Assembly (NCBI GenBank): GCA_010093605.1
Contig: MU004194.1
Span: 844,323 to 908,322 of the forward strand
Direction of reading: 5' to 3'
DNA: 64,000 bases
DNA from: Lophium mytilinum
Lineage: Eukaryota
Below the pieces are notes generated by a model, which saw only the letters and a list, made by a program, of their open reading frames with translations, was not told where the DNA came from and did no database searches. The position numbers and the translations under genes were made by a program. Positions 1-64,000 of the stretch are shown here, piece after piece. The number at the start of each line of letters is the position of its first letter. The first letter of the stretch is position 1.

Positions 1-1220
1 AACTAACAGTCATGGGCAAAACGCCTTATATTCATTAAAAAGACCTCGGGGTATTATTATGGACATGGACGGCCCTAGAGGTCTAGCCCAGTACTCCTTC
101 TTTGAGAAAGCTACTCTACATCAAATCCGATTTCCAGCTATGTTCCATATCTCTTTAGGATAGGTCTGATTTCAACTTCAGCTTTTGGCCGCCACTTGGG
201 ACCCAGACCTCAAATACGGAGACACATGCATGTATCGAAAAGTCAGCAACTTTATGATTCAAAGGCTCGCTCAGGACTCATTGGCACCGACATGTAATTG
301 TCTGAGCAGGATAACAGGCTTGATATCCTGCCAACGAAGAATGTGGTGGCCAACCATTCCATGTAGAGTGCGTCCCGTATCAACAAAGCCTTCTCCGTTA
401 GCTTGCCGTATGCTCCAGCAACGTGGAGACACATGAATTGACACCCTGGCCCATCACTAAGACCTATGCGGTTCATCGTGGGTTTGAAAGGGGCTGTCCG
501 ACGCCCAACGGGCCGCCTAAGTCACACGGCCCATTTGCCCAATGCATCGGTCTTACTACTTTCCCAGCAGCGAAAAATAAGGCGCCCAAGGGGCCAGGTA
601 GTGAACGCTTTGGCGAGACCGTGTCCTATGGCGGATAGATCTGAGATCAAGATGGCGTTTCCGAGTCCGTGGTACAGTCCTCTCGCTGTTCTCATTGATG
701 CGGGGAAGAATGTCTCACCTGCGGCCAGGCCCCCCGTCATGCACGACGGCTGTGGCTTCGGTTGTGGCTCCGTCCCTGGCACAGTAACGTCACGCTCAGT
801 CAGCTGTAGGAAGTGCAGTCTGGCTCGTCTAACTTGCCGGGAGATCTGTTTATTCTCGCATCGTTGAGATAGCGAGTGTGATAGTGCCATCAAGTGAGAA
901 GTAGCCACGGGATAATGGCGTGACAAACGATTGATCAAGCGGTAAATGTACGATTAGGAAAGATAGACAGTCTGGTATATGTTTAAGACAGGCAAACGAA
1001 AGACATTAAAGGTAGGGTACTCGCGGTTCAGACATCCTCCCATCAGTCGAGCGAATCCACTTTAGACTCAACCTACAAAGTGTAAAGTCGGCCTGCAGAA
1101 AGGCGGGAACATTACGTTGGTATCAGTCTAAGGCCCCCCGTCTCATCTTGAGACTTGCAAGGATCATGTCGCCAGCTGAAGTGGCCCTCTCCTATAACTC
1201 CAAAACTCCCACTGCATTCC

Positions 1221-3297
1221 TCACACCTTTCCCCAGCCAAGTTCTTTGCCTTTGCCTTGGTCCTCACCCCAGTAGGCTCTGCTACTTGAGTAAGCACCCT
1301 TCGCTTGCTCCTCTTCGAACAGAGAGCGAGCTTTCTCTGCACGATCTCTCGTGCGGATACTTAGCTCAAACGCGAAGGGTACCGGCTTTGCAATGAGCAG
1401 CGTTGTGAAGTCAAGCGTTGGATCAAGATCTTGGCTAGACTTCTTGGTCTTCACACGAATCTTTTCCAAATGTACCTCCTCTTCAGCTATGTCTGCAGCT
1501 GGCCAGGCACCAGGATAGAAAAGCTCCTCTGCCGTTTCCGGCTTTTCCAAACCAGCGTTCAACTCTTCGGCGGAGATGGTCGCATTCGCGTGGTGGCGTC
1601 GGAGACCGTCTTTCTCGTCAAGTTCTTCGGTTTCAGACAGTGAGTCGTACCCAGAGTCGCCGCATGATTCATCACTGTCATTTTCGCCCTTCTTTGCAAT
1701 GTTGAATAACCAGGCAATAGATCCAATCCCAATCAGCATGTCCTCGTCCGCAACACCCTGGCCTTGGCACACCCTGCGGCCATACCCAAACTGTGTGCAA
1801 TTTATTACTGTGGGATATTGCGTGAGCGGTTCGCGATAAGTCGGGAATTCAGGCTTGACCCAGCGCAGAGGGTTGAAGGATTCAGGGTCTGGGAACATAG
1901 CGGGGTCGCGAGATATGGCCCTAACGTCGGTTAGCGATCGACCAATGATGACAGCACCAGGCTAACGTCAACGTCTGCTTACCATTCGAGTGGATGCATC
2001 ACACTGCCCTTGGGAATATGGTAACCGGCGTACGAGTCGTCTTGGATCAGGTAATGCGGAATGCCAGTGGGAACAGGCGGCCGCCAGCGCAGACATTCTC
2101 GGATGACGGCGCGCAAGAACGGGAGGTTTTCGCGGTCCTCCGATCGCGGTGGGCGATCTCCGCAAACCCTGTCGAGCTCTTCCTGGAGCATCGGGAGATA
2201 CTGCGGGTAGTGGGTCATGGCGAGACAGAACGTCTGCATGGGTGCCGCGATGGTGAGTGCGCCCGCAATACCATGCATGCCGACTGAGTAAGCCCCTTCC
2301 ATGTCGTACTGGAAACCCCAGCTCCCACGATGCTCGAGGAATGTCTTCATCCAAGACTGAGGTGCTCTCTTCTCTCTCAAGTCACGCTCAACGTCCTTCT
2401 GCATTATTTCAAAGAATTTTCGCTCTGTGTTCGCACGTCGTCGTTCCCATGCCTTTGGTGGTGAAAGCCAATCCGGAAGAGACATGAGGAACGGTAGCTT
2501 GTTGCCCATCGCTCCAGTGGGCGATACTCCGATGAGAAGCTCACGCGCTCTCTGCTTAAGCTCCTCGTTAGCTTCGCTGTGGCCCCAGGCCAGGCGACAT
2601 GTCACCCGAGATATGAAAGACTCCAATATGTGATTATACTGCGATGGATGTTCCATCAACTCTACGAGCATGCGTTTCGCTTCGAGTTCAGGGTAACGGT
2701 GGAATCGTGCGTTCTCCGACTCTCGCATGACAGTATTTGCGAACTTGCGCTGTCGTGCCCATGCGCCTATGCGAAGTTAGCGACATCAACATCAGAGAGT
2801 GTGTTCTGGTCTGGACGAACCATTCTTGCTTGTTAGGGGAAGATACTGTCCACTCGTCCGGTTGTCATCGATGAGCGCAGGGATGTGAGGGCGATCCGAA
2901 TAGATGGCACCCTTCTTTGATAGAAGATCGTGTGCTATCTCATCAGATGATATCCAGACATGGTTGCTGCCAGCAAGGTTGACCTGGTAGATTGGTCCGT
3001 ACTCCTTTGCCCACTCGGCGAACTTGACGAAGCTGTTCTTTTCGGGTACATCTGGCACTGAGCCTAGGATGGGATAACCTAAAGTTCAAGAGATATAAGA
3101 AGATGTACTAGGAACTACGCAGCCTTGGCCATATCACGGTGCAGAGCTTTCACAATGGGGTGGATGACCATACCTTTGGGGCCTGGCAGCTTTTTCAGAC
3201 CAGGGGGGAGATGTTTGTGGGGACGACTTGCAAAGCGCTTCCAGAGCGTTGCAACGCACAGGATAGAGACGACCAAGAGGAGAGACAGCAGAGCCAT
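1221..3297 (-). CDS. Cytochrome P450 monooxygenase, 4 exons (3297-3174, 3078-2821, 2766-1983, 1920-1221)
   Basis: N-terminal membrane anchor plus proline hinge (LPPGLKKLPGPKG-YPILG), ExxR (ECLRWRPP), PERF-like PESFNPLRW, heme motif FGYGRRVCQG. GT-AG introns at 3173-3079, 2820-2767 and 1982-1921 join the ORFs in frame. Confidence 0.93.
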
Positions 3298-6200
3298 GGT
3301 TTGATATCAAGTCTAGCTTCAAGCAAAGGATAGCAATGAGTCTGCAGTACAAGAGAAGGAATGGAAGCGAGTGCGCGTCTTCGACGATCACGCAGCGTCC
3401 CATGGTGATTATAAACACGGCAGGTCAAAGTGGGATACCGCATTGCCGGGCCTGCTAGCAGATGGAACGCTAGACTCAGCCGTGGGCATGGTGAAGCAAT
3501 ACCAGGTATCCTACCACGCGATGCCGGCGTCATGCGGGACGCAACACCCTCCTGGGCCAGAGAAGCGCCAATTGAGCAGCTGGCCGGCGGCGCAGACGAA
3601 CCACGGTCCTAGTTTTCGGCAGCTCTGACAACTGAGTGGACCATGAGGCACTGTCAAGGCGAGTGTCAGTCAGCCCTCTTGCGACAGCTGGCGCTGCAGC
3701 TGCTGTGCTCCCCTCCCCGAAGTCCGGGAGAGAGGGATCGTCCAGAGAGTTCAGGCAGAGGTCATTCTCAGAATGATGCTCACAAGCGAGAAGACATGGT
3801 GGTGGAGGATCTCTGGGCCGAGCAGATAGGGCGGGCGCTACACAGAAAAGCGTGGATCGGGAACACGCGACTAGGGATAGCGGAGTGGCATGCCGTGGCA
3901 CGGCGACAAGATGGATGCTGGAACTTTGCGATGCCGGGGTGCATGTGGGCGCACGACAGCAGAAGCAAAGGGGTGAATGTCTGGCTGCATGTGGGTGCAG
4001 CAAAATGTGCCGACGCAAGCCCAGATTCTGCACCTGTTGCAGGCTGGCTGGGAGCGCACAGAACCGCTGTGCCGCGAGCCCATTTCGATCATGATTCGAG
4101 AGCAGTTGACGTCGATGGCTGCAAAATGCGCGCGGGTGCAGCTGTCGTCGGTGCTTGATACCCAGGTATGGTGTTGATCAACGTTCGGACCAGGGCTCCC
4201 TGCAAAGGCTGCTACCACGCATCGAGCTAGGCTGGTGGCGTTCGAGCACGCCCAGGGGTGAAGGGATCCCGAAACGGTATTCCCAGGGCACGGCACACGT
4301 GCTGACATGCTCACTCACTCCCACCACACCACCCTCACCTGCCGTCACGGTGGATATTCTCCACATCGTGGCCATCAGTAATATTGACAGTGTGCGTGAG
4401 CAACTGCCAGAAATGCTTCCGATGTGCTCCTCCAGCTTTCGTCCGGCCTAATTTCTTAGGATGGCCGCGGAGAAAATAGTGATTGACGTGCGCTAGACTC
4501 CCACGATACTCTCTTTGATACCGTGTCCCAAGACGCTCGGGCTGGCGGCGATGCGTCGTCGGCAGCTAGCTGCATCTGTCCATATGGGTCAAAAGCTACC
4601 CTTGAGCCTCCCAGCATTATCGCAGATCTTGCGCCGAATCCCAACCTCATATCCACCGCGTGGAGAGCCGGCCTCCATGTCCGAACTCGCGACAAGTCCC
4701 CTTTCATCTCCTTCTTGCGAGCGCGTTTCGTCATGTTGTCGTCTCGCATCCCGACCGCGCGCCTCTGCCGCCGTTGTAATATGTGGGTGACAGGCCCTAA
4801 TCCCCGACGACACTTGGAGTACGGGGTGCAGCCAACGGTGCAGCATGCACTGAGCCCAAGCGAGCGTCTTGGGGTCTCGGCGCAAGGCGCAGTGTGTAGA
4901 GACTGAGTTACCAACGGTGCAAGCCAGCGTTGCGAGCTTCAGCCAGCTGTCGTGCCTCTGGGGATTTCAAACGTGTCGCACGACCCTGCAACAAAACTTC
5001 CGGCATCCTTCACTCCATAGTATACGCCATCCATCCTAGGGAAGATCTAGCGAAAGTGGCAGGCTATGCGCGAAGACTGCCCCGGTGGGATCGGGCTCTA
5101 CATGCCTCTTCACACATTAGCGCCTTGCAGTCAGTCAATACGCCCAGGAGCCAAGTCGCGTCGATAGCGAACTCGCAAACCTCCATGTGTATGTACGCCC
5201 ATAGACCTTGCTAACAAACGGCTCATGCTCAATCCGAAACACTCACGAGAACTTTAGTCTGCAAAGACCATTCCAGCAGGGTACCATCGCGAGGTCAGAC
5301 CATATCGATATAGTGCATACATTTACAGCGTCTACTTTCCAGCCACGGTGCAGTATGAGCGTGCCCAGAAGCTGCGGCCACTGCGCCAAGTTCCCACTCC
5401 CCGAACTCTGCATTGCTATTACGTCGAGATCATGCAAAATTGCTTCGCCGTGGCAACACTCCCGATCCTCTCTCAACCTGGTTGCGGTTCACCTGAACAC
5501 TATCGCGGACCCGCCGCCCCCAAGAACGATGCCCAAGTACGCTATTAACGTCTGCTGTGCGACAGGTACGTCCTGGGCTATGAATTATATGCGACCTCTG
5601 AGCCACAAAACGCCTTGCATGGTACCCCCTACTCTGTCTGGGGGAACTGCGGGACTGTGTTCCTCCCAGTAAGTCAGTCTCTGGGAACGTTTGCTATTAT
5701 TATATCCTGTTACGTTTACGAAGAATTAGGAGGTTGAAAGCTTTTAGAGCTCTTTCTGCTATGGGATTTTCCCACCAGAAACGGCCTTGCTTGAGCGTCA
5801 GGAGATCCTAGATATTCCCCCTAGGATTCACGAGTGCATCGTTCCGGGTGTCTGCGAGTCTGTCCACAGCCTCTTCTCGAGTAGTTGCGGACATGTTTTT
5901 CTCCTGATTGTTGGGCCCTAAACAGCTCTCAATACTTCTCAATTATCTCAAGGCGAAGTTTGTTTGCGCCGTTGGCCGTCGTTATGTGGCGTTTTTGGGT
6001 TTTTCTTTGCTTCTTCCACGCAGCTGCATGCAGTCAGCTTTCCTTCCATGTTTCAGCCAATCCACGAGCAACGACTGCGCCGCGATAAAGCCACCAAATA
6101 TTCTCCGCGCGATCTATTTCTGCAGGTTCCCGAAAGCCAGGCCTGGATTGATGGCTATTCCGCACAATTTTTAGGACGCCTCTAGAGATCTCTAGGGCTC

Positions 6201-9200
6201 CGACTTCTTTGAGTCCGCTCAAGTCAATAACCACGATGTAGTGAGGACTTTCAAGGTATCTTTCGATTGATAAAGCTCTCAGACAGTTCGCTGCGGCCAG
6301 CTAGCGTTCAGGCTCACCCCAGGATGTCAAATGACCATGTGAAGGCCTGCTAATGCCATCGAAGTACTCACTCATACGAAGGACATTTACCAACCGACTA
6401 CAGGTCATAGTTTTTCTTGGTCTTCCCGAGTCTGCGAAGCTAATGCTGTGTCATGATGGAACCATTCCTGCGGCTTTTATTGAACGGTGAGTCGGCTTGC
6501 AGACCGCCTCCGCCGCGTCGAGATCTGTGTTGACCAGCTTGCCAGCAGGCAGTAATCGATCTCGGGTAGATCTGGATTCCTCTTTCAGCTTGTTTTCTTC
6601 GTGAATCAATTCCCTCTCCGCACACAACCTAGTTAGTTTCAGCATTTGGAACTCATCGGCCAGATGTGGGAATTGTTCACAATTCAAATCTACCCCGGCT
6701 CTAGGCTAATACTTCCAAATGAATAATTTGACGAGGTTGTGTACCACGGCGACCGTTCTCATGGAACCATCGGTCCCGAGGCCTGTCACCCAAAACAGCG
6801 TCGCCGCAGTAGTTAGTTCGTCAGACTTCTCCTTCTTGCATTTGCAGACGCGCATATCGGAAAGTGAGGTGCCGCTATGACATATATTCTTGCCGCCCAC
6901 TGGGAAATTAACCTATCCCGCCTCATCCATGAGGCTTTCACGCTCAACATTCTCGCTTACTCCGGGCTCTCGAACTTCCGTTCACACCACAACTCGGTCT
7001 CTAAGGTTTGGCCCCTATGCCGCATTACCGCCTATGTCGTACCAACACTTGGTCTGGATCACAGCAGGTTTCGCTTCCTACAATCGTATCTCGAAAATAG
7101 TTCTCCCGACCCCGACGGGAATTTTTACACTCCTCTATATCTCGCCTTGTAAGCGATGTTACCCACCCGAAGTGCTCACGATGGACTGGCAAGCGCATGT
7201 AAGGCAGCTATCCATTAAGTTGTCGCATAAATGGACTTCAGCAGCATCTCATGGCCCAGGATCCTACTCCGCGGACGAACAAAGTGGCATTAATCCGACA
7301 CCTCCGACTCTCGCCGGCTGTACCGTAGTCTGCTGGACTTGCAACATCAGCGAATCCCCCTATAGGCTCCTTACTCCTTGAAACCGATCACGAAAATGCT
7401 GTTCTGCATGCCTATCAGCACTGCTGCACTCCTACGATGCACCGGTCCAATCGCTAGTGCTGGAAGTATACTGTGCCGCGATATTTTGTCTCAGATTCCG
7501 TGCCATGCATCCCTCAGATTCCTTACATCCTATGTCCTTCGCATCTAATCGCATGCACGAATCAAAATCCAGATTGAGTCCGACACGATGATCGCGCTAT
7601 GCCCTTCGACCTTCTTGACGACAAAGATGTCGCACGAAGTCACTCACATGGAATGCGCCCCCAGGCCGTAAGAACCATGTCCCTGTACGAGTTACATCAA
7701 ATGCTTACTTGCAGCGATGAATCATGATGGTGATAGAAGTGGGGTGGCACTCAAGCTAAATCTATGATACTGTGATCCTACGGAGAGCACAGGAAGGGAC
7801 TGCGGCGAAAGTAAGCTGAAAAGCCGATCGCTAGGTCAACGAGAATGTCTTAACCTTGACCTATACTGTGCAGTTGCGTCTTGCCATTGCAGTATTCGCA
7901 ATTACTATAGTGCTGAGTCAGATTAGTTTGTCCCCATGTTGTAAGCTTCTGCTATACGGCGCCACGGCGAGGCTTGAAGTCATAATGATGCGCGGTGATT
8001 GGTGGAAGGCTATCGGTGCTGGTCAGTTAGGCTGACTCTGCATGAGACCTAATCGTATATCTGCTTTAGCAAAATTAATTTTACTGTGATTGAATTGAAA
8101 GGTTGCGATGTATTTAGTTTTGGAGAACTGTCCATGCGATGGAGAATACAGTGTACCCGGGCCTAGCTTGCTCTTACAGAGAAGTCTAGATCAACAGAAC
8201 CGCGGTAGCCCGCCGTGGTGTACGCACTTGAAACGTCCCGTGACCAGGTGTTGGATTCTTCCTAGCATTGACGAATACGAGGCTACCGTCGATCTGCTCG
8301 CCTTTCTTGGAGAGCTTGTTCTCGAAAGTCTTATCCTACAGATGGAGCTAGGAGGACAGTCGTAGCAACCCTCTTGTTGCATCAGTTCGTTACTTTGAAA
8401 AGTTGTCTATCAAGGTTTCTAGGTAGAAGCTGAGGCATAATTGTTTCTAGTCAGTCGTCATCGGGACGGCTTAGCACGGGCCAGTAAGGTCTGAAGGAGT
8501 CTGACCGAAGGACCGGCGAGGCAATTTCAACGTACGTATATATATAATCTGACCGCACCTCTCTTCCTGTCGCCTTCATAGACTGCAAAAAGGCTGGCTG
8601 CTTCAAATTTGAGTACGATCGTGTACGGTTGTAGACGACGCGTCGCCGCTACTAAAACGACTCACCTGTGTCGCTCCACAAGATGAATGGAGTGGAAGTA
8701 TAGGTGACTTTCTCTACATACAAAGGTATCTCTTTGGTCACATGCGCCCGTCCTACTCATTATCTCTATCACTATTTTCACGGTCCTGAATTCCTTCAAT
8801 TGCTTCGTTTGCTGTGTGCCACACGAGTCAGGATGCCTCATGCAGCAGTCTTGACTGAATCAAGGATTAGTTTCAGCCTCGTTTGCCGAGGCCTGAGGCC
8901 AATACGAGCCTCATCGAACCGCACCCTCCGTGCAACTGATTTCTCAGCCAGAAGTGCCGGTGATCCCAACTAACGACCAACCCACTGGGCAATCCTCCAC
9001 GTCCTAGTACCTTACATTTTGCGCTGACCGCGCCCCGCCAAGCGCTCTCACAGTTGACATCCGGCGACGTGTGATCTAGCCGCCGGGAGATAGGCAGCAA
9101 TTGGCCCTTAGCTGGTTGAGGCTCTTCACCACGCCGGTCCGCGCGATCACTCTATCCAAAGAGTTCATAGCCCATTCATCCTCCCTACGTTATTGTTCGA

Positions 9201-9415
9201 CTGCCTGTTCTTACTCTCAATCTATTCTATTGCAGCACAAGGACTTATATTTTCTTTTCATCTTTTCAGCCTTGCGGATATTGATACATGCGACCTTCAA
9301 ATTCACATCATGAGCACGTACCAAAGCCTTCCGACTCCCGTTTTATCTTGAGTTCAGTCCCGTTGTTCCATCATATTCACTCCTATTGAAACAAGTACGA
9401 GTGCCATTCTACAGT

Positions 9416-12400
9416 ATGCGGACGAATTTGACCGAATGCGGCATACGATACATGTCAAACCCGGAGTTGTCATGGAAATACGGATATAACGGCACAACTC
9501 GAGGAATCCCCCAGAACCCATTGACACAAGCTACTTTTGAGGGATGTGAGGCTCTTTGCGGTCGCGGCACTGACTTCTATCCGTGGGCAACAAGCTCAGC
9601 AACTATTACAACATGGATCTTGCCGGTGATCGGAATGATTTTACAGGCCCCTTTCGAAAGCAACGCCTTCAGACGAACGATTCTGGCTTTGTTCCGATGG
9701 CTGGGATCTCCAATGAGTTCCCTTTCCTACATCCTTTGGAATATAAAGGTCTCTGGCAAATGCGCGCTGATGGGTGAGTGTTAAGAATTTGTAGCATTCT
9801 TGTGAAGTCTGAATACTAAGTCAAGCCAGTTGATATGTCAGTACCTTACGAGAATTCAGTTCCAAACGAGGAAAGTGATTTTGCTCACATCCGGGATTCG
9901 TTCTATCTGCTTATGACGATGAATCAATACACTATGAACGACAGAGCATCATCCCGCAAGTCATCGGAGGGTTTACTACGTATCGTGCTCTTCAGCAGAG
10001 ATCTTCGCCTCCGAAACTCAAAACTGTCGCTGAAGCAAACACGCGAGAAGCTAGCAGAAGAACTAAGAGAAGGTCGAAAAAGAGGAGTGGTACCAGTCTT
10101 CGTTTCCACCATGTGGTTTCTCTTTGCACTCGCAATCTCTATCCAAAGCGCCTTCGGGTTCCTAGGAGAGAACACAACTGCACATGACCTAGCTCTCGGC
10201 TTCTTGCTCTCTTGGCTTCCCGTCCTAATTCTCGGCAGCATTGTCGACCGAAATCCAGTTGCCGCAGAAGACGTTCGAAGGAAACTGAATAAGCTTGTGG
10301 ACCATGTTCGAGTGTCACTTCTGAACGATGAGATTAGGAACGAGTTCATTCGATCGTGTACGTAAGCCCCCAACACAGATAAAAAGTTTCCCAGCAATAT
10401 GTCAGCTTGAAAAACTACTTAGGCAGTATTCCGAGACAGCCACTGGTACACCACTGCTTAGGGTACCCCTAGAGGGTTTCGAAGACTCGAGGGCGGTGTC
10501 AAACTTCAAGCAGTGCAGATTAGACTGCCTCTTGACTGATTGCCTGCTCAGCAGTCTGGCTACCCTCAACAGTGGTGTCTTGGAATTCCCTGAAGGAGTG
10601 TCTCACGCAGCATAACCTGTCATTCATATCGATTATCTCCCTCTGGCTCTGAAAGATTTGCTAACTTTACTGCCACCTTAAGTCGAAGGCCAAGCCGAGT
10701 TCCCGAGGGTAGAAGCCTGGGTGAAGGAAGTGTATGATAACTGTGAATACATGACTAAATTTTTCACCGCTTTTGCCGGCCAAGGAAGACGTCCATGGCA
10801 TTATGGAGCAGCGTAAGTCTTTACTAGAAGATCGCCATCCATGCATTCATATTGACCATGCTTCAGACACCCCATTCTTTCGGATATCGAACCTTATGTG
10901 GCCTCCAAGGGGCGCAACTGGCTCGACAACGAAGTAGAGGCACGCACACATCTAGTTCTCGGACTTGAAAGCAGAGGCTTGATCTGGTTTGACTTCAGAG
11001 AGTTTTGGCAGATATTGGCTTCGGTCGCAATCGTAACATTGACCATTGCCGGAGCATTCGTCATATCGTTCTTTACCCCTACCGTGGGCTTGGGCTGCCG
11101 GAGCGGGGGATACCTCATCTTTACCTGCATAAGCTTTGGGCTCCTCGTCTGCGAGCTGCTCGTTTGGTGGGCCTCGTCTCCGCCACAACCTGAGGAGCCG
11201 CAGTTGAACCAGCTGCTAAGTCGAACACGTACACGCCTGGAAAGCAACGCATCATTCGTAAGAGCAGAACAGACGTCGAGCAGGTTTTCGCACCGGACTT
11301 ACCAGATGATACTGGCTACCCGCGATTTCATTGAATCTTGGATGGTGCGGATCGTTGTTGGCTTTATCAGCATCCTACCCTTACGCAATAAAGATGCCGA
11401 CTGTCGATGGATTCGGGAAGTCATGGTAGGTCTCTTCACCACAATCCATAACTACAAGCTGAAGGAATGGACTCGATACTTCTTCTTCATACCTGTTGAG
11501 TTCGTGAATACAACCTGGCTCTGCTACATTGTATTCGCACAGACCTCCGGCTCATATCATAACTGTCGCTGTTCGACGTCTATGTGGGGAGGTGGCGGTG
11601 GATACATCGATTTCAAGCAATCGATAATCACAACCACTCCATGGGTACACCTTTATTGGATCGGCGGAACAGTCCTTGGGTGTACGACTATGGGTCTGTC
11701 TATGGTCTATATTGTCGTTGAGTGGTGCTTGCAGTCACACCTGAGCACCGAATCCTACCGCAAAGCCCAACGTGGACTTCAGAGAACACGCCTGTACCGC
11801 AAATTAACATTGCCCCTTCGGATCGTCACACGCTACATTGGCGATACTAGCTTCACGGCCTTCTGTTGGCTATGCGCAAAGCTGAACCTCAAATATAAGC
11901 ATGAGCGCTTTTTAATATGGACCTACGAAACGACATACTGGTACCGCCCTCCTTACTCTGGAGCTAGGAACTCACCACGGCCTCCCGACGACTACCATTC
12001 GCCACCAGGCCCACGCCCATCAACAGACGCCAGCACCCCATTCCTAGGATCGCCGTTTACTCAAAGTAGCCCTCCTACTACTCAATCGCATAAAACTCAA
12101 CCCTGTATGTATGGCAGCCCCGATCCAGGCATAGGACCGTCTAGCCCGCCTCCTCAGTACCGCCGCAAGAGCAGTGAAACCTCGGTTCAGCAACACTTAC
12201 AGCCATTTCCAAGGTTCTCCACGGAAATGGAAACGCGTGAACGAGCGACCAGCGACTCGTCCCAAATTCCGCTCATTCAAACGCCGAAAGAGGCACAGGG
12301 CTCGTTTATCATCCCACGGAAGCCTTCTGGGGGGTTGAGCGTAGGCCTGGGTATATCAACGCCCGTATCTCAATCTCCAACAAGACCTAGTATGGACAGT

Positions 12401-12667
12401 GCCATCAGTGCGACCAGTCCGACCGATGCGCGAGGGAGGATGTCAGAGGCGTATCTGTCGCCGACAGGTCTTCAGCGGAGTCCATCATCAGAAGACTGTC
12501 TACAGCCTCCGCTGCATCGGCCAACTTATGCTCGTCAGACAACGGATGAGAACTCGCGTCGAGGGAGTAGTGAAGAGAGGGAACAGGTTCGCAAGGGAGT
12601 TACTTGGGCGACTGAGGAGAGAGGGACTAGGAGTTTCCCACCATCGCAAGGACCGCGTTATTCTTAA
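9416..12667 (+). CDS. Uncharacterised fungal multi-pass membrane protein with Ser/Pro-rich C-terminal tail; exons ~9416-9773, 9830-10357, 10683-10812, 10867-12667 (start uncertain)
   Basis: Introns 9774-9829, 10358-10682 and 10813-10866 give one continuous frame (CALM-V-DMSV; FIRS-F-EGQAEF...WHYGA-A-HPILSDIE). Several hydrophobic segments; Cys motifs CEALCG and GLGCRSGGY. Confidence 0.8.
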
Positions 12668-13176
12668 CCTGGAGGGCCTAATCCCGAGATTTCATCTCTT
12701 TTTCAACTGTCGCATTTTGGAGGAGGTCTGGCACTGCCCTAGATGTAATGGCAAAATTGGTCTCCTAATCTGGATTTCGGTAATGCATATTCTACTGCTT
12801 TACTCATCAATATTAATCTACGACAGCATCTTGAACTGCCATGCTAAGTAATACGTTTCCGTATTGTCATTCGTACCGGAGCTTGAAGATGTGAACGTGG
12901 CTTCGCCAGCATCTCTTTGCGCTGAATTACTCATCACTCCCAGAGGATAAACATCTACGCTTCACATGTAAGAAATCACGATACGTTGATACCATCTCAG
13001 CTGCAGGTAGCAGCTTTCAAATGAACAACATGTACAGTTTTGTTTCGGTCGAAAACAACACGTTGCAAGACGGCCGTGGGATCAGGCTGCAACTATTCGA
13101 GGCGGAGTATAAACTGGTTTCCATTCCGCGATCCTTCAAGCACCTAAAGCTGGCCTTCATTCCTCAACTATTCCAA

Positions 13177-14814
13177 ATGTGGTTCCTAAATTGGTGTACG
13201 TGGTTTTGGATTACTCGTTGCGAGTCAGATACTTCCAGCCTCTCTATACTCCATCCATTCCGTGCAATACAAAACCCCCATCCCATGCTCCTCTAGCCTC
13301 CTACACGGCTAGAGATGATCCTCTGAACGCTTCAAGTACCTAGCTTATTATTTTGTGGTTCTAGTCTGGGATGCGCTCGCTAGTCTTGGGCTGTGGAACC
13401 GACACGCCGTACGTTCACATCATCTACTCCACGCCAGACAATGTTTCAACGCATCCACACTCTAATGTTACCCCTTTGGGGTGTTTGACTTTTGGGGTGG
13501 AGTTGCAAGATGAATCTCATGCTGATGGAAGGTTTGTGCTTAGAAAATCTTGTTCCTGGGCCTTGATAATGCCGGGAAGACGACTCTCTTCTATATGCTA
13601 AAGGTAAAGCTAACTATCACGACTTATTAAAGCCTAACAAGTCTCGTAGAGTCTATATCCAAGCTAACACCCGGTAGACTGATCGCCTGTACGTGTCCTT
13701 TCAACCTAACAAAGCCCCACTACATCTGCACACCTTGAAGGAGACACATATTCGTCTCACCATTTCGAACCCACTGCATCCTTTGGAATTGATAGGGTGT
13801 TTCATCGAATCCCATGCTAATCTACGACCCCTACGCCACAGCGCGGTCCACCAACCCACCTCCCAGCCCAGTAAGCCCATCCGCCGCATCTCCCCCAAGC
13901 GCTCACCAACCCATCCAGACAGCGAGGAACTCCGCATCGGAAACTGTGTCTTCAAAGCCTTCGACCTTGGAGGTACGCTCCCTTCCCCTCCTTCAAGTCC
14001 TTCTCCACATCACTCAAAATTACCACAGGCCACACCCAGGCGCGGCGGATCTGGAAATACGTAAGACGCCACATCCTCTGGTCCCCAAAACAGGCTGTTC
14101 ATACTGCTAATTCAAATTGAAATGCAGTACTTCCCCGAAGTCTCCGGTAAGCCACGCCCCCCGACCCTATTCCTTCCTTTGCTTTGCTTCAGAAAATGCT
14201 GTATTTCGGTACGGGTCCAACCTTGGTACGGACAGGCATCGTCTTCCTCGTCGACGCCGTCGACCGCGCGCGCTTCGGGGAGAGCAGGGAGGCGCTCGAA
14301 AGCCGTACGTTCTCCTCTCCCATCCATGAAATCCATGAAATCCATGAAATGCATTTCCCACTGACTAGCCTAAGTCCTGACTGCGGAGGAGCTGTCACAC
14401 ATCCCGATTCTAGTCCTGGGGAATAAGATCGATGGTATGCTACTTTCGCCTTCCAGCGATACTTGGAGGAGGTAGCTTACACAGGGCAGTGCCGGGCGCG
14501 GTATCTGAGCCCCAGCTTGTGAGTTTTTGTATTCTATGATTAGCGGCGGGTGTTGATAGCGAACAGCGCGATGAGCTCAAGCTGTCGTATACAACGGGCA
14601 AAGCGGGATTTCCGCTTGCTGGGTCGAGGCCGATTGAGATGTTCAGTAAGTGCCAGACGAAGACAAGGGGAGTGAGAAGCTATCATGTTGACTTGTGGTA
14701 GTGTGCAGTATCGTCCTCCGCCAGGGCTTCGGGGAAGGGATCAGGTGGCTGTAAGTTCATCTATCATGATCGACTGTAGGCGTGCTCACCAATCTTAGAT
14801 CGCAGTATGTGTGA
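13177..14814 (+). CDS. sar1: Sar1-family small GTPase (COPII), 189 aa, 14 exons: 13177-13195, 13365-13408, 13544-13603, 13678-13688, 13842-13870, 13919-13972, 14029-14060, 14128-14146, 14236-14304, 14375-14434, 14490-14518, 14567-14645, 14702-14750, 14799-14814
   Basis: Spliced exons total 570 nt: [189 protein letters not shown]. G1 (GLDNAGKTT), G3 (DLGGH) and G4 (NKID) are intact; all 13 introns are GT-AG. Confidence 0.92.
14323..14350 (+). repeat. 9-nt tandem repeat (TCCATGAAA)x3 inside intron 9 of the Sar1-like gene
   Basis: tccatgaaa tccatgaaa tccatgaaa t read directly. Confidence 0.9.
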
Positions 14815-17800
14815 GTGGTAGCTTTTGGGATGCTAAAAGCTGTTGGGATTGTTTTGAGAAGAAGTAAGAAGGGGTGCATACTGCGGATCTGATCGAGAGT
14901 GAGGTGAGAGAATTCGCAAATGGCATAATCAGTTCAAATCCTACATAAAACTAGTTTATCACAGTTGAGATTCGCTTGCCCCGCAGCCCTTTTCTCCACA
15001 CTTTCCTATTTCGGCCTCTCCTGAAGCCTCCGACCTCAAAACCGTGGAAGCCAGAGCGTGCCGCAGTCGCGAACGAATTTAATTCATGCAAATTCAACAA
15101 CACTCTTAATGGCTACTTTGATCCGGCAGATCGACTGAAGAAAGGTATGCGAAACTTTTTACCGTGGCGGATTTGTCAATTTCGTGTTTGGTGGAGAGCT
15201 GTACTTGAAGTGGGGGAAAAGACGTGCTGGCAGCTGGAATAGAGATTCGGGCCGGATTGGGCAATCTTGCAGGCTGAGCATACGATCATAGCCAAGAAGA
15301 GTAACGTTCAAAGTCTTTCACTGTCCTGGATCCGCTAGATGCGGGTGTCTGTGGGCGAAGATTGTCACAGGGGACAAAAGAGGCATCTAAGTTGCGGAGC
15401 GACGGAGCGACGGAGGGCCGAGTCCACGCTATCTGGGCTCCTTCCGCAGCCTCCTCAAAGTTTGCGCTCTAAGCCCATGGAAAGCACTGCCTAGGACTTA
15501 CGTGTTGTATCGCGCTGCTGGCAGCCATTCTGCGCTCCTATCTGGGACGCCAAGACATGCCCAGCGTGCACTTGATACACGACCTGACGAGAGCGCAACG
15601 ACACGCAAGCAAAACACGAATCCGTCGATCGGCAGATCCAGGAGAGAGACCACAGCGTGACAGGAAGGTGAGACAATGCACTGCCTCATCGTCGCCAAGA
15701 ATCTAGTATAACACCGCGGTGGGGAAAGCGGACTCACAATCGCTGGTGTCCAAGAGATGTGTTGTTGATGCCCATTTTGCCAAGTCGATAACTCACATGC
15801 TGCAGATGCATCTCACAATTACGGCACTACCCGTGGCCGATTCGAACAATGCTCACGCAAGATTCGTCGTCAGATCAACGGAATGCCTTGGCGATATCTT
15901 GGCTCCGTTGCACCCGTGCTTCCTGAGCCCCTTGGCCTTAAGGGGGTCTCTTGGTCTGTAGCACAAGGAAACGGTGTTGCAGACGCACGGCAGATTGCCA
16001 AACGTCTTGGCTCGACCACATGTCTTTCTTTCAACGTCTGCAGTTGGTTCCTGGTGGTTTGATGGCATCCGATGCGGCGAAAGACCGAGCGGAACCTGCA
16101 ACGGTACCGGAGCGTGCCGTGTCGCCGTTATGTTGGTGAACAGTGGAAGGCAAGCGCCAAGATGGAGATGTCAGGAAAGGAGTTGAGGCGTGCTTTGTGA
16201 TATGGTTTTCGGAGTCCGAAAGCATAATATATGCCAAGAACGAGGAATGAGATCTGGCGGCTTCAACAGGCTATTTACGGACACAGGTCCTGCCGATGAA
16301 GCCGTGTAACACTGATCAGCTCGATAAGATTGAAACGGTAATTGAATTGATAACTAGATATCTATACAAACTAGATGGCGACCTCACTACACTACCTACC
16401 TTGTTCCCTAAGCATTTGCTGCGTAGACCCTGACTTGGCAGCCGGAAGAGCCGTCAGGACCGTTCCGTCTTCCGTAGTTGGGTCGGTTTATCTGGTACGC
16501 CACGCTCATCGACGTCACTATGGCAGGATACCAATAGGGTCAAGGGGGTCGGGCAGATCTCGGAGGTACCTACTGTAGCTACCACTTCACCGACAGATGG
16601 AACCTTGGAACAACACATGATGGCCTCGTGCGAGCAGGTGCCGAGTGCTTATTCCCGGCGTATTCTCTGTCACGACGTCTGCTCTATCACGACTTCTGCG
16701 TTAGGCCCCTGGTGCGGAATACGGCGCGCCGCGGAAGAACAACAAGACAATGGGAGGCGAATCAGGCCATCCGCGCACGTCGAGAAAGAATGCGAGTGTG
16801 TAAGAGGCCCGGAATAAAGGGTCCTCCAAAAAACCAAACATTTGGCGGGGCAGTCGTGCGATGGAGAGAGTTCCCCGCACTTGCAAGGAGTGGCCCTCGA
16901 TTTGCCGGTTGCGGCGCTTCAGAGATTGGGGCGCTGGGGTCGCTCAGCGCGCCGGGAGAGGTTGAAGCAGCCCCTGGCACTTGGGTGAAGCATGAATCGC
17001 GCACATGCGGAGGGACGGATAGGGACGAAACAACAGCCAGGGCAATGGTAGGATGGAAATGGCGGGCGGCAGCGATGGTGTCGAGGATGGCGCCTTCGTG
17101 TTGCTGTCAGATGACAGCGTCTGTAGAGGGGCCCAGACGGGCTCGCATCTGTCGTGAGCGATATAATGAGCGGTGTGAGGTGGAGGGGGAAGGGCGACGC
17201 GAAGCTCCACCTCTACAGCTCTGGCATTCTGAACATACAGAAGAGCAAACATTTGAGAGATGAGGGACTCGGGAGGTCAGCGATTGCTCGGCAGCTGGTG
17301 AGACACACATATGGCCCATCGCTGCCGCAAATCGCCATGGTCTTCATGCAATAGAGGCTTGAGTGCGGCGACGCGCAGCTGGCGCGCATATATCAAAAAG
17401 CGCAGCGGTGGCAGGCGTGGTGTGGACCGGCGTCAACTTGCCCCATCTGGAGGCGGGCTGAAGTGGTTGGCCTCGCTTTGTTATCGTTGCAGCAGCGGCA
17501 TGCAGACGGCCTGGCTTTCATTCGATGCGCTCGAGCTGGCGTTGCAGCGGTCGGAGGGAGACGGGCATCACCACGGGCGCGTGCCTCGGGAGCTGCTTCA
17601 TGCTCTGCCAGGGCCTGTACTGTACTGCAGCACAGTAGTGCCGCTCAGCACGTCTATCAAGGTTTCCAAATCGTCTATCAGGGTCCTGACGGATTCCCAG
17701 GCGTCCGGGGCTGTGGACAAGCCCTAGCAAGAGTGACGTGAGGAGGTTGAAGCAGGATTGTGGGATTCCAGTTTGGTACCGGCAGTGCAGCCGGGTGCAC

Positions 17801-18919
17801 AGTCAGCAGCAGCGGCGTACCGAATAGCCCAGAAAAGGACGGGCGGGTGCTGACCAAACGGGGGGCGAGCAATGCCCGAGTTTTGCTTGGAGAGCGAGTT
17901 CTGGTGAAAGGAATGTGTGCTGCGCATCAAAGAGCGATGGATGACAATAACAGCGTCAAGCTGTGGTCAGCTGGTGGTGCCGTCTAGAACAAACCTTGGT
18001 GCCCAGCAGTGCCCAGCGCCTCTGCCCTACTTATCGCCGTATTGCCTCTGTGCGCGGTCGATGCTCATCTGCGGTGTGCACATCCCGAAAATTACTGAGG
18101 CCACGCGCGCTGAAGGCTGCATTACTGGCTCGGCTTACCCGCCGGCGGACGTCTCCCAAAGCTTGCAGTGCCCAGCGAACCTCGTTTCGGTGACAATTAT
18201 TACAAAGGGCCCACCCACCGCCGCCGAGCACGCACCGTCCATCGCCCACAGTCAGTGCCAAAATCTCTGTCTCCCACACCAACAACACACTCTGCTCTGA
18301 GCCCTCGCCGTCGTGCGTGTCGCGCGCAGCAAGATCGCCAGCCTCTCCCCCGTCCGTCCACTCGCGAGCCATCTCTTGCGCGTCCCCGTCGAGGTGTGTC
18401 GTGCAGCCAAGGCCTTGCCACTCGTCCGTAGCGCATCACCATCATCCATAGCCGCAGTCCGCAAGGTACTTCCTTTCCACCCATTGCTCTGCACGCCAGG
18501 ATCCCGACTGAACTCCACTGCAGCGCATCCTCGAATGCCGTTTCAGCAACGCTCCTAATCCTCCGCCATGTTCCTGACGATATTATAACACGTCGGTCCC
18601 TAGGGACACTCCTCCGCCCACACAACGACGCCGCATACTCACCCGTCCACCGCAATCCTACTCCCTCCTTCGACCTTCCAGTTCACTGCCACTCCCAGGA
18701 CACGCGCAGCAACTGGTCACACTAGGAATCCTCTAACTCCTACTATTCTGCGGAGGCCACACCGCGTCTTCCTCACCCCTCCCGAAGCTATTCCACTTGA
18801 CTACATCTCTACCACTCGTATTGCGCCTACCCTGTCACCGCACATTCACTTTGTAGAAGACTGCTAGAGTCCTCTCAAGATCTTCTACTTCCACCATTTC
18901 ACGTAAAAGCGACCACGCA

Positions 18920-21208
18920 ATGGCACTCCACCAGGACCACCGTGGGCCACACGGCGTGCAAGAGAACCGCGCCCTCCAGAACCTGCCGACGACAATGGCC
19001 TCTACTTCTTCCGACGAGGAGATTCTAGCCGACGCCGACGAACCTCCCGACTTACAAAAGACCCCTCGTCCCTTTGCGTCGAGAATCCCTACGAGCACCT
19101 TCTCGAAAACGACACCTCCGCCTAACCAGCGCAAAGAGTCACTCTTAACAAGTGCCTTAACCTCCGCACAATCACCCGTTACGGACGATGCCCCAGAAAC
19201 CATTCTATCACGAGGATTGTCGTCCGCTTCGACGTGGAGTGACCGGAGCACTGCATCAACCGCAGAGCTCACAAGCGACGGAGGTTGCACTAGTCCCGGA
19301 ACAAGGACAAGCACGCCAAGTCCTCCACTCCCCTCGGGCTCTTTCCACAGGATGGGTCCAGTCTTCAAACAGAAACCATTCGACCATCATGTCTCCATCG
19401 TTCGCCACGACGAAGAGCACATCGGGCCACTTCAGAAACCTACACCCGCCTTGACCGAGAACGTCGTGGAAGCAAATCTGGGTCGCAAACGCTGCATCAC
19501 CTTTGCTTGTGGGCGGAAGGATTCTCCAAAGGCGCAACCGCCTCCAGCACCCGTGCAGGCAGCGCCAGAAGCTCCCAAGCGAGTATGCACCATCAAATTT
19601 GCATGCCCTTCCAAAGTTTTTACACAAGCTCCCACGAGCAGCCCGAAGCCTCGTGCTCGGCATGTGAGTCCGGCTCCGATGCCCCGTAGACTCAAGGAAT
19701 CACCCAAGACATCGTCCCCAAAATCACACCGCGACTCTGACTCGACCGTCCGAAATGAATCACCCCGGAGTCTTCGCAAACCCTCTCTGGCCTCAAGGCA
19801 GCGTAAGCTAAGCCTCAACTCAGATCTTGCAAGGTCTGAGGCTTTCCGTTTTCACGAATTTGCCAGCTCCGAGGACGAGGCGGATGAATGGACTCAGGAG
19901 TCTACTTGCCATCGGACTCGTCTCACAGTGACTGACACCCTGAAAGTCGAAAACACTCTCCGACAACTTGGCGAGGAGATTGAAGAGGAAGTGATGGAGG
20001 ACGAAGACGAGGAGGATCTTCAAGAAGACGAAGATGGAGATAACGATGATGATGATGAAGAGGAAGAGGCTAGCTACGACTCTGTATCTGACGACGGATT
20101 TCACTCAGATGATGAAAAGGGATACGGGTCAGGTGAAGAGAGCGATACTGGATCTGACTATCGTTGGTGGGCTCCTGGACAATCGACTGCAGCCACTTCG
20201 ATGGACCATATTGAGCACATCCGGCCAGTGGGACACAGGACCGTTTCAGAGTCTTCGATCGGGTCACTTGACAGCGCTTCGAGCTCTGGGAGAAAGGCTA
20301 AAGTATCCAAGCCACCAAAGCGGAGGAAATCATCCCACCCGCTCGCCATCCGAGCACCAAGTCCAGAACTGCCCGATAGCACCGACTTCGTTTGCGGAAC
20401 CCTTGACGAGGACCGGCCCTTAGAGGATGCCTACATGTCGTGTCTTGAACGGCGCCGCGCAGCAAAGCACAAAGCTTGCCCTCAGGATATCGATCCAACC
20501 TTCCCGCAATCCGATCCGGAGATGGAAGAGGAGGACGAAAACGAAGAGCTAGAAGAAGCCGAAGATGAGAGCGACCAGCATCTCATGGTGCACGGTCAGA
20601 TGGACGCAGAGGAAGAGAACGAGCTTCGTGGCCGTCGCAAAGGACAGCCTAAGAGACGATCTCCGGCACAATCACCAAAACGCCTCCGGTCACCGCCACC
20701 CATGAAACGATGCAGGTCCCCGCCTCCTCGTAAGCTCTTCGTTCACTCTCCCAAGCGTCTTCGGTCTCCTCCTGCGCCAATGCGCCTCCGGTCCCCTCCA
20801 CCTACCCGGCGTACATCTCTCATCACATCACCAAACCGCATGGCGGTCCGATTCGCTGGACTCGCCGAAAGACCTCCTATTACCGAATCCTCTTCTCTCC
20901 CGCGAACGCCCGTCACTGCCAATCCTCCTGAGCTCTATGAAGATGACGAGGACAACACCAATGAGTTCCCTACTCGTGGTGCGATAGATATCAAGCTTGG
21001 CCTCGAGCGCAAGCGACTCCGACGTAGGGAAAAGCTGTATCAAAAGCTGCATCGCAAAACTATCAAGGAGAAGGAGAAACGCCCAGCGCCTGGAAGGGGT
21101 GCCGAGAGAATGCGCGAGATGGGCATGGGCCTTGCAGCAAAGGGACGCAAGAATAGCTTCCCTGCCCGGCCACAGGCTGATGGCGACGTACACATGTTAT
21201 CAGTGTAG
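18920..21208 (+). CDS. Conserved fungal disordered, acidic/Ser-Pro-rich protein, probably DUF2457-like; intronless, 762 aa
   Basis: Long single ORF with an acidic tract, RSPPP repeats and a conserved-looking block PSPELPDSTDFVCGTLDEDRPLEDAY...PQDIDPTFP. Family name is from memory. Confidence 0.8.
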   Translation: MALHQDHRGPHGVQENRALQNLPTTMASTSSDEEILADADEPPDLQKTPRPFASRIPTSTFSKTTPPPNQRKESLLTSALTSAQSPVTDDAPETILSRGLSSASTWSDRSTASTAELTSDGGCTSPGTRTSTPSPPLPSGSFHRMGPVFKQKPFDHHVSIVRHDEEHIGPLQKPTPALTENVVEANLGRKRCITFACGRKDSPKAQPPPAPVQAAPEAPKRVCTIKFACPSKVFTQAPTSSPKPRARHVSPAPMPRRLKESPKTSSPKSHRDSDSTVRNESPRSLRKPSLASRQRKLSLNSDLARSEAFRFHEFASSEDEADEWTQESTCHRTRLTVTDTLKVENTLRQLGEEIEEEVMEDEDEEDLQEDEDGDNDDDDEEEEASYDSVSDDGFHSDDEKGYGSGEESDTGSDYRWWAPGQSTAATSMDHIEHIRPVGHRTVSESSIGSLDSASSSGRKAKVSKPPKRRKSSHPLAIRAPSPELPDSTDFVCGTLDEDRPLEDAYMSCLERRRAAKHKACPQDIDPTFPQSDPEMEEEDENEELEEAEDESDQHLMVHGQMDAEEENELRGRRKGQPKRRSPAQSPKRLRSPPPMKRCRSPPPRKLFVHSPKRLRSPPAPMRLRSPPPTRRTSLITSPNRMAVRFAGLAERPPITESSSLPRTPVTANPPELYEDDEDNTNEFPTRGAIDIKLGLERKRLRRREKLYQKLHRKTIKEKEKRPAPGRGAERMREMGMGLAAKGRKNSFPARPQADGDVHMLSV

Positions 21209-22500
21209 AGGCAGGCAGAGGGTTGCGAGAGAATACAGCGCCGCTGACTGGGGAGCATGATGAAGTCAGCACCTTCTTACAAGTCCTCGGCTCATTCCCA
21301 GAAAGAGACCAACAAAGGGCTTGGTGGTCGCTGTTCTCGAGAGCTTTCATTTGTTGCTTCACCTCCTTCTATTCTATTGTATATCTTTTCCACATCTATT
21401 CAATTGCCTACTGAGCACCCCTTTCACACCAAAACCCTAGCTTTTAGTACAATTTCTTTTGTTCTAGCGATTTTTTTTAGCGTCAGGCCGTGCTGTGGGT
21501 CTTCTATCATCGCATTTGCATCTGCATTCCCTCACTTGTCAGAGGTCGAGGCTGGACGGTGGGACGGTTGGGTGTTCTGCTTCTTATTCTTCGTACCCAG
21601 GTGGCAATTAGGAAGGGCGGGAATCTATCATGAATCTATCTCAGGCTGACACTTGCATATGGGTGTGTCTTGTGCGTACATATGGGATCGGATGGGTGGT
21701 AGTCTGATATGCTGGGTCTGGTTCTGGTACCTAATAGGTAGTGAATGAATCTCATCTGGACGACATCGTCAGTTGTCGTCTTTATCCTGATATCGTGCGC
21801 AAATTGTCCTTCTACTCAATCTTATGTTAGTTTGCCTTCATCCTCGCAAGTTCATGTACCACGCTCATGCCATGTAGTGCAGCGCCGCCACGCAATCTCG
21901 CAACGAACTTGAACGTCATGAACGGCAAGTAAATTGTCGAAAACAGGTAAATGCAAAGAAAACATTCACCCACACCACGATCCGAACTAGGACCCCCGAG
22001 GAGCAAAAGAAATTGGTCGCATTGCGATGTACGGTTTGGAATAGCGTGAGCCTTAACCCACCGCGGAATTGCTTGTGATGGTTGGGTGAGCTATGTCAAA
22101 ACCCGGTACTATGTCAGCGCCCGGTACCCAATGTCTTTGGAGTACGTCCAGAATATTATGATTTATATACCCTTAAAATTGTCATGCGCTTTTCTCTTCT
22201 AGGGATGGGGTACAACATCATTCGCGTGGGCTCCCAGTCAGTCGAGGGGTTTGGCTTATACACGGAAAGACTGTCGCCTGACTCTTCTTTCTACTTTGCA
22301 TCCACACCGCTCACAGGAGTAGAAGGCGTACGCGTTATTTGTGGAAAGATGGAACCTTGCCATCAAATCGATTCGATTAGGGTGTTTAAAAGCGACATGT
22401 TTCAAGGATGAGCCGGACTCGAAGATTAGTTTGGCCAAAGCGTCTACACCCTGACGATGATCACAACGTCAAACAAAATCCCACGTATAGGCTCACTCGC

Positions 22501-22517
22501 CGGGACACTATTCTCCG
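22501..22517. promoter_or_regulatory. CGG-N11-CCG Zn2Cys6-type site upstream of rhgA
   Basis: cgg gacactattct ccg, about 330 bp upstream of the ATG. Confidence 0.4.
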
Positions 22518-22844
22518 AATCGGCATTGTGCCGTGATTGACAGAAGACCACGCCTGAGTCGTCTGGACCACTCCGGCGCCGCGTCTAGGACCTTGAAACC
22601 GCCAACCATACACGAGATACACTGGAAAGTAAGCCGAACACGCCGCCGAGATGAATAGGATGGGAATCTCACGCCGCGTCTCCGCTTTCTCTATCAATGT
22701 GCAAGCGAGGGGGTGGCCTATATTTCGTGGTGTGAAGGTTTAGATGTAAGGGTACTTTCTATAATACAGTTGCTTGCGACTCAATTCTCTCGTAGCTCTA
22801 CTTCTACTTTCCTTAGCAATACTAGTGTGTTTCATTCTTTCAAC

Positions 22845-24339
22845 ATGCATCTAAATTCTTGCCTTGTGGCTCTTTCTATCCTGCCTGCCCTGGTGGTGGG
22901 CCAGTTATCAGGCTCCGTTGGGCCTCTGACTTCGCACGCAACCAAGACAGCAAAGAAAACATGCAACGTCCTCAACTACGGCGCCGTGGCCGACAAGACA
23001 ACCGACCTCGGACCCCCTCTCGCCTCCGCATGGGCTGCCTGCAAGACTGGCGGCACCGTCGTTATCCCATCCGGCGACTACGCCCTCTCGACGTGGGTAA
23101 CGCTGAACGGCGGCTCAGCATGGGCGCTACAGCTCGACGGAATCATATACCGCACCGGCACCGCAGATGGCAACATGATTTTTATCAGGAATACGGACGA
23201 CTTTGAGCTTTTCAGCAGCACTTCCAAGGGGGCTGTACAGGGATACGGGTACGAGTTCCATAAGGATAAGCTTTATGGGGCTCGCATCTTGCGATTGTAC
23301 AAAGTTACGAACTTCTCGGTTCATGATATTTCGCTTGTCGATGCGCCTGCGTTCCATTTCTCCCTGGATACGTGTACGAATGGGGAGGTGTATAACATGG
23401 CTATTCGAGGAGGGAATGAGGGTGGCCTTGATGGCATCGATGTTTGGAGCAACAATATCTGGATTCATGATGTCTGAAGCCTTCCTGTGACATTCTTTCG
23501 GAATTTCTGCTAATGGTTTCTAGGTGATGGTAACCAACAAGGACGAGTGTGTGACTGTCAAGGTAAGTTTCTCTATACACCTCTCCACCTACGACACTAA
23601 CGCCGCTCAGAGTCCCTCAAAAAACATCCTTATTGAAAACGTCTACTGTAACTGGAGTGGGGGTTGTGCATTGGGCTCGCTCGGTGCTGACACTGATATC
23701 TCCGACGTCACCTACAAGAACGTCTACACGTGGTCCAGCAACCAAATGATGATGATCAAAAGCAACGGCGGAAGCGGGAGCGTTTCCAACGTAGTCTTCG
23801 AGAACTTCATCGGCCATGGCAACGCCTACTCGCTAGACATTGATCAATACTGGACCAGCATGGCCGCTGTTGCCGGAGATGGCGTCCAGCTTTCCGATAT
23901 CACGTTCAAGGTTCGTGCAGTCTCCCACTATAACCTCCAAGTCAACCCTACCTAACTCAACAACCAACCACAGAACTGGAAAGGAACTTGCACGTCCGGC
24001 ACATCGCGAGGCCCCATCAAAGTCATCTGCGCCGACGGCGCCCCCTGCAGCGGCGTCACCATCAGCGACTTTGCCATGTGGACCGAGTCCGGCTCTAAGG
24101 AATGGTACTCCTGCCGCAGCGCATTCGGTTCTGGAGGCTGCATACGGTCCGGCTCCTCGCACACTTCGTACTCGGTCAGCACGACGACGGTCAGCGCGGC
24201 GCCGAGCGGGTACTCGGTCGCGTCCATGAAGGAGAATCTCCAGACGGCGTTTGGGACCACGGCGAGCATCCCGATTCCTACGATCCCAACGAGTTTTTAT
24301 CCGGGCGCGACGCCGTATAGTAAACTAGCGGGAGCTTGA
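22845..24339 (+). CDS. rhgA: Secreted rhamnogalacturonase A (GH28); exons 22845-23471, 23524-23562, 23611-23910, 23974-24339
   Basis: Signal peptide followed by [11 protein letters not shown]...[44 protein letters not shown] and C-terminal [13 protein letters not shown], all typical of RhgA. Three GT-AG introns restore the frame. Confidence 0.93.
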
Positions 24340-24914
24340 GGAGAGAAGAGCGCGGTGGGGCTTGATTCTTGTGGATACTTCCTTCTTGTTTTGCTTGGAG
24401 ATGGTTACGCTCATTGACCTTTACTTTCTGTAAATATTTTAGTGTCGCTGATGCTATCTCGTATATATGCTTTTGGTTTGATGGCCAATGAACATACACA
24501 TTGTACATCACAGTGTTGATTGGGCAGTGCTGCGAGCCTGATTGCGCAGTGCTGTGAGCTAGTAGACTGACATATATAGAAGGAGTGAATGTAAAATGCC
24601 TGCCAAATGATCGCTTGTCGTTATAATGAAGCAATTCGTCCTAAGTCTAGAAGACTCATAATGTCACTGGAAGGCATGCACTTTCTTGTACATTGCAATT
24701 CAGACCAGTCTTCGAAAGCTCTTGAACGAACTGTTGGTTAATTAAGCCACTCTATATGTGGAGTGGAGAATAGGGCCCAGACCTTATTTGGATTAGCGGC
24801 TAGGTATTCGCCTGGCTCTTCGATACACCTTGAAGTTGCATCATCTTTGACAAGACACACAAAACCCCATTTCCCCCCTGGTCTTAACGAAGCTTGTGTC
24901 AAAATCAGCGGCGA

Positions 24915-25350
24915 ATGTCCCAGAACGCGATTCCAGTCTTCAATGCCCTAATTAGGACCCACCATATCACGTCCCGTAAGAAAGTCGCGAAGCTAGTCAA
25001 GGCAGCAGACAAATATGCTTGCTACGTTCTTCTGCGCAGCGGCGGGTCCCCGGGGATAATGTACTGCGAGGGCAATGAAGAAGGCGTAAGGAGTTGGGTT
25101 TCCACCGTGCAGGTATATGGGTCCACGCTCGTTGAACTACCGAAACTCATGTATGACACAGAAACTTCGCTACAAAGACTATCAACTGGTAGGCCGGCCC
25201 AATGCGCTCGTACTAGAGACTATGGACGCCAAGGAGAGGCCTATAAGGGGCCATCTTCATGAAGTTGCAGCGGTCAAAGAATTCGGTGCCAAGATGGAAT
25301 CTCTTGGCATCTGGGAGTGGTGGAGGCATGCTATGGGATATACCCCTTGA
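24915..25350 (+). CDS. Small DUF1115-like (RWDD2/Prp3 C-terminal-type) protein; exons 24915-25112, 25162-25350
   Basis: Motif IRTHHITSRKK...GGSPGIMYCEG...VRSWVSTVQ-KLRYK. Phase-0 intron 25113-25161 joins two ORF-track fragments. Confidence 0.72.
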
Positions 25351-25988
25351 CGACATTGATATCTCGGCACCTAGAACTTCCTCCACGTCTTGAGATTCGG
25401 CTTTGCTAAGCCGGGTGGCTGTTCCGATTCGACCGGTTCCCCATGGCGATGCAGCAATGAAGCATGAACTTCTTTCTCAGTCTAGGAGCCTGGAGGAACT
25501 TCTTGAGAAGACATTCTGGATTTCGAAATTCGCACCTACGACGAATGGCTGCTTCGAATATAGGCTGATTTGGAAGTCTCCAAAATCCAGTCCTGCTATT
25601 GGACCCATGGGAAAGACAAAATTTAATATCCAAGCTTCAGATATGCTCGGGTTTCGTCTGAAATGTGGCCGAGGATCTGTCGGGATTCTAAATGACACCG
25701 GATTGGCCATATACCTATCATAACAGCCAAGAGTTGCTCTCTAATCCCCTCAAGAGGCCCAAAGAGGATAAGGGACCGTGTTTTGGAGGTGACAAATTCC
25801 GGAATTGCAAGGGCTGGCCCAAGCTCTCCCCCACATCTTACAGCCATCCGAGGCAGCTCCTTGTGCGAGATCCCGATTGACGTCGTCGAGACCCCGCCGA
25901 TATGGAGACGTGATGCTCAAAAGCGGCGCTGTCGCCCTCAGCTTCACGCCGTGCATTGAGTCTCCCAACTTCCCTCTTCGCCGCCATC

Positions 25989-27767
25989 ATGCCCCAGAAG
26001 TCGCCCTTCCAGATTGACATTCCCGCCACCGACGTTCTTTCATACCTATTTCCTCCAGGAACAACGCCGTCTGACAAGCCAATATGGATTGATGCGGTGG
26101 AGACGGAGCACTCGCTGTCGCCGAGACAATTGTTACAATGGGCGAAAAGGCTGGGCCTGGGCTTGCATGGATTGGGGTTGCAAGAGGGAGATGTAGTCAT
26201 GGTCTACTCGCATAACCACATCTTTGTCCCCGTTGCCTATCTAGGCATATCAGGGAGTGGTTTCATATTCAGCGGGACCAATCCGGCATACACAATCGAC
26301 GGTTAGTCCTCAAGAATGCTTCATTGCTGTAGGGGTTCTGACCCGCAGGCAGAAACCATATTCCAAATACAGAATACTGGCTGCAAAGCTATCCTCGTCG
26401 AACCCGGCCTCCTCCCAACCGTCCTCAAAGCATCCGCGAAAACGAACTTCCCACAAGACAAGATATACCTATTCTCAGACAAACCAGCTCAGACTACGAA
26501 CGGCATTCGCGATTGGCGGACTATGGTCGGGTCGGTTGAGGCAGCGGAAAAATGGCAACGGAAGCCGCTGAGTAAGGAGCAAGCGCAATCTACAGTAGCC
26601 GCCCTCAACTACTCCTCTGGAACCACGGGATTACCCAAAGGTGTAATGATAAGCCATCTAAACGTCATAGCCAACGTGGAACAAAGCATCTACATGCGCG
26701 ACCTGGAGCAGCCCTATCATCCATCAAATCGACCTGAAGAACGCTGGCTCGGATTCCTACCTCTTTATCACGCATATGGCCAGCTATGGTCGATTGTTGC
26801 GGCCTGTAGGACGCTAACGCCCTGTTTCTTCATGCGTCAATTCTCTTATACAAAGTTCCTCGAGCATATTCAAAACCACAAGGTTACCCACATCCAAACG
26901 GCACCTCCAGTATTAGTTATGCTCGCAAAACGGCCAGAAACCTCCAAGTACGACCTCAGTTCTCTCAAAAACATCCTATGTGGGGCCGCGCCACTATCAA
27001 AGGAACTCCAAAATGATGTTTCCGACCGATTTAGGCTGAAAGTTGTTCAGACCTGGGGCATGACTGAGGTTACGTGCTCGTCGTTGCACGTACCTGGAGG
27101 CCTCGACGACCGCAGTGGTTCGGTAGGCTACATAGATCCGAACGCCATGATGAAGCTCATTGATGAGGATGGCAAAGAGGTGGGCGTTGGCGAACGAGGA
27201 GAGGTTCATGTGAAGGGACCTAATGTGTGTCTTGGCTACTGGAGGAACGAAAAGGCGACGCGCGAGACGTTCGACGAGGACGGTTTCTTGAGGACCGGTG
27301 ATGTCGCCATCAGGGATCACAAGGGCTGGTACTGGATTGTAGATCGGAAGAAGGAGCTCATAAAGGTCAGTGGCTTCCAAGTCGCGCCGGCTGAGCTGGA
27401 AGCGCTCCTCCTAGAGCATGACCATGTTGCCGATGCAGCGGTCGTGGCACTTCAATTGTAAGTCTTATCCCACGCCTAATTACTCAAGCCGCAAGCTTTC
27501 ACCTTCACGTTGCTAAGAACTACTAGCGAACACGAAGAGCTCCCTCGTGCGTATTGTGTCATCAAGGATGAGCACAATGGCAAGTCCACCGAGTGGGACA
27601 TCGAACGGTGGATGGCCGCACGTGTCGCAAAGCATAAGCACCTAGCTGGTGGTGTGGTCTTCATCCCAGAAGTCCCGAAATCTCCAAGTGGTAAGATTCA
27701 GAGGAAAGTACTTCGTGAGTGGGCCACACGAGACGCAAAGAATCACAAACCCAAGGCGAGACTGTAG
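25989..27767 (+). CDS. Peroxisomal 4-coumarate-CoA-ligase-like / acyl-CoA synthetase; exons 25989-26301, 26353-27457, 27527-27767
   Basis: AMP-binding motif YSSGTTGLPKG, WGMTE, RTGD, DRKKELIK, PKSPSGKIQR; C-terminal PTS1 ARL. Confidence 0.92.
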
Positions 27768-28152
27768 ATATTTGCAATGAAGTCAAAATACAATATCTTC
27801 ACATATACGCAAGATTACATCTTAACTTCTACAGCATATGGATGCGTCCGGTGGACTAGCGCGGATATCAAGTCACGAAAGTCAGCTGCAACAGAGGGAT
27901 AATCTCGAAAGTAACGCCTCCGACTTCTGCGGAGCTCTGAAGATCTCGCACATATTGGAAATGATGTCTGAAATCTTGCTACGCTATTCAAGCTCATGAA
28001 ATGCGGTGCTACGTGTTTTCGAGGATAGGTTCCATATAAGTTCACTAGGCTGTGATGCACACCGTGATTGCACCCGGCATGAAAGGAATCATGAATATAA
28101 TTTTACATACGTACAGATCGCTGTGAAAATGCCCAAAAAATACAGAACGCGT

Positions 28153-31005
28153 TTAACGAAGCATATAGCTAAGATCCGGGAACCCTTGTATGATCTGTCG
28201 GAGAATCTCTGCTTCTTCGGCTTCCTTTCGCTTTGTGGATGATAGAGGTGGGTGTGAGGTTATCGAAGAGGCACGGCTGAGATTTGGTGCCGGCGCCATA
28301 GATACAGCCTGCGATGGCGATGCTACGAAGGAAGAGGGGGTTTCAAAGATAGAGAAGTCAGCAGCCGCGAGGGGATCTGATGTGACTGGAGCCAAGACCG
28401 GAGTTTTTGACAAGCCCATGTGCTTTAGGGGTGAGGCGGATGAAGACTGTGAGGCTGGAGGCGCAGCGGGAGAGTCGAATATTGAGAAGTCGACTGTTGC
28501 TAGAGAGTCTGGCTGTGTAGATGCGACCACAGGAGGTGATGCTATGCGGACATGCTTCTTGGCTGGAACAGAAGAGGGTATCTCAATCTTCTGCGGGAGA
28601 GAGGACTCGAGGACGGAGAAATCGGCATTCCCGGGGAATGATCGTGTTTCAAGCGTTGGCGCGCTCGAGGAGGGCAAAGGTGGGGGTGTTGTCCTTGCCG
28701 TTGCATTTGGTATATTCGGCGACGGAGTTCTAGACATACCGAAGGGCTTTGCGATGGATCCATACGGGTTCGCAAGTGCAGGCCCGGAAGCAGCTGTTGG
28801 TGATATAGGCGTCATGAGTCGAACGACTGATGGTGCATAGCGACGAGAGGGATCTTGTTGGGGTGGCGCTGGCTTAATCTGGGATTGTCGCAATATCGGA
28901 GTAGGCGCTGGAGTCATGGGTGACTGGACCATCTCGCCCCAGTCATCGTCTTCATCCTGTGGTGGGTTCTGCGGAGTAGGAGGTGCCTTGGAGCTAGTGT
29001 CTAAACGGGTCAGACCTGCCCAAGGGTCCATATCCATCATCAACGTTGCTTTTGCAGCACCTGAAGGCTTAGAATGCTTGCCTGCGGACGGAGGGATACT
29101 CATAGCGGAGTTAATGTCCTCTTTGGGAGATTTGTTCTCTGGTATGAGGAATGGCGGGGGCCTCTCTAGGCGGTCCACAGTCGGTGTTTGAGCTGGCACA
29201 AAGGTGTTGACGTATTGAGCGGGTATGGTTGTGCTTTGAGAAGCCCTTTTGTGAACCGGATGTGATGGTATTCCTCTCGTGATATCCATGGACAGAGGCC
29301 TCGATGAACTAGCTTGTACTTTCGCAATCGGCATAATCAGGTTGCCAGGCATGGATGCATCAGTCGATATAGACAATCTGTTCCTTCTCCCTGATTTGAG
29401 TTGCCCAACTGCATTTCGAGCCATCTCCTCAACGCTTGGACGGGGCGCTTTAGCAGCTTCGCCGGACACAGATATTGACGGAGATTGTTGAATGTTGGGT
29501 GAAGAGCTCCAGTTGAAGTGCGCAGTCGGACTTTTGGGTGACAGAGGAGTATCTGTTGATTTAGTCGACAGTGTTGGCGATGTGGTATTGGTTTTTGATG
29601 ATAACGAAGATCTGCGAAGAGCGTGTCGAGAGGGAGTCCCAATCGTTGATTCCGTGGCCTGGGTTGGTTGATCCCAGAAAAACATAGCACCTGCCGATTT
29701 ACCTCCAAGAACAGCCCTTCCTGCAATCCGGTCTTCTGCGCTCCACCGTCCCACTATCTTATTGACCTTTGTCCGGATGGTTGAGCCAATCCACGACACA
29801 CGAACATAGCTGTCGTTATCAGTTCCGCTGTTGAACTCCCTCAAAGTCTGCTCTCGGGTAAGTCGATACCAAGCTTTCCGCGTAGATGTAGAGGATATCG
29901 TGTCGTCCGGAGTATCTCCTGTTGCTGTGAAAGGTGGCGGAGAAGGAAATAACTGATCGATTAGGGACAAGTCCGGTTGGAAGGAAGCTACGGTGATGCT
30001 ATCGCGAGATCCAGGACCTGTGAGAGCTTCCAATGAATGTCTCGGTACTTCTAGGCTTTCTTTTCGTTCATTGGTAGGCTCGTCTGACGTTGGGAAATTC
30101 GACACCGCGGGAGAGACCACAGGCCGTATCTCTTCACTTTCCCGGCCTTCTTCTCCCATTTCGGCATCGTCGCCCTCATCCTCGTCATCGTCATCCCCTT
30201 CAAATTCTCCAAAGTCGTCCTCGTCTTCGGTCTCCGCAACCGAGTCCAAATGCTGTGTAACATCAATACCATTTTCCTCCCGAATCTTAGGTGTTGCCAG
30301 GGCCTCTTCCTCTATTTTAGCCGTCCGCTCCTCTAGTCCTTCTACCAGTGTTCCTTCCTCCTCGAAAGACGTGCGTGGAGATTCATGAGGCAGTTCTGGC
30401 TGGCTGGCATCCGAAGGAGACGTAGAGGGGCGGGTAGACGCGTCATCATCCGAAGGCCCGGGTTCGACTTCTGTCTGTTCATCATCGGCGATATCTGGAT
30501 GTACAGTGGTTCCAGAGTCCGAGGCTTCGGCCTCTACGCTAACTGTATCTCTCCCAAAATTCTCTCCATTTTGTGAATCATCCCACGGCCCATGACCTGT
30601 CGAGTTCGACTCTAGAGTGGGGTCGATCCTCCACGTATCGTCACGGACGTCTAACGTGCCTTCCTTGTGCCCGTTTTCGAATTGGGTAATAGGCGATTGC
30701 GATCCTGAAGGCGGCGTATCTGTCTCATGTTGCTCGCTTGCGGTAGCCAACGAAGGAGGCGTGCTTGTCGTTTTGAGCTCTTCCAACCGCTCTTCCTCTT
30801 CAGCATGACTTTCTTGATATCCAATGGGCGCAGAAAATCCAGTCCAATCCCCAAACCCATCTCCATCCGCGGGACTTCCCCATTGTGCTTCGTCCTCAAA
30901 CCCCTGGAGTACCGCGGGCGCTATAATCGGTTTCTTTACCTCCAACTCTTTTGGGGGTGTCTTCGTTTCGGCATCGTCGGCCCAAGGGTCGCCCCAGTGA
31001 TCCAT
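28153..31005 (-). CDS. 950-aa largely disordered protein with adaptor-binding-type motifs (candidate AP-1/clathrin accessory protein)
   Basis: Single long ORF with motifs GDPW, GFGDW, DDFGEF, DDWGEM and repeated DFS(I/V)(F/L); folded-looking core STRKAWYRLTR...YVRVSW. Confidence 0.8.
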   Translation of the reverse strand: MDHWGDPWADDAETKTPPKELEVKKPIIAPAVLQGFEDEAQWGSPADGDGFGDWTGFSAPIGYQESHAEEEERLEELKTTSTPPSLATASEQHETDTPPSGSQSPITQFENGHKEGTLDVRDDTWRIDPTLESNSTGHGPWDDSQNGENFGRDTVSVEAEASDSGTTVHPDIADDEQTEVEPGPSDDDASTRPSTSPSDASQPELPHESPRTSFEEEGTLVEGLEERTAKIEEEALATPKIREENGIDVTQHLDSVAETEDEDDFGEFEGDDDDEDEGDDAEMGEEGRESEEIRPVVSPAVSNFPTSDEPTNERKESLEVPRHSLEALTGPGSRDSITVASFQPDLSLIDQLFPSPPPFTATGDTPDDTISSTSTRKAWYRLTREQTLREFNSGTDNDSYVRVSWIGSTIRTKVNKIVGRWSAEDRIAGRAVLGGKSAGAMFFWDQPTQATESTIGTPSRHALRRSSLSSKTNTTSPTLSTKSTDTPLSPKSPTAHFNWSSSPNIQQSPSISVSGEAAKAPRPSVEEMARNAVGQLKSGRRNRLSISTDASMPGNLIMPIAKVQASSSRPLSMDITRGIPSHPVHKRASQSTTIPAQYVNTFVPAQTPTVDRLERPPPFLIPENKSPKEDINSAMSIPPSAGKHSKPSGAAKATLMMDMDPWAGLTRLDTSSKAPPTPQNPPQDEDDDWGEMVQSPMTPAPTPILRQSQIKPAPPQQDPSRRYAPSVVRLMTPISPTAASGPALANPYGSIAKPFGMSRTPSPNIPNATARTTPPPLPSSSAPTLETRSFPGNADFSVLESSLPQKIEIPSSVPAKKHVRIASPPVVASTQPDSLATVDFSIFDSPAAPPASQSSSASPLKHMGLSKTPVLAPVTSDPLAAADFSIFETPSSFVASPSQAVSMAPAPNLSRASSITSHPPLSSTKRKEAEEAEILRQIIQGFPDLSYMLR

Positions 31006-31823
31006 AGTCTGGTGACGGTCGGGTTCATCATAATGGGTGCGCGAAAAGAAGCATGCTCACTGCGAAAGTCGACGTCGATAGAGAGACAATGGGACGCGAG
31101 GGAGTGCCAAGTGTCGGCGATTCGTTAGGTCCGTGAGGTTTCACGTGACCGCGGTTTCCGCCAACTATATTAGGAAAAGTATTGCACTGCAGACATCTTA
31201 TTTTATTCGCTGAAGAGCAGTTGGAACACTACAGACGATACTCAAGAGACAGTTGAACAGCAGTCTACATGCATCATCGCTTCTGTCTCGCTTGACTTTC
31301 TATTTATTCTACACCCCGAGGCTTTTGACATCTTGTCTTGAAAGCTAACGGGTTGTTGGAGCACCACAAACGGCGCCATAGCGATGATAGAACAGCATTC
31401 TAATGCGTTGGCATCGAGAGCACATGTGATCCGGAGCTGTTCCGAAGTCCTACTGCCCTAATACGGTTCTGAGGAAACACCGTTCTAATATACGAGATGC
31501 AAATGTAGCTCTACACGTTATGACCATAGAGGCGGGAGGGTACCACGGGAAGTACTGAGCATAGAAAAACCCCGTCGGGATGAGATCAACACGCTATGAA
31601 AGCATAGATTTACTGGCATTGGGTTCAGATATAGCCGTGGCTCCCTACTGTGTGCACTGCGGATATCTCCAAATAGAAAAATAGTCCTCCAGACCACACT
31701 GGAAACTAGAGCGTGAAGAAGCTTGTTGTTGTGGACAATGCGACCGCGATCATAGCAAGCTTAGCTAATGCACACCCGGATGCCGTATCATATGCATAGC
31801 AGTCTCTTTTTCCAGTCTTTTAG

Positions 31824-33842
31824 CTATCTCTTTATCCCCACGACCACAAGATTCCTTGGGCTCATCTTGTAATCGAAAACGGCCTCCACCCACGCATGTT
31901 GTACCTCCTTCTGCTCCTTCAACCACAGCCACCGATCCACCACAATAACCGCTTCCACGACACCAGCACTGAATGCCATCAGACTCCACATCACACTGAG
32001 CTCCTTCTTTCTCTCAGAGTACCGCTTCTCGTAGTCCAGAATATCCTCATCGGTCAATCCATCCATTCTTGCGGAGATGAAGGCCGGATCGACAGCACAG
32101 AAAGAGTTGGGTGTGGTGAGCTTTGTCAAAGCTCCACGTACATAGGAAACAAAATTTTCGTAGCAGAATCGCCGTAGGGTTCCGATAGTGATGGGCATTG
32201 TGCCGCCATCCGGTCCAATACCAGGTGCAAGCCCGTCGGGCGGTGTCCAATTTACTTTGCTGGTATGTCCAGCTGCGGAGACGTTTTCGCCGACAGCTTC
32301 TCCATCGTCAACAGGCGCAGATACAACGCCGCGATCGAGGAAGATGCGTTGAAGGAGGGCGCGATAGAAATGGCGAGTGAAGAAGAGATCGCTATCTTCC
32401 TTGCCCCAGTTTTGGGGTGCTTGGACTGCCATCATCCTTGAAGTAATGTTGAGTCTAATACCCTTTATGCCACTGCTGTTCGGTTTGTGTGCAGACTCAG
32501 GTGCATGAAGGGGAAAGTTGACTAGACGCTCTGACATGGGGAATCCGTGAGGATCGAAAGCTGTTGAGGTTGCGACGAGACGAGGATGGCTAGGTCGTAG
32601 AGTTGGAAGTTTATAAGTTGGCGGCCCGAGACGCTCAGTGAGCAGATTGTAGCAGCATCCGACCATAGCAACAGCAGTGACAGAAGGATTGAGAAGCAGA
32701 GAGCGGAGCCCATGGTGGACGAGATTACCGCAGGAGTGCAAAGAAATGACCATAAGACTGGGCTCGGTGGACTTTGGGAGGGTTTGCGGATCGCTAGACT
32801 GAGCAACCACGACTGGTACTGACGAGATGGGTGCGCTCTGAACTTGAGATGTATCTATGACCTGTTCCACGACAGGGCGTAGGTTAGCATCTGATATTCG
32901 ATGCTCTACATACTGAACGCTACCTTGGCCTTCAGTGTAGACCTGTAGAGTGGTAGTAACGGCCTTTTGCTCAACGATGCCCTGCTCTTCGTCATTATCT
33001 TCAGCACCCGTCGTCGTTGAGCCGGATCCACCATTGAAAGGGGCACTGGGAGAGCTAGTACAGGCATCAGGGTCGCAATTCTGGCCTCCGTCGTTGCCGC
33101 TCATGAGTCCTGCGCGGTATTCTTTTTTGTTGCGCATTACCAGCGGCTTGTCCACTAACTTGGCTAAGACGTCCATGTGCTTTGCACCTTCAATATTATG
33201 CTGCTTACTCTCTACTGCTACAATGTGCTTGGAGTAAGGCTGTGCTGCAAGTGCGCGGCCGAGGTAATTTTGCCCCGAACCAAAGTCAACTAGATGAGAT
33301 ATCTCGCGATTACCAGATTTCGCTATATCTGATGTCAGTCTATCCACGTAACGTGAAAAGTTGTCGACCTCATGGACTTTTTTGACCTTCATCCCGACTG
33401 CGACATGGCGTGCAATAATGCTCTTCTGAACCGTCAATCCTGAGTTTGACGGAGGGAATCGCCGGTCCAAAAGATGCGCCCGAACGTCCTTGATATACTG
33501 CAGCAGCCCCTGTGGCGGCGGTAGGCCATTACGCCATGTCGGCCTCGGAGTTGAAATACAGTCTGGTCCTTCGGAACTCTGCGCATCGAACTGTGTGAGA
33601 TCCTCTCTCATGAAAAGATCCAAGATGTCCGCCATATCTCTGCTCTGAAACCAGTCCCTCCATTCTATTGATAGAAGAGATGAGTAAAGATCCTCAGTTC
33701 GTGTAAAGAAATCCAAGATGTGAACCCCCCCACAGAGTGTTTGAAGCAGCCACGAAGACGTTGCGAAATTCAACAGCGAGTCCACATAGGAATCCACATC
33801 GGTAAACTCAGCCGGCAGAGGAAGAGCTTGTTCGGGTCCCAT
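31824..33842 (-). CDS. METTL25/RRNAD1-like SAM-dependent methyltransferase, 672 aa, intronless
   Basis: MKVKKVHEV, VDFGSGQNYL (SAM motif I), LHSCGNL, VGCCYNLLTE, GFPMS, C-terminal SPRNLVVVG. Confidence 0.88.
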   Translation of the reverse strand: MGPEQALPLPAEFTDVDSYVDSLLNFATSSWLLQTLCGGVHILDFFTRTEDLYSSLLSIEWRDWFQSRDMADILDLFMREDLTQFDAQSSEGPDCISTPRPTWRNGLPPPQGLLQYIKDVRAHLLDRRFPPSNSGLTVQKSIIARHVAVGMKVKKVHEVDNFSRYVDRLTSDIAKSGNREISHLVDFGSGQNYLGRALAAQPYSKHIVAVESKQHNIEGAKHMDVLAKLVDKPLVMRNKKEYRAGLMSGNDGGQNCDPDACTSSPSAPFNGGSGSTTTGAEDNDEEQGIVEQKAVTTTLQVYTEGQGSVQYVEHRISDANLRPVVEQVIDTSQVQSAPISSVPVVVAQSSDPQTLPKSTEPSLMVISLHSCGNLVHHGLRSLLLNPSVTAVAMVGCCYNLLTERLGPPTYKLPTLRPSHPRLVATSTAFDPHGFPMSERLVNFPLHAPESAHKPNSSGIKGIRLNITSRMMAVQAPQNWGKEDSDLFFTRHFYRALLQRIFLDRGVVSAPVDDGEAVGENVSAAGHTSKVNWTPPDGLAPGIGPDGGTMPITIGTLRRFCYENFVSYVRGALTKLTTPNSFCAVDPAFISARMDGLTDEDILDYEKRYSERKKELSVMWSLMAFSAGVVEAVIVVDRWLWLKEQKEVQHAWVEAVFDYKMSPRNLVVVGIKR

Positions 33843-34096
33843 GATGATATTGGTTTGAACTGTCCATCTAGAATGAATTCCAGCTGAAGGGCGAGTGGGA
33901 GAGAAGAAAGCAAGGGTAGGTAGATTCTGTTAGTGGCCTGGTGGGCTTGAGTCGTCACGTGCTCTTGGCGTTCATCGGCATTAACGGAGCTGCATCTTCG
34001 ATCGGGCCTACGCATGATTCAACGCAAGCTATTTGCCTTCTTTAGACGACACATTTAATTTGAAGAGCTTGTCACAGCCGTGCATTTCTCCTCAAG

Positions 34097-34941
34097 ATGA
34101 TGTCTACATCGAATGAGGATGACCCCTTTCTCCAGGTCCAGGCGTGAGCTCAAGTCCTCGCAACACAACCATGCAATAGCTCTACTGACTGCGCAAAGGG
34201 ATGTCCTGTCTGCCCTCAATACCACACGGCCCTTGTTTGCCTCATACCTCCGCATACGCTCTTCAGCATCCTCGGCACGCTCCCCAGAACTCGTAGAAGC
34301 TCGGCATGAGCTTGAACAAACGCTGCAGGACCTCAACACCGACCTCCACGATCTGATTGAGAGTGTCCAGGCCGTCGAGCATGACCCCTACCGATTTGGC
34401 CTCGAGATAGATGAAGTCGAACGACGGCGGCGCTTGGTCAAGGAGGTCGGGGATGAGGTGGAGAACATGCGGGAGGAACTGCTCAAAACGGTCCATGATG
34501 CCCAGAGCAAGGGAAAAGCTGCTGTGAACGGGGACGTACTACCCGACCCGGACTCTTTCGACGACCCAGATGAATATGCGGCATTCGAACAAGAGCAACA
34601 AATGCAGATGATGCATGAGCAGGATGAAGCTCTCGACGGTGTCTTTCGCACGGTTGGAAACCTTCGTCAACAAGCTGATGATATGGGTCGAGAGCTAGAA
34701 GAGCAAGGCGAGCTGCTCAACGACGTTGACAATGTTGCCGATCGTGTGGGAGGTAAGCTGCAGACCGGCCTCAAGAAGGTCGGCTGGGTGATCAGGCAGA
34801 ACGAAGGTCAGTCGTAGCCTCCCATCCCTTGACCGCCATTGCTGACTATAGGCCTGCTACATAGACAAGATGTCTAGCTGTTGTATAGGCGTTCTGATAT
34901 TTGTGTTGATATTACTACTAGTCCTCCTCCTCGTTCTTTGA
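34097..34941 (+). CDS. tlg1: Tlg1/syntaxin-6 Qc-SNARE; exons 34097-34143, 34199-34806, 34865-34941
   Basis: N-terminal EDDPFLQVQADV, syntaxin-6 N-domain (DPYRFGL...ERRR), SNARE helix EQDEALD...LRQQADDMGRELEEQ, C-terminal TM anchor SCCIGVLIFVLILLLVLLLVL. Confidence 0.92.
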
Positions 34942-35840
34942 GCTAGCCAAAGAGTGGAAGTCACCCAACTACAGACCCAAGACGCATCTCTCAGGAGGCT
35001 CACGATGTGGAGATGTCGAGGAGAATAGATCCAACTATCCTCGCAAACCTAGACTGCCACCCTTTAATATTCAGGAGCCATAACACATCTTTTGAAGGGG
35101 TTGGAAATCGCTTCAGGAAGTTCAGGCATGATCTCCAGGTCGAGCGAGCCTCGCACGGAATGCAAGACATCGCCCTGGCGATACCACTCTGTACAACGCA
35201 GAACGCGTACCTCAAAGCTGGTCCACTCGCTAGGGATGAGACGCAGATACGCTCTCCCAGAAACCCCATCAGCACGTGTCAGGTCAGTAATGGCTGATCT
35301 GACCAGCTTCTGATGCTGAATCATTTGTCGTAAAGTCTACTCGCAGAAAATCGACAGGCTATAGATATTGAATCACTCCTGTTGTGGACAGCCAACCAAT
35401 CGCATCTGTCTACAATTCTAGCTTCTACGCATATTTTTTCGCGATGTTTTGCAAAACCAACATGCCTCGCTTCAACCCTTTGCGCAACGTTCCTTGCATC
35501 TTCCCCACTAATGCACCAACCGCATTGCTGGAATGCAATCATTGCCTTCCTGTGGTCGCAGGGCCTGAGACGCGATTGGTCTGAGAATGCGTTCAGGCTC
35601 AATTCTCTGTATCGACCTTCCTACCAGCCCTCTGTCGGAATCTTCGTTGCCAGCCCGCTCCTTACGAATTCCAATCGCGCTCAACAATCTAGAAGGCAGG
35701 TGGAAGTCTACTTGCATCTTCGAGATGAGCCTCCCGTTGTCTCCTTCCATAGCTGCCTGCCTGATTACCCGTCGCTCCTGTTTACATCCAAAAAACAATT
35801 GGGCCTCTTTACTTGACTGAGATACCTACAAATTCGTTCG

Positions 35841-37711
35841 ATGGCCCGCTCCGAGGGCAGCAGCGGCGGAGCGAGTCGATTACCAAAACCAGAAGCTACA
35901 ACAATCACGTTCACTCCAGCGAAGCGACAGAGTCCTCGACGCAAAAAGACCTTAATCGCAATTACCGCATGCCTTAATGTTTTACTTTGGGCATCAATCT
36001 CTGCTCTCATATGTACTGCCTACTTGATCGCTGCCGATCCAGGCGACGTCACCGATCTCCCGTCGGAAATTTTGATCATTACATCAGTAAGTTTTCAGAG
36101 AAACATCTTGATCATCGCTAATATAGCCTACAGTCTCTCGCATCAATAGCCTATATAATACTCCATTCGGCTGTCGCCTGGAGACAGACATCATGGCCTG
36201 AAGTAAGACTACAAAGGTCTCCACTGAGCAAGACCTCATACTTCGCTATAAGATTATCCGTGACCCTAGCCGTACTTTGGCTGTGTACTTCGGGTTGGAA
36301 TATGATCATTGCTGCCAGGCAACCAATATGTCTTGCTAAAAGCTCATACCTTGCCGGATGGGAGGCCGGATCTACCTGCGTCGTGGGTCGCATAGCCATT
36401 GCGATGTCACTTTTCGCGTTGTAAGCTCAGCCGCTCCTCTTGAAAAACGATCACCCAGTAACGCCCACAAGAATTGCTTCATGCGTACTCTTTGCCATAC
36501 TCGCTATTGTGCGGCGACCATTCGAGGCAACTCTCTTCAAGCATACGTACGCCAGACCCACCGTATATCCAGCCACCCCTAAGCCATCGAGTCGCCCATC
36601 ACGAAGCGTATCCTTTTCTTCTAAGTCCTCGCACTCACAATCCTCTGTTCATACTATGTCACTGTCGCACCGTTCAAACGCCGATGTAGACACCTTGGAC
36701 CTTGAAGCTGCCTCTCCACTGTCTTCTGAGTCGCAGTCCCCAGTCCGTTCTATCGGCTCCATCGGTCTAGGCATCTTCACATCCCAAAGCCAACCACCCC
36801 CTCCTTTACCACCCTTGCTGATCCCAAAGCGACCAACCTCCCTCACACCTTCTCGAGCGACGTCTCTGATCGGAGTCCCACCACCAATGTACCACCCCTC
36901 CACCAGCTACCAACACCTCCCCGTATCTCGCCCTTCATCCATTGCCAGCTTCCATCTCGCCCGAAACTCCTCCGCTCCCCACCTCACAGACCCAAATTCC
37001 ATCCTCCTCCCAATCCCCCCAACCATCGCCGACTCCGCCTGGCGTGCCATCCATCCACCCATGCACACCGCATCCCGTTCGTTCTCTCACCTCCCCCTCC
37101 CAATCTCCCACCCGCCCAACTTCTGCTACGCAAATCGCTACTCCCGCTCCGTCGTCTCCCTCTCGCGCCCGCAGCGCCTCAGCTCCGCCCCCGTCCCTGG
37201 CGTTGCGCGCTCGAACCGCAGTTCCCGAAGCGGCCAGAGTGGTAGCATTAGCGGCAGCGGGACTGGCAGCGACGACTCCGCCTACTTAAGCGTAAGGGAG
37301 AGCAGGCGGTCCAGCGCGCCGGACGTCGATCCTTTCCGGCCGACGCTGAATCCGACGCCGATTTTGCTGCCGCCCTCGGTGGGGAGAAGGAGTAAGGCGT
37401 GGCGGCCGCGCTTGGAGGGGCAGGAAGAGGGGTTTGAGGGGCTGCCTGTCAAGATATCGGTTACGGTCATGCAGGATACTGGGAAAGAGGAGAATGAGGT
37501 GGGAGAAACAAGCGTGCTAGGGTTCGAGGAGGAGATGAACTTGAGGCTAGGGCTTGAGTTGGTTGTGAGGAAGACGAGGAGTATGAGTCCGCTGCGGAGC
37601 TCGGATAGACTGGGGAAATTGGACCGGGCGGCGACGGTGAGGGTAGGGAAAGGTGGTGAGAGAGCGGGAGGTGGGATGTTGGACGAGAAGGGAAAGGTGG
37701 GGACGATGTAA
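35841..37711 (+). CDS. Four-TM (MARVEL-like) membrane protein with long Ser/Pro-rich cytoplasmic tail; exons 35841-36086, 36134-36420, 36472-37711
   Basis: Introns 36087-36133 and 36421-36471 join four hydrophobic helices to the 423-aa low-complexity ORF. Confidence 0.75.
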
Positions 37712-38064
37712 TAGAGTCTGAAGCCTATCAGGCTTTTTGGAAAGACTACACCTACATAATAGATCTCTAGAAGAATTAAAACATCACCATGTTAATTCAT
37801 GTGCTACGGAACCTGACATCCCATCCTACCTACCTCTCCCACCCCCAGGAGATCATTAAACTGCATCTGACTACTCAAAACGGTTAAACGAGCCCTCCAA
37901 CCTCCATATAGCATGGAAACAGGTTTTCCATAGGTATAGGAACGCCACCAATCCAATTCACGCGCTATGGAACGTGACATCTTCATCTCATCAACTCTCC
38001 CACGCCGAGGAGTTCTCGAAACCCATATCAACGCTGCCAAAATGCATACATAAGCAGTCTCATC

Positions 38065-40856
38065 TTACTTAGAGGCACCATTAACAGGCCGGATCCTGCT
38101 TCCCCGCAGAACTAGGCTCTCCTCATCGCCTTCCCGGAATACTGATTGAACCGCCTCAGCCGTCTCTTTAATAAGCCTGCTCGCATCGAGACGCAGAGCC
38201 CCCTGTTCGGCAACCGAAAGCTTGGCGCGCAAGTTTTTCTCGAAGACAAGCATGTTGTCTATAAGACGGCTCATGGTAAACTTGCATTCCTCACAATAGA
38301 ACTGCTCGTCTTCGTTGACCTGACCATACTTCTGTAGACACTGGACGTGGAAGCGGCCGAAGCGGCAGTACTTGAACGCGCATTCAAGCACGGAGCCCAC
38401 TTTCTCAGAGAGGCCGCAGTAACAGATGTCGCCCTCTGTCGGGCCATTCAGCGGGAGGTCCTCGTAGCGTACCTGTCGGCTCTCTCCCATCTTGGCGGCA
38501 CGGTCCGAGAGACGATTGAACTCGATCCACTGGCGCGTACGCGGTCCGTCCGCGCTGTAACTGTCTTGCTCAAATTGGAGATGGTCTGGCATGGCTACGT
38601 GGTCGTATTGTCCATCTTGGAGCCAGCTGGCCATATTAAATTCAACCATCATCGCGCAGCCGGCGGTTGGGGGGTGTTTGTCGAGGCGATGTAGAAGGGC
38701 GTTAGCTCGGAGACGACTAAAAGGACCAGTGTTGAAGGTGGAGGCGGTATTAGATCCGGGTATCATGATGTACACTAGATCCTTAAGAGGATCTTGAGGC
38801 CCGTGGCCCTGAGCATGACCATGACAGGTGCAGGTACCACACCCGGAGGCTATCGCTTGTGGAGCAGGAGAAGGCTCGGATAGGGCATCGGAAGCGAAAT
38901 GCTTGGTGTAATTTAGCCAATCCAGGTGACGGGAGGGAGAAGCAAAGCGAGGACGAACGGTATGTCTACGTGGGACAACTTCGGTATGAGCAGACTTCGG
39001 AGGGACGGCCTCGTGTACAGCAGCTTTGGGTTCAGGGACCTTCGCTGTGACCGTCTCGGATCTGTCATTCGGCACGAGGTCACCTACCTCCTCAGCCCAT
39101 GCAGCAGTAGCCGACAACACGGAGAACGCTGGAAGCGGAAGTTGCCCAGGGAATGTAGCTAGACGGACGTCATTTTCTTTTCCTTCGTCTATCGAGGCCG
39201 AAGGCCCCGAGGATAAGTCGATAACCTCCGAATCAATCGCTTTGAACTTCGGAGAGCACTGATCGGTTACTGGAAGAGTCTCTGGAGAGTTCGGGCAATC
39301 TGAGAATGTCGATGAGTCGCCCGTCATTAGGTCATCTTCTCCGTTCCCGTGGTCAAACCAACTTGGAGTGTAATCTTCGTCAGCCCATTCAAAAGCTGGA
39401 GGAGGAGGGGGCGGTGATCCAGGTGGAGGGGGAGGCCCGTCAAATGAGTCAGGTGGAGGAGGCGGAGGGGATGATCCAGGTGGAGGAGGTGGAGGGTGGG
39501 CTTCGACATATTCTGTTTCGATGGGTTCAGCCTCGACATCAACTTCGATGTCATCCTCAACTCTATCAGCCGGTGGAAGCTCCTCCACATCGTCGAAGTC
39601 GTCCTCGTCGTCCTCGCTCTGAATCTTTTCTCCGGTCTTCCAGCTAATGGTCTACTTTCTATGAGCGTTGATTTATAAAACGGAGACTACTGAGTGCACA
39701 TACCTCATGCCGCTTCTGTAGCGCGTCGTAACTCGAACGGTTGACATACCTCAAGTAGCCTCCTCGTCTCATTCTGAGTTCCAGATCTGCCTTCTTTACC
39801 TGAACAATATCCTCGATAACGAGGATTCTGAGATCCTCAACTAGGTTTTCGAAATTCTTCATGTCCTTCCCTGTCAATCCTCGATTCCGACTGTTTAGCT
39901 TAATGAGCTCTGTGATACGAAGTACGCAGTAGATCCTCGTTATCTCGGACTCAAAGTCTACATCTGCGTCTGCAAAGTTGACCAGGTTCTTAACTAGTGA
40001 CCTCGGTATTCCAGTATTGTAGCAATTGGCGTTGTAGCGGAGGTTCCTCTCGATCTCCTCGATCTCCTCGTCATTTGACGGACCTTCGTCGACGTCATCG
40101 CCGTGTTTGTTTGGATGCAGAACATCTCCAATATAATCGATCTCGGCGCTGGTGAGCACCTTCCGGCGATTTGCAGCACGCTCAGCCTTCTTCGCGAACT
40201 TCCTATCTTGCTTCTTGACTTTGGTCACTACGGTGCCAAGCGGCAGACTCTCGCTTTGATTCTGCTTTTTGGTGCGGTCATGGCCTGGGGGGGGGCGAGC
40301 AGGGATTGGCGTTTTTCGAGACGGTATCAAAGAAATATACCATCCACAAGACTCATAGATAGAGCGAGTATTCTCAGCTATCTCCCTATGACGGTTCAAA
40401 TGCGTCTCGTCCTGGCTTATGCAGGCAGCGCATTGGTGGGACCGGCCTGATGACAGTGTCAGCGTAGCGGAAACATCAACGGGGGCAGCATCTAGAAACA
40501 TACCAGCCATGAACATGAACTGGTGGAATCGCAGACACGGCTCAGCGTGCTCACCGAAACACACCGTTCTCGCTCGGGGATGCGACAAAGGCCGTTTACA
40601 AACTCCACAATGGTGCTCTAGGATATCTCGTTAATCAAAGAATGGAGTAGGAGTGTTTGTGTAAGAATGGCGGATATCCTCGCGTCAGCCACCAAGACGC
40701 GAGGTTTCGCGGTGGTGGCGCGACGTCACTGGAAGACGCGAGTTGTTTGCTGCTGGGGACCACCACGGGACAAACAAGAACGTAAACAGGGGTCTATGTG
40801 TACGTACCTAGGCCGGGCCCTTCTTCCCACTTGAACAAGATGTCTTTCGATGGCAT
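38065..40856 (-). CDS. Protein with N-terminal Cys/His Zn-binding motif, proline tract and C-terminal PHD finger; exons 40856-40808, 40617-40504, 40446-39704, 39651-38065
   Basis: Introns 40807-40618, 40503-40447 and 39703-39652 are GT-AG and in frame; PHD pattern CYC-x12-C-x4-C-x5-H-x2-C...CEEC. Exon 1 is less certain than the rest. Confidence 0.75.
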
Positions 40857-41742
40857 TGTCAAAATGACAGTCGAGTAGTGGCCTGGCTAAAGTTAGATGT
40901 CAGTGACGGAGGACGAAGTTGAAGGCCACGGCGGCGGCAACGGCGAAGTTGATGGTGATGGTTGTGGGTGTGGATGTCGGCGTTTGCAAGTGGAGGTCTT
41001 GCGCGCCTCGGCAAATCAAATCTCCGCTCGGAGTCGCACACGGATGCCTACAGAAATATTCGAGGAGCGTGGTTGCGGTGTGGGGTGTTTGGTCTTCGTG
41101 GTTCGAGGCGGTACAGACACGCGGGTTCGGCGGAGGGTTTTGTTCTAGAGGTTGCTCCGGGCCTTAAATGCATCAATATATTAACCGCTGATGAAATCAT
41201 TCTCCATCTAAAGTGAATGTGTTGTTGCCTGAATTGTTGAATGTTCCAAGATGATTCTTCGGTGTAAGCGTAACGAATATGTATTAGACCGGAATGTCCA
41301 AGAGTGGTAGCGAGTGGGTTCCCAACCAAGGGTAGGGTGTCTAATTCTGTGCCACAGCATTAGAACAAGAAGAGAGACTGTAATGCATATGTGTTGATGT
41401 GCGAAAGTTAGCTAGGGCCGTACAAAGGTAAGATGGAGAAAATACGCGGAAGCTGCTAAATAATTGACTGCACATGAAGGGGCCGTCGGTCTTGGAGTTG
41501 ATTTTTCATTACACCTGATTTGAGAGCATCACGTCGGACTTAAACGATAGTACACGTTTCCTCTTCATTACCCCTTTACCTTACTTTCCACCTTGCCAAA
41601 CGAGAGATTGCACATTAACAGTACCAGATCACGTGAGAGATCGACAAAACGGGCAGAACTTAGGGCCTTTTACATAGACACTACCTTTCCGTGCATGTTC
41701 ATCAACACTTGTTGCAGAAGTGCTCGCATGAGGCCAACTACG

Positions 41743-44700
41743 CTAGATGTCGCGCACGACGCGAGCACCGGCCCAAGGATAGGGATAGTTGCGCTGGTAC
41801 CAGTTTACGAATGTCTTGCGTCCCGCAATTCGCTGTTCAAGAGTTAGAGCGCGTCATCGTGAGATCCTTTTGACTTACAGGATGAGTTGCCCAAGATCCG
41901 CCGAGGGCAATATTGTGCTTGGTATCGAAGAATTCGGCTGCGTTACGTCAGAGAACTGCTAAATTTGGCACAAGAGGTCCAACGTACCGGTGTACCCTGG
42001 ATACGAGCTCATTGGCTCAAAACCATCATACTTCTCCAGAACAGTGCTAGTCCACTCCCATACTCCGCCAAAATCACCTTGACCGGCAAGAGTGTTGCCG
42101 TTTTGGACTACGGGAGTTGGGTGCCAATGCTTGAAACCCACGTTTTTCCCTTCGAGATCGATGAAGAGATCATGCGGTGAGGCGGGGCTGGCGGCAGCTG
42201 TGCTGGAGGAGCCATTGGCCAAACCACGTGATGGTGGCGATTCCTCAACACCGTCGTTGGACATTTGACTACTTCAAGTCAGATACTTCATTATAGTTGG
42301 AGGGAGGAACATACCCATTGACTGCTGGGATCATTTCTCTATGAGCGTTTTGGACCTCCTTCGCCTTCGTACGCTCAACGTAAGCGTAGATACTGCGAGT
42401 TTCCTCCGCAGTCGGAATACGACCTCCCATCCATTGAGCGCATCCAGCAAGCTCGTCATACGAAGCAATGACAGGCCAGTCCAGAGCATACTGCAGCTCA
42501 ATCGCTCCGTACACAGTTCGCACATATTTACCTTTGACGGCATTGGTGCTCCCGTTGACACCATTCGTGTAGCCGTTGGCGCCATTAGTACCGTTTTCGA
42601 CACCATTCGAAGTCGGGGGCTTTTGGCTCCCATATTGATTGTCGGTCCACGAAGCTGGAACGACAGTTATGCCAGTATTCTGCAGATACTCGACATATTC
42701 CCGGTTCGTAATGGGCCTAGCCTGGGCAGAGAATGAATGAACACGAACAGAGCGAGTCGGTTTCTCGTTGTCCCAGCCAAAGTAGCGATCCGCGCGATAC
42801 TCTCCTTCTGGGTCATCGAGCCCAAGGGAGACATCAGCTTCCGGAATTGTGAACCATTTGTTTGGAACCTTGCCTGCCAGAGCCTGGTTTGCCAAAGCCA
42901 CAAAGTCTGGTCTCGTGGTGTTTGGTGGAGGAGTGGTGTTTTCACTCTGTAGTAGCATGTACAGAAGAGTCTCGACGTGCATGGCTTCATGCTCGAATGT
43001 AAACCAGAGACTGCGAGCGACCCGACCGTCGTGACGAGCTGCTTCAGATTTGGTGATACTGCGGACGCGCGCGCGAACAGATTCTTGAAACTTGAGCACG
43101 TCGTCCAGGTCTGGCCATGTGTCCGGAACTTTGCTATGCGGATGACATTTGGTTGTATCGTCCACATCAGGGTCGATGCCACGCTCGAAGATGTCGCGGT
43201 AGTATATCGGCTCGGTAGGTGGGCCATCCGTTGCGAGGGAGAGATGAACGTCCTGGAAAGTAGGAATATGCCCAAGATAGAAGATGCAGGGATGACGGAG
43301 TTGGATCGGTTTGGAAAGAAGCTGTTCTTCCGGGATCATGCCCCGGCTAATGGCATCCCAGGCTTTCCAAAGATGGTCCCATTCTGCTTGACTGGGAACT
43401 GGCCCAGCCGCGTAGTTTTTCGGATTTGTCGGAAACATTGTTCGTGGTTTGGAAACCAGGTGGAGCGCTGTGAATTTAAGTTAGCCCGCCCTCCAGTAAA
43501 AGTCGCTGTGCCGCAAGTGGCGGAGTGGGGGAGCAAAGTAAGCTTGCAAGAGCAGGGGTGGACGTTGTGAGCCTTAGAAATCTGCTGTGCCGCGGGTTGG
43601 TGGATTGCGTCGAGACGACGAGCCAAGAAAGATCATGGGGTAGTGACGCCTCAATCGGACCAAAACAAGGCTCAAAGTGACCCTGGACAGTGCATGCATG
43701 TGGAATCAGGTGATGAAATGCGTACCATAATCTCCTCTTTTGGTGGACCATTTGCCTTCTCGAGTGAGCCCTGTGACCCGGAACAAGCTAGACGTCTCAT
43801 CCGCGGAGTATTTGTGACTTTCCTCGATACGGATTCTTTCCCCCTTGCGAATCGAGATTCCATCGACGCTGACGTCTCGTACTGGCGATAAAAAAGCTTG
43901 GTGGCAGTCGTCAGTACTGTTGAATTCTCCGATAACTTTCCAGTCTTCAAGGTTGAAGATGTTGCCCTGTCCGAGAATCCGGCTAGCGTGCACGAGGCCA
44001 TTCAAGATAAAGTGATGAGTCACTTCCTGCTTATCGTTATACGCATCATACACCCTGCTGGAATCTTTGCAGGCATCTATGCCAATCAGCATGAGGTCAC
44101 CCTCTTCTAGAGCGTTCTGATATCCTTTCAGAAAGGCCTGCGCCTCGTCTCGTCTGAAGTTTCCAATGCTGGACCCGAGCCACAATATCGTCTTCGCCTT
44201 GCCTCTGGCGTGCGGAGATTTCAGCCACTCCAAGCCATCATCGTAGGTTCCGTGAAGGCCGAAGCACTTGACATGCTTGTAGCCAGTCGCTGGAATTGCA
44301 GAAAAGGTCCTTTTCAGCTCATCAAGATCAAGATCTAGCGCGTAGTACTCCACAGACTTTTCGACGCGCTCGATTGCTTGCAACAGGATGTTCACCTTCC
44401 GAAGGTTGCTGCACATGCATTAGTACAGATGGCCAACAACGCCGCAGTCTCTTCATTGGTTGCGGAGCAGGTCACTCATACCCGCTGCCGAGCTCCACGA
44501 CGATGGATCCAGGCTTAATGCAATCGGCAATTTGACTCGCATATGTTTCTAACACCTCAATTTCGGAATTCGTCAGGTAGTATTCGTCGAGGTAGGTGAT
44601 CTTTTCGAAGAGACGCAGGCCTGCCTCATCATACAGCAAAAGGGTTGGTAGAGTCTTTTGAGAGCCGGATTTAGGGCGAAGGCCTTGCTTGATATCTTGC

Positions 44701-44849
44701 AGGATATCAAGCTTCTCGGTATCGCGTCGAATGTCGAGAATCTCGATTTCTTGGGGGAGATCTGGGTGGGCGGGAGATCTAAGCTTATTGCGGATAGATA
44801 CGTCAAGATCAGACACGGCACCCCCTGGTAGAGCTGTATCAATAGCCAT
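41743..44849 (-). CDS. egt1: Ergothioneine biosynthesis protein Egt1 (histidine N-methyltransferase + DinB/FGE-sulfatase sulfoxide synthase); exons 44849-44482, 44408-43726, 43467-42315, 42268-41988, 41937-41879, 41832-41743
   Basis: KTLPTLLLYDEAGLRLFEKIT...EYYLT, VELGSG-NLRK, WLGSSIGNF, FYLGHIPTF, FERGIDPDVDD, EHEAMHVETLLYM, FGWDNEKP, GVWEWT, GGSWATHPRIAGRKTFVNWYQRNYPY. Confidence 0.96.
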
Positions 44850-46299
44850 GGCTGCAAACAATTGCGTGCTTTTTGAGGCGGATCTCTCGGCTCCTCGTCT
44901 CTTCTTATAAGAAGGCAGTCCGCACTGGGAAGTGCTATACGTCGGGCACTGTTCGGAAGTAGAAAGTAAGATTTGACCCAGCACGACGTCAAGAGTACAT
45001 CAGAGAGCTATAACTAAGCAAATCAGCCCAGCAGGACCCGAGCACAGGCGGTAATCCGGTCGTACCTTTGAACTGATGCTTGCAAAAAGCCAGTCTCCTC
45101 CACCAGCCCCACACCCGGACCATCTAGACGGACGCGGATAGTAGCATCTAGCAGGCATCGGGTGCGGCGGCTCGCTATGAGCTGCATGGCAAGAACTGTT
45201 GGTGACGTTGATGACTGAAAGGCGTCGACTAACTGCGTTACTGCGCAGGCGGCGTCGGAGGGGGGACTCAACAAAGAAACCTGTGAACGGCGAGCTCCAC
45301 ACCACGGTTGTGCACCCAATGCAAGGGCAGACAGGGCCGCTAGCTAGCTCACACGGCTAGAGCGTTCGAACCGGCGAAGACGTAGGCAGAGGGGGTACTT
45401 CGTACGGCTTCGACGGCTGCTAGAGTGCTAGAGGCGACGCGGACTCCCTCAGTGCATATAATGCGGGGTGAGGATGGCGTAAAGGCGCCAGCAACATGGC
45501 ACGGCGCATCACGACGGCGCCGGACTAGATGTGGACAAGTTCGAGCGATCAGACGGCGCACGGCGAGGAGAAGGGACATGTCGTCGGGGAGCAGCCGCGC
45601 GTGGCGGCGACCATGAGGACTCGCATCTCGTGGCTGTGAGGTTGTGGCACGTCTGCCCAGGGAGCTCCCGTAGACCCACCTGACGAGCTGCAGTATGGAA
45701 GCGACGGAGAAAGCTCCTGGGTGCATGAATTCTGCCCGTTTCGGAGAGGGGCGTTGCTTTTGGGAATCAAGTGCGCGAAGGAGGTCGCGTTCCGAGCTTC
45801 ACACCACGTTGTTTACGGTATTTATTGAAACGGGTTAGCTGCAGAGTCAGCGCGGGCCTCACACCAACATCTGTAGCAACTCAACACCAAGCCAAGCCAT
45901 CGCGAGATTACTCAACGCCGTCATAGTCGCGCTGCGCCGCCAGCGACGGGGATAGCAGGCAGCACAAATCGCCCTGTCGCCACCGTGGATGCATACGCCC
46001 GCGGTTCGCAAACCTGTGCCTCTTCAGGCAAGATGATTGGGAAACCCAGTCAGCCGCATCGCCGACCCCTCCATCGCGCTGCTGCGAAGTTCCGCGTATC
46101 TAGGACCCATTTCTGCATTCAGCAATTCTCATCTGGAATCTCCCGCCTTCATCCGCCTTGATTCGTCAGCAATCAACGGGGCGGCTGCTTCATCGACTAT
46201 AAGCATTCTCAGCAATCATGAAGCGCGGTGGAGCTCGCAGTTCCGCATGGTTGCTGGGCGTCTATGCATGTGCGGCCGGCTACTTCAATGCTCTGCCTA

Positions 46300-47100
46300 C
46301 GTTCTAGTATCGAGCCTAATGCGTTTCAGCCATTGTAGTTACATATGTACTCGAGGAGGGTAGGTATCCTCCGAGAAATGGTGGCCGGTGAGATCTTGAC
46401 TGCTGAAGTCTCCGAAAGAGGCCGGGGCTTCGTCTTCATCGTTTACTTCCTCATTCCCGGAAGAGCCGTTGACCCCTTCTCTTTCGTCCCCTCATGACAC
46501 GAAGTAGGGCCATTCAAACCTACGCAGCGTACCTCGTCGTAGCGGAATTCCACTGGCTGCAGTTTGTCACATGAAACCTTACCCTTTCTTATGTCGGCAT
46601 GCCACCACGCAAAGTATCGCGGCAATTCGATTTGAATGGCATTATTCGGTGCGGCAGTGAAGAGATGCGCTACGAGGTCCACAGCAGTTGACTTCTTTGA
46701 TATTGATGTCCATTTTCTTCTCAAGCTGCTTCCTTCCATTGAGGTTCTAGAAGAATGGGTGACCACCACCGTACACAACGTCTGCCCGATTCACCGCCTA
46801 GACAAAGAAAGTTGGCTAGAAAGAAATCCTAGCCGAAGCTTTGATCCGGTTTGTCGGTATCCGGTACTTGGCCCGACAACCACTACGGTCGCCGTCAAGC
46901 AAGAGTTCTTGGTTCTGCTCAATTCCTCGCTGAAAGGAGCCTTGCTCATTCTCGTACCCCAACCCTGTAGCAGGTGGAAAGCCCTTGAACGTAGCTTGAT
47001 CCTTTGGTTCGTACTGAGCCATTCACTGTTCTCTATTGTCTTGCGACCTATGGTCTTTGTGTTGGATACGCGTGAGTATTCTGTACTATTCGTACACCGT
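46300..47100 (-). pseudogene. Possible stop-interrupted gene remnant
   Basis: One minus frame reads protein-like but has in-frame TAG stops at 46816, 46798 and 46747, plus further stops. Confidence 0.3.
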
Positions 47101-47403
47101 AGTCCCTTATCCAGGTTCACCACGTGGATACGCTCAAAGAAATGAGGAGGTGGCGTCTCCATTTCCGTCAGTGCGTCAGCCTCTCGTGGTCATGCTAACA
47201 ACACAATATGAGCGGCTCCATGCTCTTAATCTGTGAGAAGTATGCCAAGGTGTCCTTTGATTAATCCCCGCTCTTTGGGAATATAGACCAGGCATGTATT
47301 TACTGGATGTATGCACTTTCTGTTCTATATCATCTGTCTCTAGTTGCCGGCGCTAGGTGACGTTCATCTTCAAGAAACACAATTCGACTTCACGAACTGT
47401 AGC

Positions 47404-48300
47404 ATGTCAGGGATCAATATGCAACTGGCGTGGGCGCCTGACACGGCAAGACTCCAGACTCAGAAGTCCTATCTCGAAGAGCTCTTGTCAACGACGGCCA
47501 CAACGCTTCACACTCTCCGAGAGAAGCAGACACGCACCGATCGGATCCTGGCCACTGGACCTTCTCCGCGGACTAAGAAAAAGAGGATTATGCAGACACG
47601 GTGGAGGACGGGCAAGACAATCAAGACATGTGAGAATGAAGAAAGGGTGATATTGGATTGCCTCAAGGTTTGCAACAACAATCTTCAAGCTTTGCAAAAC
47701 CTTGAAGCATGCAATTATCCTGCCTTTGCAGAGCCGAGTTTTACGCCTCTCTCCTGGTACTCGAACGCGACTCCGGACACACGAGGGGCTGATTTCTGGA
47801 ATGGGTTCGGAGACGAATGCTCTCCCTTCCAGAAACAGTCTCAATACTTGACAGCTCAGGATGTTGAAGTTGCACCACATCTCACTTACGAAGAAGCGGT
47901 GCTCGAAACCCTCCAACTCTCCGCCCGCCCGCTGGTAGACATTCCGGTGCGAAGAGCCCGACGACTAGCTTGTAGAGAACCCCAAACTTCTCTCTTGAGT
48001 CCCTTGGCGGCGACGTTCGAGCCGGATGAGAAAAAGCATGGCATTGCTCCTGTCAAAGACAAGCTCACGCTGGCCGGGCTGCTCTCGTCCAACCGTGTCC
48101 GGCAGCTGCGGTCACTGCCAAAACGACGATTCTCTGACGCTGCTGTGGGCCACCTTTTCAGATGCCTGTCTCGCCCCAGGTTCGTCAAGGAGGTCAAGTA
48201 TGCCAGCTGGAGCCCTGGGTCGAGTCCGGAGAGCACAGACGAAGAGGACACGATTATGGCGATCAGACGCTCGACGCGGCTTCGCTCGACGGCATTTTGA
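47404..48300 (+). CDS. Hypothetical protein with N-terminal coiled coil (start uncertain)
   Basis: About 300-codon ORF with an amphipathic, coiled-coil-like N-half (LQTQKSYLEELLS...CENEERVILDCLKVC); a splice-acceptor-like CTAG lies just upstream at 47340-47343. Confidence 0.6.
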   Translation: MSGINMQLAWAPDTARLQTQKSYLEELLSTTATTLHTLREKQTRTDRILATGPSPRTKKKRIMQTRWRTGKTIKTCENEERVILDCLKVCNNNLQALQNLEACNYPAFAEPSFTPLSWYSNATPDTRGADFWNGFGDECSPFQKQSQYLTAQDVEVAPHLTYEEAVLETLQLSARPLVDIPVRRARRLACREPQTSLLSPLAATFEPDEKKHGIAPVKDKLTLAGLLSSNRVRQLRSLPKRRFSDAAVGHLFRCLSRPRFVKEVKYASWSPGSSPESTDEEDTIMAIRRSTRLRSTAF

Positions 48301-49075
48301 CGTGCTGGCTGCAATCTACCTGCCCCGGCTTGTATGTACATGGTGCATGGCGTCGTTCTTAGCGGCGGGGAAGGTGGGAGTTCCAAGATTGGAGACAGGG
48401 CCTTGTTATGTATTGTTACGGTATTGAAATCTTTGTTCTCCTCGTCGATCTGTCTAGAGTCGGAAACGGTCTTTACGCATTCTCGTACTTAGATTTCGAA
48501 GTCTTGGTTTCTTGGTTTGCACACGCACACACGGATAGATGCAGGTGGTACGCCGTAGTAGATCCCAATCCTGTCCTCGTCGTTATGTAACAGTAAAAGC
48601 CAAACAGAAGGGGCAGCGCCTGAGTGATTTATTAGCTGCATAGCACCAACATGGCGTCATTATTGCTTGTGAAAGTGTCGACGTATGGCAGACCTTTGGG
48701 CGAGGTATGGCGCCTTTGATAGGCCTCGCGAGATCAAAGCGACCTCGCTGGAGGGTTGAGGGGCTTTTGTGGGGCAGCTGTCGCTTCTGCAGGTGGGCAC
48801 CCTCAACACCACACTCACACTACTGTGCATAAGAAAGCGCTCCATGGCTGCATTGCACCCCAGCGGCTCTCCCTCACTGTACATTCGACCTAAAAGAAAG
48901 TGGATCACACGACCCGCCCGACCTTTCCGCCCGAACCGCCCACGTTGCTGGCTCAAAGCTGTGTGACCTCAACGTCCTTCGCTGGCAGTACACCCACCCC
49001 ACCCTCGCTTTTTGGCAACCCGCGTTTGCCCCGCTGCCCTCAAGAACATCTCAATCGAACTCGGACGATCCTGCC

Positions 49076-52000
49076 ATGGCCGACTTCGAGAGCGGATCGG
49101 CCGTCGCGGGCAATGAGCTCAGAGAACGCGCTTCGCAGCCCCCTCCGATGACGCACCAACGAAACTCGTCCCAGGACGTGCGAGCGAAGGTGCTGGAGCT
49201 CAATGCCGCCGAGGATACCAAGGGGGACTATAACAAGGACAAGAGGACCTACGGCAGGACTCCCGACGGCGTAGGTGAGTCTCGAGCGTCTCTCCCACCT
49301 CAGCACTGCCCAAAGCGACGAGACAGAGCTCGCATATTCTCAGACAGCAAATCTCGAATACCGCGATGGATTTGTGCCTATGCAACGCGCTGCACCGTCT
49401 CGCTAGCTCCAGCGGAACGGCACGATGCAGTGACCAGATTGACGGGACGTTGACCCAGCACTGTGTTTTCTTCTCTCCGAGCATCTGCCTCAGGCATTAC
49501 CAGTGTTGTTCGCCGAAGATCCTCTCTCACCGTCTATCCCGTCGTATGCGATTCGCTGACTTGGTGGCTGCTAATGTAGTATTCACCGTTCCACAGACCC
49601 ATGACATGGTCTCGCAGCTCCTCTCGCCCAAGCAGTCAAAGAATAAATCCGATCTCGCCGTCCTTCTCATTCTCGCGACCATGATCCTGACCCTTTACTG
49701 GCTGCCGTCCAAGCTCCGGATTCCCGCATTCGCGGTCATTTTCATGTTCTGGCGAGCGTCGTACAATGCTGGAATTGGATACCTGCTTCAAATTCAGTCC
49801 AATGACCGCCGCCTAGTCACATGGGCTCGGAAGTCTCAAATCTTTGAGCATCCCTCTACGGGCAAGAATCCCCATCCGAAGCTGTATGCGCTTCTGAAGA
49901 GCGAAATGGAGACCAAAATCCCGAAGGACTACAACTTTGACGAAGCTCCAATCGAATACAATACTTGGTTGGTCTTCAGACGCTTCGTAGACTTGATCCT
50001 CATGTGCGACTTCGTTTCTTACTGCCTGTTTGCCCTGGCGTGTGCTACTAGACCTGCGGACGAGGGCGTGGCGATGGGCATCGCTCGTTGGACGGCTGGC
50101 ATAATACTCTTCCTCTTCAATCTGTGGGTCAAGCTCGATGCACATCGGGTGGTCAAGGACTATGCTTGGTACTGGGGAGACTTCTTCTACCTCATCGATC
50201 AGGATCTTACCTTTGACGGCGTCTTCGAGATGGCGCCACATCCAATGTACTCTGTTGGCTATGCTGGATATTACGGTATCTCGTTGATGGCAGCCAGTTA
50301 CAAAGTCCTGTTCATTTCCATCCTCGCCCATGCAGCTCAATTTGCTTTCTTGACTCTCGTTGAGAACCCACATATCGAGAAGACTTATAATACGCCACCG
50401 CCCAGGAAGCGCCACACCGTAGATGTCCAAACGCACGAGGAACGTCCAAGCTCATCGCAGTCCAACCAGGGCTTTACAGATAACTATCCTTCCATCGAGT
50501 CTGTCACCCAGCCCTCGCAGATCCACAAGATCATTGGAATACAAAACATAGACTTTCATCGACTGATTGATATCGTCGTAGTCCTTTTTCAGTTCTATCT
50601 CTTTAGTTTCGCCATCATGACACCGTCGACTCGTCTTTACCAGGCCTTTTTCGTTGCCAATGCAGTTGTCTGGCGACTCTGGTATTCTGTCGGTATTGGA
50701 TATATCCTAGACCGTCAATCGAACAAGAAAAAGTGGACTCGGCATTTTATCAAGTACGGGGATAGCTCCGGCGAGGCCTGGCGGCAGTGGAAAAGTTTGT
50801 ATCACCTCAGCATGACCCTGTGTCACGCAAGCTTCCTCTGTGCTGCTTGGAAAATGTACGCTTTGCCCCCGAATTGGGAGTACGGCATGGCTCTCCTTCG
50901 CCACATAATCGGCGCCGCTATGGTTGCTCTGCAGCTGTGGACCATCATCAGCATCTATGAGTCCCTCGGGGAGTTTGGCTGGTTCTTCGGTGACTTCTTC
51001 TTCGATCAATCGCCAAGCAAGCTCACTTATAGTGGCATTTACCGATTTCTTAACAACCCAGAGCGGATCTTAGGATTGGCTGGTGTGTGGGGCATTGCCA
51101 TTATCACGTGGAGTAAGACGATCTTCTTCCTTGCGCTACTAAGTCACAGTCTATCACTTGCGTTCATTCAGCTTGTTGAGCGCCCTCACATGCAGAAACT
51201 TTACGGCCAATCACTTCGGCAGGAATCTGGCCTTTCCAAGAGCATTGATCGATCGTTGCCCTCCCCGATTCGCCACTGGCGTGGAGGAGTTGATCGAGTT
51301 CTCGGGGAAGCGGTCGAGTTTGTTGAAGAGCTTCTTGACTCGGCAAGGCCGAAACTGGCTGCCGGTGTTGGCACCTTTGTCAAGGATTCAACTGCACTCT
51401 TTAGGTCGTACCCTGCCCGTATCAGCATCACTCGTTTGGCGGAAAACCTCGCCGGCTTTGACCCGAAGGACTACTCCATCAAAATTGAGGGCACGCCTGT
51501 GTCAGGTCTGGTTGAGAAAGACAAAAGTAGCGGTCGTGAGAGTGAATTAGCACGTGCACCTGCTGTACGGACTAGTGAATTTCGCACCCTCACGTACGAA
51601 TACGGCGCCCCCATCAAAGTTCGCTGGACAGCGCCGCTCAACCACAGCAAGAAGGACTGGGTTGGGCTGTACATGGTTGCCGACAATGCATCGAGAGATG
51701 TAACGCGCGTTGCGTCCAACGGCCGTTGGGTGGCAACGAACCCTAACGTCTATGATTCAGCCAGACCTGCGCAGGGCATTCTAGTCAGCGACAAGATGAT
51801 AGTTGGAGGTGAAAGGGCAGATGGCGAAATCTCGAATCACTTTTCCGGCGAGATGGTGTTTTCTGGGGACAAGATCTGGTGGACAACGGGTGTTTTTGAA
51901 TTCAGATACCATCACGATGGGAAACACAATGTCATGGCCATCTCTCTCCCGTTCGAGATACGAATTCCGAGATTTGACGAGGAAGATGCAGAGGTCGATG

Positions 52001-52370
52001 CCAATGGACTCATCAGAACAGCTGTGGAAACAACGCTACTTCCGGTTGTGCAGAACTGCTTCGACCGGGACCCAGAGATTGCACCCAGCAGTGTTGACGA
52101 GTCTTTTGGAAGCCTCGTTGAGAGGGATGGGAAGTATGCAAAAAGAGTCGTGTTTGCTGTGCACCAGATGTAAGAATTTCCCTTCTACTATACTTCAGCG
52201 GCATTGTTAACGTTCATAGGTTCGGCATCGAGCTCGCTCCTGAGGTGGTGCAGGCTGACGGGACTGTCAAGAACCTCGCATGGAGAATATGCAACGCGAA
52301 GAAGGTCTTGCAACCGTATAGCATGTCACCATCGAAAGGGAGGAATACGCCCACTGGCAGTGGGTACTGA
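49076..52370 (+). CDS. cho2: Phosphatidylethanolamine N-methyltransferase Cho2/Pem1; exons 49076-49274, 49580-52169, 52220-52370
   Basis: [74 protein letters not shown]. Confidence 0.96.
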
Positions 52371-53284
52371 TACGTCGAAGTCCTACTAACATCCGTGGAC
52401 TTTCCAGATTATTCAACTTGTGTTTTGGACGAGGACGATCTGGGAACCTTTCCGACTTTCCATCACCGTCGGACGACTTCTCGCACCTCCGTTTCATGAC
52501 CATTCGTATCGTATGAAGTCAACTTTTCCACCTGAGAGTGATCCTGGTTTCTTGGCCTAACCAAGCCAAGGAACAAAAAAGTTGCTTCAACTGTTTATCT
52601 TCGTCGAGCACACACACGCTCCGCACGGTCGTTCTCTCTGCGTCTTTGGATACAGAGCGATGGTTCATTCTTCCTTCTTGGCAACCATTTTCTCCAGTTT
52701 TCTTTAATAAGTCAAGACCAGCATTGCTTCAGGGGGTAAAAGTATCGCATTTGCATTTGCGGGAGGTTTGTTAGCATAACTCGGTTTGCGGCATTCGACG
52801 ACTTTAGGATTAGCGTGCGTAGATACAAGTGAAGGCCAATTGAATTGTATCTGTCCAAGACCCGAAGTCCTCTCTCGTGACTACCAAAACAACTTGAAAA
52901 GTAATGCGTGATCTTTATATGCATTGTGTCGAGAAGCTACGAGATGATTCGAGGTGGAGGGTGATTACTCTCCATCCCGCCAATCACGAGCCGGATTGGT
53001 GCATTAACCTCGGCGCCCATATGACGACGAGTGCATCTTCTAGAATCGACAACTCTCCGCTTTCCCATACCCATATCTCACCGAACCCCCTCTCGTCCCA
53101 TCGTGCTTCTATCCGTACCATCTCTGTCTACAGAGCGCCACGTACCTATTTTCATCGCCAACCTCTTCGCTGAGAGGGCCCCTTAGAACACCACATCGCC
53201 ACCAATCACCCTCACATCACGCCCGCGAACCCTTATCCGCGTGCACCACTCACACCCCACTACACCGTCACAACTCCTCACATA

Positions 53285-56171
53285 ATGGGCAAAGCGCCCT
53301 CGCATTCGGACGCGCGCGTCCTCCCCCTTATCCCTCTCGCCGCCGGCTCCGTCCTCCTCCCCGGCACGACCCTGCGCATCCCGATCGCGAACCGCGGTGA
53401 CGTAGCGGCCATCCTTGCGAAGATATATGCGCGAGCCGAGACGGCCGCCAAAGATGCACAGATACTAGTGGGCTGCGTGCCGTTGGGCTCTAGCCTGGTG
53501 TCGAAGGACGGCAATCTGCTGATTGAGGGGAAGGGAAAGGGTGGACAAAGCAATATTGAGCAGGACCCCGTGCTGGCGACGGCGAAGGATGTGTTTGGGG
53601 TTGGGTGCGTGGGAAAGGTGTCTGGTGTGCAGGGGCGGCGGCAGGGGGAGCTGAGTCTGGTTGTGGAGGGCGTGGAGCGGTTTAGGGTGAAGGAGGTGTT
53701 GCAGGAGAGGCCGTTTTTCGAGGGAGTTGTGGTGGATGTGGAAGAGAGAGGTATGTTGACTCCATTATCTTGCTTTCTAGATACAGCGAAAGGGTGGTGT
53801 ACATGGGAACAGTGCTAACTTCAAAGCAGTTAATATCTCCAACGCCGAAGTCGCGGAGCTCTTCCAGCACCTCAAGCAGCTCTCCCGTGAGCTCCTTGCC
53901 CTCGTCCGGCTCTCCTCTATCCTTCCTCGCGCTCCGTCTGTCTCGCTCTCCCCGATTGCGGCTCGCCGGTTGGAACTGTACATTGCACGCAAGAACATCG
54001 ACGAAGCAGGATCTCTAGCGGACTTCATGGCCAATGTGGTTGATTGCACACATGAAGAAAGGCTGCGGATACTCGCCTCTTTTGACGTCAAGGAACGCCT
54101 CGAGCGCGTTATCGAGGTCCTACAGAAGCAGATTCGTGGGATTCAAGGGAGCACACGAATCACAGTCACATCGACCGCGACGCCAAGCGCCGGGACGTTT
54201 GATATGGACACCCTGAGAAGACTACAACAAGAGGCTATCCGGAGAAGGTCAGGCCACGGAGCGCCCGGAAACATGCCGCCTGGGGGGTTTCCCGGCTTTC
54301 CAGGCGGGAGACAAGGTGGAGGAGAGGAAGAGGCGAACGAGCTAGACGAACTCAAGAAGCGTTTGGATGATGCCGGACTGAGCCCCGAGGCGGACAAGGT
54401 TGCGCAGCGGGAGCTACAACGTCTACAGAAGATGAATCCGGCGCAGGCTGAGTACCAAGTCTGCCGAAACTATCTCGAAAATCTTGCAGAAATTCCGTGG
54501 ACGAAGATGACTGAAGATAACCTGGACGCGGCGACACTGTCCAAGGCGAAGAAGCAGCTCGATGACGATCATTACGGTCTCGATAAGATTAAGAAGAGGC
54601 TATTGGAGTACCTAGCGGTGCTTAAGCTGAAGCAGGCTGCGAATGCGGATATAGATGTCCAGATCAAGCAGCTGAGCGATGCTGCTAACGTAACACCGGA
54701 GGGGAAGGAAGAGGAGAAGGAGGTGGAGGAGAAAAAAGAGCCCAGATACGTCAGTGAAGCCGAGTTGAAGCTCATTGAGAGGAAGCGTATGGTGGACAAA
54801 TCACCTATCCTCCTGCTTGTTGGTCCTCCTGGAACCGGAAAGACCAGTCTCGCGAAGTCTGTTGCAACAGCTTTAGGTCGAAAGTTCCATCGCGTCTCCC
54901 TCGGCGGCGTTCGAGACGAAGCAGAGATTCGAGGGCACCGAAGGACGTATGTGGCTGCCATGCCTGGCCTTCTGGTCAGCGGTCTAAAGAAAGTCGGCGT
55001 TGCCAATCCAGTAATCCTTCTGGATGAGATTGACAAGCTAGGCCAAAGCAACTTCCATGGCGACCCAAGTGCCGCCATGTTGGAGGTCCTGGATCCCGAA
55101 CAGAACCATACTTTCACAGATCACTACGTCAACATCCCCATCGACCTTAGCAAGGTGCTCTTCATTGCGACAGCTAATTCGCTTGATACTATTCCTCCCC
55201 CTCTCCTTGACCGTATGGAGACTATCCAACTCTCCGGCTACACCACCCTCGAAAAAAGACACATAGCTACCCGCCATCTCCTCCCCAAACAAATCACCAC
55301 CAATGGGTTGGCCTCCGATCTCGTCCAAATCACGCCTGAAGTTCTCGACAAAATCATCGCCGCTTACACCCGCGAATCCGGCGTCCGCAACCTTGAGCGC
55401 GAAATTGGCTCCGTCTGCCGCTCCAAAGCCGTCGAGTACGCCAACGCCAAAGACGCAAACTCCCTCCCTACCTACAACCCCACCGTCTCCCTCGACGACC
55501 TCGACACCATCCTCGGCATCGAGCGCTTCGCCGAAGAACTCGCCGAGCAGCACGCCCGCCCTGGCGTCGTTACCGGTCTCGTAGCCTACTCCACCGGCGG
55601 CCAGGGCAGCATCCTCTTCATTGAGGTCGCCGACATGCCGGGCACCGGACGCGTGCAACTGACCGGCAAGCTTGGTGATGTGCTCAAGGAGAGCGTCGAG
55701 GTCGCGCTGACGTGGGTGAAAGCGCACGCGTTTGAGCTTGCGTTGACGCACGCGCCCGAGGAAGACATTATGAAGAACCGCAGCATCCACGTGCATTGCC
55801 CGTCTGGCGCTATCCCGAAGGACGGGCCGAGTGCGGGGCTTGCGCATACGGTGGCGCTGATTTCGCTGTTCTCGGGGAAGGCGGTGCCGCCGAGCTTGGC
55901 GATGACGGGAGAAGTGAGTCTGAGGGGACGTGTGCTTCCGGTTGGGGGCATCAAGGAGAAGCTGATTGGGGCGTTGCGGGCGGGTGTGGAGAGGGTGTTG
56001 CTGCCGGAGGGGAATAGGAAGGATGTTAGGGACCTGCCGACCGAAGTGCTGGAGGGGCTGAGGATCGACCATGTTAGTCATATCTGGGAGGCGTTGAAGT
56101 TTGTGTGGCCTGAGTCCAGCTGGCCGGGGGAGAGGAGGTGGGGGGCTGGTGGGTTTGAGAGTAGACTGTAA
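53285..56171 (+). CDS. Peroxisomal Lon protease (LONP2-type); exons 53285-53750, 53830-56171
   Basis: Lon N-domain, Walker [18 protein letters not shown], Walker B LLDEIDK, catalytic PKDGPSAG and GGIKEK; C-terminal PTS1 SRL. Confidence 0.95.
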
Positions 56172-56928
56172 ATTGTGGTAGGGGAGTGAGGGAAAGTCGT
56201 GTTTGGGTTCTTGGGAGTTGGATGGGGATGGGCATATGGCATGTAATAGTTTGAGCGCTCTCAATTCAGCTTTTCGATTTTATCTTAATGGCCAGTAGAT
56301 GAACCGGTGGCATTTGCAGGTTGGTTCTTAACCCGTTGCATTGTAGTAGCTGTCCCGTCGGCAGTTGACATATGCAAAGCATGGAAGAGAGAAAGGGCAT
56401 TGTATCTGTGGTCAGAGATACAAGACATGGAAGCGCAAGGGCTCGTTTCCTTGGGACTTGAAGCGGACCTCTTAAAGTCCTGAAATACCGAGGGATGACA
56501 TGGGCAGTGAAGAACGACGTCGAGATATGGGTAGAAAGAAAGGGCGTTAGTCTTACCCCTTTTGGAATGGGAGCCCGAATGGCGGGAACCGCCCTCTCTC
56601 ATCGGTTTCTCCTTACTAGCCCCGCTCTCATTGCATGTTGTCAGATGAAAAGCGAATTGGTTTTGGGAACGTTATGTCCTCGAATGAATACGCCACTTAT
56701 CAGGGCCACTCCTAACAACGTTGGCTAGCATTCAACCAAAGCACCAAGGTGGTTGTAGTTTCAAGTTCCTTTGTGGAGGACATGATATTATGTTCGTGCA
56801 TGAACGTCCAGAGACTGACGAAGTATGGGATTATTAATGAATAGTTGATGCCAGAACTAGAGCAAGGCAATCGAAAGCGTAAAAAGTCCCCCTTAGTCCA
56901 GCATGCTACCGCGCTGCTATTCTCCTTC

Positions 56929-58938
56929 TCAAACCTGGCTGTCCACTCTCTTCACCTCTGCACCCACATCCTCCTTCCCCTTGGAATGAATCTGCACGCT
57001 GACCTTATTCGTAAGCAGCGGATCCACATTGGGATAGAAAATCGACAACACCATGCCCAGCCCGCTGAACGCTAGCGTGGTCAGGAACACCGTCCTGAAA
57101 GCATCCGAACTCGCACCTTTATATGCTCGCACGCCAATGGCTTCAATCGCAGGCGTGACGCCGTCAACAGCGCTCATCTTACCGGCGCCGGATAGTGCGG
57201 CGAGGAATGCGGCGACAGAGCCGGAGGGGAGTCCGGCTTTGATGAGGGCAGAAGGGACTTGGGCGGGGATGGTGGAGGCGAGGCGGTTCGCTAGGACGGT
57301 TGTGTAGACGCTGGGACGCACATGTTAGTGAAAGAGACCGAAGGTATGAAGTGGGATGAGACACTTACGTCGAGCAAATGGTCGAGATACAGTTCCGCAG
57401 AGAGCTCGCAATACCATTCGCGGTACCAATCTCACGCTGGTCAGCAACGGCCAAGGTAATCACGGTCGAGTTTGCGATTTCGTTGTAGCCGATGAGCAAG
57501 GAGCCGAAGAACATGAGGACGGCGGCTCGGGAGAAGGTGTCCTGGTTGCACGTAGCCATGCCTAGGGAAGAGAGGGGTTAGTACCGCGAACGTATGGAGA
57601 TTGGGAACAGAGGATTGCTTACAGGCGACGAAGACGCTTCCTCCGAAGAAAGCTGCTCTGATCTGCCAGTGTCGCTTCTTGAATATGGTACCCAGAGGCA
57701 CGAAGAGTTCCCCCAAAGTAATACCAGCGTTTGCAAGGCACGATGCCCAACCGGCCCACATTACGCCATGGTCTGACGCGAAAAGCGTAAATACCATACT
57801 CGGCCAGAGGATGGCATTCGCATAGTACACCGATGCACCCAGCGACCACATGAGGGTCGCAATGACAAAAGCCCGGTCCTTGAAGATATGTATCGGTACA
57901 AATGGCTCCTCCATCGGCACCAGAGTCTCGTACAAGGCGAAAGCGACCAGGCACAAGAATCCAACAACAATAGTAGCGATGACTGATGCAGACTTCCAAG
58001 GGTGTAGCGAGCCACCCCACGAAAGCCCCATAATGAAGAAGAGCATGCCTGCAATGAAGAGGAAGGCCCCTACGTAGTCGAATTGCTTGATGTATTGCAC
58101 CTTGCTCCGTCCGCCGTGCTTCATGCTGAAGTTCGGTGGTCTGTAAAAGAGGAAGAAGGCCACTGTTATAAGGGCGTTTAGAGCGATCAGAAAATAGAAG
58201 ACACCGCGCCATCCGACGCTAGTTTGGTAGACAAAGGCGTAGCCGACGATGGCAGACATGCTGCTAGTCGGAATGGTCCAAGTTACGCTGTACGAGGGTT
58301 AGTGATGGTAAAGCGAGAAGGATCCTAGGTTTGAGATGCTTACGCGTAGCCTTGAGCCCAGAATCTGTGCTTCATAGGGACAAGTTCGCTGATTGGCGCT
58401 GTAGATGTCGTCAGTGAGGGTAGGAAAGAGGGTCCGGTTCACACGTACCCCCGTAAAGTATCTGCCCTGCAGACGCAAGCCCAAGCAAGCACTCTCCCGC
58501 AATGAGGGCATTAATAGTTGGAGCTGTGGCGCAAACAATACTCCCAATTGTCGCGAGGATCCCAGACCCGATGAAGAACCACCGGCGACCAAAGATATCA
58601 GTCAGTCGTCCAACAAATGCCAGGCCGATAGAGCTGGTAAGGAGATAACTGAGAGCAACCCAGTTTAGATTTGGCGAAGGTCCTATATCGGCATCGACGA
58701 AGGACAGGATAGGGGCGATCAAAGCAAAGGCTCCCGTGCCGGCACCAAGATTGGCTCCGATGCAAAAGATTGAGCCGATGAAGTTAAGGCTGCGAAAGTA
58801 GCCTTTTGGGAGGTCGCTTTGCTCGAGTGTAAAGTCGTGGCCTTTGACGTCTTCGGAGTCCAGTCCGTGTGGTTTGTTGATACTCTCATTCTCGGGGTGG
58901 CGCTCGGCCATGGCGATGTCGGGCTTGTGGTCTGTCAT
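56929..58938 (-). CDS. MFS transporter, Tri12/Str1-like family; exons 58938-58449, 58398-58344, 58287-57623, 57561-57369, 57310-56929
   Basis: LPKGYFRS, MFS motif GRLTDIFGRRWF, ELVPMKHR, GWRGVFY, GLSWGG..PWKS; four GT-AG introns in frame. Confidence 0.9.
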
Positions 58939-61404
58939 CCTGACCCCAGAGTACTAGAAGGAGAGGGGAAGTTTTTCAGAGGTGAGAGAACGTTGAGACT
59001 GTTGCACAAGGGGAGAGTCTTATACTGTTTTTGGTATTCGTCCGTTCTATATCCCATGTGGGTAACATGTTCCAGATATAGAGGCTTAAAACTGATGCAT
59101 ATACCGATTCCCGATAGCTTGGACGCCGGAAAAGCTTAAGATGTCTCTGCATGACTCCGTATCTCACTATGGTTAAGGCTTCGACACTTCGGCTTCACGA
59201 CATTGGCCGGAAATTTGGCGAGCAGGAAGACTAGGGAATTTGCAGCGTAGATTATATTCAGGGGAGAATGCGGGGAACGGTCGAGCTTTACGAATACTAG
59301 TCTTGGCTGGGCTGAGATGTGACGGTCAATGGTAAAGGATACCCGTGCCAAGTCTTTTGGTGATAGTTTGCGAGAAAGCGGTAACGAGTTTCCTACATAC
59401 GCGCGCGGTTCGATTGTTCTCTCAGAACAGGGGAAAACGGAATTCAAAAGTTTAACGATGGAGAAAGCATACAAAGGAAATACACCTAATCGATTTTTGT
59501 AACAGTTGAAAAGGTGTGGGAAGACCAGTCGGAGCCTGTGTTTCGGAGCTATTTCTTTGCATTAAGTCTATATGTTTGTATGCGTAGACATAGGAGTAGA
59601 TCATAGGTAGGAATACATCGTAACAATCCTACTAGGCATCAAGTCTGGACCCGCGTATGCTGATGCTTGTGTGCCGCTTTTGGAATCTGGACAACACTGT
59701 CAAAGGTAAGCCCGAAGACCCGCGAGTCAAGGGCAGCTCAACTTTCTCTGTATGAAATTCGGCATCGCATCTAGACTTTGAGGACCTGAGGGGATATGGG
59801 GAACGAGGGTGCTGAAAGGTTTGTCCTGCTACTATATTACAGTACCCTTTTGTATGCTCGAGGCAGTCGTCAATCTCCCGCTTTGTCTGTCTGATAGAAA
59901 CAGCGTGCCCGTGGAGACTCCACCGACTTGAAGGATTACGGCCATCAACGTCTAGAGAGTGCAATGGTCGGCGTCTCGTAGATGTTGAGCATGTTTGCAC
60001 AAACAGGCGAGTCTGCCTGTCTGTCGGACTTCTGAATATCTGCCAAGATTAATGTAAACACAGATCAGGATTCTCGCATTGCAGATCTTCCGGTACGGGT
60101 CGGAAGGTTCCAAGGTTTGTACCTGCCTGAATGCTTGGACGCTAAGGCACGTGGACGATAAGCGTACGTGGCGTAGATGTGTGATGATGCTAATCGTTCT
60201 GATGAAGGGGCAGGCACGTTCTGCAAGAGTGCGAGCTTGCTTCGGTGCACTCTCCTTCATTTTATACTCTAATATCGACCTACCTCTTAGGTCCGAGACC
60301 AGTTAGTGGACCCATAATGCAAGTGCTGGATACGTATTGCTTCTGTCAGAAGCGACCGTTAGCTGCAGACCGATGACTGGCTGCATAGACGACTAGCCAC
60401 CTGCACGTTTACGCCAGGATGTCCCGCCATGTGGCTCTTTGAGGTAAGCCGTGGTTCTGTACATTTGCACAGCGGCTGGTTACTCGGGCAGAATATAAAG
60501 GGTCTGCTGACTTGCCGATAGTCGTCGAGCCAGGAAGACTGCTGCTGGCTCGGGACGGCCGCAAGCCACGGGGTCGGAGCGCATTCCATGGGCCAGAGAG
60601 GGTCCCGCTTGCGCAGTGGGAAGCTATCAGGTGTGCATGTGGTACTACCACCCCGCATTCGGCGGCGAGAGGGCGGCGAGAGGGCAGCGATCGCGGGTGG
60701 GGATGACGCATTGCCACTGAAGCTCGAGAGGATTGCCGGCGCGAGGGAGGCAAATTGGTGGTCTGAGATGCTGCCCACGGTCGCCTTCGCAGGCGTTGGC
60801 CCAGCAATCGTGGTGATCGGGTACGGGCGAGGTCCACAGCTCGCTTCAGGCCATCGCGGGCTGCCGAAGAGCTTCACGCTCACAAATCGGGCCGTAAACG
60901 CGGGCTGAGAGGCGGGGTGAAGGAGCGGGCGGTAGTTACGGAGTTCCCTCCACACCTCCAGCGCGTGGTTCGGCGCCTGTCTCCACGAATTGGCCCAGTG
61001 GCCCCCCGTCTTTGCTGCTTCTCCAGGTGGAGTCCTGTGGAGTCGCACGAAGCTGCCCAGGCGATGAAGTCATTCGTGCAGGGATAAGCTCGGGGCTCTC
61101 GCGCTAGCCTGCCCGGCCTCTCACTGCTCAATCTCCACCACAAACGGCGTCTCCTCGACGGCGAAGCAAAGTTTCATCCGCTGCACTGCCTTCCCCCAAA
61201 CACCCACCGTCCTCCAATTCTTCCTATATATAACCTCTCACGAGAGGCACGGCACTGCGGCGCATCAATTGCCCTGCTTAAAGGCCTCGTCCGACGTTTG
61301 CCGTAAGTGATCTCTCCACCGCCCGACCTGCACATGAACAAGTGGGGAGCTTCCTCGAGCAAGCTCCGCCGTCGGCCCAAAACTTTTTGCCCGCCAGCTG
61401 ACAG

Positions 61405-61412
61405 CTATAAAA
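61405..61412 (+). promoter_or_regulatory. TATA box upstream of glycogen synthase
   Basis: CTATAAAA about 100 bp upstream of the ATG, followed by a pyrimidine-rich leader. Confidence 0.5.
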
Positions 61413-61507
61413 GCAGCCCTGTCACGTTGCTGCGACACCTCCAGACATCCTCACCCTTCAATTCCTTTCAGGCCTTCCGTTGAGCTTGGACGCTCCCGTT
61501 CAACACA

Positions 61508-63881
61508 ATGGCCGACCCCGTGCGCGATGTCAACAATCACGTTCTTTTTGAGATTGCGACCGAAGTTGCCAATCGAGGTACCCCTTTCGCCAACTTCCTG
61601 TTAGAAAACTTTTCACTGACGCGCCTCAGTTGGCGGCATCTACTCAGTCCTGAAGTCAAAAGCTCAGGTCACCACCGCCGAGTATGGCTCGTCGTACACG
61701 CTTCTTGGACCGCTCAACCGCAATTCGGTACGTTTGCTAGCATTACCCGTGCATTCAAAGCTCATATCATCCATAGGCTGCTGTTGAAGTGGAAGAGATC
61801 ACGCCACAAGATCCTGCATTAGTCGAGACAATCAAGTCGATGAACGAGCGCGGAATCCAAACATTATACGGTAGATGGCTGATTGATGGCGCCCCGCGAG
61901 TTCTCCTGTTTGATACTGCAACCGCCTATGGCTACCTTGATGAGTGGAAGGCGGATCTTTGGGCGTCAGCTGGCATTCCTTCACCCCCGGGCGATGCCGA
62001 GACAAACGAGGCCATTGTATTTGGCTACCTGGTCGCCTGGTTCTTAGGAGAGGTATGCGCGTTTAGCAGTGACTATTTTGTTCTAGATTGCTAATCTTTT
62101 GCAGTATGTTTTCCACGAGAAGAAAAGGGCCGTCATTGCGCAATTCCACGAATGGTTGGCTGGTGTAGCCCTGCCTCTCTGCAAGAAGCGACGCATCGAT
62201 GTCACCACCATTTTTACCACCCACGCCACCTTACTCGGACGCTATCTCTGCGCCGGGTCAGTCGACTTCTACAACAACCTCCAATACTTTGATGTGGACG
62301 CTGAAGCCGGCAAGCGTGGTATCTACCACCGATATTGCATCGAACGGGCAGCTGCGCATGCTGCCGATGTTTTCACAACCGTTTCCCATATTACTGCCTA
62401 TGAGAGCGAACATCTGCTGAAGAGGAAGCCGGACGGCGTTCTCCCTAACGGTCTCAATGTTAAAAAATTCTCAGCTACTCACGAGTTCCAGAATCTCCAT
62501 CAACAGGCTAAAGTCAAGATCAATGACTTTGTACGCGGTCATTTCTACGGGCATAACGACTTCGACCCGGAAAACACGCTATACTTCTTCACTGCAGGAC
62601 GCTACGAATACCGGAATAAAGGAGTTGACATGTTCATCGAGTCGCTTGCTCGTCTCAACCATAGGATGAAAAGCTCAGGGTCTAAAATGACCGTGGTCGC
62701 TTTCATTATCATGCCCGCGCAAACGCAGTCATTGACTGTCGAGGCTCTGAAAGGCCAGGCAGTCATCAAATCCCTCCACGACACCATTAAGATCATCGAA
62801 CAGAATGTTGGCAAGAAGCTGTTTGAAAGGTCTATTGCTTGGCACGAGGGCTCGGAGCTTCCAGAAGACAAAGATCTAATTTCTCCAGCAGACAAGATCA
62901 TGCTCCGTCGTCGGTTGTTTGCTATGAAGCGCCATAACCTCCCTCCGATCGTCACACACAACATGGTCAATGACGCAGAAGACCCAGTGCTGAATCAAAT
63001 CCGCCGCTGCCAGCTTTTCAACCACCCGTCGGATAGAGTCAAGGTTGTCTTCCACCCCGAGTTCTTAAACTCGTCCAATCCCGTGTTGCCGATGGATTAC
63101 GACGACTTCGTACGCGGAACGCATCTGGGTGTTTTCTCATCCTACTACGAGCCTTGGGGATACACACCTGCCGAATGTACGGTAATGGGCGTGCCTAGTA
63201 TCACGACGAACCTGTCTGGGTTTGGATGCTATATGGAGGAGTTGATCGAAAACGCGCAGGACTACGGCATCTACATTGTAGACCGGAGAATGAAAGGCGT
63301 TGACGATTCGGTCAATCAGCTGTCGGATTACATGTTCGACTTCACCCAGAAGAGCAAGCGACAACGTATCAATCAGCGCAACAGAACGGAGCGCTTGAGT
63401 GATCTGCTTGACTGGAAGCGTATGGGCATGGAGTATGTCAAGGCGCGGCAATTAGCGCTGAGGAGAGGCAAGTTCTTTGTTTGCTGTCCAGGAGGTCGAC
63501 GCCACTAACTTTAGCAACAGCTTACCCTGCCGCGTTCGAAGAGGGCGAGGAGCCTGATTTCTTCGGCTCGACTGAGGTCAAGATCTCCCGGCCGTTGTCG
63601 GAGCCTGGATCGCCACGTGATCGCTCCGGAATGATGACACCAGGTGACTTCGCGTCAATTCAAGAAGGCCGCGAGGGTCTCAGCACAGAAGATTACATAG
63701 CTTGGAAGCTACCGTAAGTACTGGCATATATATAAAGCTATATTATTAGACTCTAACAATTCTCAGGGAAGAGGAAGACCCCGAGGACTACCCATTCCCG
63801 TTGACGCTCAAGTTGAAGAAGCCAGGGGGGTCTGCCGGAGGGTCTGGCGCTGTGTCGCCAGCGGTCAACGGCACGGGCTGA
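61508..63881 (+). CDS. gsy1: Glycogen synthase (GT3); exons 61508-61577, 61630-61727, 61777-62052, 62105-63467, 63521-63713, 63767-63881
   Basis: [69 protein letters not shown]-terminal phosphosite region [22 protein letters not shown]. Confidence 0.97.
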
Positions 63882-64000
63882 TCAACGAAAGCTTGGTAGC
63901 CCGTATACAAAGGTCCTAAATTGCGTTCTTTGGAGAGACGAGGTAGTACAAAGGTGGTGACAACGGTCACGTGGATCTGAGGTAGTTCTCCTTCGAAGCT

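Follow-up and report, generated by a model that had tools for sequence, protein, structure and literature searches.

A probable functional, intron-dense Sar1 paralogue in the fungus Lophium mytilinum

A Sar1-type gene of Lophium mytilinum (Dothideomycetes, Mytilinidiaceae), divided into 14 exons of 11-79 nt, was rebuilt from the raw sequence at positions 13177-14814 (+) of the window, the 64-kb stretch of DNA that was analysed. The locus appears to be a real protein-coding gene for a second COPII-initiating GTPase Sar1, and it is regarded as a paralogue because the canonical Sar1 exists in the same species. Fungal Sar1 is normally a single, slowly evolving and essential gene. The data are best explained by a transcribed, fast-evolving Sar1 paralogue, restricted to this lineage and probably functional, in which about 8-10 introns were gained, a reading that we consider likely.

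Gene structure and transcripts

The joined exons gave 570 nt, corresponding to 189 codons and a TGA stop, with an ATG start, and all 13 introns (48-169 nt) had GT..AG borders. An identical set of introns was recovered by our own spliced aligner with two guide proteins, P0002 (the relative from Mytilinidion resinicola) and P0234 (the canonical Sar1 of Mytilinidiaceae). An earlier note on this DNA had described 14 exons joined at GT-AG sites into an uninterrupted 189-aa Sar1 with a normal stop, at about one intron per 44 coding nt; the reconstruction led to the same result and the same density (570/13). The 14-exon model cannot be a product of chance, because its product shares 91.5% identity over 189 aa with the protein of another species.

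The features are listed below. Intron positions are given as full codons followed by nucleotides (6.1 = 6 full codons, then 1 nt). Canonical structures are the 51 unique ones obtained from the 70 intron-bearing loci among 80 metagenome Sar1 loci, L023 being a canonical-type locus of the Dothideomycete clade. Joints are those of transcript-like contigs from the public run X1.

13177-13195, + strand: exon 1, 19 nt; ATG; M W F L N W and 1 nt; joint 13195>13365
13196-13364, + strand: intron 1, 169 nt; position 6.1, common to most canonical Pezizomycotina Sar1 genes, in 34/51 structures
13365-13408, + strand: exon 2, 44 nt
13409-13543, + strand: intron 2, 135 nt; position 21.0, absent from canonical genes, nearest 21.1 (L023); joint 13408>13544
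13544-13603, + strand: exon 3, 60 nt; P-loop GLDNAGKT
13604-13677, + strand: intron 3, 74 nt; position 41.0, ancestral, in 22/51 structures; contig with 11 letters between 13603 and 13842
13678-13688, + strand: exon 4, 11-nt micro-exon; the contig joining 13603 to 13842 has exactly its 11 letters
13689-13841, + strand: intron 4, 153 nt; position 44.2, absent from canonical genes
13842-13870, + strand: exon 5, 29 nt; switch I, QPT
13871-13918, + strand: intron 5, 48 nt; position 54.1, ancestral, in 32/51 structures; joint 13870>13919
13919-13972, + strand: exon 6, 54 nt; DLGG motif at its end
13973-14028, + strand: intron 6, 56 nt; position 72.1, absent from canonical genes (76.1 there); joint 13970>14027, cut +2
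14029-14060, + strand: exon 7, 32 nt; catalytic His, switch II
14061-14127, + strand: intron 7, 67 nt; position 83.0, exact match in one canonical-type locus only (L023); joint 14060>14128
14128-14146, + strand: exon 8, 19 nt
14147-14235, + strand: intron 8, 89 nt; position 89.1; seen only unspliced in contigs, retention giving a frame shift
14236-14304, + strand: exon 9, 69 nt
14305-14374, + strand: intron 9, 70 nt; position 112.1, nearest canonical 113.0 (L023); joint 14304>14375
14375-14434, + strand: exon 10, 60 nt; NKID
14435-14489, + strand: intron 10, 55 nt; position 132.1, exact match in L023 only; joint 14433>14489, cut +1
14490-14518, + strand: exon 11, 29 nt
14519-14566, + strand: intron 11, 48 nt; position 142.0, absent from canonical genes; joint 14518>14567
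14567-14645, + strand: exon 12, 79 nt, the longest exon
14646-14701, + strand: intron 12, 56 nt; position 168.1, nearest canonical 168.2 and 169.2 (Lipomyces-like loci); joint 14645>14702
14702-14750, + strand: exon 13, 49 nt; G5 CSI
14751-14798, + strand: intron 13, 48 nt; position 184.2, absent from canonical genes (176.1 there); joint 14750>14799
14799-14814, + strand: exon 14, 16 nt; finishes L, then S Q Y V and TGA; not in the NCBI model

The transcript-like contigs revealed exact junctions for 12 of the 13 introns, the 11-nt exon included; run X1 was labelled RNA by guess, and its cDNA-like nature is deduced from these intron-skipping contigs. All seven contig records at the locus were at least 99% alike. 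The earlier note had proposed junction reads for all 13 introns as a check, and only the junction of intron 8 failed to appear: this intron was retained in a 147-nt contig (record 3, depth 27.6), no spliced joint for it was present among the joints listed for the X1 contigs, and no CTRAY branch-site motif was seen near its 3' end when the sequence was read. Both P0001, the NCBI model, and P0002 from M. resinicola treat the exon 8/exon 9 junction as spliced. We infer that a spliced form of intron 8 exists, since the contigs break exactly 30 letters into shared sequence on both sides and since about 11 depth units remain unexplained across exon 8 and the first part of exon 9, with none over the intron. 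A minor contig (record 2, depth 6.8) retained introns 4 and 5 together. With intron 8 kept in a well-covered contig and this pair in a poorly covered one, the splicing of such a large number of introns would seem to be imperfect.

The paralogue was already present in NCBI as KAF2492207.1 (P0001, Lophium mytilinum), a record reached with the 53-aa open frame around exon 12 as the query. As a protein record exists, the description of the gene as hidden in the earlier note was overstated; its expectation that gene finders may mangle the gene was borne out, as the NCBI model is wrong. KAF2492207.1 equals the rebuilt product except for exons 4-5, replaced by an in-frame read-through, and the C-terminus, where the last 16-nt exon is absent, which results in 15 wrong residues beside switch I and four missing C-terminal residues. 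The transcript contigs disagree with this model, and TDRL, encoded at exon 4, agrees with M. resinicola P0002. The record is a concrete case of public gene models failing on micro-exons. Mis-modelled Sar1 proteins with retained-intron insertions after residue 41, the position of intron 3, were also noticed.

Sar1 family membership and relation to the canonical copy

In the Pfam analysis, the NCBI model and its orthologue scored 175 bits (P0001) and 195.5 bits (P0002) for the Arf family (PF00025), with a cut-off of 22.3. The best solved structures were Sar1 chains (E-values of 2e-74 to 3e-63) and the best Arf reached only 1.7e-27. The named matches among the best 120 database hits were annotated as Sar1/COPII GTPase or as generic Arf/GTP-binding protein. 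All G-boxes reported in the earlier note were found, with GLDNAGKT, the switch-I Thr in QPT, DLGGH, NKID and CSI intact in the paralogues of both species. The residue following DxxG is His in Sar1 and Gln at the same place in Arf. Another hallmark of Sar1 is that its N-terminal amphipathic helix lacks a Gly2 myristoylation site; the N-terminus of the paralogue is colinear with the canonical MWIVNWFFDVLASLGL and has such a helix and no Gly2 site. A replacement of the Mg-binding Thr of switch I by Asn was considered and ruled out, as the alignment with yeast Sar1 keeps the QPT Thr (aligned with yeast T54) and the change concerns the Thr four positions later.

The canonical fungal SAR1 (S. cerevisiae Sar1p, 1M2O chain B; P0234) resembles the paralogue in its 189-aa length, colinearity, N-terminal hydrophobic helix, P-loop, switch-I Thr, DLGGH, NKID and C-terminal WLSQYV. 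The paralogue differs in being only about 70% identical (69.8% to P0234), in ten changed near-invariant residues, in having 13 introns versus 1-7 and in its co-existence with the canonical copy in one genome. The product would most likely still cycle between GDP and GTP on the ER membrane like Sar1, judging from the kept amphipathic helix, P-loop, switch-I Thr, DLGG with the catalytic His, NKID and G5 in its sequence, perhaps with altered partners or regulation.

The canonical Sar1 P0234 (KAF2496760.1, KAF2816619.1; UniRef label 'n=2 Tax=Mytilinidiaceae') was present in both L. mytilinum and M. resinicola, in accordance with the paralogue reading in the earlier note. Only the paralogue locus was matched in the 64-kb window and no canonical copy was found there; the latter lies in another part of the genome and is presumably the one that fulfils the essential function. 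The window gene is not a one-to-one orthologue of canonical fungal SAR1. The canonical proteins of the two species show 0 differences and the paralogues differ at 16 of 189 positions. Among the best 120 hits from a database of 5.8 billion proteins, M. resinicola P0002 was the only close relative, with the remaining 118 being 57-69% identical to the paralogue, while canonical Pezizomycotina Sar1 proteins are 82-87% identical among themselves. Annotation failure may in part explain why the paralogue is missing from other proteomes, as genes with such small exons are hard to predict.

The stem branch of the paralogue pair was 0.94 changes per site, with a median end branch of 0.056, and its crown branches were short (0.044 + 0.072). 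In an alignment of 145 canonical Sar1 proteins, 88 of the 102 columns conserved at 97% or more were kept in the paralogues of both species, and ten such columns were changed in both (e.g., H53Q, T55N, T68A, D83Y and Y178F). The differences between the two paralogues were mostly conservative (V/I, S/T, E/D). In a free quick tree, the pair was placed outside Pezizomycotina in an unresolved ascomycete polytomy. Trees constrained to unite the pair with Dothideomycetes had a likelihood above that of the free search, and in the AU test no placement was rejected (p = 0.82 with Dothideomycetes, 0.75 with the Pleosporomycetidae type and 0.66 with the Mytilinidiaceae canonical copy). Only four columns separated Dothideomycetes from other Pezizomycotina and the paralogue had mixed states in them; they are therefore of no help in dating the duplication.

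Origin of the introns

The 38 full-length unique canonical structures had 1-7 introns (mode 5), compared with 13 in the paralogue. Three positions were widely common, 6.1 (34/51), 41.0 (22/51) and 54.1 (32/51). Positions 83.0 and 132.1 were found in one structure of 51 each, the same single locus L023, and the other eight in none. The canonical Sar1 genes of related fungi thus do not have this set of 13 introns, and no more than 3 of its positions are common among them. The earlier note had set intron gain beside the retention of an intron-rich paralogue; with eight positions seen in 0 of 51 structures, gain is the more probable of the two. Allowing GC donors altered 7 of 80 alignments and left the conclusions unchanged. 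Pezizomycetes-, Leotiomycetes-, Eurotiomycetes- and Lecanoromycetes-like loci have in common only 6.1, 41.0, 54.1, 76.1 and 176.1, and Lipomyces-like loci have 4.2 in place of 6.1. A common origin of intron 13 and the C-terminal extensions of Pleosporales was rejected, as the last intron there is 176.1, not 184.2. Canonical Dothideomycete Sar1 loci have a 2-nt exon and a 12-nt exon.

According to the preferred reading of gain in a functional paralogue, three introns (6.1, 41.0 and 54.1) would go back to the ancestral Sar1 gene of Pezizomycotina, two further ancestral introns, 76.1 and 176.1, would have been lost and about 8-10 introns would have been inserted later, in the lineage of the paralogue. 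The new introns are taken to be insertions and not intronised coding sequence because the 189-aa product is exactly colinear with canonical Sar1. We tentatively suggest, as one possible course of events, that after a duplication limited to Mytilinidiaceae or their near relatives, one Sar1 copy underwent a joint burst of protein change and 8-10 intron insertions. If this is true, the gene, with about 23 introns per kb of coding sequence, would rank among the most intron-dense ascomycete genes known; it would point to locus-specific intron gain, e.g., repeated insertion of now-decayed introner-like elements under relaxed selection, and to the presence in these bark-dwelling fungi of an additional Sar1 with a specialised role in ER export.

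Rather unlikely, in our view, is that the introns were retained, i.e., that the paralogue either was copied from an intron-richer early Dothideomycete Sar1 or is itself an older paralogue, and that it kept introns which canonical copies lost later, possibly through conversion with reverse-transcribed mRNA. All four non-ancestral introns of L023 lie at most 2 nt from introns of the paralogue (83.0 and 132.1 exact, 21.1 vs 21.0 and 113.0 vs 112.1), which could indicate shared ancestry; by our own estimate, random placement over 567 positions would give such agreement with a probability of about 2e-4 for L023 and about 0.01 after 51 structures are taken into account. However, parallel gains within a few bases of the introns of other species are documented in Dothideomycetes in the accessible part of Collemare et al. 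2015 (PMC4457414), and a mechanism for 1-nt intron shifts is described in what is available of PMC5587772. The long stem and short crown of the pair would fit an old duplication if the rate was steady, and intron 5.2, carried by 11 of the 51 canonical structures (Dothideomycete type), is missing from the paralogue. Against this stand the eight positions absent from all 51 structures and the small set of five positions common to the loci of four other classes. Moreover, of the best 120 hits the M. resinicola protein was the only relative above 69% identity, so that many losses would have to be assumed for a paralogue of great age.

Drift of the duplicate towards a pseudogene, with the introns and the retained-intron transcripts being neutral or mildly harmful, seems quite improbable. 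The very fast evolution relative to the canonical copy, the change of ten highly conserved columns in both species, the frame-shifting intron 8 seen only retained and the minor contig with introns 4 and 5 would agree with decay, but the frame stays open through all 14 exons from a normal start to a normal stop, another genus has an orthologue of the full 189 aa, all nucleotide-binding motifs are kept together with most invariant columns, the two species differ mainly by conservative changes and transcripts of the gene have 12 of the 13 introns spliced out. Horizontal acquisition from an intron-rich lineage, e.g., a basidiomycete or an early-diverging fungus, is hardly credible: the position of the pair in the free quick tree and its similar identity to all fungal phyla (61-69%) would allow it, but trees with the pair in Dothideomycetes were more likely than the free search and not rejected, positions 6.1, 41.0 and 54.1 are common with Pezizomycotina (4.2 replacing 6.1 in Lipomyces-like loci), the donors (GTACGT, GTAAGT) and intron sizes resemble, by our own reading, those of canonical Dothideomycete loci, and the best 120 hits contained no candidate for a donor lineage.

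For the introns presumed gained in the paralogue, a source was sought in the sequences themselves. Introner-like elements are reportedly, as van der Burgt et al. are said to have found in 2012, of unusually stable predicted secondary structure; the 13 introns showed no excess fold stability (z from -1.93 to +1.72 vs 100 shuffles). Comparison of the 13 introns with one another, with the 64-kb window and with the 80 loci revealed no introner-like similarity, only chance matches of 8-19 nt. No sign of repeat-induced point mutation was seen: judged against the usual thresholds, the locus, with RIP-type dinucleotide indices of 0.85 and 1.14, hardly departs from the window (0.70 and 1.21). In the available text of PMC4457414, introner-like elements are many near-identical intron copies in unrelated genes of one genome, which decay fast and become indistinguishable from ordinary introns. 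Since Dothideomycetes have documented elements and gains and the elements decay quickly, introner-like elements would be the most likely source of the presumed gained introns.

Comparison with known systems

Two Sar1 genes in one genome suggest a division of labour in ER export. Vertebrates also have two, SAR1A and SAR1B, whose structures were both among the solved-structure matches; their duplication was independent. The vertebrate proteins are far more alike, with SAR1B having a special role in the export of large cargo. The SarB proteins of protists, as described in the accessible part of Vargova et al. 2021 (PMC8358228), are likewise Sar1-like proteins always occurring beside a bona fide Sar1 and having their own intron positions; SarB generally has Trp in Walker B and Sar1 has Phe. 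The identification of the paralogue as SarB was ruled out by the Phe preceding its Walker B Asp (AFDLGG) and by its grouping with ascomycete Sar1.

The introner-like elements and parallel gains of Dothideomycetes presented in the available text of PMC4457414 concern the same class, several new introns per gene and near-coincident positions. That text reports two gains per gene, whereas the paralogue has ten extra positions in 570 nt; in contrast to introner-like elements, near-identical intron copies were found neither in the paralogue gene nor in the 64-kb window and 80 loci. Fungal micro-exons and stwintrons are similar in that splicing must proceed in consecutive reactions where exons are very short. 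A stwintron, by the definition given in abstracts, was ruled out because no splice signal of the paralogue is interrupted by another intron.

No publication was found on a fungal Sar1 paralogue, on Mytilinidion resinicola Sar1 or on intron gain in fungal Sar1. A co-resident paralogue with about 30% of residues changed and the GTPase core kept could represent a new branch in the regulation of ER export. The locus is also a compact natural experiment on introns, with 13 of them, one 11-nt exon and at least eight positions new to canonical genes in 570 coding bases, for which the conserved sister gene of that genome provides an internal control and the second species can date each gain.

Two further observations were made on the locus. 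A 9-nt unit is repeated three times in tandem inside intron 9 (14323-14349), and the neighbours of the gene have long open frames of 1809 nt (10856-12664) and 2349 nt (18857-21205).

Gene structure and splicing of the divergent Sar1 gene

The divergent Sar1 gene had been proposed, from sequence alone, to consist of 14 exons, and this structure was confirmed by the joined reading frame, by protein-guided realignment with two different guides and by joints in transcript-like contigs. The exons joined by a script gave 570 nt without an internal stop (189 codons and TGA). All 13 introns are of the GT..AG type and 48 to 169 nt in size. Exons have a GC content of 58% and introns one of 41–65%, the window as a whole averaging 52.5%. 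A protein-guided spliced aligner, written for this analysis and blind to the proposed exon model, returned the identical 13 introns with either guide, P0002 (the Mytilinidion resinicola relative of the protein) or P0234 (the canonical Sar1 of both L. mytilinum and M. resinicola). The intron positions, given as the number of preceding codons followed by the phase, are 6.1, 21.0, 41.0, 44.2, 54.1, 72.1, 83.0, 89.1, 112.1, 132.1, 142.0, 168.1 and 184.2. Intron 9 contains a 9-nt unit (TCCATGAAA) repeated three times in tandem (14323-14349).

Features of the locus (window positions) and introns skipped in contigs of the sequencing run X1
9300-12850, +: upstream gene, with a 1809-nt open frame at 10856-12664
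13177-14814, +: divergent Sar1 paralogue, 14 exons
13196-13364, +: intron, precisely skipped
13409-13543, +: intron, precisely skipped
13871-13918, +: intron, precisely skipped
13973-14028, +: intron, skipped (reported with cut +2)
14061-14127, +: intron, precisely skipped
14147-14235, +: intron 8, retained in a 147-nt contig
14305-14374, +: intron, precisely skipped
14435-14489, +: intron, skipped (reported with cut +1)
14519-14566, +: intron, precisely skipped
14646-14701, +: intron, precisely skipped
14751-14798, +: intron, precisely skipped
18857-21205, +: downstream long open frame, full-length DUF2457 match (PF10446, E 1.7e-133)

A single public run, X1, whose label 'RNA?' is a guess, contained 41% of the words sampled from 13000-15000, and its contigs were placed on 12900-15100. 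All seven X1 records were at least 99% alike to the window in that region, with no differing letters. In one contig, 13603 was joined to 13842 with the exact 11 letters of exon 4 between them; together with the skipped introns, this means that 12 of the 13 introns and the 11-nt micro-exon were seen spliced. For intron 8, no spliced joint was present among the X1 contigs listed, and it was kept whole in a 147-nt contig (depth 27.6) spanning 10 letters at the end of exon 7, exon 8, intron 8 and 29 letters of exon 9. We infer an additional form in which exon 8 is spliced to exon 9, since this contig begins and ends exactly 30 letters into sequence common to both forms and since bin depths over exon 8 and where exon 9 begins, but not in intron 8, lie ~11 above the sum of the listed contigs; X1 has eleven further pieces outside that list. 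Retention of intron 8 would shift the reading frame. Introns 4 and 5 (13689-13918) were retained together, with intron 3 removed, in a contig of depth 6.8.

The X1 contig carrying exons 1-4 runs ~3.4 kb further upstream, which could come from transcripts that read through or overlap, or from contig assembly across two genes only 326 nt apart. The upstream 1809-nt frame had no Pfam match. Both neighbours have long unbroken frames against a longest exon of 79 nt in the paralogue, a comparison of frame length and not of intron number.

The open frame around exon 12 matched one protein, 'small COPII coat GTPase SAR1 [Lophium mytilinum]' (P0001, KAF2492207.1, 186 aa). The earlier note had described the gene as hidden and liable to be mangled by gene finders; as this NCBI record exists with two model errors, the gene is mangled but not hidden. 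P0001 equals the joined product except that exons 4 and 5 (14 residues) give way to 15 residues read in frame from the sequence upstream of exon 6 and that the final exon (SQYV) is missing. This model is contradicted by the X1 contigs, and the residues of micro-exon 4 and exon 5 agree with P0002.

A fast-evolving Sar1 copy in Mytilinidiaceae

The Pfam Arf profile scored 175 bits for P0001, 195.5 bits for P0002 and 214 bits for P0234. The top solved structures were Sar1 from yeast and mammals (E 2e-74 to 3e-63), with 1.7e-27 for the best Arf. The G-boxes, all of which had been read from the sequence earlier, proved intact in the divergent copies of both species, including unbroken NKID and CSI motifs and the QPT Thr, which aligns to yeast T54, the magnesium-binding switch-I Thr. 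Conservation was evaluated against 145 colinear 189-aa canonical sequences out of 272 proteins collected. In canonical Sar1, 102 columns reach at least 97% conservation; 88 of these were kept in both divergent copies, and 10 were changed in both (K19R, L37F, N42T, H53Q, T55N, T68A, D83Y, E109A/T, F124I/V and Y178F). The Walker B residue of the paralogue is Phe; PMC8358228 gives Phe as typical of Sar1 and Trp of SarB.

A search of 5.8 billion proteins with P0001 revealed one close relative among the best 120 matches, P0002 (189 aa), 91.5% identical to the joined product (16 of 189 residues differ between the species). The remaining 118 of these matches were 57–69% identical, at a similar level in ascomycetes, basidiomycetes and mucoromycetes; canonical Pezizomycotina Sar1 proteins are 82–87% identical among themselves. 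P0234, 'small COPII coat GTPase sar1', was found among members of ten clusters and is 69.8% identical to the paralogue. Its UniRef label ('n=2 Tax=Mytilinidiaceae') and accessions (KAF2496760.1, KAF2816619.1 and XP_033583583.1), whose ranges fit those of P0001 (Lophium) and P0002 (KAF2816353.1, Mytilinidion), indicate that both species carry an identical canonical Sar1 protein and a divergent copy. The canonical gene was absent from the 64-kb window. The M. resinicola records of P0002 and P0234 name the same longest contig (3,067,355 bases) and are 266 accession numbers apart, so both genes probably lie on one scaffold; the corresponding L. mytilinum accession numbers are separated by 4553.

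In quick maximum-likelihood trees of 51 named proteins, or of 52 named and 5 metagenome-derived ones, chosen without unnamed and most over-long proteins, the Lophium–Mytilinidion pair was placed in an unresolved ascomycete polytomy on a stem of 0.87–0.94 changes per site, versus a median end branch of ~0.06. Constraining the pair with Dothideomycetes (AU p = 0.82), Pleosporomycetidae-type sequences (p = 0.75) or the Mytilinidiaceae canonical copy (p = 0.66) was not rejected, and all three constrained trees exceeded the free search in likelihood. As all three placements stand, the protein gives no date for the duplication, and the data are fully compatible with a recent, lineage-specific origin and subsequent fast change. 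The locus is a transcribed, fast-evolving and probably functional Sar1 paralogue, so far known only from Mytilinidiaceae; no published description of it was found in the literature.

Probable intron gain and canonical Sar1 structures

A metagenome scan with P0234 yielded 80 loci, in which the aligner found at least one intron in 70 and none in 10, the latter being cDNA-like contigs or yeasts. Once loci alike in both protein and intron pattern were merged, 51 unique structures remained of the 70. Dropping 13 partial or low-scoring ones left 38 unique full-length structures for the intron count, and groups were assigned via the nearest named proteins.

Introns per canonical structure (n = 38) and common positions by group
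Structures with 1, 2, 3, 4, 5, 6 and 7 introns: 1, 1, 10, 8, 15, 1 and 2
Pezizales-, Helotiales- and Teloschistales-like: 6.1, 41.0, 54.1, 76.1, 176.1
Eurotiomycete-like: 41.0, 54.1, 76.1, 176.1
Lipomyces-like: 41.0, 54.1
Didymellaceae-like and loci nearest P0234 (97–98% identical): 5.2, 6.1, 50.1, 54.1, 176.1
Fulvia- and Friedmanniomyces-like (Mycosphaerellales-like): 6.1, 35.0, 151.1
Alternaria-like: 19.0, 27.2, 34.2, 47.2, 84.1

Mapping of intron positions onto other Sar1 genes, as proposed in the earlier note, showed that canonical genes carry at most 7 introns and not these 13; with ~23 introns per coding kb, the paralogue has ~2 times the highest density among the 38 structures. Among the 51 structures, position 6.1 occurred in 34, 41.0 in 22 and 54.1 in 32, while the common positions 76.1 (20/51) and 176.1 (24/51) are missing from the paralogue. 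Positions 83.0 and 132.1 occurred once each, in one locus (L023), and the other eight in none. The earlier suggestion of a retained intron-rich paralogue or massive intron gain was supported; a canonical Sar1 coexists in the species. The paralogue product and canonical Sar1 are exactly colinear, and the extra introns are therefore insertions and not intronised coding sequence. With eight positions found in none of the 51 structures and a canonical maximum of 7 introns, the simplest reading is a net gain of ~8–10 introns in the paralogue lineage.

The locus L023 encodes a Dothideomycete Sar1 of canonical type that shares 88% identity with P0234 and falls inside the clade at 96% support. The remaining two of its non-ancestral introns, 21.1 and 113.0, miss the paralogue positions 21.0 and 112.1 by 1 and 2 nt, respectively. 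By our own estimate, such coincidences under random placement have a probability of ~2e-4 for that locus and ~0.01 allowing for 51 structures; either the four introns are older and inherited, or parallel gain took place at preferred sites. PMC4457414 reports the latter for Dothideomycetes, in which new introner-like elements insert no more than 15 bp from introns that other species carry; it also states that such elements soon become indistinguishable from ordinary introns. The introner-like similarity looked for was found neither among the 13 introns nor with other parts of the window or with the 80 loci, and neither excess fold stability of the introns nor RIP-like composition at the locus was found.

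Canonical positions showed strong turnover inside Dothideomycetes (L013, L024-L026, L030-L039 and L044), the Didymellaceae-, Mycosphaerellales- and Alternaria-like patterns and that of the loci nearest P0234 all being of Dothideomycete type, whereas other classes keep 6.1, 41.0, 54.1, 76.1 and 176.1. An apparent 2-nt exon 'GT' lies between complete introns 5.2 and 6.1 in Dothideomycete-type loci (11/51 structures; L058, L017, L019, L023, L048, L060, L061, L063-L066, L070, L076 and L077), each intron with its own GT donor, CTRAY-like branch motif and AG acceptor. In the paralogue this stretch is uninterrupted (...TGGT|GTACGT), as in other Pezizomycotina classes. A 12-nt micro-exon between 50.1 and 54.1 occurred in 9/51 canonical structures (L058, L017, L048, L060, L070, L076 and others), so the paralogue is not alone in having micro-exons in its switch-I region.

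In Pleosporales and other fungi, many of the public Sar1 models run to 200–290 aa (P0024, P0090, P0125, P0128-P0130 and others), with C-terminal or internal extensions beginning at intron positions, after residues 41, ~54 and ~176. Small exons seem to have been systematically mis-predicted across the gene family, and the canonical maps fit the insertions after residues 41 and ~54 in these mis-modelled proteins.
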